Below, in pieces: positions 1-64,000 of a stretch of DNA of 64,000 nt; the first letter of the stretch is position 1, and every line of letters starts with the position of its first letter. Below the pieces are notes generated by a model. It searched no databases. It was given only the letters and a program-made list of their open reading frames with translations, and was not told the origin of the DNA. Origin of the DNA: Oopsacas minuta. Its lineage: Eukaryota; Animalia; Porifera. Where the stretch lies: NCBI GenBank assembly GCA_024704765.1, contig JAKMXF010000329.1, forward strand, positions 1 through 64,000, written 5' to 3'. A program made the translations under genes and the position numbers.

Positions 1-2354
1 CAGGTAATTTGTGCTTTCTTTTTCGTGGTAAACTGCTTATTTCGATGTCGTGATCATCTGCAACCGTTAGAGCTTCATTCCAAATTTCCTTCCACTGTTT
101 CTCTGATCTGTAAGTCTGAAGAGTTTCAATGGTTGCATCAATCAATGACATTGCAGCACTAAAATCAAGGTCAGGATCCTGAAGTGTCTTTGACAAACCG
201 TTCGTCATACTGAAAAGATGGTTGAACATCACTAAGCATAATACGAATTTAAATTCAAATATCTGAAGAAAAAGTCCTTTTGCCTCTATTGCTCGATCTC
301 GCTGCACACCATCAGAAATGGATCCAAGAGTAGTTAATAGGGCTCCAAAAGTCTCTTTAAAAGTCTTAATCGCCTCAAAACAATATGCCCAACGTGTTTC
401 AATTAGGCGTCTGAGCCGGCGTGGCTGTTTCTCTGGCCTTTGTTCCGCTTGAACTTTCTCGAACAGGGCATTAAAGTTCCCAGAGGATAGGAATAAATAC
501 ACTGCTTCCAATAACGAGAAGAAGTCCTGTGCTATAGGTACACCCTTTATGGAGTCGACAAGAACAGGGTTCAAGCGATGTGCACAACAATGAATATATA
601 GGGCCATTGGAGCAGATACTCTAAATCGCGCCTGGACACCCGAATACCTGCCACTCATAACAGATGCTCCGTCGTAGCACTGACATACACAGTTTTCTGG
701 AAATAGATTGCAGCTCTGAATCACATTACAAATATACTTATAGAGTGATTCTGCATCCATTTGTTCTGCAAAAGTATACCCAAGAAAACGCTCATAAACG
801 CTGCGATTGTTAACATAGCGTGAGACAATTGAAAGTTGCTCCTTCCGACTAATATCTTTGGTTTCATCTGCGAGCAACGAGTAAATAACGGCCTTTTGAA
901 CCTCATTGGATATAGTCTGCAAAACCATATCGCCCATTACACCCAGAAGCTCGTTTTGAATTTCAGGTCAAGTAAACTTTGCATTTTGTGGACCTCCTTT
1001 GATACGTTTCCCTATCTAATCATGATTACCAATAAAAGTCAGTAATGATTGAAAATTTCCAGGATTCAAAGACTCTCCGGTCTCATCATGTCCCCTCAGT
1101 GCTATTTCTTGCCTTGCGCATAGAAGGATGATCTCCGCAATGGTTTTGACATAGTGACGATTTTCCTTTATCACATTCTTTTCGATTTTGTCTAGACTAT
1201 GAGATATTGTTGTCCATGCTGAATGTTGAACTTGTATTCTTCCCAAGTATGGAAAGCCTCTACATGTGCCATACTCTTTCTGTGCTCAATCAATCTTCCT
1301 TTTTGACCAGTAGCATGTTTCCAGTCCCTAAAACCAACTCGTGTGAAAGGTGCATCTGGCCGATTCAAGCGACTAGAAAACCATCGACATGGAAAGCAAT
1401 AGGCTGCATCTTGGTTAACAGAATATTCACGCCAAGAGTAGGTCTTATACCAATCTGGATTAATTGAGCGGAGTTTTTCTCCAAACTTAGTTGTACGGAA
1501 TTTAATACGAGGTTGCTTTGGTATATCAGATAAGTACAGCGCAATATCTATAGTGATACATATTTGAAATGTAAAGAGGCATATAATTAATATGTACATA
1601 GAGGTTTCTATGATATCTCACCTTGACATTCCTCAGTTGTATCTGTGGGGATAGTGCCGCTCTCAAACCTTCGCTCTGCACTGCTCGCTGTTGGTGAATC
1701 TTGTAACTTTGCTTGACTATTCATAAATTCGTCCTTACTGGATGAAGTTATTTCAGTTTGATCAACTCGTAGTTGTGACTCAGTCAACCCAATTTCTTCC
1801 TCTGATGTCCTTGAGCATTCTTTATTCTCGTACTCTTTGGGTAGAGGCTCCGTACACCATAAACTAGTCAAGGTAATCCTTTTGGCCATTTGGAAGATCT
1901 AGTTGTAATTACCAAAGGGAATGTAAACTAAGCGACCCTGAATATCCGAACATGCCCACTGACCCCAGTTCCTATCCCATTAAATAGTTGTCAATCTTTT
2001 AGCGAGCTTCGATTATCGAAACTTTTGGACTTGTTCCAACGAGTCCGATAATCGAGGTTCACTTATTTGAAATTAATAAAAAAGCACTCGAAAATATCAG
2101 TCAATTGAGATTTTACAAAGCAATGGTTGAACAATAATAGAGCAGTAATGTAGCTGTATCCATTAGAAAAGAATATATTTGGACTCCCTCTTTGGGATGG
2201 ATAAGCCCTTGCAGCAGCCCCTAAGATTGAAATAGTGAGGTCGTGGGCCCCACAATAGGTGCGACAACTGGGGACTCAGCTGCGACAACCGGAGCCTCAG
2301 CTGCGCTAACCGGGGCCTGGCCACGGCTGGCCCCCTCCCTTGGCTACGCCACTG
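1..2354 (-). mobile_element. hAT element (Tip100 / ZMYM1-PRKRIR-like transposase), decayed, 3' part beyond window start
   Basis: Terminal inverted repeat (TIR) reads CAGTGGCGTAGCCA on the minus strand, ending at 2354. ORFs 1192-1599 (TTF-type Zn finger: WYKTYSW..YS...DAAYCFPCRWF..GF.DWKHA) and 1016-1246 (LLCARQEIALRGHDE..NPGNF, DUF4371-like) are frameshifted. DGAS-like and HCCA(H)RLNPVL core motifs lie at about 560-680. Confidence 0.85.
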
Positions 2355-2472
2355 CTTCTTGCTCATTTTTGACGATATATAAGCCTTAATTGTATAAGCA
2401 GCAAAATGACAAGATTGAAACATCAAGAACTTGAAAAGTATGTATGATAACTTCGATTCCAAAGACTCATAC

Positions 2473-5075
2473 TAAGGCGTTCAATAAGTCTTGTGGGTGA
2501 TATCATAGAATAAGATACAAACATTATAGACACTAATTCACTATATTATTTATTGAAAGTAATCCCACTGCAGATACACAAAGTTTTAACCTTTCCACCC
2601 ACTTGTAAAACATTTCTGTCTTCTTCGGGGATGGATTTGAAGTACTGGTACGGCCCCGTTCTGAGTGCTTGTAATGTGTAAAATCTTTGGCTTGAAGGTA
2701 GATTTTAAGCATGGAGAATAACAAAGAATAACATGGAGCTTGGTCTGATGAGTATGGTGGATGGGGAAGTAATTCTATCCTTCTACATCCAAAAGATTTT
2801 GGTAAGCCTAGCTGTATGGGAACTGGCGTTATCAATTAAAATCTTCATTCCTCGAGTTCCGGTTTTCGGGCGGTACTTTTCTATATTTTTTATCAAATTT
2901 GGAAGCACCTCTGTAATGAAAGTAGCAGTAACAGCCTTGCCACTCTCACAAGGTAATTGCAAGACAATTCCATGACTACTGAAGAAGATGGTACATAATC
3001 TTAGGTTTTCGGGGTCAGGCCTAGGAATTTTCGCCGGTTGTTCGTCGCCCCTCGCCCATGATTGCTTCTTATACAGGGTGTCTAATAAGTTCTGTTATAC
3101 ATTTTGGCGCCTTAGACAGTAGCTATTAATATACTTATGAAGTAATCTTCTAGAATTTCTTGTAGCATTTTTGGCGCTCCTTCGAATTATACCAAGTATA
3201 TATCATTCAAGTTGATGATTTCCCAGAAAATCATGTTAGAAGAAATTCGTTCAAAAATTGTCACTTTTCACGAATCTGGATTTAGCAATAGTGAAATTCT
3301 AAAAAGGCTAAAAAATGATAAAGTGAATCCCATGTTGATCTATCGCACAATAAAACGATATATTGAGACTGGGAGCGTGTCTGACAGGAAGCGAATTGGT
3401 CGTCCAAGATCCGCTCGCACACCAGCCCTGAAGAATAGTGTTAGATGTCGAATCCTGAGAAATCCCCGGCGTTCAATGCGAAAAATGTCTCGTGAATTCT
3501 GTGTTCAATCACGAAACGATACGGAAATTGGTTGTAGAGGACCTAGGAATGAAGTCCTATAAGAGGAAAAACGTACACCATCTTAACGACTCCATATATC
3601 GTAAGCGACTCAAAAGATGCATACAACTAAAAGCCCGATTCGGTTCTGGGACTGAAGATCAGATTCTCTTCTCAGATGAGAAGCTGTTCACTGTTGAGGA
3701 GGCAAGCAATCGTCAAAACGACCGTATACTTGCTTCTCGAAGTCAGGATATCCCAGTTAGCATCAAGTACATTGATAGAGTCCAGAAGCCTCTTTCTCTG
3801 ATGGTATGGGCGGGAGTGTCGGCAGACTCACGGACAAACCTGATTTTTGTCCCCCAAGGAATGAAAATAAACTCCAGACCTACAGAGAGCTGGTCTTGGA
3901 GCCTGAAATTGCGTCTGCTGGTGAGAAGCTCTTTCAAAACCATCCTTGGATTTACCAACAAGCCTTGCGCCTGCACATGCTTCAAAAGTATCCCAGGGTT
4001 GGTTCAGAGAGCAAAATATCGATTTCATAAGTAAGGATGAATGGTCACCATCAAGCCCAGGTTTAAACCCACTCGACTATTCTGTTTGGGCAAACTTGGA
4101 GAGCAGGGCCTGTGCGAAATCTCACAAGAGTTTGGAGTCCCTCAAAGTTAATGTGTTGAGTGGATGGCAGAAAATCCCACGGGAGGAACTGCGAAAAGCT
4201 GTCCATCAGTTTCGGAGCAGACTAACTTCCGTAATTCATAAAAAGGGAGGCTATATTGAATGATATTTGTAATTTGTAATTAGGAACATAAGTCCTAAGA
4301 AAATAGAAGGTTTCATGGGTTTATAATGGATAAATTTGAAATTATTGGGGAATTGACATATAACAGAACTTACTAGACACCCTGTACTTGCTGTATGGTG
4401 TTGAATAGTAGACCCACGTCTCGTCACCAGTAATAATCTCTGATAGGCGTTTAGAATAGCAGTTCTCATAAGTTTCCAAGAGTTTCTTGGCAATATTCAG
4501 TCGTGCCAACCTTTGATTCTTACTGAGCTTATGTGGGACACATTTCCCACAAATCGATCGGTAGCCAAGATCAGTCGTCAGAATTGTATGAATAGCTCCT
4601 GATGAAATCTCCATACTTTGTTCTAAATGATTGACAGTAATGCACTTGTCTTCCATGACCATACTACAATGGGTGCGATATTCTCTGAAGTGGTGGCGGA
4701 TACCGGTCTTCCAGATCGAGGCCAATCTGTGACATCAGCATCAGCACGCTTTACAGTAGATCTGGAAGGGCAATACACGCACAATATCTTCTGTAACTCG
4801 CTGAAGATCTCTATGGGCTGGATCTTGAGTATTGTGCAAAACTCTATGTGAGTTCACCATTTGAGGTTGAAATTATCATCCTTTGAAGTCATAAATTCAA
4901 CAGTGGGCATAAATTGACTACACGTAACTATCTCAAAATTCATAATTTGTATTGATAAGCTTGAAACTTTCAGCATATGGAGTTTAACTATATGGGCTTA
5001 TAATATATGAAAGTTAGATATATTACTTGACTAATTCCTAAGATATCATGACCGCAAGACTTATTGAACGCCTGA
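2473..5075 (-). mobile_element. mariner (DD34D-type) element, decayed, split by a nested Tc1/maT insertion
   Basis: TIRs are TAAGGCGTTCAATAAGTCTTG (2473) and CAAGACTTATTGAACGCCTGA (ends 5075). ORF 4342-4725 has CVPHKL and IITGDETWVYY; ORF 2533-2835 has HPPYSSDQAP. Confidence 0.9.
3074..4384 (+). mobile_element. Tc1/mariner element of maT/DD37D type, frameshifted
   Basis: TA-flanked TIRs CAGGGTGTCTAATAAGTTCTGTTAT...ATAACAGAACTTACTAGACACCCTG. Three overlapping ORFs (3212-3562, 3492-4034, 3946-4263) carry GRPRSART, FSDEKLFTVE and SPGLNPLDYSVW. Confidence 0.92.
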
Positions 5076-5689
5076 TATTATTTGTAAGACCAATTCCTTA
5101 ACTGGATAAAAGAAGCATGGAAAATATCAAAAATGGGAATTAATATTTATCCTGAAATTAGAATAATTAAACAATGGTTGAATATTTCCATGAGGAAATA
5201 CTATAACTCATAAACCCACCAGAATGACAAAATGTCATAAATATATGTGAGATGAACGCTGTTGGTGAATGCAAATGTAGCAGCCAAATGGGTAGAGTCA
5301 AACGGCATAGAAAGAAATACAGCGAGTCCAGTTCTATTTAAAACACGATTAAAATAATACACCATTTAAGACCTAATGGATAAGTGAGAGAAATTAAAAT
5401 CCACATATACGAATCAATCTACCATTTCAAGAGTGTAAAGCTCTAAGCATCGACTTAAGAGTGATCTGCTCAATTTCATAGCAACCATTGTATAAGAATA
5501 CAGACCAAATTATAATTTTAGATTTTCCTTGGGTCGTTAAGGAGACTCTATCTCAAAAGTTGATAGTATCCCGAAGCTAATTAAAAGATCACTCATAAGA
5601 ATGAACAGAGTGCAAAATCGATACAGCTAATACCGACTCACCTAGCAAGTAAGCCATGTGGTTATCATAATACAATGGACATATTTATT

Positions 5690-7150
5690 AGACTAGGAAT
5701 ACTGAGTTACCTGTGCAAACAGTTCCGAAAGATCAAAATTTGTGCGGATTACGGTGCATTCGTACATCCAAACTGATAGTAAACATGATAAATCAAGGGT
5801 TGCTAAATTCATAACAATGCAAAATCAAACAAACTAGATTGCATACTATTTTCTTCGAAACAAAATGGCCAGATGATAAAATTGTATAAAATGACCACTA
5901 TGCATATGTCAAAGTAGTTCGACAAATTGAGGGCAAATGAGAAAGTTGATTATGCCATCAATTTCACCACATAGCTGATAATCATTGACCAAATAATGCA
6001 CATGAGAGAGGACAAATATGGACAGAAACAGGAATTATGTCGAAAAATGGCATTTTGCAAGCTAAGTCACTATAGCAGGAGCAAGGAAAATTGACAAAGA
6101 TAAGATAAGTGTGAACTGAATAGAATAAGCAATGTTACCTCCAGGAACTGTGTATTCAATGACCTAGAAGAATACCACATGTAAATTATAGTATTATGTA
6201 GAAGATCAAGTACAAAAGAAATAAGGCACAGCTAAAAGTGAAAAAATAATTTCCAAAAACTGAGATAAAATACCCCTAATGCTGTTACCTATGTATTGTG
6301 CAATAAATTTATGTCTTACCATTGATGTATGAAATGATATAATCATATTAATTATAATGACGATAGGACTTAATCGGTGATATTATCAGATGCGTATCAC
6401 GACACAATCGCTGATTGTCATTTTATTGTATAATACAGAGCCTGTAAGGGTTATATTAAGCGTAGTGGTGAGTAAATAAACAGTAGTGGTTCACAGAAGG
6501 ATGAAAGTTTTGTCAGTAGCTAAAGATACATAGTGTAACAAAGACACAATTCCTTTACAAAAGCAATATGGACTCAATCAAGTAGGTTACAACTTCAAAT
6601 TACATTGAATAAATCATACCCCGTACATCCGACCAAGGAATAGAATAGAACGCCACAGTAAACATGGAGCCCCGGCTCGAAGAATTACAGATAATGGAGC
6701 TGATTTCAAGAATAATATTTGCCTCACATTACATGAAACATATAATATCAAGCTAATCTTTTCTACTCTTTCCATCCCCAGGCAAATGGGCTAGTTGAGT
6801 CGTCTGATAGAGAGCTTCAAACAGGCTCTAGTTAAGTCTTTAGAAGAAAAGAATGAAAATTAAATACGTTTTCCTAGACGGCATTCCATTCTCTATCAGT
6901 ATTAGACCAAGAGCAACAAAAATTATCAGCTTTTGAGTTGACGTATGGATCTCGAAAAGTTCGACTCCCTACCAAAGTACAAAACCAGAACTATAAGCAT
7001 CCAGAGAGTACCCTAGATCGGCGGGATGTAGAGCTCCAGTTTGAAGCATTAAAAGATGTCATGGAAGGAGCCCAGGAGTAGAATAGTCAGAAAGTCGCAG
7101 AACAGCTGCTGCACTCACAAAACGGATAAACTATCAGATTGACAAGAAAT
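5690..7150 (+). mobile_element. Highly degenerate Ty3/Gypsy LTR-retrotransposon pol remnant
   Basis: Manual translation at about 6660-6990 gives HGAPARRITDNGADF...FST/FHPQANGLVE...ATKLSAFELTYGSRKVRLP, an integrase core with frameshifts. A weak KICADYGAF RT-like motif lies near 5737. Boundaries are approximate and no LTRs were seen. Confidence 0.6.
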
Positions 7151-8810
7151 GTAGCTCAGTCTCAACTAGGAAACTTGAGATCGGATAAAATGTATTGATT
7201 GAGAATGTTTATTGGGGGGAAAGTTAAAGGACAATCGGATTGGTCCACACAACTAGGGCTAAAGTGAATCGTAGTAATGTTCAGATTCTCCGAATTAAAG
7301 ATACTAGAAAGGTGAAGAGACCAAAAGTCAAACTTTACAAGATACCCAAAAAAACACACATGCACCACGAACAAATATCAGCGTATAGATAGCCAAAGTG
7401 ATGAGGATGTTATCTAACATGAATACTAGATGAAGATATCATGAATCCATAGTTTCCTTTAGCTGGGGATGAAGAGTCAACATTTGAAACCAATGTGCCA
7501 AGAAAATTAAGGGAAGAAATATTCGAATTTCTCAAATAAATTAAAGAATGCAAATAGAATCCATGAAGACGATAGCCCAGTTAATGAATACCATCGAGAA
7601 CTTGATAAAAAGACGGGATTTTCCTTTAAGAATCTCCTAGAATGGAGCCGAGAAAATTTTTCGCCTACTAAGAATCCTGAAACGAGATTGATAACTTTGA
7701 CGCAAGTCAAGAAGAGGTTACTGAAATACTCGTTGAATAGCATTCAGAAAGTATTGAAATCAAAATACCCTTGCTTCAATAAACAAAAGAAGACTTTAAG
7801 GTTTCCACAAAGTGGCAAAATAGTATGGATTATACTACAAAGGTACTATATCCGGTTTTCTGAGATAATTATAAACAGCCTCAAATCTGATGAGCACTTA
7901 TACATACTTAAACTCTCGTTACAAGAACATTCACCATCGACAACTCCATAGAAGATTTCTGCGGTACTTGGGATGGCTAATTTCATGGAATTAAACTAGT
8001 TAATACATGCTCTATGGATAAAGTAGTTACATTACTCAGTTTGCATAGAAATACGCTACCCACAATTTCAACCTCATACAAACCTCAACAATTCGATTCT
8101 CGAAAATACTCTATCACTAATACACACACATCAAATTGATCAAGATAGATACGAGATTTCTCAAAGCTCGTGATACACCTGAACTAGTGGTTTAACCTCT
8201 TCTGCTACGAGGGACATGTAATTCAGCCATTGTGCAAGAATCAATATCTATGTTCAAACAAGTGCATTATAAAATTTTCAGTGCAGATTTACAATCAAAT
8301 TACTTCCAGTCATTCTTGCTTAAAATGTCGAGATTGAGATACCATAATTGAACTGCTGTGAAAACAATTCATGGGAAAATTAGGCATGTTCATTCTCTAG
8401 GATGGTCATCCACTTCAAAGTGTTCCGTATGCGATATCAATGACACAATTTCGGGACCACACAAAGATTATTTGTTGCATTACTTACTGATTTGCATCAC
8501 TATCTATACGGGAATATAATTATCTAGTGAGATATATTGATATTTGGTGCTCTTGTGATGGGATGGAAAACCGATAAAAAGTTAAAGAATTGAATTCATA
8601 GGCTGCTTAAATAACAGTATTTGAGTTCTCACAAAAATTTGAAAGAAAATTCTTTAATATATAATATTCTATAATATTCAATAAAATGAAACATCACCGA
8701 TTGTGTCGAATCACGATAAAATGAATATCAATACATGATTGTGCAACCACACTGAAATAATCAAATTTATTGCACAAAACATAACTAAAAGCATTAGTGA
8801 ATCATTTTCG
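6274..8810. repeat. Pair of diverged inverted repeats (about 6274-6425 and 8690-8810)
   Basis: CTAATGCT.TTA..TATGT.TTGTGCAATAAATTT and CGACACAATCG.TGAT...CATTTT occur forward at about 6274-6425 and as reverse complement at about 8690-8810. Confidence 0.4.
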
Positions 8811-9049
8811 TAAGGAGGTCCAGTTTCTGCAAATTTTACGAAAATGGTCAACCGCATCATTTCTGTAGGGGATAATCTTCGTCCAAAACAATGTGACTAA
8901 ATTTGCAAACTTCGATAATGTATATAGTCCAAACTGTAATTCCCTATATCAAAATTAGTCATGTATAAGACTCGAACCTGTCAAAGGGACGTCAAAATAT
9001 CCCAATATACCAAAATCAGAGAGCTGGATAATCCAGTTTCATCAATTAC

Positions 9050-10350
9050 TCGGGACAAACAAACATGCTAAGGTCTCAGACAACACCATTGCAAAGATAA
9101 TATATAAATACTAAGTATAGAAAAGTGTTGAAATATGAATCGTAATAAATTAGAGACTTTGTCCAACAAGACAAAGATCGTTCTGAACGATGAACACATT
9201 TGTTAGTGAAATTGCAAAGCTGAATTTTCCAAAAATCTTTGAAAAGCGACGATTTGATGGGGTTAGCTGATTCAGAGCAGTATTAAGGGGCGGGTGAGCT
9301 GTTGGTGCTGTAACACCAAGGAAAGAGTCTGAGTAGTCGTGGCGTATTCTCAGAAAGTTCCTTCTTGTAGAATGGTAAATATCGAAACAGAAAGTGCTCA
9401 AAAACTGGATAGAATGTCTAATTAAACTTTCGAAATTGATTTATGGTGGTTAATGAATGAAGAAATATTTACCACTAGTTCTGGATCTGGTCAAGATTTC
9501 TGGATATTCTATTTTATATACACTTAATCGGGACAGCTGAAGAGTCAATGTTTTGTCCCGGTTAACCGATTATGACTACCTAAGTATTCAGGTTGCAAAT
9601 ACTAAATTACTCAATAATCTTAAGGGAGATATGATATCAAAATGTATTCTTCAAGTGTGGGGGAAATTATGTATAGTAAGAATTGATATCCTGATTTTAC
9701 AACAATTCACACAATTTTGAGTTTTAAGTAGATATTGATACTTAGAAAAGTGCCAAAATTGTAATGACAATTTGGATATTATTAAATTGAAATGGTATTA
9801 GATGATTTCGTATCTCAACGTATTAATCAAAAATGTATATTCAAGATTTACATGGTTTCCAAGACCAATTTTCCAATTTATTGCTTACTAAGCAAATAAA
9901 TTGGAACATGTCGACAAAATTATTGTGGATTGATGACGTGGATTTGAAGCAAGTATATAATAGATCAGTGGCGGACACCTTGCTAATGATTGGAGGCGCT
10001 CTGACCAAATTATCCTGGTTTAATTGGAATATTTATCGTGGAATTTGATTTTCAACAGGTTATTACCCCCTGGTTTCACGATAAGAAAACTGCTTTGAGT
10101 GAACCTCGATTCCTGAGGAGTGAACTACAAAGAGCGCGTATTAATATTATGTAATCGGGCCACTGCCTTGACCCAGAACTCTACAAAGATTTAAACCTGT
10201 TAATCGCCATTTCTAAAACTTTACGAATAAGTACTGCTACTGTATAACGGAGTTTCAGAACAATGGATAGAATTTCGTCTTGGGCCCGAAATTGCCTTCA
10301 CTATGCCAGAGCAAGTGATCTAATGTTACCACAAGAGTTGTTGAATAAAT
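9050..10350 (+). pseudogene. Degenerate hAT transposase remnant
   Basis: At about 10180-10340 the translation LYKDLNLLIAISKTLRISTATV*RSFRTMDRISSWARN matches the hAT C-terminal dimerisation motif (STA..ERSFS.M.RI). The upstream part is heavily stop-riddled. Confidence 0.6.
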
Positions 10351-10439
10351 AATGAGACTTGTTTTCATAATTCATATAGTAAACCTATACCTCTCACAAT
10401 TGATTATGAGAAGATGTGATAAATTCCCCCTTTAACTTT

Positions 10440-11559
10440 ATACACCTCCATCGTCCTGGTAACTTTTCCAGCCCAGCGGTATGGAATTCTGTAGGGGTCC
10501 CTTTTCTCACTGTTATATTTCGTACTCCAGTAGTTTGAAATCCTCAAATCTCTTCCCTCGAAGAAGTCTCTTCATCTATCCAAACAGCCAGTAGTCACTG
10601 GGAACCAGGTCTGGACTATACGGGGGGATTAGGGAGGCATTCGAATCCTAAGTCGTCAATTCCAGCCATTGTCTTGGAGCTTACTTGGAGCCTTGCGTTG
10701 TCATGTTGCAGCAATAAGCCACGGTCAACTTGTCTCGCCTTTCACGCTTAATCACTTGACGCAATTCTTTCAATTCGTCAACGTAATAATCACTGTTTAT
10801 GGTTATTTCCTCAGGCAACCAGTCGAAGTGAATATTTCCTCCCCTATCACAAAATACTGTTGCCATTCTCTTCCCTGCTGATTTTGCGGCCTCTACCTTG
10901 ATGGGTACAGGTTTAGCACGTTTCTTCCACTGCTTCGATCGAGTTTTGCTCTCTGGTTCATAATAATGAAGCAAGTTTCATCTCCCGTTACTATACGATC
11001 CAAAAAGTCTTCCTCTGCCTTGTATCTTAGAAGTAATTCTTTGCTAACTCTGACCCTTTCGCGTTTTTTGTTCCTTTGAAAGAAGTTTTGGGACCCAACT
11101 CTCGCAGGGTTATTCGTCTGTCCTCGTCCAAAATTGTTTGGACCTCTCTCGATATTACTGTGGGTTTTGAAGAAGTCCGACGATCTGTATCAGTGTCATC
11201 GTGGAGTTCCTCATCGCCATTATCAAAACTTTCGGTCCATCTATATATGGTGGCGTTCGAAGGACATTCATCACCGAAAATATCCTACATTTCACGAAGA
11301 ATGTATGAGCCAGTCTTCCCCTTTTTCCACAGGTACCAAATTATTTGTCGTTTTCCTTCTTTGCTAAAATCCATTAGTTGAAAACAATAGCCTATACAAA
11401 TGAAAATTTATAATGAAGAATATGCTAGTAGAGTAAAGAGTATATTGTATCGAAGTTAGACAATCAAGTTAGGCTTGCAATCTGATATTAGGTTTAGAGC
11501 TGAATTAACTAGAATATGAATTCGATACATTAGTCTCATTACTTATTGAACAACCCTTG
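10440..11559 (-). mobile_element. mariner element, decayed and 3'-truncated
   Basis: One TIR (TA-CAAGGGTTGTTCAATAAGTAATG on the minus strand) ends at 11559. The N-terminal HTH is MDFSKEGKRQIIWYLWKKGKT; ORF 10681-10974 reads HYYEPESKTRSKQW; PPYSPDLVPSDYWLF lies at about 10580-10625. Confidence 0.85.
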
Positions 11560-14500
11560 TATCAATTAATTGGGCATGTAATGAGTTCTTTGTTATTATA
11601 TGCTGTTTTGGATCGATGGATACAGTACAAAAAGCGGATAATCTGTATTAATTCACATGGAATTTCTATGGGATCAATATATTTTATTTATTAGATAACT
11701 ATCACGAATTTCGTATAGGAATATATAACTTGATCGATTGATACCAAAAAATACGCATTATTTATAGCTCATACTAATATTTAATTTGTGGAATATAGCG
11801 CCTTCTCTAATGAATGCACTAATTCGCTGAATATATTGGGGCGCTTGAGCACCTCTCAGTGTCTGCAACTGTAATAGATTTCCATGCATGATAAAGCTTT
11901 GCTCGTTCAACTAATCCCTGGACTTGAAAATGGCCAATGCCATAGCATTAGTGTGTATAAAGCTATAAATACATACATAAAATAGTTAGAATTTCAACAA
12001 TGGATCTAAATGTAAAATATATATGCTAATCTTGAAGATTTGAGGAAGTATATGGGATGATTTTATTAGATTTGATGCTAAAACTGGACTGAAAAGATTA
12101 TATTTGATCGTGATTGGCGCCCCCTATTAGACACATTGGGTGTTTGCGATGGGAATGAAAACACGCTTGCCATAAAAGGTATTCCCAAACCATTTCGTGC
12201 CAGCGAATGCTCGGGCAGCAATTGTAGCGCTGGCACAGGATATGATGGGATTTAAAGCATATGATTTGGATTTAATGATTTCTTTGAATGTGAATGATTT
12301 GATTTGAGAAATCTTTGAATTTGAAATAGTAGATGTGATTTAATGAAAATATGCATCAAAAGAACAACTCTACAGGTACAGATATTTAGGGAATAAGTGA
12401 AGTGAGCCAAAAATGGCTCAGATTATGAATAAATTTACAACACCATCAAAAAAATTTGTTTGTTGAAATTTACGCTTCATTCAAAAAGTAACAAATAAGG
12501 AAATATTAAGTGAGGAAATTACAGCGAATGATGAAATGGCAAACGATGAGAATATGGTTTAATGAAGATAGTGGAGTGAAGTTTAATATTTCAAGACAAC
12601 AATACATAAACAGAGCTGAAAATTCAATCAACATCAAACATGGATAATAATGAACAAATCATAATTCATGAGAATTAACATTATGTTTCATAATAAAACT
12701 GCATATCTACTTAATGTGGTGGTTAGTAAAAGCCAAGATTGTCGAAAGTTCTTACATAGTCAGGTCAGGCCTTGAATATAATAAATACAGGTCAGGTCAG
12801 ATCAGATCTAAAGAATAATTAGGTCAATTCTAGAACATTTTCAAGTCTTTTTAGGTCAATTTCACGTCAACTACGACTGTGAAGTTAGCAGGATAAGCGA
12901 CTATGGTCAGTTAAATCACAAATTTGCCCTACTTGTACCAATGACTGTTATTTATCTCGTAAAGCCACATCTTATAACTCTTCTCTTGGTTCCCATTATA
13001 ATTTGTAAAAACAAACGAATAATGAAAGCGTCGCAAAATTCTGAAATTGCGAAAGATATTTTCAATTTTATCCATCACAAAGAAACATACATATTGACAA
13101 ATAATTTATCATACATCTAGCTCATCCCATATTGAATCATACTTCAGTATTTTTGATTTGTCTTTATTGTGTACCCTTACAGTTTTCTACTCTTCTTATT
13201 TGTATTGTCTCTATTCTCTTCATCATTGGTGGCATCGAGATTAATCCAGGGGCTATCAATCGAATTCAAGTTACATTTCACGAACAAGGTAAGTAACTAA
13301 ACTATACATATATATATATTTATATCCTAATCAGTAACAATGATGCCAGTTGTCATTAGTCTTGTAGTAAATATAATTATTAGTATTAATCGAGAGTACA
13401 TATGTCACCGTCCAAAAATGACATTTTGTCCTATGCTATGATCGGATCTATCAACATATTACAGGTCTACAATGTAAACAAGTAATCAACTGACCTAATC
13501 AGCTCAAGATAAATATCGTTCTGAAAGAAGTAAGCAATTGCTAAATACATGAAGCAAGGCTGTACTATCTAAGGACCTTGAGAAAAATCCATAGTTAAAT
13601 ACTATTTACATTCAACTGCTTCGTATAACTCGGATCGTATATTTCAGATTAACTAATTTAAAAAATTCTGATCTATTCCCAACTATTACGTATATTGGTA
13701 GATTATGAAAATTTTCAATAAATGTAATTAATTAAATCAATAACATACAATGAACAAGGCAGTTTTGATTGAAAGAAGTATTATTCTAACAATATTGATC
13801 ACTGTTATAACTAGACTGGGAAGAATCAATAAACGAGTTAGAACAAGTAGTAATTTTATCCAAATATAGACTTAGAATAGCTGAAGTTTCATGTTTTGAA
13901 TACTGCTTTAACCCAAAGTCACATTGCCCGGTCATAATTATACTATAATACATACCTATTATGAAGATTGTACTTAAGGTGTGATCTTTTTGGTAAATTT
14001 GGCCTATAAAATTTCGGCTTAGCACTAAGAAATTCAAACGCAAAATTTCGTAATAATTTCGATTCAGTAAATTTAATAAAAAAATACCAATGGAAAATTA
14101 ATACCTACGTATGTATATAATCACATTGAAAAACTAGTATGAAGTGTGCCCTATTTTCCTGAAAAAGCGTCGGGGTATTTTTATGAACTAAACAAACAAG
14201 CGCCGTGGCACATATTCATGAAAAGACGGTATCCAACAAGCAAATCGGCCAAGAGAACGGCCCCTAACCATTCATAGCGTTACAGGCTATGGTAGTTTCA
14301 CCAGCGGCCGGTTATGGTGGATAACTGGTCCTGGGACTAAAAGTTATCGGTCTAAGGGACCAATAAAGGCAAGCGAACGATCTAAAACGTTACTGGTCAC
14401 TTTCACAAATGTGTAACTCCTTAGAATAGAAATAATGGCTAATATGGTCAATGTCACGTGCATTCCGAGTTGAGCTATGTTTGCAATATATACCAAAAAT

Positions 14501-15072
14501 AAATCGATACGGATAAAAGAGGTAGACAAAGGTTGACACAAAGGATTCCAGAGCTGTGCAGCACAAATACACGAAAAGAAATATTTTAAAATCCAATTCC
14601 TCCAAAATATTGTGAAAGAATATGCACTTGGGTAAATGTAGAAAAAGGGAGACTCTACAATCATTAAATACGATAGTGTGCAAATCCGTAAAATATTTAA
14701 ATGGTTGGGGACCAGCTGTTCAAACTGTAAGTTTCTCGCCAAAATGAAATCGATCCTCAGATATATTATATAATCGGGATTTCATTGAGGTTACATGGGC
14801 CACCTAAAATTGCATACTCAATGTTTCAGATGCCTGGCTATACATGGCGTATGAAAACACTGAGTTGTGTCGAATAGTAAATTGATGGATCTTGCAGATT
14901 AACTCTTCATTGATAATTACAAGGATGTCAATATGCTGTGGAGCGCTGACACATTTGGCTGAAATATATTAACCGTAACCAGCTACTTTGGACATCTATG
15001 ATCTATATTACTAAAACCGGGGGGTAACCAGCCTGGAAAATCGATGGCGAACAGTCAAGGCAATGATTAGAA

Positions 15073-18000
15073 CAAGTGGCGCATTGAGATAAGTGGGGGA
15101 TATATATAACCGTGACCTATGTGAAAAAAAGGCCTATGCACCAACTTTATGAACTTGGACCATGGATTACTGGAAGGCTATTATTCAAAATTTATAGTGA
15201 GTCAGATATGATATTAATTTGTTTTCAATGATTTAGAAACGATATTGAAAAGTAAAATAAGTATTATTATGGATATACTAAGGTAAGAAAATACAATATA
15301 ATTCTGAGTAGGTAAATTAAGAATGATAATAACGGGAGTAAATAGTACAATGGTGCTTAACAAGGATGTAGTTGCAATTGCACAAACAAATCTACTAACA
15401 GTGTTCCCCAACTTTCTCAAATAAAGTACATTTAAATTTCTTCAATTTCTTTGTATTTTCAGAATGAAGTCTATGTATAGACTTCATGTTCTTTATCAAA
15501 TTAGAGTGGAAGGAGTTGGTGGGTGATGTAATTCAATTTTCTAGGATATCTCAACCAACTGTATCACAAATAGGACAGCTATCCCTCCAGGTTTGACTCT
15601 CCTCTACTTCAATAATTTTTAGCGTAATTTTCACAATATGGTGCATAGATGGTCCCTTGACAATCTCTTTAAAAGTAGAGGGCGATCTTCAAACAATTAC
15701 ACAAGTAAATGGCCATTTCAATAAACCTGAACACCGGATATCATTCTGCATAAACCAAAATGGTGTTCGAATGGATCATTTGGTAGGAAAGATGTGAGAA
15801 AAGTAGTAAATTCACAACCCTGTATTAGATAGTTAATTATAGCAGTTATAGCGATACAAGAATGACGAAAGCATGCAAAGTTTGGGTGGTAAGAACTCCA
15901 GTTTTTTTAGGCAAGTTTCCATTTATCAAGCCATTCAATAACTCTTGACAGATATTTGAGTCTTAGGTCATTCAGGACGAAAGGATGAGACAATTCAGGC
16001 GAATACCCTTATAAGGATTGTTAACATTAAACATTTTCCAGATATCATAAATAAAAGTGATAAATTCAGCTCTGTGCATATGAGAGTCGAAAGGAGTTTC
16101 TGACTAAAAAACTTTGAGGGCAGAGGCAGTAGAATTATCAAAAACCCCTAATGCAAATTTGACATCCAGCCGCTCAAAACTCGAAGGCCAACATGCCTCT
16201 ATTGTTAATCGGGGAGTTAAATTTGATAAAGACCTTGGATCAGCTTTGTACAAAACTCGAACTATTTCGAAAAGAAGCAGAAAGAATTAGAGAAAAATCT
16301 CCAAATGTCGAAAACAAAATGTACAATTGATATCTTTCTCATTTAGCCAGTAGTTCCGAATTGATTTCAGGATATGCACAAAATCGACTAGTAAGATTAA
16401 AATACTATGTAGATCAAGAGTATGGGGGACAATATCTCCTAAATATGGGTTGGTGAAAATATCTTGAAGTGTTTACGTTCATAGGATAGTTATCTGTATA
16501 TATAACTTCAACATACAATCCACAACGCTCGATATCTTCTACCACTTGCTTGATAACAGGAAATATATCCATTGCAGATGTATTTGAAAATGGTAGTAGA
16601 CAAAGGATGGTCGACCACTTTTGAGACAAGCTAGAAACCATAAAAGCAAATATAGTTTTGGCTGGGTCAGAAATATTCTGTGATGACCCAATAATACTCC
16701 CTTCCTAATAAGTGAATTCTGACTTCACATGGATTTCGTCCATTTGGAGAATCACATTTCGTTCTCTTTGGTTGAAATCAGAGGTAACCTTTTCCAAAAA
16801 AGTAATATATTCACTATCCAAACCAAATTTTGTATATAAACAGTTGAAGCGTTGTGTAATGTGGTAGAGAAAGTGAGTCAAGAGATTGCAAATAATATTA
16901 GCATGCCCGGAGAAATAAGTTGGCACTTGAGTGCTATTACAATACTCTCAATGTTGTAGTTGCGATGAGTTTTCGGACGAAACAAATTATCCAACTGACA
17001 CCGAATAAATTGTAGGAAAGATAGCAATTGATCATCCTTTTGACAATTATCTAGTATTGTCTGTGAATTCGACAACTTATCAACTGTTAGACGCAATTGT
17101 TCGGTCACTTGAACTATCTGCTGGTTAAAAGTAGGGGTTGACAAATCCTGTCTACAGTTTTCGATACCGATAGATGATATCTCTTCTGCAAGTTGTCAAT
17201 ATCTCGAATATCAGTAATCTGCTTCATGTTCGGGTAGATTTCTTTGTTGTTATAGAAGCCCTTTGTAGATAAAGAATCATTGATCGAGTGAGAACGCTCA
17301 TTATAATGAGCACCAGGGTCATCCGTTGAATGAAATGGAGTTGTTTCTCATCAGTAGGCCAAAGTATCCACTGCTTTGGAAGAGAAATACGGACAAGCTT
17401 AGATATTAAATCTTCAAATCGAAGTACTTGAATTTTCTGTTCATCAATTTCATTCTGCTCCATACTCAGTTCGATCCCAAGGGGCCAGGTAAACACGATC
17501 TTTAGTAGTGTTTAAGTCTAACCGAATTGGCGGAGTACGTGTACATTGGATTGGGTTGGATAGATAACTTGGACAAACCAGGCAAAAACAGGGAACTGCG
17601 AGTGGGCAGAGTCTAGGGAGACTGCGTTATGCTTGCAAGATGGACCCGTCTGATTGAGGGATAGTAAAGAAAAACCCAACATCTTCATCACGGAAAAGTT
17701 TTAGGCATACGTGAATCTCCTTAATTTCCTCAATAAAGTCTCTGTGAAGAAATTGTTTCCATTGAGAAACTATATGAGGTGGAACATTAGAAATCTTGAA
17801 AACGGGTGTGTGCGTGTGTGTGTGTGGTTCACTGTCATAATTACTCCTACAACCAGGAGCACAACATTTATTTGGAATTAGGACAGAAAAGTGTGGTAGA
17901 AGTCTAAATTGAACAAAAGAAACAATTTAAGTCAGTGGCAGTCTCAAGAAGGGCAAACGGACATTCCCCTCGGATTTGAAAATCTTGGCCTCGTTGGGCA

Positions 18001-18299
18001 AAATTCTGGGACCGTCCCTGAATTAAGTGTGGGAAATAGATAAGACAAATATGAATTAGACAAATGGGAAGAGTGATAAGGTGAGAAAATATACAGTATT
18101 GAGGAAATATACTGAAAGAGTATCTATAAAATGATCTAAATCGTGATAAGATTCATTAGAAATATTATCGAAATACTATATAAAAATAATGGATCATTAA
18201 TATAATAGCCTTCCTTTAATCCATCATCCAAGTTCACAAAGTTGGTGCATAGGCGGAAAGTAGGTCACAATATAACCTAGACCAAGCGTGCGCCACTTG
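15073..18299 (-). mobile_element. P-element (THAP9-like) transposon, decayed, with long imperfect TIRs
   Basis: The ends share CAAGTGGCGCA, GTGACCTA and GCCTATGCACCAACTTT(A/G)TGAACTTGGA..ATGGATTA..GGAAGGCTATTAT in inverted orientation. A THAP-like segment SQWKQFLHRDFIEEIKEIHVCLKLFRDED lies at about 17690-17800. Core motifs are VILQMDEIHVKS (16705-16926) and CGLYVEVIYTDNYPMN (16414-16641). No clean TSD. Confidence 0.8.
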
Positions 18300-20591
18300 A
18301 GCCACAATGACTACACCAATGATAAAACTTAATTATTTATAAGTATATAAATTAGATAAATTAGATTCCAGAAGATGAAATACATAAACAAATTATGATT
18401 CTCAACTAATTAATACTGAATTATTAAATTAATTCGAGAAATGATAATTCGCTTGTACATTTCAAAAAATTCCATAGCGATTGGCAGTCAAAAATTCTGA
18501 AATATGTTCCACATATATGTATGGAGAAATATCATTCCATATTTGGAATCTGCTCGATCCGTCCAGACCCGCAGTGGAAATTTCAAAAGTAACAGACGAA
18601 TGGAACATGTAGGAGCTGTTTACTCTGAAGTTACTCCAACAGCGCTCGTATTGATAGCCAGGTTAAGAATTTTAATATCATTCTATTAGAAATAATAATC
18701 TCGAGAATCCTATATATATATATGTATTAAAATCCTTGACACATAGGAAATTTGGAGAAAATCATGTACTGTTCAAGATAAATCGTGGACAATGGAACTG
18801 TACAGGCCTGCCAAAACTGAAATGTTTCTAAAATAAGTACACAAACTAAATAATACAGTATTCGTTTACCCAATCACTGTTCAGGAAAAATTGCCAGTTC
18901 AATGCCCTTAGACTATTAGAATGTTATGGCCATAAATTGTAATCGTGCAATAAGTGGCAACAGATTTTCACAAAATATTACCTCACGTAACCATTTAGTA
19001 CCATCCAAAGGAACATCAAGTTGGATATAAGAAATGACGTCTATTACTAGCTGATCAAATATACTATTAAAGTTTGCCTTTTCAACAATTTCACACCTAG
19101 TGTGGGGAAAAATCCAAGGCCGCAGGAAATTGCAAAGAGTAGTACAAGATAGTAACATTATGATAGCTAAATATAAATATACATATATAAGCCCCTTGTT
19201 AATGAGAAACTTGTTTCAGGTGCAAATGATGACCTTGTAAGCATGCGGACAGAAGGCATTCATTTATTATAATGAGACTGTTTTGTGTAATATAAGAGGT
19301 AAATTTGGTTAATTCATAAAATATCAAAATAGCTAGTCAACATGAGATGCGATAGAAGCAGAAAAGAGCAATCGTATTTGTCATAATACCTACGTTATAC
19401 ATGGTGTAGCTGAGTTACATTGAGTTAATGGTAAAAAATGAGTGAGGCGTGGCGTGAGAGTTGGCTTTTCTTCAAGGGCAGTTCTGAAACAAATTTGAAA
19501 CTAATAGTGGCCTAAAGAAAAATATTTATACAGCTCATTAACAAAACCTTCTGGCAATTGCAGGGCACCGCAATGGGGGCAGCTAAGAGATAAACTCCGG
19601 GGGCTAACCAAATGCTAGTCAAACCAGCATTGTAGTATAAACCTGCATACCGAAATGTTAAAAATTACTAGTTTATGGTCAGATAGACAGAAAAAGAGCA
19701 TAAAATAGAAATGAAATGACAAATCTTGTTACAGGTAAGAATAACCGAGAATAAGTGCAGACAGTTGAAATTGAATGACAAACTTGAATTCAAGTCAGCA
19801 TCACATTGAATTAGTGCTGAAAGTTGAAAAAGAATGATTAAAGCCCCCTAAGTTATATTATTAATTTGAAATCGTTCTCTGTCTATGTGTTTGTTTAACC
19901 GTGGTCAAGGAAAGGAATTATGGAATGTTGGATCAAATTCAAATTTCTCAATTCTGAGAGATACGCATAACTATACACTCAGTGGCGGATCCAGAGGGGG
20001 ATAGGGGGATATATGCCCCAGACTTTTGGCCTCCTAGTCTTTCGAATTCATTCTGATTATTATTTTTATTTTTCATACAATATTTCAATCATGTCTTTGA
20101 TTTATAGCGTTTTTACAATTATTTGTTGCAACTCAGCTTCTCTCGGTTGTGAAATTAGTATAATGTACATATATATATAGCGCTAGGTTAGGTAATTGTC
20201 TTCACCTTTACCTTTGCTTGTATCACTCTGGACAGGTTTGACCACTTTTCAATTCTCCCTGACCATTTTTAATTTGCTTGCGTGGGCCTGATAGCTATTT
20301 GTACTTTGACTTTTTCCTCATTTTTGTAAATCTAGATATACGAAATTTTGAAAACAGGCTCAGATCATCAATGTTGGACGAACGACTAAACGGATTAGCT
20401 TTGATGTATTCATAAGGATATAGAAATTGATATATCTAACGTAATCAATCGATTTGCACTTGCAAAAAAACGCAAAATAGATTTTGTAATATAGTATCGT
20501 ATTTAGATTTTAGATTTTTATATTCCATACTGAATGAATAATTCAACAGATATTCTATACACGTGCATACGCTATTAGATGATATAGATTG

Positions 20592-21222
20592 CAGGGGCGG
20601 ATCCAGGATTCTCTTAGGGGGGTCCATTCGCGAGCGTAGCGAGCGTTTCTGACGGGGGATCTGGGGGCTTGCCCTCCAGAAAAAATTGAATATTTAGACA
20701 CTGAAATAGCGATCTAAAGACATTCATTCCTACAGCAAATAGAGAAATAATTTCAAATTTATTTGTCTTTTATTCATTATTTTTGAGACAGAAAATTCAA
20801 TACCATACTGAAGCTGAAGTTTGGGTTCCATTTTGATTCTCGATATGTTGGAGGTACAAAGATAATCATACAAAATACTTTTATAACTATTGTGGTACAG
20901 TAGACCCTCGCTAATCCGAACACTACTGTTCCGATTGCAGAATTATTCGTTAGGATTAGTGAAATGCATTGAAACGATAGAATAGAATCTGGGGCTCATT
21001 CTTTCGAAAGTGGTACAAACGATAGAATAGCGTCCAACATGGGTAGTATATAATATTGATCTGTAGTAAGGTTGGATATAAATCGTCCATATTTTTGAGT
21101 TTCAAACAATTTCCAAATATTGTAAAGCACTAGGCGTTGTTCGGATTAGTGAGGGTCTACTGTATATATAATCATGCGCACCGATGGGAGGGTCCTAGGA
21201 CCCCCCAATGGATCCGCCCCTG
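20592..21222. mobile_element. hAT-like MITE (CAGGGGCGGATCCA ends), copy 1 of 2
   Basis: TIR CAGGGGCGGATCCA...TGGATCCGCCCCTG, with flanks GATTG/GATTA. Near-identical to 42989-43627. Confidence 0.88.
20898..21162. mobile_element. pogo/Tigger-like MITE nested in the previous element
   Basis: TA-flanked TIR CAGTAGACCCTCGCTAATCCGAAC...GTTCGGATTAGTGAGGGTCTACTG, 265 bp. Confidence 0.88.
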
Positions 21223-21549
21223 GATTAAATGTAGTAATCTAAACCGGATACAAGTGGAATATAGGAAAGACCTTCAATCAGTGAGAATAGAATAAAATAC
21301 ACATGAAATTGCAGTTAGTTGGGCTGCCAGGGGCTTCGCCCCCCAGACCCTCAGCCTGGTTGATATCCCCCCCACCAGAGATTCCTGGATCCGCCACTGT
21401 ATACATTTATAATTTATGGTCTTTACAAGAAATTAATCAGAATTCTTAATTATCTATCAAGTATACTGAATCTAATTTTTATACGTTTGAATTAATCAAA
21501 TGTAAATTCACGTTGTGTTCAATATAAAGTAAACTAATAGATATCCAAA

Positions 21550-22160
21550 ATATACGTAGGCTTGGCCTAAACGGCTACCCAGGAGTAACTATTACGCTGA
21601 ATCCGAATTAAGCATTTTGACGTTTCTTATATGTAAATTTATTATTGTTTTTATGAATATAAGGTAAACAAATTCATAAATTGTGGTAGAAACATGCTTT
21701 CAAAGATTATACTGGGTATTCGAGTATGCTGAGTCCGAATATGGTAATTGTAAACAACATTATGTGAATATTTCTTTACTTTTCGGTATATAAAGTAAAC
21801 TAATTTCAAAATTGAGGTAGAATCATACTCTCAACTGCTATACTGGGGTAGTGGAGTATGCTGAATCCAAATATGGCATTGTTTGTTTATTTATTCATTG
21901 ATATGTAAAATTATTGTTGTTTTTATGATAATATAGCAAACAAATTCTCCAAATCTCAAAATACACGCACAGGCTTGCACTAAACGGCTACTCAGGGAAA
22001 ACTAAGAAAGCTGAATACGAATTGGCATTTCAATTTTCTCATATGTAAACTTGTTGTTGGTTTTATGAATAAACAGTAAGCAAATATTAATATTGAAGTA
22101 GAATCATACTTTCAACGACTAAACTAGTAGACTGGAGTATTCTGAGTCTGAATATTGTAA
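21550..22160 (+). repeat. Degenerate tandem array, about 135-bp period
   Basis: GCTGARTCCGAAT-like motif recurs at about 21597, 21728, 21861, 22010 and 22141, together with ATATGTAAA, TTTTATGAATA and GTAGAATCATACT blocks. Confidence 0.7.
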
Positions 22161-25100
22161 ACAAAATCAATATTATTACATATCAATTGTTGTTTGTCCG
22201 TTGAATACCTCGACGCGCATTACGCCGAGTTCATCGCGAAGCGCTGAGCCAAAGGCTCGTATAAAATTAAACCGAATCAGATAGAAATATGAATTTGCTT
22301 GGTGGGAATAAAAGTCATGTATTCAAATATGTAGAAACTATAATTGACAAAATTGAAGAGGAAATATCTGATCTAGAAGCATCTTTTGAATGATAATATT
22401 GAAGAGTTTGTACTAGACTTAGGAACTCTAATTGTTAAACAATTTTGGCTCTGTTAAACGGTCTTCAGTTAAGCCCACCATACATCATGCAGCGGTCTGA
22501 CTGAAAGGGGGAAATGGTGGAAAGTGGTGCAAATTACATATTGTATAACATACAACTTATATAGCTCACCTATACTATAACACAGTTTATATGTATTAGC
22601 TTATCTATGTTCGGGGAAAGTCATATTTAGATCTGATGAAAGTCACCTTTTGGAATAGGGGTATGAGGTTTTTGTATTCAAAAAAACTGTACTATAGTAT
22701 AACTCAGCTATATAAGCAAATTTGATTTAAAATATTAGAACCTGATGAAATGTGATAAGAGGGTATCATAACTAGTACAAATGAATAACAATATCAAAAT
22801 TTTCACGTTGATCATAATTATCTGATAAGGCATTTGGCCCTCCACTACAAGGTAATTTGATTTTCTTCCCATTGTCTCTCTTCACTAGCATCGAGATTGA
22901 AAGAAAACTAATTCTAGTAGTATTTGATAAACAGTAGGGGCTGTTATAAACATCAATAATAACTTGTTTCTAGGCGCATTTAGTGCCCTTACTGTATTAG
23001 AATATTTTCTCATCAATTCAATGACGAAGATGAGAGCCAATAGGGGGATTGCCAATTTACGTTGTTGGGGAGGTGCAAATGAACTAAAATCCGAATGATC
23101 ATTACCAGATAATTATCTTCAAAGTGAAACATTGTATATTGTTATTCATTTGAGATTTTTGGTACCTCTTTATCAAATTCTATTAGATTCAACAATTATT
23201 AATATAAGTATTCTCCACTATTTTCAACTTCTTCTACCATGCAGTCAGACTCTCATGCTACAACGTACATGCGTAAATTGGATTACTTATGAAGTAGTTT
23301 GCATCATGCATGGGGGTATGAAAGTAAGGACACAAAATTTGTTGCATGAAGTAGGTATATGATGTAATTTTGTTGCATGAAAATAGAATTTTTAGTGAGT
23401 TCCTAAAGAGAGATGTCCTAATGGCATGTACATTGTACAAAGACATTTTGTCCGTACGGCTGTGCGAAAACTAGCCGTCTGTTACTTGAAATTGGTATAC
23501 ATATGCATTTGGTTCGGAGATATGCACCTCGCTTACTATTTTTCCTAAAGTGAATATTTCACAACATTCTATGTAAAATTAAACAGCATACTAGAGATTA
23601 ATTAGGTTCTCATATGCTGTCAAGGGTAATAGGGTACGTAGAGTTCAATTTATAAATTTTTCGGTCTGAAAATTACAAATTCACAGTTCTATCACATGCA
23701 TAATCATATTCTAACACATTTTTTGGATATTTTCGAAATGTTGCTAGAGATTTCATTTTAAATGATAGTCGAGTATGTATGAATTATTTCAATTTCACAT
23801 TTCTCTTATGATTAACCATATTTTACACCTTATGATAATATTTCAAAAGATGTTATAGCTGGGCAGCAACCTATTGTGAACATCCGGATAAAAGCACCAA
23901 ACTATTACTATATGTCATCCATGAACATAGATAGTGATTTTTTCGGATATATTGTCGATCATTTCTGGCTCTTTTAGATAGCTTGTAGCAGCTATTTCGG
24001 TGATACATCCGGAAGCGATAACCTCTTGAAATCTTATCGAATCGACTTATAAACACCAGATTCTCAGTTAGCACCAAATTTCTAGCATTTTGAAGAGTCA
24101 CTTACCATATTAGGACATATTTTCCCTCAGCAATGCAGTGATGTCTCAGGGGTGTAACAAAATTCCATTCTCAAAAATTTCCTAACCTCATCGGGTGCCC
24201 CCTCGTTCGACACGGCTCGGAGAGCTAAGTCTGGTTATACACTTATCGACCCTTAAATTATCTTTATACACGATTATACAAGATCGACCCTCACGGTCTT
24301 ATATTTTCTTAGTTTTTGTGTATTTCTCAACATAATGTCATCCTATGTTTTGTAAAAAGGTTTCACTATAATTGCAAAATATATAGTTATGATAATATTA
24401 ACCAATCATCGCAGATTCCATCGCGATATCCTAGATCAGCTAAAGGGAATTTAGTAATTAAATATGCTAACTGATTTGAAATTAGCAAGAAATGTATGGA
24501 AATTTCACTTTATTGATTTGATAGCCTTCTGTACCAATGGCTAAATCTGGAAAATATATAGCTTTATTCATGAAGTCGCGCTTTGGTTGCTCGCGATCCA
24601 CAACTTGCAAATCCTTCGTGTTCGCATGGGCCTCGTCCGCTTGGCACCTCGTCCCTAAATTGAGCAAAGTATAGTAGCAACCTATCCACAATTCATTGCG
24701 ATAAATTCATATTTGGAATCAGAGTACCCGATTACCCCGTTTTACTTTGTTGAATCCAAGTTTCTGAGACTATAAAGAAATTTGTTTATATTATACACCG
24801 AAACAACAACAAATTTACACAACTGGTGGTTGATAATATATTATTTGGGATCAGCTTACCCCGATTACCCCATAAGAACTGTCATAACGAATTATCAAGC
24901 ATCATTTTGAATTTTATACGAAAGGGTGGGAAAATATGAACAATCATATGACCCCAAATTTTCATCACATGTCTGTTTACAATATCATATTCGCAATCAG
25001 CATACTCGATTACTCAAATTGAATTGTTTTCCTTTTCTTTATGGCCAACAGATGTCTATTTGTTATTTATATTTATCTCGATATACGCAGATCCGAAGTG

Positions 25101-25519
25101 GACAAACAAACACCCCCGCACTGATTCCCCCACAATTAGTTAGTTTTGATAATATCGATTACAGTCATACCTCTTTTTCAAACTGATTTACGGTACTACA
25201 CTTTGGCCTATGGGTGATGTATTGGGGAGATTACCACAACGTAAAGTCCAGTAATTTATTCACTCAAGGGGCTCCATATTCCCAGTGAATAATGTTCGAA
25301 GGAACATTATTCACTTGGCAACATGTTTGGGGAATCATATTCCCTAATGAATATTGTATCCAAACATTACCAACTGTGTCTTGCAAAAACTGATCTGTTG
25401 ATAAGCTTATATACCTATTTTATTGACATTGTGTTGTTCTAAACTCAATTTTACACAATATTATTTGTAAAATTATACATTTGATATGACTGGATTTTTT
25501 GATAAAATTTTATTTCTCG

Positions 25520-28500
25520 TTATGGAATCAAATATTGAAATAAATTCAGAGGTTGGTAAAGAAACTATGTACAATCAATCCTCGCAAGATTCTTTAGATA
25601 CGAGGTTGAAATAATTGGAAATGACCAGTTCTGGTGGACAAATTGAATATACCAAGATACCACATTTCTCCAAAGCCATAAAACGAAAGAAGTTTCATCA
25701 AGAATTGATTCGAGTACAATGAATGAAATATCGAAACCTAGCAAACGAATAAAACTGTCCCCACTCAAACATTCGCTGCTCAGAAGTTGAAATTCATAGT
25801 TGAGAGCTATACTCCTCCTAAATCAATGCTGCCTACAATCTTGGAAAAGATAAAATGAGTAATGTGGGAGTTCGTCCTAGCTATGGTAAGTAGGTTGTTG
25901 ATCTTCAAATGATGGAAGCAGCACTGGAAGAAGTTGCTTCTTGTATAAACTGTAACAATAAATTGGAATTGTTTGAAATACCCAGTACCGGAACGTATGC
26001 ATCCAAGTTGATGTTCAGATGTGCCTTATGCAATAGAGGAAAATCCTTCTGGAATGTGGGCAACTATGCAATATATGGAATCTAGTGCGGTCGGTACTTC
26101 CTGTCCTAGGGAAAATAAGTTGCACGATCTCGACTATCTTTCCATGCTAGCTGGTTGTCTTATTGGAATTGGTAACGAGAAATCGAGAGTTTATCATGCA
26201 ACTTTGGGAATTCCCCCTCCTCCGAATTCATATCAATACCGAAGATTCAGGATAGCATATTTAGTGCATCTGATAAGGCAGCAAACTTAAGTATGACTAA
26301 GGCGAAGAAATCTTGAGAGACTGATTGCTACAAGTGATACAACTAATTCTGTTAATTTTCCTGTCTCCTATGATGGTGCTTATTATACACCAAAGTCGGC
26401 CATCGGTAGTAAATATTATTTCGCTTCTGCAATATCTACTGTCGTTGTGTATAAAATACAGGGTGTTCAATAAGTTCGTGGAAATTAGTATATAGACGTT
26501 TTGTATAGCAATGGCTAGAGTTTAATTTTCAACATAATCCCCTTGTAATAGAATACATTTAAGCCACTTATCTTTCAGCTTTTCTATACCATGATGAAAA
26601 ACATTTGTCTTTGGTGTCTAACCAGTCTTCAAAACCCGATTCTAATGCATCGTCATCGTCAAAATCTTTCCGCGAAGTGCTTTCTTGGCAATTGGAAATA
26701 GATAATAATCGCTGGGAGCTAAATCAGGACTGTATGGTGGGTGTTGAGCCTGTTTAAAGTCACAATCTTTCATTGCCTCCTGTGCAATGTGACTTTTATG
26801 GGATGGAACATTAGCATGTAAAATGAGTGGGATTCTTTTTAACATTCCTCGCCTATTCTTCTTTGTAGATTCGCGTAATTTCGCCATTAGATTGGCATAA
26901 TATGCTACAGTCACTGTCGTATTTTTGGGAAGATAATCTAATAGTAATGGTCCCTTAGAATCCCAGAATATTGATAGCATCAGCTTTGACTTAGACTTTG
27001 GACAGTGACCAAGTCGGGGTACTTTGGGCTTTGGAGAATCTTCATGCTTCCATTCCGCAGCCTCGCTAACAGTGCAAGGGTCATGGTAGTATATCCAGGT
27101 TTCATCTCCAGTAATCAGTCTTGCATGAAAATCGTCTGGGTCAGACATATATAAATCAATCATGCTTTTGCTAGTTTCCAGTCTAGCCATTATTTGATCT
27201 TCAGATAAGGTTTTTGGTATTCACTTTGCTTTGTATTTCTTGAGCCCAAGATGGTCATGAATGATCGAATGAATAGTTCCAATTGATAAATCTACCCTAT
27301 TAGCTTTATTTCTGATCGATATACAGTGATCGTTCTCTATCATACCACTAATAGATTGCATTGTTTCTGGATGGAGAGAAAATGTGTGTCTTCCTGAGCG
27401 AGGGTCATTTGTAATACTTTCTTTTCCGCGTTTGATTTCTGCATGCCATTTTGCAACCATAGATTGACTAGGGGCATTGTCTTTGAGGACATCTTTCATC
27501 TCTCTGAACGTTTCAGTAGCGCTTAGTCCTTTTATACAGAGAAGTTTAATGACTGCTCGATGCTCTAAGTTCTCAAAATTCTTTATTTTCCAAACAACTG
27601 ACGGAAAGATCTGATTATTGCTCTGAATATAGCTGCTTGCATCACAAAGTTTAAGTAAATCATTAAATATATGATTGATAAATGGAAAGCTAAATATAGC
27701 ATTTAGTACTCCTTACTCTAAATATAATTTTCCACGAACTTATTAAATACCCTGTAACTTGCAGCAGATGTACACAAGGTACTTCTTATAAACTTAAGGT
27801 CTCCACAAATTCTTTGTATAGGGGAGACCAGTAGAAACGGAATAAGCACATGAAAAACTGTCCAGCCGATTACCCTAACACTACTTTGATCCATCTGAAA
27901 TTAAAATTAGCTTCTGATAAGGTAAAAGAGTAGCGTCACATAGATATGATCATTCCTGATATAATTTGTAATGGGGGCAACAATGCAGTTGCGGACCTGA
28001 ATGTGGTATATGTATATCCATCTATGGGTATTCATATTTCAGCTTAGAAAGAGCTAATGTGTTTGCATGTTATGAGCCACTTTATGAAAACTCTAATGAA
28101 GATTCTTGTGTAATAGAGAGGATGAATCTGTTGAATACAAAATAATTGATCGTAAATGCTGTGGAAACATTGCCAGTGAATTTTATAAACCACTGAAAAG
28201 GAATCCAGGAAATGCTATAAACGTAGCAAATGGTGTACCGGCTATCCCACTTCATTTTGCTATAAGTGAAACCAATAATAACCACAAATTCTGCACCAAT
28301 GGTAGAGATAGCTGGCGTAGATTCCAAGCTGATAAATTTGATGATCATACTCCACCATTTGACACAGGTTTTCTATCTGATACATTAGTTGGTCAGGTAA
28401 ATTACATTTTTGATTAGTTTAAATACAATGACGTCAGTTTTATTAAAACCATTAGTGCTGGAAAAATTAATAACAACAATGAATCATTGCACCACATATT

Positions 28501-29010
28501 ATTTGATATGACTTCAAAGAAAGTATCTGTTCGAAGGGGTGTTCTAGGACTTGGAGCTGCCCTAGCTGTCAACCGTTATGACGACTTAAATAGAGGAATA
28601 GTAAATGTAATGACGATTATATCTAATTCTGGGCCCGAACTAGTTAAGCATTTCGTCTTTGTGATATAAAAGGATCTTGCCTACTGAAAAGGATCCTAGA
28701 CAATGAGATGAAAGTATTAGAGAGGAAATGCAATCACGGAATATGAAGAAGTTCGTGGAGGGTGGAACAGGCTATTCATCTCAGAAATTTTCAGGGCTCA
28801 ATCATATGAGAGTGACACCGAAAATATGAGTGACTCAAATGCTCCAACAACTATAGTTGAATCAGCATGTGGAAATTGTCACTCGTTCTGGAAAGGCGAT
28901 AAACACTTTCAATTGTAGCAGTTGTCACAAGTAATTTCACGAATATTGTGTTGAAATGGAATTAGGGCTTGTTAGTGAAAACATTACATGGATTTGTGAT
29001 GGTTGTTAAT
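25520..29010 (+). mobile_element. Kolobok/Mutator-like DDE transposase pseudogene with C-terminal PHD finger, split by a mariner
   Basis: Manual translation gives CINC..LELFE...SKLMFRCALC (Zn), VSYDGAY (26363), HFAISETNNNHKFCTNGRDSW, NNNESLHHILFDMTSKK and AVNRYD, then CGNC...CSSCHK*FHEYC...WICDGC at about 28865-29010. Ends were not found. Confidence 0.6.
26459..27754 (-). mobile_element. mariner element, near full length, frameshifted
   Basis: TA-flanked TIRs CAGGGTGTTCAATAAGTTCGTGGAAA...TTTCCACGAACTTATTAAATACCCTG. ORFs 27221-27499 and 26642-27190 contain ITGDETWIYY and HPPYSPDLAPSDYYLF. Confidence 0.93.
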
Positions 29011-29634
29011 ATAATTTCTTGCGAACGTCATTAACAACTATATAAAATTTACTTCGATATTACAGCTACACACAGATCATTAGTGTCTCTGCAGGTTCTA
29101 GATAGTGAAACATGTTCCTAAATGTTTGTTATTATTTTATCACGTGTTTACTTTATTAACTAAAAATTCTCAATTATGAATATATTCAAGTATCGAATTA
29201 GTAATATCTTAATTATGGATTTCTTCCTAATCTCTCATTATGTTTCACAATCTCAAGTATACAATTATTATTATTATTACTATTATTATTAATATAGTAG
29301 CCACTTCTGAGTCGGTCCTCCCACTTTATCCTCAAGATAGTGATAGTTTTTGATGGAGTGCGGAAGTGGGCGGGAATAAGTTGAAGGATTTCTCAGGTGA
29401 GTTGGTTATTTATATTGAGGTGTTGAGCGATTCTATGCAAATGAAGGCGTTGTAGAATATTTCGGCGAGTTACGCCTACTTGGCCAACATACGTGACTGT
29501 TGGATGGCCTGGGTGTCTCAATGCGTAGGTCATGCGATAAGTAGCGCAAGATATTATTGGAGTATTTATTGTTGGATGCACTGTGGGGTTATAGTGGTCA
29601 CATATTCTACATATGTCGTCGTGATCCATATCTG

Positions 29635-30219
29635 GGGCCTTATTAACTAAAATTCTTAAGTCAAATTCTTAGAATACGACTCAATTCTTAGAATAATTCT
29701 AAGAATTGAGTCGTATTCTAAGAAAAATATTTAGTGAGGTAGAGAGGACACTTAACTTATAATTTATTTTACTTTTCTATGAAATTATAATCAATACGCA
29801 TTTATTTACAAAGAAGATTGTTCATCGTTTAAGACAATATGTTTGATTATCATATCCACATGTTGTAATACCCGCTATTGGGTGGGGCAATTATCTCATT
29901 AATGATAAATGAAGTATACAAGTAGAAGGATATTATTTTCTACTATGCGCATATCTTCTCAAAAAGCGATTGAAGTCGAATGAATTGGCATAAATTTTAT
30001 TTATCAATAGCAAGAAAAAATCAATTAGAATTACCCAATTCTAAGAATTTTTCTTAGAATTGCTTAATTCTAAGAATTATTCTAAGAATCCGTTAAGATA
30101 GCCAAGTTAAGAATTCTTAACGAAAACTAAGAATATTTCATGAATTCTTAGAATTATTCTTAGAAATACACTTAGAATTAAGTTAAGAATAATTCTTAGA
30201 ATTTTAGTTAATAAGGCCC
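29635..30219. mobile_element. PIF/Harbinger-like MITE rich in TTCTTAAGAA/TTCTTAGAA repeats
   Basis: TIR GGGCCTTATTAACTAAAATTCT...AGAATTTTAGTTAATAAGGCCC with flanks CTG/CAG (CWG-type). Removing it restores the Penelope frame KPPDMDHDDICRIC. Confidence 0.72.
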
Positions 30220-30274
30220 CAGGTGGTTTTGAGCAGGAAATGAGAGCTTTTAATGGAGCTAGAGGTGTTGTGTA

Positions 30275-32802
30275 TAGGGATCGATCGGTCACCCGACCCC
30301 GGCCCCGGTCTCGACCAATCCCAGCCACTTTTGTCCCGGCCCGTCCCCGCCTAAAGTCCCGAACCTGGCCGGGGACTAGTTAGTTTTAAAAAGATATAAT
30401 TCACCTTTCTATACTATCAGTCTATCACTATCAACTACTTGTACTAACAAAGATTCTAATGTGTTTGTGAGCTCGCTTCGTCCCCGAAAATTTCTTCAAC
30501 TCCTAAGTGGTATTTCGGAAGAACAACTTGAGGATGTGGTTGCTGTAGCTTGAATGAAACAAAACCAATCGCTCTGAGATTATACTTGAGAAACAAGAGC
30601 TTCTCTATGTTAGGAGGGAGCAACGGATCCTATCGCTTTGAGAAATTTTACCCGCCATTTTAAATTCTCGTTCACTTGGAACTGATCAACAAGGTGGACT
30701 CAAATACTGAAAGGCAAGTATAGACAATATTGGATACAGATTCAAGTTTATACGCCAGTACCACAATGGATCTAGCTCTGGGTGAATTTTCTTGTCAGCG
30801 AAGTAGTGCAACATTTCATGTTTTACTTCGTTTCTGATCGTATCTTCCACATCACAAATTGTATTATTATTAACTGAATCGGATTGGCCATCTGAATCAC
30901 TTAAAATTGCATCTCAGTAACTTTTTGCAGGGGAATCGGCGTTAATTTGAAAACTGCCTTCTGCCAAAGACCGTTCAAAGATGTTGGAAGCAATACTAGT
31001 GAATTTACCCTTTACCTCTTCTGCTTTCGCCTTATCCATAAAGCCACTCGTTTTATATCTAGGATCCAGAATAGTTGCCAGTGCATGCATTTCACTTGTT
31101 TCGACATCAACGAAATGCACTAGGGCATCAAGCCCCCTAAAATAACGTTTCAGTTGTACGATCATTTCGTTTTTGATAGTATTGATTCGAAATTCATCGA
31201 TAGCATTCAATTCATAAAATATTTTCTTGATGAATAGAATGGTATCCGAAATGCAAGTATATCCGTGTTCTGCATCCAATGTGGCATCGACAAATGGTTT
31301 TAATAAACAAATTACTTTGGGAATAAGCATCCAGTCATTTGGAGTTAGTTGGTATTCTATATTAATATTGATATCATCTTCTGTGCAACGAATAGCACAT
31401 TTCTGCTGAATATACCGGACTAACATAGCATAGTAAGAACTCCAGCGTGTTTTCTCGCCTAAAATCAGAGTGCATCCAGGAGCACCATTATAATCTGCTT
31501 GATGACCTCTGAGAACTTCCATCACCTTCGGACTCTTCCGAAGAAAGGAAGTAAATTTGGTAGCACGGGCCATCATAGATTGGACACCACTTTGTTCAAA
31601 AATAGAAATCATGACCACTAGATGTATCATATGTAGAAACAACCTGCATTATCCTGGTTGTTGATAACCATGGCATTCACTATATTGAGGGCATTATCTC
31701 GCAATATCAAGTGGAGCTTTCTCTCTGATTTCCAATAAACAATGATCAAACGCAACGTCTGTTCAATTGAATCAGCTGTATGTGATGTATCATATAGAAA
31801 ACAATGCAGCACAACTGCTTTTCGCTCTCCTTTCTTGTTGATGAAATGCAGCGTGAAGCTAATAAAAGCCCGTTGACTCTTTAATGTCCAAATATCAGTC
31901 GTTACACTACAAAAGTCCCCGAGATTATTGTGCAACAGCTCTATGAAATTGAATTGTACATGTCTGCATATATCTGGAATAATCCTTTGGCGGAGCACTT
32001 TTTCCGTTTGAAACATCGAATTTATGATTCAAATGACTAATAAAAACGTGAATCTTTCGTTTTCAACTGTAGTGTAAAGGAGAAGTGAATCACATATCCA
32101 TTCAGCTAAAAAATAATTCCCTCTGTTTTGATCAGGGTGATCAGGTAGCCATTTTCTTTTCAATTCGAATGTTTCCTCTAGACTATGTTGGGTTTGTGAA
32201 CCTGGGGTAGCCAAAATGTAGATAGATTTTTGCTTCGAATTCTCCTCATCTTTTTTGCATCTTTTTGGTTCATCAACATTTCGTATTATTATTGCCTCCT
32301 TGTATTCGACAGTGTGATACGATTTCAAGTGATTCCACAGCGATTTAGTTGACAAAGACTTTTTGAACCTCCATGAGTACCCCTTTGTATCTTCCTCGTT
32401 TTTCCGTGACAGCAGAAAAGTTACAATTGGCAATTGATTCATCTGCATTATCGACATCATGAAATTTCCAGACCTCAGATGCGTACCTTTTGGTCATTGA
32501 TATGAATAGTAAATTTAAATCAATTGTATATATTATTTATATTATTCAATAATAATTACCTTTTGACACTATTTCAAATAACATATACTATATTGGTACC
32601 CTGTAGTGAGAACACAGATTTTTGATTACAATTACGACTCAATTCACGTTGACTGTATTTTCACGCTGTTGACTTTAAAGGAGCTTTGCGCACAGGTTTA
32701 TAAGGTGAATAATATTACTAATTAGCACAGAAACAACTGTAAACTTGCATTATTTACTATCAACTCTAACCCTGGCCAAATTCTGCCCCCTGTCGATCCC
32801 TA
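30275..32802 (-). mobile_element. hAT (Ac/BED-finger type) element, frameshifted
   Basis: TIR TAGGGATCGA...TCGATCCCTA with 8-bp TSD GTTGTGTA/ATTGTGTA. ORFs carry STKSLWNHLKSYH (BED), SVTTDIWT, KTRWSS and ATILDPRYK. Confidence 0.92.
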
Positions 32803-34509
32803 ATTGTGTAAATAAGTTTTATGGGTTTGTTTAATATTAGAGGAGCTAGTTGACAATAGGTTGGGCGGGTTTGAGGCCAAGATGTTAATATTGCAGTATA
32901 GGGTTCTTCTTGTTAATTGGGAGTAGAGTGTTTAATAATAGGGAAATAGGCTGTCGTGGTCATAATTTTAATTGCGTGTTTAAGTGGGAACGAAGCTCTG
33001 TTTAAGAGTGGAAGGTAGTAAGATAACAAATTGTTTAATGTTTTATGAGGGTGAGTGGTTTGGGTTGCTAGTTGGAAGGCATATCCTGTTGGGATGTTTT
33101 GAAGTTCATGAGGGTGATAGCTGTGATAGTGTAATGGAACCGGATTTCTCTCTTTTGATTTATAAGGAATTAAGGTTTTGATTCTGGGAGATGCTGGATA
33201 TCTTGCAGGAAGTTGTCTGGCGCTTCCCTTAACAAGTATGGTGTAAGCAACTCTTGGGGTATTGGAAAGGTAGTAGTAAGGTCGTCAAAGTGTGCTGAGA
33301 GCTTTTCTATAGGTGGTGGGATGTAACTTCTGAGGAATTATACAGTGACCAATTGGGCGAGTTCTGAAGAACAACTAAGTCCCTGAGGTATGCCTGTTGG
33401 GCCTAATGATAAATCTTCGCTCGTCTGTTATGAAGTTCATGTTTAGGGTTTTTCAATTAAGTTATTGTGGTATGAAGAAATCTAATGCAACATCAATAAG
33501 GGAGTGTGGAGTAGAGGGGTAGAAATCTTTTACGTACTGTGCGTAGAGTTTAATGGGGTCCGTATTCGAATAAGGAATTTAAGGCATCCTTGGCGTCCTT
33601 ATGGTGGTAAGGTTGTTGTCTAATTATGGGTTGAAGCATGGGGGTGATAATTGATGAGGATAGTGAGGTTAACGAAGTGCATGATAAACCACGGGTCTAA
33701 AGAAGGGAAGAAGAGTAATAGGACCCGAAATGATGGTCAACATGTCTGTGAGTTCGTAGTGTTCTACAGCTAGGTAGGTGTTCTATCATCCTCTTGTAAT
33801 GTCTGTAATTCTGGCCTATGTAAGAGTAATGCTTCTCTAAGGTTTCTGGTTAAGATTATTGCTTGCAAGGGGTTATTTCTTGTTTATCTTGGGTATAAGC
33901 GTTATATATCCTGTCCAATGTCTTTTTAGTTATGATGACTACACCCGTTCCTTTGTCTACAGGGCGGATTGTGGCTTTTTTCCTTTTAAAGTTTTGTTTT
34001 ATATCTTCTAAGTTCATTTTGAAAGTTTCATACGTTTTTATCTTGAAGTGGGGGATTCTGATTTAATCTGAGGGCATGCATAAATAGGTTTTGGAATGGT
34101 GTTGCATTTTCTATAGGAATTTGGAAAATTAGGCCAAACGTCAACAAAGTTTGTAAGGTTACTACCATGTGTTTTCTGATAGTATGTTCATTGAAAATGT
34201 TTGGGGACTAAAACGGGTGAAGACTAGAGGTTCTGGCTGTTGGATTGTGTGGGGAATATTCGGGGAAAGAAGGTCCAGATGATATTTTGATTTCTCGTGT
34301 GGGGGTGGGGTGTCTAGATGCTCGCAAAAGGAACATGAATGATTTTTATATGTTGTGGCTCCTAGTTTGAGGGTACCTCCAGCGTCAAGAAGCGTGACAC
34401 GGTGGAGTCCCAAAAATTAAGAATGCCGAACGTGGCTAATGATGGGAGTGGATTTAGGGTTAATGTTTGCTGTGTCCATATAGAGTTCTCTGGGGCTACT
34501 TCATGGGTG

Positions 34510-36330
34510 CAAATTCTGGCGCTACATTCAAATTTACAACTTGGGACTTGATGAAAGTACCGATGTAAGCGACACAGCTCACCTGCCAATCTTTGTACAT
34601 GGTGTCACAGAAAATTTCGAAATCATCCAGGAACTGCTTGACTTATGTCCAATGAAAGATCCAAAAACTGGGCAAGGTATTTTCAATGTAGTAAAACATG
34701 TGTTTACTAAATTCAAACTTTCAGATGAAAAACTAAGTACTTTAACAACCGATGGAGCCCCTGCTATGACAGGAAAGCATAAACGTTTTGTTAGCCTTAT
34801 GCTCAATTCAATGACCTTTCCTGTTATGGCATACCACTGCATTATTCATCAAGAACAGCTTTGTGCAAAAACCTTAGATAAGAAACATGTGATGGAAAAT
34901 GTCGTCAATACAGTAAATTTCTTAAGGCCGAAGGGACTCAATCACAAGACAATTCCAAGCGTTTCTTGCAGAGGTAGGATCAGACTATAACGATGTTATT
35001 TACTTTAGCCAAGTTCGCTGGCTCAGCAGGGCTTCTACTCTAGCCAGATACTAGTCGCTACTTGAAGAAATAAAAACATTCATGACCATTAAGGGAATGG
35101 ATGTGAGCTTTCTGGACGATGATCAGTGGTTGAATGATCTCGCATTTCTAGTTGACATAACTAAGTATCTCACAGATTTAAATCTGACACTACAAGGAAG
35201 AAAACAATTCGTTGACAACCTGTATGAGCATGTCAAAGCGTCCATCAACAAATTACAATTATTCCACCAACAATTTATTTTGAAAAAGGTGGTACATTTC
35301 TCAACATTATCCTCAAGAAAAAGTGAGACAGTGAACCATGACAAGTATTGTACACTGATCAATAGCTTAATCGATGGATTTAAACTAAGATTTTCTGATT
35401 TTAGTGACAAATTCGATGAAATGGAGTTGTTTGGAACTGATTCCACAAATGTTCCTGGAATGTTCCAACTGGAACTAATTGAAATACAAAATTCCTCGGA
35501 GAGAAAGAGAACTTTTGCAGAGCATGACCTTCTGACATTTTATGGTCAATATGCTACATCGGATCTATTTCCTTTTTTATCGAAACACGCCCTCAGGTTC
35601 CTTTCCTTATTTGGCAACACGTATTGCTGTGAACAGCTTTTTCTCAATGAGAACAAATGTTAAAAGCAAGTCTAGATCACTCCTGACCGACACTCATCTA
35701 CAGTGTTCCCCATAAACGTTTTGACCGGCCGGCTGGCCGCCAAAATGCCAATTTGGCATTCCGACCCGGCCAATTCGAGTCTGTAGTCAATCAAAATGAA
35801 TAATTCAAAATTTCCTATAACCAATCACAACCTAGAGTTTGCGCAATTTGCCCTGTGGTGTACTGGTTATTATATTCTTTCGAATTTTATTTTTACTCTA
35901 AATGCTAATTTTACATGAGCAGTTAGCAATTACAATGTTTTTATAAATTTTCTTTCCCTACGTAGTGTTTCTTTTGTTTCATTTATAGAATTCCTTCCGT
36001 AAACTATGGCACAAAGAATACTCCAGGTGGCTACAAGTTCGCAACGTAAACATAAATCAGGAGTGCCATTGTAATACAGTTCAGAAAGAGGTCTTCCAAC
36101 TTTGTGGAAGGAATGGAGAGTATGTGAAGGATTTCATTTGTATGTTCTGAAAAGTGTCGTAATCTCTAGCAGGAACATTTCCGCAATTAAATAGCTTTCC
36201 GCTGATAAAACAGGTCATGGGGCCTACCAAATGTGACCCATAACTTGGCTTAGGGGGAACACTGCTCATCTATCAGGAATATTACGGATTGCGACATCAA
36301 GTATACGAGCAGATATTGACTTTTGTGTTC
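34510..36330 (+). pseudogene. hAT Buster/SPIN (GTF2IRD2-like) transposase remnant, 5'-truncated
   Basis: Motifs are LDESTDVSDTAHL, TTDGAPAMTG, YHCIIHQEQL, VRWLS, WLNDLAFLVDIT and SLFGNTYCCEQLF. The C-terminus SRSLLTDTHL/SGILRIATSS resumes after the MITE. Confidence 0.87.
35701..36264. mobile_element. hAT MITE inserted in the Buster dimerisation domain
   Basis: TIR CAGTGTTCCCC...GGGGAACACTG with a perfect 8-bp TSD CTCATCTA. Confidence 0.92.
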
Positions 36331-38293
36331 TCAAAGTCAGATATCCCATTAGATAAGTTCTTATCATTAAAGTTTAGTATAAGTAAATAAAACATGGAGT
36401 GATTTTTCAGTTCTCAAATAATTCGTATTAAGTGAAATACTGATCTATACAAAGTTGCGATGGATAATTTCACATTTCACCACATAAAAATTGTGAGACT
36501 AAACTACAGGGTGGAAAGAAATGGATGCCCTACTGACCTAATTTATATTATGAACCCAAAACATTCTTGAAGTTTGATAATTACCATATTTTCATCAGTT
36601 ATGTATTTCTTACGTTTTGTTCTTTGATTTTGACATACTGTTCTTGCTTAGGAAGTGTATTTTATTTATATTATTTATCAGATTTGTTTATCCAAATTTC
36701 AGCTGATAATAATGGTTAGGGAGTCCAGTTCATGTGCATGAAGCAGGGCTGTAGGAATGGTATTAGGAGGAATGACCCAAACATGTGCTTCAGAAAAGTT
36801 AGGTGTGAATATTCGTACAATTCGACGATGGCTATCCCGTTATCAGAATGAAGGTTCCCTAGAAAATATGCATGGACGTGGACGTAAATCAAAACTTACA
36901 AAAGTTGTAAAAATCGTCATAGCCAAATCCATTTCCAAGAGACATCAATCAACACGGAAATTAGCTGCGCCGGCACATACAGCCAAAAGAGCACAAGAAT
37001 GGTGCAATACCAATTTAGTTGAGTTTTGGCATAAGAGTCAATGGCCAGGCAACTCTCCTGATCTCAACCCGATAGAAAATTTATGGTCTGTCGTAAAGCA
37101 AGAGATTGAACTGATGGACACTCCAACCAATATTTCAATGCTCGAAAAATACATCAAGCAGGCGCGGTCTCAAATTTCACCAGAAACTTTGGAGAATTTA
37201 GTATCCGGGATGCCAAAAAGGATGAAATTATGCATAAAACAAAAGGGTGGATATATTGGAAAATAACTAGTGTATTGTATTGTTGTATTATCACATTATG
37301 ACAAGAATAATATTAGGGCATCGATTTCTTTCCACCCTGTATACAAAGTGTTGTCAGTCAATTTCAAATAAAAATACATATTCACTGGTAATACTGAACT
37401 ATACAAAAATTATAACTCAATTTCCAATCGAAAACATGTTAAGTGAAATACTTAAATAGACAAAGGTGTGATAGTCAATTTTACATTTCGCCACATAGAA
37501 ATTGTGTGACTAAACAATACAAAGTGTTGTCGGTCAATTTATAATGTCAACACATATTCACTGGTAATACTGGACTATACAAAACTTTATAACTCAATTT
37601 CAATCGAAAACATATTAAGTGAAATACTTATCTATAATAAGTTGTGACTAGTTCAGATGTTCACTATCAATATGTTTCCATTGAAATTCAGTGATAAGCT
37701 GTGCATAGAAGAATATTCCAATGAATATGTTCTGATAAGTGAAATTGGGTGACAATAATTTACACAATATACTTTCACAATTCAGTGTGGTGGAATGTGA
37801 AATTGAGTGTGGAATGTTTGTATTCACTTCCAATTAGTTTCTATGAGAATTCGAGTGAAATGCAGTGTATAGAACAACATTCCAGTGGATAAGTTGTGAC
37901 AATACTTAATAGTGTGTACTTTCACACTTCAGTGTTTTGAAATTTGAAATTGAATGTGAATTATTTGTATTGGTCAACTGTTCACTTTCTATAGTGTCAC
38001 TTAGTAATTGAACGAAATGTAGTGTATAGAACAATATTTTAGTGACTATGTTGTGACATTTGAAATTGAGTGACAATACTTTGTATAGTATACTCTCTCT
38101 ATTTCATGTGTTGAAATAATGAATTGTATGTGAAATATTTGTATTGGTCCACTGTTCACTTTCAATTGTGTGATTAAGTAATTGAGTGAAATGTTGTGTA
38201 TAGAACAATATTTTAGTGAGAATGCTGTGACATTTCAAATTGAGTAATAATACTTTGTATAGCATACTTTTTCAATTCAGTGTGTTGAAACAA
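36330..38293. repeat. AT-rich satellite-like array (about 174-bp unit), segment 1, with an orientation switch near 37640
   Basis: The TTTGAAATTGAGTGACAATACTTTGTAT core appears as reverse complement at 37341-37370 and 37517-37545 (176-bp spacing). It appears forward from about 37650 (ACAATATTTT at 38031 and 38205, 174 bp apart). Confidence 0.85.
36507..37339 (+). mobile_element. Internally deleted Tc1 element
   Basis: TA-flanked TIR CAGGGTGGAAAGAAAT.GATGCCC. ORF 36757-37266 fuses the HTH (GRGRKSKL) directly to APAH..WPGNSPDLNPIENLW. Confidence 0.9.
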
Positions 38294-38679
38294 CACTGAT
38301 CAACTACGAGATTTCTTCTTGATTGATTGAATATTTTCTAAAACAAAAACTACGATAATTCTAAATTTACCATCAGTTTTTAACCAATTTGGCAGGATTT
38401 CTCGTTTTCAATAATTTTGATTTATTGTATTTCCATGGATATTTGGTGCTAAATTTACCAGAATTATTATTTCATGGAAACTATTTTTAGTACTTTTTGA
38501 GTCTTCTTAGACAAGACTTTTATAATACCTTTAACTAATATACTATATGCAATGTAACCTCATAGGTCGGCACTCACTCTAACCAACTTAATATATTAAT
38601 CTACATTCATGTACATTTTTGGATATTTTTGTTCCCTATTCTTTCTACAATCAATGCATCGCAAATGTGAAAATGATCC

Positions 38680-41600
38680 GCTACAATTGCAGAATCTTAC
38701 ACCCCTAACTTTTTTGATGTGGTCATAAATCCCTATATGCACCGTTCAAGAACTCGTTGAGAGAAGCTGATAGAGCTAAAGAACTCCAAAATCGGATTAA
38801 AATTGACAAAGTTACGAAAAATTTACTCCCTAAGTCAAATCCTATGGGGAAAATTGTGTTACTCACTATAGTCAAATTGTATTGATTTATACATTACAAT
38901 TACCATAGGAATGCGCACACTGTTGATAATTCGGTTATACACGCTTGTTACTCTATTCTTTCATGTTCATTTGTTCACTATTCAGTGTATTTCATTGCAG
39001 GTAATTCTTGTTACTTTAAAGGAAAGCTGGTTATTACATAATTCTGTCCACAACACTAAATATACAATGCAACATTGCATTTAATATTATGCTTGCAACT
39101 AAATTGCATCCTGTATGTGAAGTTGTTCAAACGTACCATACTTCCCAACTGTTCCGTTGGTTGGCGGGACACCACGATTACTCGCCCCGAATATGTGTTG
39201 ACTGCCAATGAGGCTAATGTCTAGCCAAAACTTGACAAAACCCTTAATTGCCCCTCTATTTTGTAGTCCAGTCTAATACAAATATGCTGCATCCGACGAT
39301 GTCCTGTTCAATTAGCCCCTTCTGTCCCACATTTTATCTTCACTCATGTTGCAAGTACGGGGTTGACACTTGCCCTGTAATATCTCGATAATGTTTAGCC
39401 AGTGCAGAGCAAAAGTATCAAGTTTTGGATAGCTAATATAATACGGGTGGTATTTCTTGCCTGAACCAAATGTGTGGGGTCAAATGTCTATTATAGATAA
39501 ACTTGAGCAAGTATAGTCAGTTTGTAACTGCAACACATTCTCATTATAACGAAGTGTTCTGGACTGGTACGGAACCCGATTACATTTCGTGATCTGCAGA
39601 ATTAGGATAAATGCGGAGTAAGATCAATACTTTCAAGCTGGAGGGGGTTTGTGAATCACTTTGTTATAGCGTGAGTTTAGCCATATAATTGATGTTAGCT
39701 TATAACGGAAGTTTACAGTACTGGGCCTTATGAGGTGGTGTAACAGGTTCGGCGGTCGCTCCGAACCAATAATTAGCAATTTATATTAATGGTGAGATGT
39801 GATGAATGCTGCAACAGTAAGTTTGTGATTCCTGCGTCCCTACAATGCCAGGATTATTAAACAGTCAAATCCGCTTAATTAGGACAAATTTAGGTAATCG
39901 AGTGAAAATCAGTAACTCACTCAAGACAATTTTCTCTTGATTTAGGAAATTGTAATAAGCTAGGTACTAGGTACATCGCCTAATTTGGGATTAATATGGC
40001 CAAATCAAATTCTATTAACTAGTTATTGTTATCGGAAGACAATATAATGATCCGAATGAGAAATTTTTTGATTATGGATGATTTACATAAATTTTCTTTA
40101 CAACCAACAATCACCTAAAGTATAGTAAAAATGTTTGAGATTAAACATGAGAAGTGTCGTAAAAATATGTGGTTTTATATGTAATTTCTATTGTATAGAT
40201 TTGTTGATGTGTTCATAGTTATACCAGCATCAATTACTTACAAAATTTAGTATAATTGGAATGCTGTTTGTCTGGTTACTGAGTTGAACAACAAATGATT
40301 TAGGAAAGTGGCATGCAAACCACCTGTAATTATTACCTATAATTAAAGAACACATTCCAAAAGGTCATACAATGTATTTCGATCAATCTTAAGTCAAGTA
40401 TAAAATGAATATCGGGGAAATATAACTAACAAATCCTAATTATTCGAGTTGTGATATTTCTATTATAAAATCCTTAATGGCAGTTGCTCCATCGTTTCAA
40501 CCTCTGCTGGTTCCTACAATATTTCCAGCTATTGAAGAAATGACCTTAAAACAACTTTTTCGTAATATCACTATTGATGAAGATACTTGTATAGCATGGC
40601 TCAAAAGTAACGGACTTTTAGCTACCGGGATGATGTGCAAATGCGGTAGAATTATGCGACCAGGAACATTTTCAGGTATTGCAGATGGAAAGGGATGGAG
40701 GTGCCCGGAAAAGTCATGCAAGAAATTCGCTTCGATGAGGATTGGCTCATTCTTTGAAGGTGCTCATATACCGTTAACTGAGTTGGTAGAATTTCTCTAT
40801 TTCTGGGCCGATAATCTGCAAACTACTGCCTTTTTACACAAGAATCTGGGCTCGGGAGAACATACTATAACAGACTGGAAGAACTTCCTCAGAGACCTAT
40901 GTGTTGAGGAATTTTTAGTCAATTCTCAACCAATTGGAGGGCCTGGGCATATTGTAGAAATAGATGAATCAAAGTTTGTACATCGAAAGTATTCAGGAGC
41001 TCGTATGCTATCAGGTCAATGGGTATTTGGAGGAATAGATAGAGAGACAAAAGATATCTTTATGATACCTGTTCAAGACAGGTCGGCTGCAACATTAGTC
41101 CCTCTCATCCAGAGATATATTCTTCCGGGCACTACCATACTTTCTGGCGAATGGGCATCGTATAATTCTATCCCCGCTGCAAGTTTTCAGCATCTCACCG
41201 TCAACCATAGTCTCAATTTTGTTGACCCTACTACAGGTGTACATACGCAAACAGTTGAGAGTACATGGGGTGATGCGAAGTAACGGCTGAGGAATTGCAT
41301 GACTACTAACCCCATACTATTAGATACCCACTTATCTGAAGTTTGTTGGCAGAAGAAATATGGAGAAGCTAGTTTCTCCAACCTTATCATGGAAATAAGG
41401 AAACATTATCCAGTTGTCTAACTGTACCATACTTCTGCTTTGGTGTTTCTTTTTTAGCAGTACTTGTTATATTATAGATTTGTAGTTAAAGTAGTGTATA
41501 GAAGCTCAATACTAATTAGTTACTCCAAATATAACTACTACCCATAGTAATATATCCAGCCATGGGGTGTCATTTATTTAATATTCTGCCCACTATCATA

Positions 41601-42265
41601 AGTAGAAACCCATGAAAACTTTGTTCCAACATTACTAACGCACCTGGAGAGAAGCTGGATCATAACTATGCGATTAAATAGTTCATGAATTGTTTCTAAC
41701 ATTGACACGAACACAAACGAACGATCAAAATTGGTCTGCCTTGGCCGGAGTAATACAAATTAAACTACCATTTTAGGAAACAGAATATATGCAAATATAT
41801 GTGTCATATCGGGAATTCGATTAACTAGGTCGAATTATTGAGGTACCACAGTATAAAATATGAAATGAAATGCTGCATTGTATATTTAGTGTTGCAGACA
41901 GAATTATGTAATAACCAGCTTTCCTTTAAAGTAACAAGAATTACCTGCAATGAAATACACTGAATAGTGAACAAATGAACATGAAAGAATAGAGTAACAA
42001 GCGTGTATAACCGAATTATCAACAGTGTGCGCATTCCTATGGTAATTGTAATGTATAAATCAATACAATTTGACTATAGTGAGTAACACAATTTTTCCCA
42101 TAGGATTTGACTTAGGGAGTAAATTTTTCGTAACTTTGTCAATTTTAATCCGATTTTGGAGTTCTTTAGCTCTATCAGCTTCTCTCAACGAGTTCTTGAA
42201 CGGTGCATATAGGGACTTTTGACCACATTTAGTAAGTTGGGGGTGTAGGATTCTGCAATTGTACC
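38680..42265 (+). mobile_element. Merlin (ISXO2/IS1595-related) transposon with about 390-bp TIRs
   Basis: Long inverted repeats at about 38680-39073 and 41873-42265, termini G(C/G)TACAATTGCAGAATC, perfect 8-bp TSD AATGATCC (38672-38679 / 42266-42273). Confidence 0.92.
40477..41421 (+). pseudogene. Merlin/ISXO2-like transposase with one premature stop and a mutated catalytic Asp
   Basis: Motifs are C-x-C..WRC Zn finger, VEIDESKF, WVFGGIDR and VHTQTVESTW. TAA at 41281-41283 interrupts a frame that continues to LDTHLSEVCWQ...YPVV* at 41421. TILSGEW replaces the expected SDEW (seen in the second copy). Confidence 0.9.
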
Positions 42266-42988
42266 AATGATCCTGACTGTTTTTGTTATATTTGTGGTAT
42301 CTACATGTTGGATAGTATATTCAAGAAAATGACCCCGTTAATTATGGAACACTACTATCTGTATTTCGGTTGTAAAGTCGGAGACCAAGACAAACCATGG
42401 GCCCCTCACTATGCTTGTCGCACATGTTGTAATAACTTAGTCAAATGGTCAAAGGGAAATTTAAATGCTATGTCATTGGTGTCTCAATGGTCTGGAGGGA
42501 ACAAAGAAACCATTCAGATGACTGCTACTTTTGTTCTGTAAAAGTTCAGGGGCATTCTAAAAAGACTAAATCTAGGATAACATACCCAAATTTTCCTTAG
42601 CTTTGCGCCCTGTAGCACATGGCTTGGGAATTCCTGTGCCTAAAGCTCTTGTCGCATCTAAAGTCCAGGAATGTGTTGATAGTGAACCTGAAAATCAGTT
42701 TGATACATCTTTTGAGGTGCAAAGTGATGCCCCAAAGCTATTTTCACAAGAGAACTTGAATGATTTAGTCAGGGATCTTGACCTGTCGAATGAATCACCT
42801 ATGCTTTTAGGTTCGAGACTTAAAGAAAGAAACCTTCTTGAAGCAAGAACTACGTTTTACTGGTATAGGAATAGAGAGCAGGAACTTGAGCCTTTCTTTT
42901 CAATGGACACTGAATTGGTTTATTGCAATAATTTTCAAGGGTTGATTTTATCCATGGGAATGAACTATGATCCCAATGATTGGAGACT

Positions 42989-43627
42989 CAGGGGCGGATC
43001 CAGGATTCTCTTAGGGGGGTCCATTCGCGAGCGTAGCGAGCGTTTCTGACGGGGGGATCTGGGGGCTTGCCCTCCAGAAAAAATTGAATATTTAGACACT
43101 GAAATAGCGATCTAAAGACATTCATTCCTACAGCAAATAGAGAAATAATTTCAAATTTATTTGTCTTTTATTCATTATTTTTGAGACAGAAAATTCAATA
43201 CCATACTGAAGCTGAAGTTTGGGTTCCATTTTGATTCTCGATATGTTGGAGGTACAAAGATAATCATACAAAATACTTTTATAACTATTGTGGTACAGTA
43301 GGCCCTCGCTAATCCGAACACTACTGTTCCGATTGCAGAATTATTCGTTAGGATTAGTGAAATGCATTGAAACGATAGAATAGAATCTGGGGCTCATTCT
43401 TTCGAAAGTGGTACAAACGATAGAATAGCGTCCAACATGGGTAGTATTAAATATTGATCTGTAGTAGGGTTGGATATAAATCGTCCATATTTTTGAGTTT
43501 CAAACAATTTCCAAATATTGTAAAACACTAGGCGTTGTTCGGATTAGTGAGGGTCTACTGTATATATAATCATGGGCACCGAGGGGAGGGTCCTAGGACC
43601 CCTAGGACCCCCCTGGATCCGCCCCTG
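42989..43627. mobile_element. hAT-like MITE copy 2 (with nested Tigger-like MITE at 43296-43560)
   Basis: Near-identical to 20592-21222. It is inserted in the Chapaev3 WRLFID codons, with flanks AGACT/GGACT. Confidence 0.9.
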
Positions 43628-43876
43628 GGACTTTTCATTGATTCTTCTAAGAGAAGCCTCAAAGCGGTCCTCCTTTACAACGGAAACATTGTGTCGTCAA
43701 TCCCAATCGCGCATTCAGTTACCCTTCGAGAAAATTATGAAACCATGAAGTTACTCATTGATATGCTCAAGTGTGAAGAGCATAAGTGTCAAATTTGTGG
43801 TGATCTAAAAGTTATTACTCTCCTACTTGGTCAGCAAGGTCGTTATACAAAGAATCCTTGCTTTCTTTGCTTATGG

Positions 43877-44691
43877 CAGGGGTTTTCAACCTTTTTCCAC
43901 CTTACGCCCCCATTTATAGATGTGGGAATACTCACGACCCCCTTAATAACGAAACGAAATTTTTTATTAGAGCTTGTACTTAATATAACATACAATCACA
44001 CATACATAGTTATGAATGAAATTTTTCATTTATATTCTTAATGTCAAGGTTGAAACTGTTTTCTTTTCTCAACAAGTTGAGAATTTCTTGGCTCAGTTTA
44101 GAAAGACAGCATCTCAAATCATGTTCAACAATTTTAAATTGCCTTCGGAGTAAGTTCGCGTTTGAATGTTGCTTTTTCCAGCCATCTTAATAGTTGTTTT
44201 GATCTAGATTTCGTAAAATTGAAGTACGAAGATAAAATGAGAAATGTCAAGGGATATACGTAAACAAAATATATCTAATTGGAGTATTTATAGATTTAAT
44301 TTGTGAAATATCCATGTATAGTCAGTATGGAAATGATTCTTAATGTTTTCTATTATTTAAATTAAATCTAGCCACCTCAAGTTCCAATGCTATGATGCCA
44401 GTATCGTCATGAAATACAATACCAATGTCATATATACGTAAGTACAACCATTGTAGATGCGGTTAAAGCACATTGCGTGTATATAGCATGTACATTGCAC
44501 ATAGCAATGCACACGTAATAGACTGACAATGCATTTTGAAATCAGCTAAAAGTTGATAATTTAAATAATTTTTGACTTGTTGATCGGTAAATATTAATTA
44601 TGTTATGTAAATTATCTGAACTTTTTGCAACCCAACTAGAAAGCCTTCGCGCCCCCCTGGGAGTCGCGACCCCTAGGTTGAAAACCCCCTG
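43877..44691. mobile_element. hAT (Charlie-like) MITE
   Basis: TIR CAGGGGTTTTCAACC...GGTTGAAAACCCCCTG with 8-bp TSD GCTTATGG/GCTAATGG. It splits the Chapaev3 CLW|DS motif. Confidence 0.9.
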
Positions 44692-45863
44692 GCTAATGGG
44701 ATAGCTGAGCGGACTCTCAACATTATTCAAGGCAAGAATGGCCAACTAGAACCGAATATATCCCAGGAAGGGAAAACGTGAGATTTATTCCTCTTGTCGA
44801 TCCCCAGATGGTCATATTACCCCCGCTCCATATCAAACTTGATCTAATGAAGAATTTAGTAAAAGCCCTGAATAGGGAAGGTGATGCATTTAGGTATCTT
44901 TCTATAAATTTCCAGCTATAAGTGAGGCTAAGTTAAAAGCAGGTATTTTTGTGGGACCACAAATACGTCAATTATTCCGGGATCCTCAGTTCGAGGCAGT
45001 GCAGAATACCGTAGAAAGAAATGCCTGGACATCTTTCAAGAATGTCGTAGAAAACCTTTTGGGAAATATGAAAGCGGAAAACTACCAAGAACTTGTTCAA
45101 ACAATGCATGCTAACTATGAATCTCTTGGCTGTAGAATGAGCATAAAGATTCACTTTCTACATTCGCATTTAAATTATTTTCCTGAAAATCTCAGTGCCT
45201 TAAGTGAGGAACAAGGTGAGCGGTTTCATCAGGAGATTTGTGAAATGGAGAAAAGATACCAAGGCAAATGGAATACAAGTATGACGAGAGACTTTGTTGG
45301 TGTTTAAAAAGGGGCTGCGATACAGCTCACAATCGAATGTCAAGAAAACGGTGTTTCATTCCATATGTTCCATGTTGAAAGCTGTTAGGGATTACTAATT
45401 TATCGCTTACAAATTCCAAGTCAAATAGTAATAGTGTTGTTGTTTAAAACTTCTGATCACAATCATAAATTCAATCATAGTTATTTTATACTTCATACCA
45501 GATTGTTATATCAAACGCAAGATATACGTATAAGTATCACGGATCTCGGGAATCGTGATCTTGGTCAAAAAATATGGACAATACAAAATAAAAATATATT
45601 AACGATTAATGATAACTCTTATTGTTGTTATATGGGGTCGACTAATATACTTTTAGATTGTTCTTTGGGTTTGAAAACATTACGGTACATTTTTTAAAAC
45701 AATATATTCCTTGAAGTCAAAGAAATTTGAAAAATTGATTTTGAGAAAATCTGGACGTGTAGATAACAAATCAATGCCACATTTGAAATCAGCATAAAAT
45801 TTTCCAGGAATAGTTTAAATACATCGAAGAAGAAATTGTAATTTGAAAAAGCATTGCCCAGTG

Positions 45864-46225
45864 TAATGAATTGAATGTGGGATATATGTATTTGTCAACT
45901 ATTCACTTCCAAATTGTTTGGTTCGAAATTGTGTGAAATGCAGTGTAGAGAACAATATTTTAGTGACTATGTTGTGACATTTAAAATTGAGTGACAATAC
46001 TTTGTATAGTATGATCTCTTTATTTCATGTGTTGAAACAATGAATTCAATATGAGTTATTTGTTTTGGTCAACTGCTCACCTCCACATTGTTTGATTCGA
46101 AAATGTGTGAAATGCAGTGTAGAGAACTATAGTTAAGTGACTATGTTGTTACATTTGAAATTGTGGTATAATACTTGTATAGTATACTTTTTCAATTCAG
46201 TCTGTTGAAATAATAACTTGAATAA
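45864..46225 (+). repeat. Satellite segment 2 (174-bp unit)
   Basis: Same unit as 37650-38293; GAAATGCAGTGTAGAGAAC recurs 174 bp apart. It continues the unit broken at 38293. Confidence 0.85.
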
Positions 46226-48389
46226 CACTGCTCAACAAAAATTTTGTTGCATTTCTACCAACACTTGTTTTTACCTAATTTTGGGGCGCTGAATCCGAAT
46301 CCGAACTTAGTTTTTTCTGCAAGCTCTAGACTTTTTGCAAATCGAGATGTTTAATTTTTTTGCACAAAATTGAAATTTCTTGAAAATGTGACATGATTTG
46401 TCAAATGATGTTCTGCTTACAGTTGAATAACTAGCCTCAAAACAAAAATAGGTGCCAAAAATCTTTTATGTTGCCAATAGAATCTGTACTTGTAGACAGA
46501 TAGGCAACAAATGTTTAAAAAAATGTAAAAAACAACAGTTTTGCTGGTAATATGCATGTAAAAATTGATTTTCTTTTACAAAATGACATAGGAAAGAACG
46601 ATGGCAATCTACAATAGTAACTTAAAGCGATCAATGACGTGATACAAAAGATTCAAATATTCTACAACTCTGGACAAAATTTTCTCTTATAACTTCTGCG
46701 TTTGTACGCTTTGTGAGCACAGCCACGTTTAATGCCCCAACAATAGTCTGCCATCATATGTCGATCCCACCGACCTTGGTAGCGTTCTTCCACTGTCATG
46801 AGATCCTGGTGGAAAAGCTCTCCCTGCTCGTCACTGACAGCCCCAAGGTTTTCAGGGAATTCGTCCAGGTGGCTGTACAGAAGTTATACTTTATGCTCAT
46901 GTTGCAACCTAAATCACGGAACCCTGAGAGCATCTTGGATACAAGCATTTCATAGTTTGGAGTCTTTCTGTTACCAAGAAAGTTCTGTATAACATCCACA
47001 AAAGATAGCCATGGCGCTTTCTCCTTAATATTCATTTTCTGAATGAAGTTTTTGTCTCGAATAAGTGTACGTATCTGTGGTCCATCAAACACTCCTGCTT
47101 TGATTTTATCATATGACAAAGCAGGGAAAATATACACAAGATGATGAAAGGATTCAGTGTCAGGATTTAGGGCTTTAACGAACTGTTTCAGGAGACCTAG
47201 CTTGATGTGCTGGGGCGAAAAACAATTTTGTCTCTGCTTACGATCGGGTTGTGTGTTACGTTTGGCATGCTAGCTTGAAATGTTTCACGTAAGGGCCACT
47301 CCTTCTGTGCCCAATGTTTTTTTCACGTGATCTGCTGCCCCACATGCACAGATAACATGGAAATTTAGGGTATCCTTTTTGCTGACCTAGCAGATAACCA
47401 ACCATTTTGAGGTCAACACAAATGATCCAGTTCTGATCATGATATCCGAGTAAATCCATAACAATTCTAATGTCATCATGCTGTTACTTCAAGATAGTGG
47501 CGTCACTAACTGGAACAGCTGCATAAACATTTCCATTGTGTAAAAGAACACACTTGAGGCTGTACTTGGAACTGTCCAAAAACAATCGTCAGTCTCCTGG
47601 ATCATATGAGGAGATACCCAGTTGTCCGAGAAGACCAGGAATATCGTTGCAATATACCAGCTTATTTTCTACTGAAAAATAGGATAGAAAGAGTTCTTCT
47701 CTTTTTCGAAAAAAGGAAACCTTTACAATTCGATCCAGCACCTGTTTTTCTTTGAGCGTAGAGGCTAAAAGCTCAGCTGCTTGTTTGGGCAGATCTAAAT
47801 CACGTACTAAGTCATTCAGTTCTGATTGATTAAACTGCTGGTGGACAGTTACTCTGGTTTCACAAGAAGAATCTTCAGATTCTGATACTGTGTCTATTTT
47901 TTGATTTTCCATTCCTACGATCTCTTCCCTTTCCAATTCAGTTTCGTCATCATCAGGAAAAGCAAAACCACTAAAGATCGGAGGGGGAAGTCTATCAGAG
48001 TGCGGGACAGGTGATATAGCTGATAGTATACTAGGATGACAAAGCACAAACAAATACCCTTAACTTTGAAAACCTGTTGTGTAATCAGGCCTGCAAAATA
48101 CTCATTTACCACGTGCTCATCATTCAGCTATGACTAACAAATGTTCACAATGAATCCAGATGATGCATACAAAAAGAAAAATGGCTTGATAGATAAAGAA
48201 TATTTGGTGGAGATCAGAATTATGTACTAAATTAGTACGACAAACGAAAAAATGTAGATTGTCGATTAAATGAAAACCCGAGCATCAGAAAGAAACTGAT
48301 TGCAGATTTAAAATTAGCATCCGAAAATTATATAAAATCAGTTAAAAAGTCTAATGCAACAAAAATGAAAAAAAGATTTTTGAGCAGTG
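46226..48389 (-). mobile_element. Chapaev3-type transposon, copy B, internally deleted and frameshifted
   Basis: TIR CACTGCTCAA...TTGAGCAGTG with flanks TAA/TAG. Motifs are ELNDLVRDLDL, ICVDLKMVGYLLGQQKGYPKFPCYLC and FDGPQIRTL. Confidence 0.9.
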
Positions 48390-48890
48390 TAGTGAATATT
48401 GCTATTAGTCAACTGTTCATAGCCAAACTGTTTGATCCGTAATTGCCTGAAATATAGTGCAGAGAACAATATTATAATGACTAGGTTGTGACATTTGAAA
48501 TTGAGTCACAATAATTTGCATAATATACATTGGCATTTATGTATGTGGACATTTGAAATTGAGTGACAATACTTGGTATACTACACTTTGTCAATAATGT
48601 ATGTGGTCATTTGATATTGAGTGACAATACTTTGTATACTATACTTTGTCAATAATGTATGTGGGTATTTGAAATTGAGTGAGAATACCTTAAATACTAC
48701 ACTTAGTCAATTATATATGTGGACATTTGAAATTGAGTGACAATACTTTGTATACTATACTTTGTCAATAATGTATGTGGGTATTTGAAATTGAGTGAGA
48801 ATACCTTAAATACTACACTTAGTCAATTATATATGTGGACATTTGAAATTGAGTGACAATACTTTGAATACTATACTTTGTCAATTATGT
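48390..48890 (+). repeat. Satellite segment 3, with seven 58-bp monomers at 48493-48890
   Basis: ATTTGAAATTGAGTGACAATAC... monomers start at 48493, 48551, 48609, 48667, 48725, 48783 and 48841. Segment 48609-48724 is duplicated almost exactly as 48725-48840. Confidence 0.93.
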
Positions 48891-48906
48891 TAGCGTTGAG
48901 GGCATG

Positions 48907-48941
48907 CATAGTGGTTTAATAGGGCTGTTAGTAAAGAATAG
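48907..48941 (+). repeat. 3' TIR of the RAG1-like element (heptamer-like + 16 nt + AGTAAAGAATAG)
   Basis: CATAGTG GTTTAATAGGGCTGTT AGTAAAGAATAG, directly after the TSD. Confidence 0.8.
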
Positions 48942-49281
48942 CTATTTTGGTGTGACATAGCCCGATGAGATGTATTATTTACAATTAGATTATTTTATAT
49001 AAGGAACCAACACAACTTGTGATAACAAGTATATGGCCTAAATTTCCAAGTTATGACGTCATTGATATATGTAAAATTTAAATTTTCTTCAATAATTACA
49101 TTCTACTCGACTTTATCGCCATGAAACCTATCAATTACATATGGGTTATCCGTATTTGGCAATCACCTTGATCTTATAATTTTGTTATAGAGCTTGTATT
49201 TATAGAGTTATGACGTCACACTTATGATGGAATTTATCTTATTGATTTACAAAATATACAGTATATTCATACTTAAGTTCA

Positions 49282-51516
49282 TTATAGGCAATCTTTATTG
49301 GAGATTAAAATCGTCAATAAAATCTGTGTGCTAGTTTTCTGATTGTTCATAGCATTGCAGCATTTAGATCTCGTTGTGTGTCCAGATTGACCACATCGTT
49401 CACAAATCAAAATTCTTCGATAGTTTACTAAGGTTGGATCATTTTGAGAGGTCAATCCGGCGAAGGTATCCATAATATTGGTCTCAAAACCAACTTTACG
49501 AGCTAAATTCTCCGGATATTTTCTAACTAATTTGTTGCATGATTCTGTGCCTTCTTCTGAAAATGCCTTTAAGCCATAGCTAGAATTCGACTCACGTATT
49601 AACTCCTCAGAATGGGCTAAGAGCTTGTGCAGGGTTGGAGTCATGCTAGCCCAGGGGAAGAATCTAAGATGACAAGGTAGGTATCCTTGCACAATTTCCC
49701 CAATTCCAAAGTGTTAACCTTGTGACTTGAATTGAAAACCCGAAGAATGGCTGAAAGTTGAGTATGTATCTTTGATAAGATTGGGCAATGTTGTATTGCT
49801 ACAGTTGATAGAATGCATTCAAGGTATTCAGTTTCATCAGAAAAGGCTCTTCTAGCAACATTCCCTGTTGAGGTGGTTCCACCGCTAGAATTAGGCTGGT
49901 CAACCTTTAATCCTGTCTTCTCCTGAATAAATGTTTGAAGGAATTTCATTGACTCCTTGATAACTGGTGAAGTTGGGGACCAGGTAAACTTTTCGATGCG
50001 AAGATGATATACCAGCAAATTGAATCACCTAAAATTGGTTTAATTATGTGAAGATAAATTCTGAATGATTAATGGAGTACTAGATTACTTACCTAAATAC
50101 GCCTGTGTATGAATGAAGTGGAGATGCTGGATGTATGTTAATCTCTGAAATTGGTTGATGAGTTAAATTGAAGCGTTCATTAGTCGAAAGAGCAAAGAAC
50201 GACTCAATGTCATCAATGTGCGAAAATAGCTCGATTGCATCTGTGATATTTCTGTTGATGGGGAACCCTTCAAGAACTAAATTACGGTCCTTCAAATCTT
50301 TATGTGTGGCAGTGCACATCTGACAACTGGCTCCTCCAGCTCCAGAGAGAATGGCTGCCATCTTCTCATCAAACATTGAACGGATAATATCGACATTGAC
50401 AACACCATTTTCTAAAGGAATCCCATTTTGCAACATCGCTATATCGGGATTAATCATAGTCTCCATGAAGGAACGAATATTTTCTTCGCATTCTGTCGCA
50501 GCGCAGAGAAAAATAGGTCTTTGAGCGAAGGGTGAACTAGGGGATTTATTCTGCCAAACAATCCTGTTTGTTACAGTGTGGATGGAGATGGGCTTGAAAC
50601 AAAACAGAATGAAGTTTTTGGTGAAAGTATTAGTTGTCTGCTGGTTGTAGATAGTGCGACAACCAGAACCATCTAAGCCATCTGCGATTTTAAATGTGAG
50701 TGGGAATTCTTCACTTGTGGGGCGATCTACCATTGATAATATTCTTTCCAGGGTTTTCTGAACTTGAAGACAATATGGTGCGTATATACCTATTAGTTTA
50801 GCTGGATTAGGATATGAAGTTATACTGGATCGCGAAATCATGACATCTCTCAGATTAGCTAGCTTGCTGTAAGATGGGAAATGTATATTGTCTGGTAGAA
50901 GTGTTTGACGTAATTGAGTGTATTTTCGTCTGCCCACTTCAAGTAAATCTAACAGGAACAAGGCTTTATCAACTGGAACATGCTTGTTACTGAGGTTACA
51001 GAATCCTCCACTGACAATAATCTCTTTGGCTACCGTAGCAACCTGACGATTATTCTCCTCATTTGCCAATAGTTGTAATGAGAGTGCTGCAATACTTATT
51101 TCTGTAGTATTCTCAATAACTGAGAGTGACTTAATGCATTCTAGCAGACTTGACAATCGAGTACGCTGTTGTTGTAGAGAGAGATCATCAGGATGCTTTC
51201 TATGACTCATTGAATAAATGGGAACTCACCATCAGAAGACGACTCTAGTAAATCAGAAACACGATTTTCTTTAACTCAGGTTTCATGGAAATGTTAGAAT
51301 GCCACCATTCTCCTTCTAAACAATCTAATGATCTCTTCGCCTTCTTGAATCTGTCCTGAATTCTTAACAGCAACGTTTCCAAGAGTTTCGTATTATCAGA
51401 GTCTATTCAAAGTCTTCTATGAAATATTTTGTCGTTTACAAGACACAATTGTTATTGTCTTTCAGGATTCTTGCCAATTCGAGGCGGGATTTTGGGAAAG
51501 TTAACTCTTCTGTCAT
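49282..51516 (-). pseudogene. RAG1-like / Transib DDE transposase, intron-containing, inactivated (one stop and one frameshift in the core, more in the N-terminus)
   Basis: GLDGSG (D at 50671-50673), MFDEKM (D at 50368-50370), SCQMCTAT, PLHSY, TGNVARR, TPTLHKLLAH, SEEGTESCNKLVRKY (E at 49543-49545), and C-terminal CERCGQSGHTTRSKC. Putative ATG at 51516. Confidence 0.92.
50029..50092 (-). other. 64-nt GT-AG spliceosomal intron in the RAG1-like gene (phase 2)
   Basis: Donor AG|GTAAGT and acceptor AATTTTAG|G. Splicing joins ...LHSYTGVFR to *FNLLVYHLR in frame (the TGA is probably from TGG). Confidence 0.85.
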
Positions 51517-52158
51517 TGTTTTCAAGAAATTCCGAAAAATAGGTTTTATTATATATTCAGTAGATTATATATAGAAGTCACTATAATGAATTTCAAGAAC
51601 GAAATTCATTACTATCTCATTCCATTGTTACAGTATGCTACAATGGGAATTTCCTAGCAATGAAAAGTTGTAATGGAATGTCATTGAAAATTATAGGTTG
51701 CGCTCTGTTTCGGGTTTTGTGGTTTTAGATTATGTTTTTAGGAATCGTAATGCGTGTATCCGATTAATTTTGCGCTGTTGTTTTGTGTTGTTTATTTTTC
51801 CTGACACTTTAGGTATTTCTCTTTGTAAAAATTCTGTACGGATTTTACTAGATTTTAGAAATATTATGTTCACGAAATATATACAAGATACAGTCATGGA
51901 AACAAGATATTTAGAATTAGCATAGTCGAAATGTATAAAGTATACCAGATTAGTAACATTCCATTATGTAATTGCTCTTACAGGTTCATTTGAAATTGGG
52001 GCTAAATTTAGAAATCATGAAGCCGCAATTTTCCTATAAATATTTTAAATCTTTGATTAAGAAATCTTACAGCTTCTAGGGTCTCAATCACTTAGATATT
52101 TTAAATAAGAATCATTTAAACAATATAAAATGAAATAAAGCCATCAAATACGGAATCA

Positions 52159-52193
52159 ATTTTTTGTCTATTCTTTGCTTCTAAATCACTGCG
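52159..52193 (-). repeat. 5' TIR of the RAG1-like element (heptamer-like + 7 nt + AGCAAAGAATAG)
   Basis: The minus strand reads CGCAGTG ATTTAGA AGCAAAGAATAG ACAAAAAAT, directly inside the TSD. Confidence 0.8.
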
Positions 52194-55100
52194 GCATGTA
52201 TCTACTTAAATTTTGAGATTTTGCTAATTTGTTTATACTATATCAAAAAACATCAATAATTCACATATGATTAATCTAAAAATGTGAAAATCGGATTCAG
52301 TATGTTCGATATATTTGGTGAAGTTTTATTGAATCCATTTACTTCCTGAAAACATGATAAATACATAGTTATGCGACTATTTCAGAATTGTATACCGTAA
52401 TGAGGGTGTAATCCTTTCTTTTGACAACAGACAATCGAACAAACTAACAAACAACAATTGAGATTTAATAATATAGACTAGTGGAAATTGCTTCAATCGA
52501 TGTTAGGTATCATACCTGCTCCAACTCCAGCTATTTCGCTAATTTCTCCAAAACTGTACAAAATTTGTTATCGAATAGTATTGTGCACCGACACGAACAT
52601 TCGCAAAAATATTTTGTAGTACTGCTAAATCTTCATGGATTTAATCTAAATTGTGAATGATGAGCCATTAAGGTATAGATAACGTGAAAAGTAGTAAGCA
52701 ACCTTTCTCTTCGGATCAAATGGCCAAATGATGCACCCTCTTATATATACTGATGTACCCTAATATATATATATATATATATATTTATAATATATAGTTA
52801 TATAATGTATCACTATGTCTACAGATTAATTTCCCTTATCGTATCCAGTAAAACCTCTATAAGTAGGATCCCTACAAATTGGGAACGTCTAGAAGCGGGG
52901 AAATTTAGTTAGAATATTAATTCATTTCCATAGAAACGAACCTCTAAATCGTGGAATGGGCACAATTTAGAGAAATTATGCTTTAGCCCATTCCAATTTA
53001 GCTCTAAAGTTTGTAAATCTACAAAAGATTTTCTTGAATAATTTTTGTGCTAAATTTGGATAATACACGTATTTAAAGCTCTGATGAATTGAAATCTTTG
53101 GGTTTCTGAGAAGAAAATTTCTTACAAATTTGTATATTCAGCCAACAACCTATGGACACAATATATTTGTCAATTATGGGTGAAATAACAGTCGTTGGAG
53201 GAAGTAGATATACATATTCACTCAAGGACATTACATTTTAATTTATAAATGTGAAGGGGGGTTATTAAGATTTCGTCGGTCTTTTCTCTTCCGATTACAG
53301 AGATTCTACGATAGATACCCTACTTACCATACCTTAGTACTACAAGTTTCAATGCATGGATAATTGCATACATGGTCATCCATTTATCCTATAATGGAGC
53401 AATTTTATACATTTTCCTGAGGAATGAAATCTGTACAACCACATCATCTGGAAACTAAACTTAGATATTAAACATTTGTGGTATTGATAGTTTTGTATTC
53501 TGGGATGATAAATATGACCCAAATTCACTGTGCTCATATACCTGTACCTAGATAAGGCACAACCGGAAACAGGTTTAGATGAATAACTTAGACATAGGAG
53601 TGTGTAAAATTGGAAATAATTTTTGGCATAAAATTTACTTGTGAGACATCCATGGTATATAATTGAAGAATGTTACACTGATGAGAAATTCGAAATCTAG
53701 GTTCGCAAAATCATGATGAATTTTGGAATAATTGGGTTGTTGTAATTTGGAAATGTAGAGGCAGTTATTTAATATTCTGAGTGAATTATTTATTACAATG
53801 AGGAAGTGTTTTGATGAAATTGCAGTCAAAACTACAAAGGCATCTTGTGCGTTAGCAACATTTTGGTATGGAATGACCCCAAGAAATAGCATATCTTTTC
53901 AAATATATGCCAAGTAGACATATTTTGACACATTCCTGATATTTAACATATAATGATTGATATTCTATTATTCTACAACTATGCAGCATATTTATTGCGG
54001 AAATAATTCACCGTTTCTGCAATATAGATAATACTTAAAAAGTTGTTGAATCAGCCACTGAATTCCTATCACAAACTCACAAGTTGCACTGGGGCTCCAT
54101 GTATAGCACACTATAGTGGCATCTATAACTATAGTATCTCTCTAATAACACATAAGATGTAATCATGTATCTATTAGAATATGCAAAGAATATCATGCAA
54201 ATTTGATGCCGTGGTAGATGCGCTGGCAATATCGTGTTAGACGGCCATTTAAAGGGAAATAATTGTAACTAGATCAGCTAGTCCACTAAAGTCGAACTAG
54301 GGGTTACACAATTCGGGTAAGACAAATTTTGAGGATGGAATATTGCATATCCCTGAGACATTCAAGTGTTGCTATGCCAAAAATATTCCCAGATATTGTC
54401 AAGTCCCACTCAAACGATGTGATGTTTTATTGATACGATCATCGACATAGAATACTTTAGTATTAAACTGAAGGAGCTCTATGTATGCATTTCAACCACT
54501 TCAAAATGTGTCCAAAAGTGACATTTTAAATGAATATTGCTGAAAAAATGTAATTTTAAGACTTAAAAAATGGTGCTAAAATCTCATTTTAGTGTGGGGA
54601 TTTGTTAAAACGAAGTTGTTAATTTTTGTGTTCATTTATTCTCAAACTAGTAGGCACTAACTAAATCCAACTAGAAAATTTATACGGAAAATTATGTTTG
54701 AGCCTGGTGGCTCCGGCTATATCAGTAGTATCATTGGCGATCAAAATTTGTTATTGTCTGCATTATACCACTTCCAGACTACTCGAATTCAAATATTCAG
54801 ATACATCACCATTATAGAACTATGGATTTCACCATATGTGGATGAAAAGCAGACCAATAGCACCAAACAACACCACTATTCAAAGGTTTTATGCTCTACA
54901 ACTAGAATTTTCTAGATTTACACATTAAATCAATTCAAGGGCTTCAATCCCTCGATCCCGGTGCATTTTTCCCACTGGATTCGGTGTATCCAGGAATTGA
55001 GTATAATTCAGAATTTTTGATCACTTACTCATTGATATATTCTAACTGCTTTTCTTTGGTGCATATCCTTTGAATCATCATTTGTGAATATAATCTTTTA

Positions 55101-55861
55101 ATTTACTCATGCAGAATTGTTTCTTGTTTAACAATTATTTGTGATAGATTTCAAGGAGAATCTGTTGTATTCAATACTTTGACTTCCTACAATGTATAGA
55201 TAGTGTTTTTGAGAAAACAAAGAAACTTAATTTGAGTTACTCTTTAGATAATTTGCGTTTTTCGTATAGATTATTGTTCTATATTACCAGATTACATTGT
55301 TAATTTTGATTTGTTTCATTTCTGTACATGAGCGTAAATCCTGGAGGGGAAAGGGGATATACCCCCAATTTAAGGGGTGGGGGATGTTTTATAGACCTAT
55401 CCCCCCAATTGGGGTCAGATTCAGAGGATATCCAAATTGAGTATTCCAGGCACGTACCCATATAGCAATCTTTTGGCATACTTGTACAAACAAATTTCTA
55501 TAGCAGGAGTTGAGGGGATATATATCGTTTATAACAAAACGGTTATATGAACATCATGGATATAAGAACCACCCTGGTAAAATGCTTTGTTTACTATAGT
55601 TTACTACGTGACAGTATCTCTGGGCAATTATATATTATATCCTGGTATAATTTAAACATCAGTATATTTTAACTGTGGTATGAATTGACTTATTACGACC
55701 TGACTTTAGCACAATTTGACTCAGCAGGAATTGACCTGGTGCAAGTTGGTGTATGGTACGAGTTGATTAGCAATAATAACATATATATTGATATTATATC
55801 ATGTATAGTGCATCATTCCACCTACTTTTTCGAACACGTTTAGGCCAATGTTTCTATACTA

Positions 55862-58124
55862 CACAGGTCAACAAAATTTAACTTCATTTTCTCATCAAGT
55901 ATTAGATTGACATTTTCTAAGCTAGTTTTTACGCTGAATTCAAATCTGCTTTCAGATTCTTTCCAGCACGTCCAGTTTTTTTCCATTTACAAGTCAACGA
56001 TTTTTATATATTTCCTAAATTTTTCCTGCTATTTTATGGCAGTGGCTGTCTTTTTGTCTTCTTACATGATAGCCATCTGAAATAAATCAACGTTTCGATG
56101 TTTTAGATTAATGCCAAGATAATATCAGTTATTATCCTAGCTCTTACATATAATTATTTACATTCATGCATGTATCAACTACTCACAAATTAAGGGGAAA
56201 TACATATCTATCTAGAAGTATAAAGGTAGCTAACTAAATTAAAAGTGTTGAGAGTACGACTTCCTTTTATATATCTTGTTGGGATTATCTTTGAAGAGCC
56301 TCCAACAGTAATCGGACATCATGCCCTCATTCCATCTCCTGTATGTCTTGGTAGAATCTCTCACCCTGTTGATCACTTACAGCACCAAGGTTCTCAGGGA
56401 AAAAATCAAGGTAAGAGCGCAAGAAGTGAAGTTTTAGCGACATGAGACAGCCCATCTTCTCGCATGCGTTAAGCAAGGTTTCCACTCCTCTGTAGTTGGA
56501 CGACTTCTTGTTGCCCAAAACGTTTTCACAAACCCATTTAAAAGAATTCCAAGCACTCATTTCTAATTCGGATAATGTCTTCTCGAAATCTGGATCTCTG
56601 AATACTTGTCTGATTTGTGGTCCTACAAATACTCCCTCTTTTAACTTTGCCTCGCTTAGTTTCAGAAATTTGCCTACCAAATGCAGAAATCCTGCGGAAT
56701 TTGTTTTGCCCATTGTTTTAACGAATGTTTTCATTAATCCAAGTTTAATATGGAGTGGGGGTAAGAAGACTATGTTTGGATCTACCAATGGCGAATGCTG
56801 TAAATTGGTTTTCCCCACTTCGTAGGTTCTCTTCGGACAATCACATTTTTTATAATGTTCACCAGTTGCTCGGCTGTCCCATAGACATAGGAAACAACAA
56901 TACTTTGTAAAACCGTGTTGCAAGCCCATCAATAGCCCGATTATCTTAAAATCACCGCAGATATTCCATATATGTGTTCTATACTGTATTGCCTCCAAAA
57001 CTTCCTGCAAATTGACGAAGGTTTCTTTGAGACAGACGGAGTGAGCAATTGGAACGCCAGGCTTTAGATTCCGTTATGCAACAGAACAGCTTACAAACTG
57101 CGTTTTGACGAGTCGATGAAAAGGCACCAATCAGAGGAAGAATGTTCTTGTATTAGATTTGCATAGAGTCCTTCGATATCATTACAATAGCACAGTGGAC
57201 CATCAGTGGTGTAGTATTGAGCGAGATCGAAATTTCGTTTGCGATAGTGGGATACTAGGACATCTTTGTCGAGTAGGTTTTTCTGTTTGAGCCTGGATGC
57301 AAGGAGTTCAGCTTTGTCTTTAGATAAGTCTAGATCCCTGACCAGGTCATTCAATACTCCCTGTGTAAATGTTTGTGGCTCTAGTAATTCATCTTCCGGG
57401 ACATAATTAGCATCTGTAGAATCTGCATGAACATCTTCCACCATGTCAGACCCAATTTTAATTTGCTGTGGCTTGGGAATTGGGATTGGTAATGAGATGT
57501 CGTGTGGAATTGGCCTGCGAGCAGAATCCAAGTCTGGGCAAACAAGAGCGTGCTTATTCTTGGCTGAGAATCCTGTAATGTCGATAAGGCAAAAGTAACA
57601 ATCATCAAGGTGATTTTTCTGAGCCCCTCCAGACCATGGGTATTGCAAATGGCATTGAAACTTTCCTTTTGTTCAACCAATCACGTAATCCACTTGAACA
57701 AGAAGTGCATAGGACATGTGGTGCCCACGACTTGTCTTGGTCACCAAGTGGACATTCGAAGTACAATTTGTATATGTTCTTTAATTGATTTGTGATTGGT
57801 CGTCTGTGATTTTACGCAAAAAAGACCACAAACGTAACAGAAATTGTCGGGATGAGTTCTACAATTACGATGCATGTTTATAATTTGATTTGCTTGAATT
57901 CAAATAAGTAAAGTCATTTATATTCCAGATAATTGAATCAAAATAGGCATGCTCATATAGCAATTTAGTAACTAGGTAATACTATACTATTGAAAAAATG
58001 GATATTGGATTTCAGAATAACTAGACGTGCTAGAGAAATTCTGATTGCAGATTCGAGTTCAGCATTCAAAAGTATGCTAAGATAAATGTATGTGATCTCT
58101 GATGAGAAATCTTGTTGAGTTGTG
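55862..58124 (-). mobile_element. Chapaev3-type transposon, copy C, full length but frameshifted
   Basis: Ends CACAGGTCAACAA / CACAACTCAACAA with 3-bp TSD CTA/CTA. Motifs run from MHRNCRTHPDNFCYVCG (about 57875) through DQDKSWAPH, DDCYFC, LNDLVRDLDLS, FIDSSKRSL, PPLHIKLGLMK and QGERFYQD. Confidence 0.92.
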
Positions 58125-58299
58125 CTATTAGTACATTACTAGTCAGATTTTTCATTTATCTCTTGTTTCGCTTTCATTTTCCGTGTTTCACCAATCTGTG
58201 TGCTACTATATATTTATCACATTATGAGGTAATTTTGGATTAGCTGATCATCTCTTCATATTAGTAAACTCAATTCATTTACCCTATAGTATACTTGGG

Positions 58300-59469
58300 A
58301 TGCGTTCTCTGCAATTTTTTTCATCTTGTAGCGGTATACCATTATTTTCTTTTTCAACAGACAGTAATAGCGATATCCAATATGACTCTCAAGTTAGTTC
58401 TTTAAATGGAATATCACTATTCTCTACTTTCAGAAGTGCTATTCTTTTGAAAGAGTGTGGAAATCCTAGTGTTGAAATATTTTGGAAATCAAATATTTCC
58501 TTTAATATTGTTTTTTGTAGTTGCGAACCATCTAATTATGAATATTTTTCAAAGCTTATTTTATTTTATGAAGAATTATTGTCTTTATTTTCACCTCATT
58601 TATATGTGACTTTCCTCGATACATCCACTGAATTTACCTTTCGAAATAATATTAAGTTTTCTAATATCTTTCGTTCTGTTATTTCATCTTGCTATCTTCC
58701 TCTAAGCTGTTCAGAATTATCTTTCAGCAATGTTACGATTAGCCCCGATATTTTGAAGAGCCACGAACGTATATTCGTTAATATATATGCTTGCTTCACC
58801 TTACATAACCTAGTAATTTATCGTACAAACAATTGGATTTCACTAAATAATCGGGTACATTTGCTAATTCTCAATATTGTGGAAACTATTAAACCCTTTG
58901 CTATGATTGATCTCCCAATATATATTCATTCTTTAATGTCTGAACCTTTGCGACTTGTCTCAATGCAACTCACTCATTCGCTTGTCTTCATTGGCTTATT
59001 TGGATCAGATCTACATATTCATGAGATTGATTTTCCTTTGAAAAATATTAAAAACGACATTCAAATGAGAATCGAAAGGATTTATCATACACCCTATTTT
59101 TCACAGTATTCTAATTTGTGTATAGCGTACTTACGTGTTGATTCTATGACTAATGAATATCTCTTTACACTAGTCTCGAAGAGTACAATTTTCGATAGAG
59201 AAATGGTAAAATCTTTACTTTTCAGAAGATACACTTCCTTTGTTGCTATTCTCATAAAATTTCGACGGTATTCTTCACAATTTGTTAACTATAATATGCT
59301 TTCTTTGGATGTTAATGAACATCTTCTTGTTTATCAGAACTTTTCTTTATATATTAACAGATCGGAACATATGACTAATATTTTTCTCTTTCCAAACTAT
59401 TCCTTAATTTGTATTCGCCCCTACAGTACTATCGTAGTTGAAAGTATTATCTCAAATTCAATTTCCTGA
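58300..59469 (+). CDS. FUZ: Protein fuzzy homolog (CPLANE subunit, tri-longin), single exon, 389 aa
   Basis: Uninterrupted ORF. Motifs match remembered Fuzzy sequence in the right order: SGIPLF (SGVPLF), SSLNGISLF (GSLNGVHMF), IFWKS (VVWKS), TNNWISL (TEGWWRL), DLPIYI (DYPVYL), EPLRLVSMQL (VPHRLLTLTL) and YLFTL (CLFTV). Length is similar to Fuzzy. Confidence 0.75.
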   Translation: MRSLQFFSSCSGIPLFSFSTDSNSDIQYDSQVSSLNGISLFSTFRSAILLKECGNPSVEIFWKSNISFNIVFCSCEPSNYEYFSKLILFYEELLSLFSPHLYVTFLDTSTEFTFRNNIKFSNIFRSVISSCYLPLSCSELSFSNVTISPDILKSHERIFVNIYACFTLHNLVIYRTNNWISLNNRVHLLILNIVETIKPFAMIDLPIYIHSLMSEPLRLVSMQLTHSLVFIGLFGSDLHIHEIDFPLKNIKNDIQMRIERIYHTPYFSQYSNLCIAYLRVDSMTNEYLFTLVSKSTIFDREMVKSLLFRRYTSFVAILIKFRRYSSQFVNYNMLSLDVNEHLLVYQNFSLYINRSEHMTNIFLFPNYSLICIRPYSTIVVESIISNSIS

Positions 59470-60249
59470 GATATTGAATATATATAATTTTAGTATTTTG
59501 AGGGTTTCAGTTCCCATTCATAGAATCACATGTGATCTGTATGCAGATCGAACTCCAGTCATTTTAACTTGCGTGTTAACATAAGAAATCTCATGGGAAG
59601 TGTATAAATGATTGTGTTCACTAATTGTACTATAATTCTGAATATTTTTGGATGAGTGTAGAATTGTTTTTACATAGCAATAGATACCTAATACAGTCCA
59701 CAACTATTAATTCGAACGAATTTTGTTCCCTTGTTACCAGAGAGATAATGTTACAGGTTATTCGAAGCAGGCTCCTAGGTCTCCTCTCAAAATTTGTTAA
59801 ACCTACATCAGTATCTTAGTGTTATGCATAGGGAAAGATCCTTAATTTGCACGTCCCAAATAGAATTTCACCCAAAATCACACACCTAGGGGAGCCCATG
59901 CAGTCCTAGATAATTCTTAGCTTGTTACCTAGCATGCATCTCATACCAAATCGGTACGATATTTCAAACTCACGCCTTCGTTAATTCGACAAAGTTGTTT
60001 TCCATTGAAAGGTATTATACACACTATAACTTTCATTTGATCATTCGAACTTCTGCAAATTGTGGCAATAAATTACTATTTATTTCTTTTGTGGTGACAC
60101 TGATGGTGTCGTTTATCTAGAGTTAATTTAATTCGCTAACTAATGCCTAGTGCATAAAGAATTTCTAACTTCCAAATTGGGAGGATTTGATTGTTTTTAC
60201 AATTATGATGGCATGGCATGATAATTCAACGAAGAGTTTGCATTTGGTC

Positions 60250-62960
60250 AAAGTTACAACTCAGGACATTTCATTTTGAAAGGTACCTGAAATTGAAATT
60301 TCATCTAACATAAGTTTTAGTTGAGGAGTTGTTGATAATGTGAATTTGCCATAATCCATAAACGTGACAATTAATTCATACAATCGTCATTCGTGTGAAT
60401 CTTCGTCCAAATTTGAACTTCCGAGCCATGCCAAAAATATCCTTGTATGTCTAAAATGGCCCCTAGGGGAATAAATTATTTATCACAAGTTAGCGCATCA
60501 GTGCACAATCTACACTGTTGAAACCCTTTCAATAGTTTATAGACTGAATATCCTCCGATAAAAGCTAACGACTGGAGTATCTGCTGAGTGTATTCAATTG
60601 ACAATACATCACCAATTCCATCAAGATATGGCTCAAGATCTATTTGGTCATCACTAGAAGTACTAAAGGGTGAAGTAAAAGATTTGACAAAAGTATGTAT
60701 AAATTGACAAGAGTCTTGTTGGTCAGAAAATATTTTTTAGGATGTTCGAGAGCTTAAGACGACGCTCGGATTCAAGAATTTGAATGTAGGAAATATGATA
60801 ATTCGAACCAGGCATCATACAATAGAGTCCAAAATGATGTTCCAATGGGTTTGTTGGCAGAAATGCAAGACAAAACATAAGAAAATCCACAAGACTCAGT
60901 TAGATAGTTTGTTATCTGTTCTAAAGCAATACAAGCGTGTTTCAAACTAGTATACGTTTGCTTACTCAATTTACCCGATTTTCCAGGTAAGGAATGCCAG
61001 CATCCAGCCAATACACTATACGAGCTAAATATATGAAACGCTCATCGTGTAAGATCAAGGGTGTTGAGAGATTGTCATTTAAACGCATGTCTTTAGAAGG
61101 GTCTACTAACATTGAATATTTTCCACAAAGAAGGATCCTAACAAATGTAGAGGTAATATTACGATATTTTTCACAATGTTTTTCATTTTGAATCTCAAGA
61201 GCGGATAGTGTTAGATCATTAAAACCTTCAGAACCAATCTGACATTCTGTCTTTCTATACCAGAAGGAAAACAAGCCTTCACTGTTAACTGAGGAGCCAG
61301 TTTCGCTAAACTTCCTCTTTCAGAGTTGTATAGAATGTGGACATCTTGGAAAGATGTTGAATTGAGACAAAGGGGGTACTGGCATTTATCAATCTTAAAA
61401 TCTTCAAACTTAGGGAAATATATTATTTTATCAAATTCGTATACATTGCGTACACTTTTTAAATTATGAACAAAATCGAATGTGAGGAAGAGAAGTCTAG
61501 AAGGATCAAATGGGTGAGGCACCCTAGTTTCCAATTTGCCACTCAGAGAAAATAGCTTGAAAAGATTTACATTCAAAGGATAATTGTCAGTTGAAATTAC
61601 TTGTACACGTAAACCACAATTCTCAATATCAATGATCACTCTTTGATAATGGGAAATATCTTTTCAGCGGAAATAGAACCACATGATAATAAACGTGAAA
61701 TACAAGACCATTTCTTATGTAAGCAGATACGATTACCGCGAACACAGTTCTAGTTGGGTACTCTGGGTCTAAATTTGGCGCAAAGATTTTCCCTCCTTTA
61801 TAAGTAATATCAGATTTAACGTGTATTTCATCCATTTGAACTATAAGATTTCTCTCCAATGAACTGAAGAAAGAAGTAGCTTGGGTGAGATTGGTAGAGA
61901 AATCGTTTTTCAATGCCAAACGAAGAATACAATGTATTTGATGTCTGAACATGCGGTAGAGAAAGACAATCTAAACCCTGGAGATATACATAACATGCTG
62001 GAGAAATGAGATGAGTCTTAATTGACATGACTTGTGTAATTATATTGTACCTTCGCCTGTGTTTGGAATAAATATATTATCTACTTGACTGAAGATAAAT
62101 TGGAGCTTAGCTATAACTGAGGAAGAATAGTTTTCGCTATCCTCTATGCTAGCTAAATCATTAACCTTCTCTACGTGTTGTTTAGCACGAGGAATATGAA
62201 ATGAATGTGATTTAGTATGATGATCATCAGATACAGATTTTGAGGAAATTTGATGTAATAATGATTCAATTTGTCGAATATCATTAATCGAATTAAGAAA
62301 AGTAGGTATGCTTTGTCCATAGAACCAGGCTGATATAGATAAAAATGAATTTATTTCTAGATAAATCCACTGACATAGTTTTATCAACAAGACGAGGAAG
62401 AATAGACCTTGTACTAGAATTGTCAGTATGCCAACTAACCAATTATCTGGTAACACAATATAATACAACTCAGCTTTCAGATCCTGTAAATTTCCAATGA
62501 TGAATTTGTGTTTGGCCTCATTCTCATACCTTAGACTAAGCTGAATGTTTTGATTCAACATTTCTTTCTCTTTTGATTCATAAGACAAACGATTATGTGT
62601 GCTTGTCGATGTTGATAAATGATAAAAGGGACAACCAAGAAGTAAACTGGGAATTGCCCCTTCTTTCAGCTCAAGTTTATCGCAAGGTACACTAGTGAAA
62701 GTACCGTCACCATTGGGGACATCATGAAATGCTCAAAATCTTCTTCACGGAAATGCTTGATACATACATTAATAACCTTGAGACGATCAATATGTTCATG
62801 GTGAAGAGCGCGTATCGAGGCCTGTTTAAGTTCAGGTGGATTGTCTGGCATTGTGAATATATGCACTTTGTCATCTGGGCAATAATTACTTGTGCAACCC
62901 GGGGTAGAACTGGCACTGGGCATCAGAGATACAATACACAAGCAAATAGTGAGCAAAAGC
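60250..62960 (-). mobile_element. Second P-element (THAP9-like) transposase pseudogene
   Basis: THAP domain MPSASSTPGCTSNY...VCIKHFREEDF (62666-62956), then VQMDEIHVKSDITY, CGLRVQVISTDNYPLN, FDFVHNLKS and ACFPSGIERQNV, with multiple frameshifts. TIRs were not identified and the left boundary is approximate. Confidence 0.85.
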
Positions 62961-63425
62961 GTAAATGGATCATAAAATGACTATAGATATGTGATGTACT
63001 ATCATTACTAGTAACTAGAGTATGTCAGTGAAAAAATGTTTTATTTGCATATATAACTATTATGCTGAATTGAAAGTACAATTGCATTATCTTACACCCC
63101 CCCCAATTTATTAAACTCGTTGAGGGAAGCAGATTGAGCTAAAGAAATTAAAAATCGGTTCACAAACAAAAAAGGTTGGAAACTTTCTTGTTCAAAAGCC
63201 AAAGTCTATCGAGAAAATTGAAATAGCACTGCAGCCAAAATAACCACAAAATCTATATTGATACAACATAGGTATGTGCATACAAGCTAGATAGCATGTT
63301 TATCACTTTAATCTATTAGCTACGTATCAGATTGCAATTATTCCTAAAATTAGGGTTTCTAAAGAATAATACGTAACTATATTCTCAAATGTAGTTCGGA
63401 ATTATACAATTGGAATGCTAACATC

Positions 63426-64000
63426 TTATACAACAGGATATTGACTTCTAATCTCAGCAATTATGTTTGCGAAGGCATTATCTCCATTGTTTTTCCTCCA
63501 ACAAACCTCTGGTAAGGTGTGTATCCAATAGTTCAGGGTTTGTGGCCATTGACCGTTTCAAATTTTCTTGGTTCCACCACAGGTACTTTCGATGCTTTGT
63601 GTATGTGCACCAGTTACAGGCCAACAAAGTTTCTACTGTGGTTTACAGTAAGATGATGGAATGTTGCAGAAGGAATGCTATGACAAGATACCCACTCATC
63701 GGAATGTATTGTAGTACCTGGCAAAATGTACTTCTCGATGAGCGGAACTAGGGTTGCTGCTGAACGATCCTGTACAGGTATCATGAACACTTCTTTAATG
63801 TCTCTGTCGATCCCTCCGAACACCCATTGTCCAGATAACATTCGCACTCTTGAGTACTTACGATGTTCAAATTTGCACTCATCAATGTCTACAACATGAC
63901 CATGTCCGCCAATTGGCTGATTGACGAGATATATTTCAACAGATAGGTAACGGAGAAAGTTCTTCCATTCTGTGATCGTGTGCTCACCTCAACCCAAGTT
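63426..64000 (-). pseudogene. Second Merlin/ISXO2-like transposase, 5' part beyond window end
   Basis: Motifs VVDIDECKF, QWVFGGIDR, IHSDEW and LLDTHL.EVCWRK..YPVV*; a diverged paralog of 40477-41421. Confidence 0.9.

Follow-up and report, generated by a model that had tools for sequence, protein, structure and literature searches.

What kind of transposon lies at positions 48907 to 52193, on the minus strand, of a 64,000-nucleotide stretch (the window) of a contig from the glass sponge Oopsacas minuta? A sequence-only reading of the window described a RAG1-like element with a mosaic core and proposed that it might be intermediate between Transib and the RAG1-like (RAG1L) proteins of invertebrates. 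Our analysis indicates that it is very probably a dead full-length copy of an autonomous transposon of the Transib superfamily, of the Subgroup I type defined by Tao et al. 2022 (PMC9435367). The subgroup is assigned by characters and not by phylogeny.

The element is complete, as had been proposed: it spans 3,287 bp, is flanked on both sides by a 5-bp TSD (CATGC), and has RSS-heptamer-type ends (Table 1). The ends of the window copy (CGCAGTG... and ...CACTATG) are each one base away from the CACAGTG and CACTGTG of sister copies. We examined four copies in O. minuta: the window copy and three sisters, which are 92 to 94% identical to it. Two sisters have intact CACAGTG/CACTGTG ends, one with the TSD CTCCT (L001:5328-8637) and the other with the TSD TAATA (L004:4040-7314). 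The three copies with both ends thus have three different 5-bp TSDs, and the element has inserted independently multiple times. All four copies are broken, with different lesions in each; the majority reading across them is open for about 730 codons. Neither the ORF list nor tblastn on the window identified a second gene inside the element, and tblastn found one transposase only.

Table 1. Features of the element and its flanks (positions are those of the window).
Feature	Positions	Strand	Basis or remark
TSD CATGC, 5' side in element orientation	52194-52198		Repeat on both flanks; sister copies have other 5-bp duplications at the same boundary
5' terminal heptamer CGCAGTG, from CACAGTG	52187-52193	-	Comparison with sister copies
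Subterminal 9-mer AAAGAATAG of the 5' TIR, 10 nt inward of the heptamer	52168-52176	-	Comparison of the ends
5' non-coding part	51517-52167	-	Short ORFs only, none matched; too small for a second gene
N-terminal codons (about 100), from the ATG at 51516-51514	51211-51516	-	Helical, without zinc-finger cysteines
NBD-like domain, residues 1-66 of the 373-aa piece	51013-51210	-	Profile and AlphaFold model; directly before the DDBD
Rest of exon 1: DDBD, pre-RNase H, RNase H, ZnC2, and the stretch missing from HzTransib	50093-51012	-	Profile and structure alignments
Predicted GT..AG intron, 64 nt	50029-50092	-	Kept in all four copies
Exon 2: GGTTSTGN motif, ZnH2, catalytic Glu, CTD, and tail	49282-50028	-	Coding pieces and alignment
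In-frame TGA, mutated from TGG (Trp)	50025-50027	-	TGG in sister copies L004 and L005
CCHC zinc-knuckle tail CERCGQSGHTTRSKC, C-x2-C-x3-GH-x5-C	49360-49404	-	Motif reading
Subterminal 9-mer AAAGAATAG of the 3' TIR, 19 nt inward of the heptamer	48933-48941	+	Spacing kept in families B and C
3' terminal heptamer CATAGTG (+ strand), from CACAGTG	48907-48913	+	Comparison with sister copies
TSD CATGC, 3' side of the element	48902-48906		Repeat on both flanks

The single gene, with about 730 codons and one predicted intron, is broken in the window copy, where it is left as three coding pieces (51210-50092, which encodes 373 aa; 50018-49641; and 49692-49282). Intact relatives of 723 to 725 aa run collinear with all three. 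The start of the ORF lies about 100 codons upstream of the segment that was recognized at first, and in the window copy these N-terminal codons contain stop codons and deletions of 1, 1, and 4 nt. The in-frame TGA in exon 2 had been read as tryptophan, and this was correct: besides the sister copies (Table 1), all four public runs that hold the element have T>C at position 50025. A frameshift of 1 nt had been placed near 49665; it is indeed a 1-nt deletion, but it lies near 49653-49657. The predicted intron is absent from a paralogous sponge family (family B), whose ORF is continuous there (IFRWFNLLVYHL). These comparisons argue that the 64 nt are an intron; the evidence is comparative because the public runs are DNA-like contigs, in which we saw no spliced joints.

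The motifs GLDGSG, FD(E/G)KM, GTES, CQMC, and LHKLLAH align to their counterparts in RAG1, as the sequence-only reading had them, and in HzTransib, and they give the catalytic D, D, and E and the C2H2 zinc site. On the minus strand, the two RNase H aspartates are encoded at 50673-50671 and 50370-50368 and the ZnC2 motif CQMC at 50325-50314; in exon 2, the ZnH2 histidines are at 49629-49627 and 49614-49612 and the catalytic glutamate is at 49545-49543. With these residues, a 5-bp TSD, CACNGTG-type termini, and one RAG1-core-like gene, the element has the characters of the Transib superfamily, and the proposal of a RAG1/Transib-type transposon with a decayed DDE transposase agrees with the profiles, the structure, and the lesions. 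With only the three pieces from the window as input, the sole Pfam match was to RAG1 and lay below the threshold. Word-based protein searches gave two matches for the family alignment and, for an intact sponge ORF, only sponge or unlabelled relatives.

Profile comparison of the whole protein against the PDB gave 204 bits for HzTransib from Helicoverpa zea (6pqn, 6pqr, and 6pqx), 135 bits for BbRAG1L, and 119 bits for RAG1. Structure comparison also placed HzTransib first (Z of 32.3, with 24% identity), followed by RAG1 (Z of 31, with 15 to 17% identity) and BbRAG1L (Z of 27.6). We rejected the idea of a mosaic core, in which Transib-like and RAG1-like motifs are combined: both halves of the protein score best against HzTransib (92 and 112 bits), and the supposedly RAG1-like DEK is variable. 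Two of the copies have DEK and two have DGK, and DGK also occurs in the paralogous sponge family and in those of the wider relatives that have retained a glycine at this position.

Three features of the protein are missing from HzTransib; the first two are present in RAG1 and RAG1L, and the third, the tail, is present in RAG1L. First, the segment before the DDBD had been aligned by eye with the nonamer-binding domain (NBD) of RAG1, and this alignment stands. The alignment of the family profile to RAG1 extends through the NBD, and the profile also matched 3gna, a chain that consists of the NBD alone, at E = 0.0065. Residues 1 to 66 of the AlphaFold model superpose on residues 390 to 456 of 3gna_A with a Z of 7.2 and an rmsd of 2.3 Å, although for a small helical domain this Z alone is within the chance range. 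RAG1 aligns, from its residue 391 onward, starting at model residue 2, while HzTransib aligns in structure only from residue 75. Taken together, the profile and the model superposition identify the segment as a true homologue of the RAG1 NBD, with its three-helix fold. The sequence-only reading's statement that canonical insect Transib lacks an NBD holds for HzTransib, whose alignment begins at the next domain; according to Tao et al. 2022 (PMC9435367), an NBD equivalent is present in both Transib subgroups. We did not find GRPR/K in the NBD, in agreement with the missing AT-hook reported at the outset: the window copy has HRKH in its place, the sponge family conserves RK, and among the relatives only P0139 has KRPR.

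Second, profile positions 419 to 469 align to RAG1 and BbRAG1L, whereas the counterpart in HzTransib has only about 12 residues. Given its location after CxxC, this stretch is probably the alpha11-alpha12 region. Third, the C terminus carries the CCHC zinc knuckle, exactly where it had been located and after an SDP motif. All C-terminally complete relatives from our first search and the closest intact relatives have the knuckle; in some sponge relatives, the last 120 residues gave no match to the CCHC pattern. This sponge family has the spacing GH-x5-C, whereas P0095, P0139, and P0154 have exactly x4. The superposition on BbRAG1L extends to model residue 528 and includes the knuckle.

We considered whether these shared features place the element in a lineage that had not been sampled before, outside both published subgroups and truly intermediate between Transib and RAG1L. 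The number of superposed residues is higher for RAG1 and BbRAG1L (485 to 492) than for HzTransib (466). Also, sponges are not among the species named by Tao et al. 2022: sponge terms are absent from its supplements, and its species table, in the part from A to H, has no sponges. However, the sequence scores of both halves and the structural identity favor HzTransib, and the variable DEK does not speak for a mosaic. More broadly, Tao et al. 2022 (PMC9435367) defined Subgroup I by just these features, namely a CTT1 (CCGHC) tail, a retained alpha11-alpha12 region, and asymmetric TIRs, and called its members "intermediates" between Transib and RAG1L. The sponge element has a CTT1-type tail (with x5, where the published spacing is x4), the retained zinc-domain stretch, and asymmetric TIRs, and it has neither RAG2L nor a RING/ZDD. 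Of the two findings that were to decide about an intermediate, the NBD match is there, but the protein lies among Transib relatives with the same tail. We consider a separate lineage quite improbable. Both the combination of features and the "intermediate" reading were already published, and what is new is the glass sponge host; no Transibs in Porifera are described in the literature that we searched.

Alternatively, the element could be the remnant of a RAGL (RAG1L-RAG2L) transposon without its RAG2L, that is, a solo RAG1L and not a Transib. An NBD* and a CTT_CCGHC also occur in invertebrate RAG1L proteins, and Martin et al. 2020 considered it possible that Transib originated from RAGL through loss of RAG2L. 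However, complete TSD-bounded copies from three sponge families (elements of 3.3 kb) have one gene each, and a RAG2-like gene (kelch plus PHD) is absent from these elements. Nor does the N terminus have the RING/ZDD with cysteine pairs that characterizes RAGL: the N-terminal 105 residues of the intact relatives contain 0 to 3 cysteines, with no zinc-finger pattern and no Pfam match to RING. In addition, the profile score is about 70 bits lower for BbRAG1L than for HzTransib. We therefore rejected this explanation, which seems extremely improbable, and retain the Subgroup I assignment.

The ends of the element are also informative. The heptamer opens a 12-nt terminal block that is common to both ends (in the sister copies, CACAGTGGTTTA), and a 9-mer follows at a different distance at each end. 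Three sponge families, one of them taken from another assembly, have the heptamer, 10 nt, and the 9-mer at one end and the heptamer, 19 nt, and the 9-mer at the other; the GAATAG-type 9-mer has equal 5'-end spacing in the two further families. (The TSD of family B is TAGGG.) We did not recognize TIRs in P0139, which is an intact metagenomic relative. It is not very improbable for two A/T-rich ends of about 40 nt to have a 9-mer in common, the motif is present at four further places in the window, and within one family it is shared through descent, so the 9-mer and its spacing might be a chance or historical feature with no role in transposition. This seems unlikely: the 10/19 placement is kept in three families even though their coding DNA is only about 69 to 73% identical or their proteins about 59% identical, conservation is higher in the 3' TIR than in the interior of the element, and an equal 9-bp offset has been published for AanRAGL, whose 13-bp block is followed by spacers of 4/13.

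Among known systems, the Subgroup I Transibs of Tao et al. 2022 (MleTransib, PbaTransib, HvuTransib-9, and the bacterial CthTransib) share with the sponge element a single gene, a 5-bp TSD, heptamer-type ends, an NBD equivalent, the alpha11-alpha12 region, the CTT1/CCGHC tail, and asymmetric bipartite TIRs. The differences are that no hexactinellid host is among the named taxa, that the sponge tail has GH-x5-C instead of x4, and that the sponge NBD starts with RK/HRKH. HzTransib, the best match by both sequence and structure, is likewise a DDE transposase without RAG2, and its element has CACAGTG-type ends and a 5-bp TSD. However, judging from our alignments and from Tao et al. and Martin et al., it has no NBD (alignments begin at sponge residue 75 to 81), about 40 residues of the zinc domain are missing, and its TIRs are described as symmetric, while those of the sponge element are asymmetric. 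It belongs to Subgroup II, with a different tail (CTT2) (Tao et al. 2022, PMC9435367).

ProtoRAG from amphioxus (RAGL-B; BbRAG1L, 6b40) resembles the sponge element in its NBD*, CCGHC tail, zinc-domain stretch, bipartite TIRs, and 5-bp TSD. It is a more distant match and differs in having a RAG2L partner gene, an N-terminal RING/zinc-finger region, and TIR spacers of 27 and 31 bp. In ProtoRAG, the CCGHC tail acts as a DNA-binding clamp and cleavage follows nick-hairpin chemistry; by analogy, the sponge protein may do the same. AanRAGL (Aureococcus) has asymmetric bipartite ends, in which a terminal block of 13 bp is followed, after 4 or 13 bp, by a box of 10 bp; counted from the heptamer, this is a 10/19 geometry too. 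PflRAGL-A also has asymmetric bipartite ends, and its PflRAG1L-A protein has a DNA-reading NBD, a CTT_CCGHC, and a true GRPR/K. Unlike the sponge element, AanRAGL and PflRAGL-A encode RAG2L. Vertebrate RAG1 and its RSSs share the CACAGTG heptamer, the NBD fold (3gna), the D, D, and E with the C2H2 zinc site, and an A-rich distal box at two spacings, which are 12/23 in the RSS and 10/19 in the sponge. RAG2 and RING are absent from the sponge element, its zinc-knuckle tail takes the place of the acidic tail of RAG1, and it is mobile, whereas RAG1 is a domesticated recombinase.

How might the intact ancestor have moved? Its single gene would have produced a transposase of about 730 aa with, in order, an N-terminal helical region, the NBD-like domain, the DDBD, the pre-RNase H and RNase H domains (with D, D, and E), a zinc-binding domain that kept the stretch lost in HzTransib, the CTD, and the CCHC tail. 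As in HzTransib, ProtoRAG, and RAG, a dimer of the transposase would pair the two ends and nick at the CAC of the heptamer, which would lead to hairpins on the flanking DNA, and the excised element would then be inserted via a 5-bp staggered cut. Recognition of the ends would probably be bipartite, if the relatives are a guide: the catalytic core and the CCHC tail would read the terminal 12-mer, and the NBD-like domain would read the A/T-rich 9-mer. The 10/19 spacing would then be an asymmetry similar to 12/23.

It is conceivable, although we are doubtful, that the sponge Transibs are a deep lineage of Subgroup I with the whole presumed ancestral tool-kit except RAG2, and that the 9-bp offset might enforce 12/23-like pairing. 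Besides the NBD-like domain and the CCGHC clamp, this tool-kit comprises the RAG2-contact stretch in the zinc domain and ends that have the heptamer and the 9-mer at 10/19 spacing.

Overall, the current picture of RAG evolution is unchanged, because the combination of features and its "intermediate" reading are not new. The finding does add glass sponges to the hosts of a Transib type that is thought to be similar to the ancestor of the RAG recombinase. With their 10/19 ends and intact relatives, these elements are a convenient RAG2-less system for studying how the NBD and the zinc-knuckle tail share the recognition of the ends, and the same system could be used to ask whether spacer asymmetry already counts without RAG2. 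If the sponge Transibs are indeed a deep lineage of Subgroup I, then the relatives of 723 to 725 aa would be a natural system for asking whether the 12/23 rule predates RAG2.

The sequence-only reading had claimed a complete element of 3,287 bp with target site duplications (TSDs), and this was borne out both by its own flanks and by sister copies that carry TSDs of their own. The Oopsacas minuta assembly (GCA_024704765.1) contains at least three further copies of this family, family A, and public DNA runs of O. minuta show repeat-like depth over the element. The full-length sister copies, L001 and L004, have perfect termini (CACAGTG...CACTGTG) and 5-bp duplications (CTCCT and TAATA). Family A is therefore a single mobile family whose copies inserted independently, and the odd termini of the window copy (CGCAGTG... 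and ...CACTATG) are the result of single-base decay. Family A copies differ from each other by 5-8% and from their majority reading by 2-4.5%.

Features of the window element and its sister copies in O. minuta
Feature	Position	Strand	Details
Transib element, 3,287 bp	52193 to 48907	minus	CATGC on either flank
Predicted intron, 64 nt	50092-50029	minus	GT..AG; kept in 4/4 copies
CCHC zinc knuckle tail, CERCGQSGHTTRSKC	49404-49360	minus	classic type
Family A copy L001	L001:5328-8637		94% identity to window copy; own 5-bp duplication
Family A copy L004	L004:4040-7314		93% identity to window copy; own 5-bp duplication
Family A copy L005	L005:about 4163-7391		92% identity to window copy; 5' end truncated

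The window copy lies at the border of a tandem repeat of 58 bp (116-bp higher-order unit), about seven units of which (48490-48890) adjoin its 3' end. The summed contig depth of this repeat in the public DNA runs is 100-1000x that of the Transib element, so the array looks like an abundant satellite. At the other flank, 52172-52400 has a very high summed depth of its own (25,000-170,000) and is therefore another high-copy repeat, not the 58-bp satellite.

What stays open in the decayed window gene is a set of three pieces (373, 125 and 136 codons). Comparison with the sister copies places the true start about 100 codons upstream (ATG at 51516-51514), in a stretch that in the window copy has stop codons and three deletions (1, 1 and 4 nt). 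The repairs proposed from the sequence alone (removing an intron, reading a TGA as tryptophan, and correcting a 1-nt frameshift near 49665) agree with the other copies, except that we place the deletion near 49653-49657. Just past the predicted splice site, the window copy has TGA where L004 and L005 have TGG, and all four public DNA runs have C instead of T at position 50025. L001 has frameshifts that differ from those of the window copy, and a majority reading across the four copies stays open from end to end (about 730 codons). The predicted intron is supported by sequence comparison, because family B, an intronless paralogous Transib, reads IFRWFNLLVYHL through in a 547-codon ORF and because the three pieces of the window gene align collinearly with intact relatives of 723-725 aa.

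Is the element a Transib or a RAGL transposon? The element has one gene, tblastn found no second transposase in the window, and the first 105 residues of intact relatives showed no zinc-finger pattern. Piece by piece, the best sequence match of solved structure was Helicoverpa zea Transib (HzTransib), followed by amphioxus RAG1L (BbRAG1L) and then RAG1. A profile of full-length relatives gave 204.5 bits for HzTransib, 135 for BbRAG1L and at most 119 for RAG1, and HzTransib matched both halves of the protein well (92 and 112 bits). An AlphaFold model of an intact 547-aa sponge ORF (pLDDT 86.6) matched HzTransib (Z 32.3, 24% identity), RAG1 (Z about 31, 15-17% identity) and BbRAG1L (Z 27.6). On these grounds the element is a Transib and not a RAGL transposon. 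The nearest proteins in a library of 1.8 billion were O. minuta gene models (73-93% identity), and UniProt labels O. minuta paralogues [quoted passage not shown] or "Dna-mediated transposase."

The segment that had been likened by eye to the nonamer-binding domain (NBD) of RAG1 does correspond to it. The family profile aligns without a break with RAG1 and BbRAG1L through the NBD and matches the NBD-only chain 3gna (E = 0.0065). In an AlphaFold model of the window's 373-aa piece (pLDDT 89), residues 1-66 superpose on 3gna residues 390-456 (rmsd 2.3 A) with Z 7.2, which taken alone is weak for a small helical domain. The superposition of residues 2-373 on RAG1 begins at RAG1 residue 391; HzTransib, which has no NBD, aligns from model residue 75 onward only. 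We consider homology to the RAG1 NBD to be established, as judged from profiles and a predicted structure, because the superposition agrees with the profile alignment and with the segment's matching place ahead of the DDBD. RAG1's GRPR is indeed absent: the window has HRKH at this basic site, and an RK dipeptide is conserved in the family. Upstream, the N-terminal 70 or so residues of family A (51516-51300, broken in the window) are helical and conserved across sponge relatives (..SRL[DE][LF]A+ILK.N....), with no cysteines and no Pfam match; this region may serve as an additional module for DNA binding or regulation.

The CCGHC-type tail was confirmed as well. Every relative with a complete C-terminus that the first search found has a CCHC knuckle, in some cases spaced exactly as C-x2-C-x3-GH-x4-C; in a few sponge relatives that are more distant, the last 120 residues gave no match to the pattern. 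A third trait in common with RAG1 follows the CxxC, where some 50 profile positions align with RAG1 and BbRAG1L, but HzTransib has only about 12 residues matching these positions. The proposed mosaic core, part Transib-like and part RAG1-like, did not hold up. DEK is found in the window copy and L004, but L001, L005 and family B have DGK, as does HzTransib; wider aligned relatives vary (DGK, DRK or DLK) and none has DEK. The other motif, E-S-x-NK-L, is broadly common across the superfamily.

Thus, the observations behind the sequence-only reading were confirmed, but its interpretation as a possible Transib-RAG1L intermediate is only partly supported and is not new. Subgroup I Transibs have already been defined by the CTT1 tail, a retained alpha11-alpha12 region and asymmetric TIRs (Tao et al. 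2022, PMC9435367). Sponges are not mentioned in the accessible parts of that paper, its supplements or Martin et al., and a literature search found no paper that links Transib and Porifera in substance.

Other Transibs were also seen. Family B (L004:7867-11239 in O. minuta JAKMXF010000099.1; TSD TAGGG) lies 550 bp from a family A copy, and its N-terminal part is broken. Four intact proteins of 723-725 aa (P0178, P0180, P0181 and P0184), from ENA assemblies with contigs of up to 2.5 Mb, belong to clusters of 16-37 members, which suggests recent activity of Transib families in at least one of these assemblies, probably sponge genomes. At L006:5560-5760 (ENA ERZ25071281), the 3' end of an intact Transib copy directly borders a foldback- or MITE-like palindrome some 200 bp long; the matching 5-bp duplication expected there was not seen.

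Both ends of the window element share a 12-mer (CACAGTGGTTTA), and a 9-mer (AAAGAATAG) is set 10 nt in from the 5' heptamer and 19 nt in from the 3' heptamer. The same spacings are found in family B (AGAGAATTA at 10 nt, AAAGAATGG at 19 nt) and in a third family, from another assembly (L006), that encodes the intact 725-aa P0181 (TGGAAATAG at 10 nt, AGGGAATAG at 19 nt). Between families, the 3' TIR is more conserved than the interior. AanRAGL has spacings of 4 and 13 bp after a 13-bp block, or 10 and 19 from the heptamer, and hence the same 9-bp offset. Nick-hairpin cut-and-paste with 5-bp staggered integration has been shown for HzTransib, ProtoRAG and RAG, and the sponge element would presumably transpose in this way. 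The parallel with BbRAG1L suggests that the core and the CCHC clamp would work on the terminal 12-mer, and the parallel with RAG1 that the A/T-rich 9-mer would be the target of the NBD-like domain; in that case, the 10/19 spacing would favor the pairing of unlike ends.
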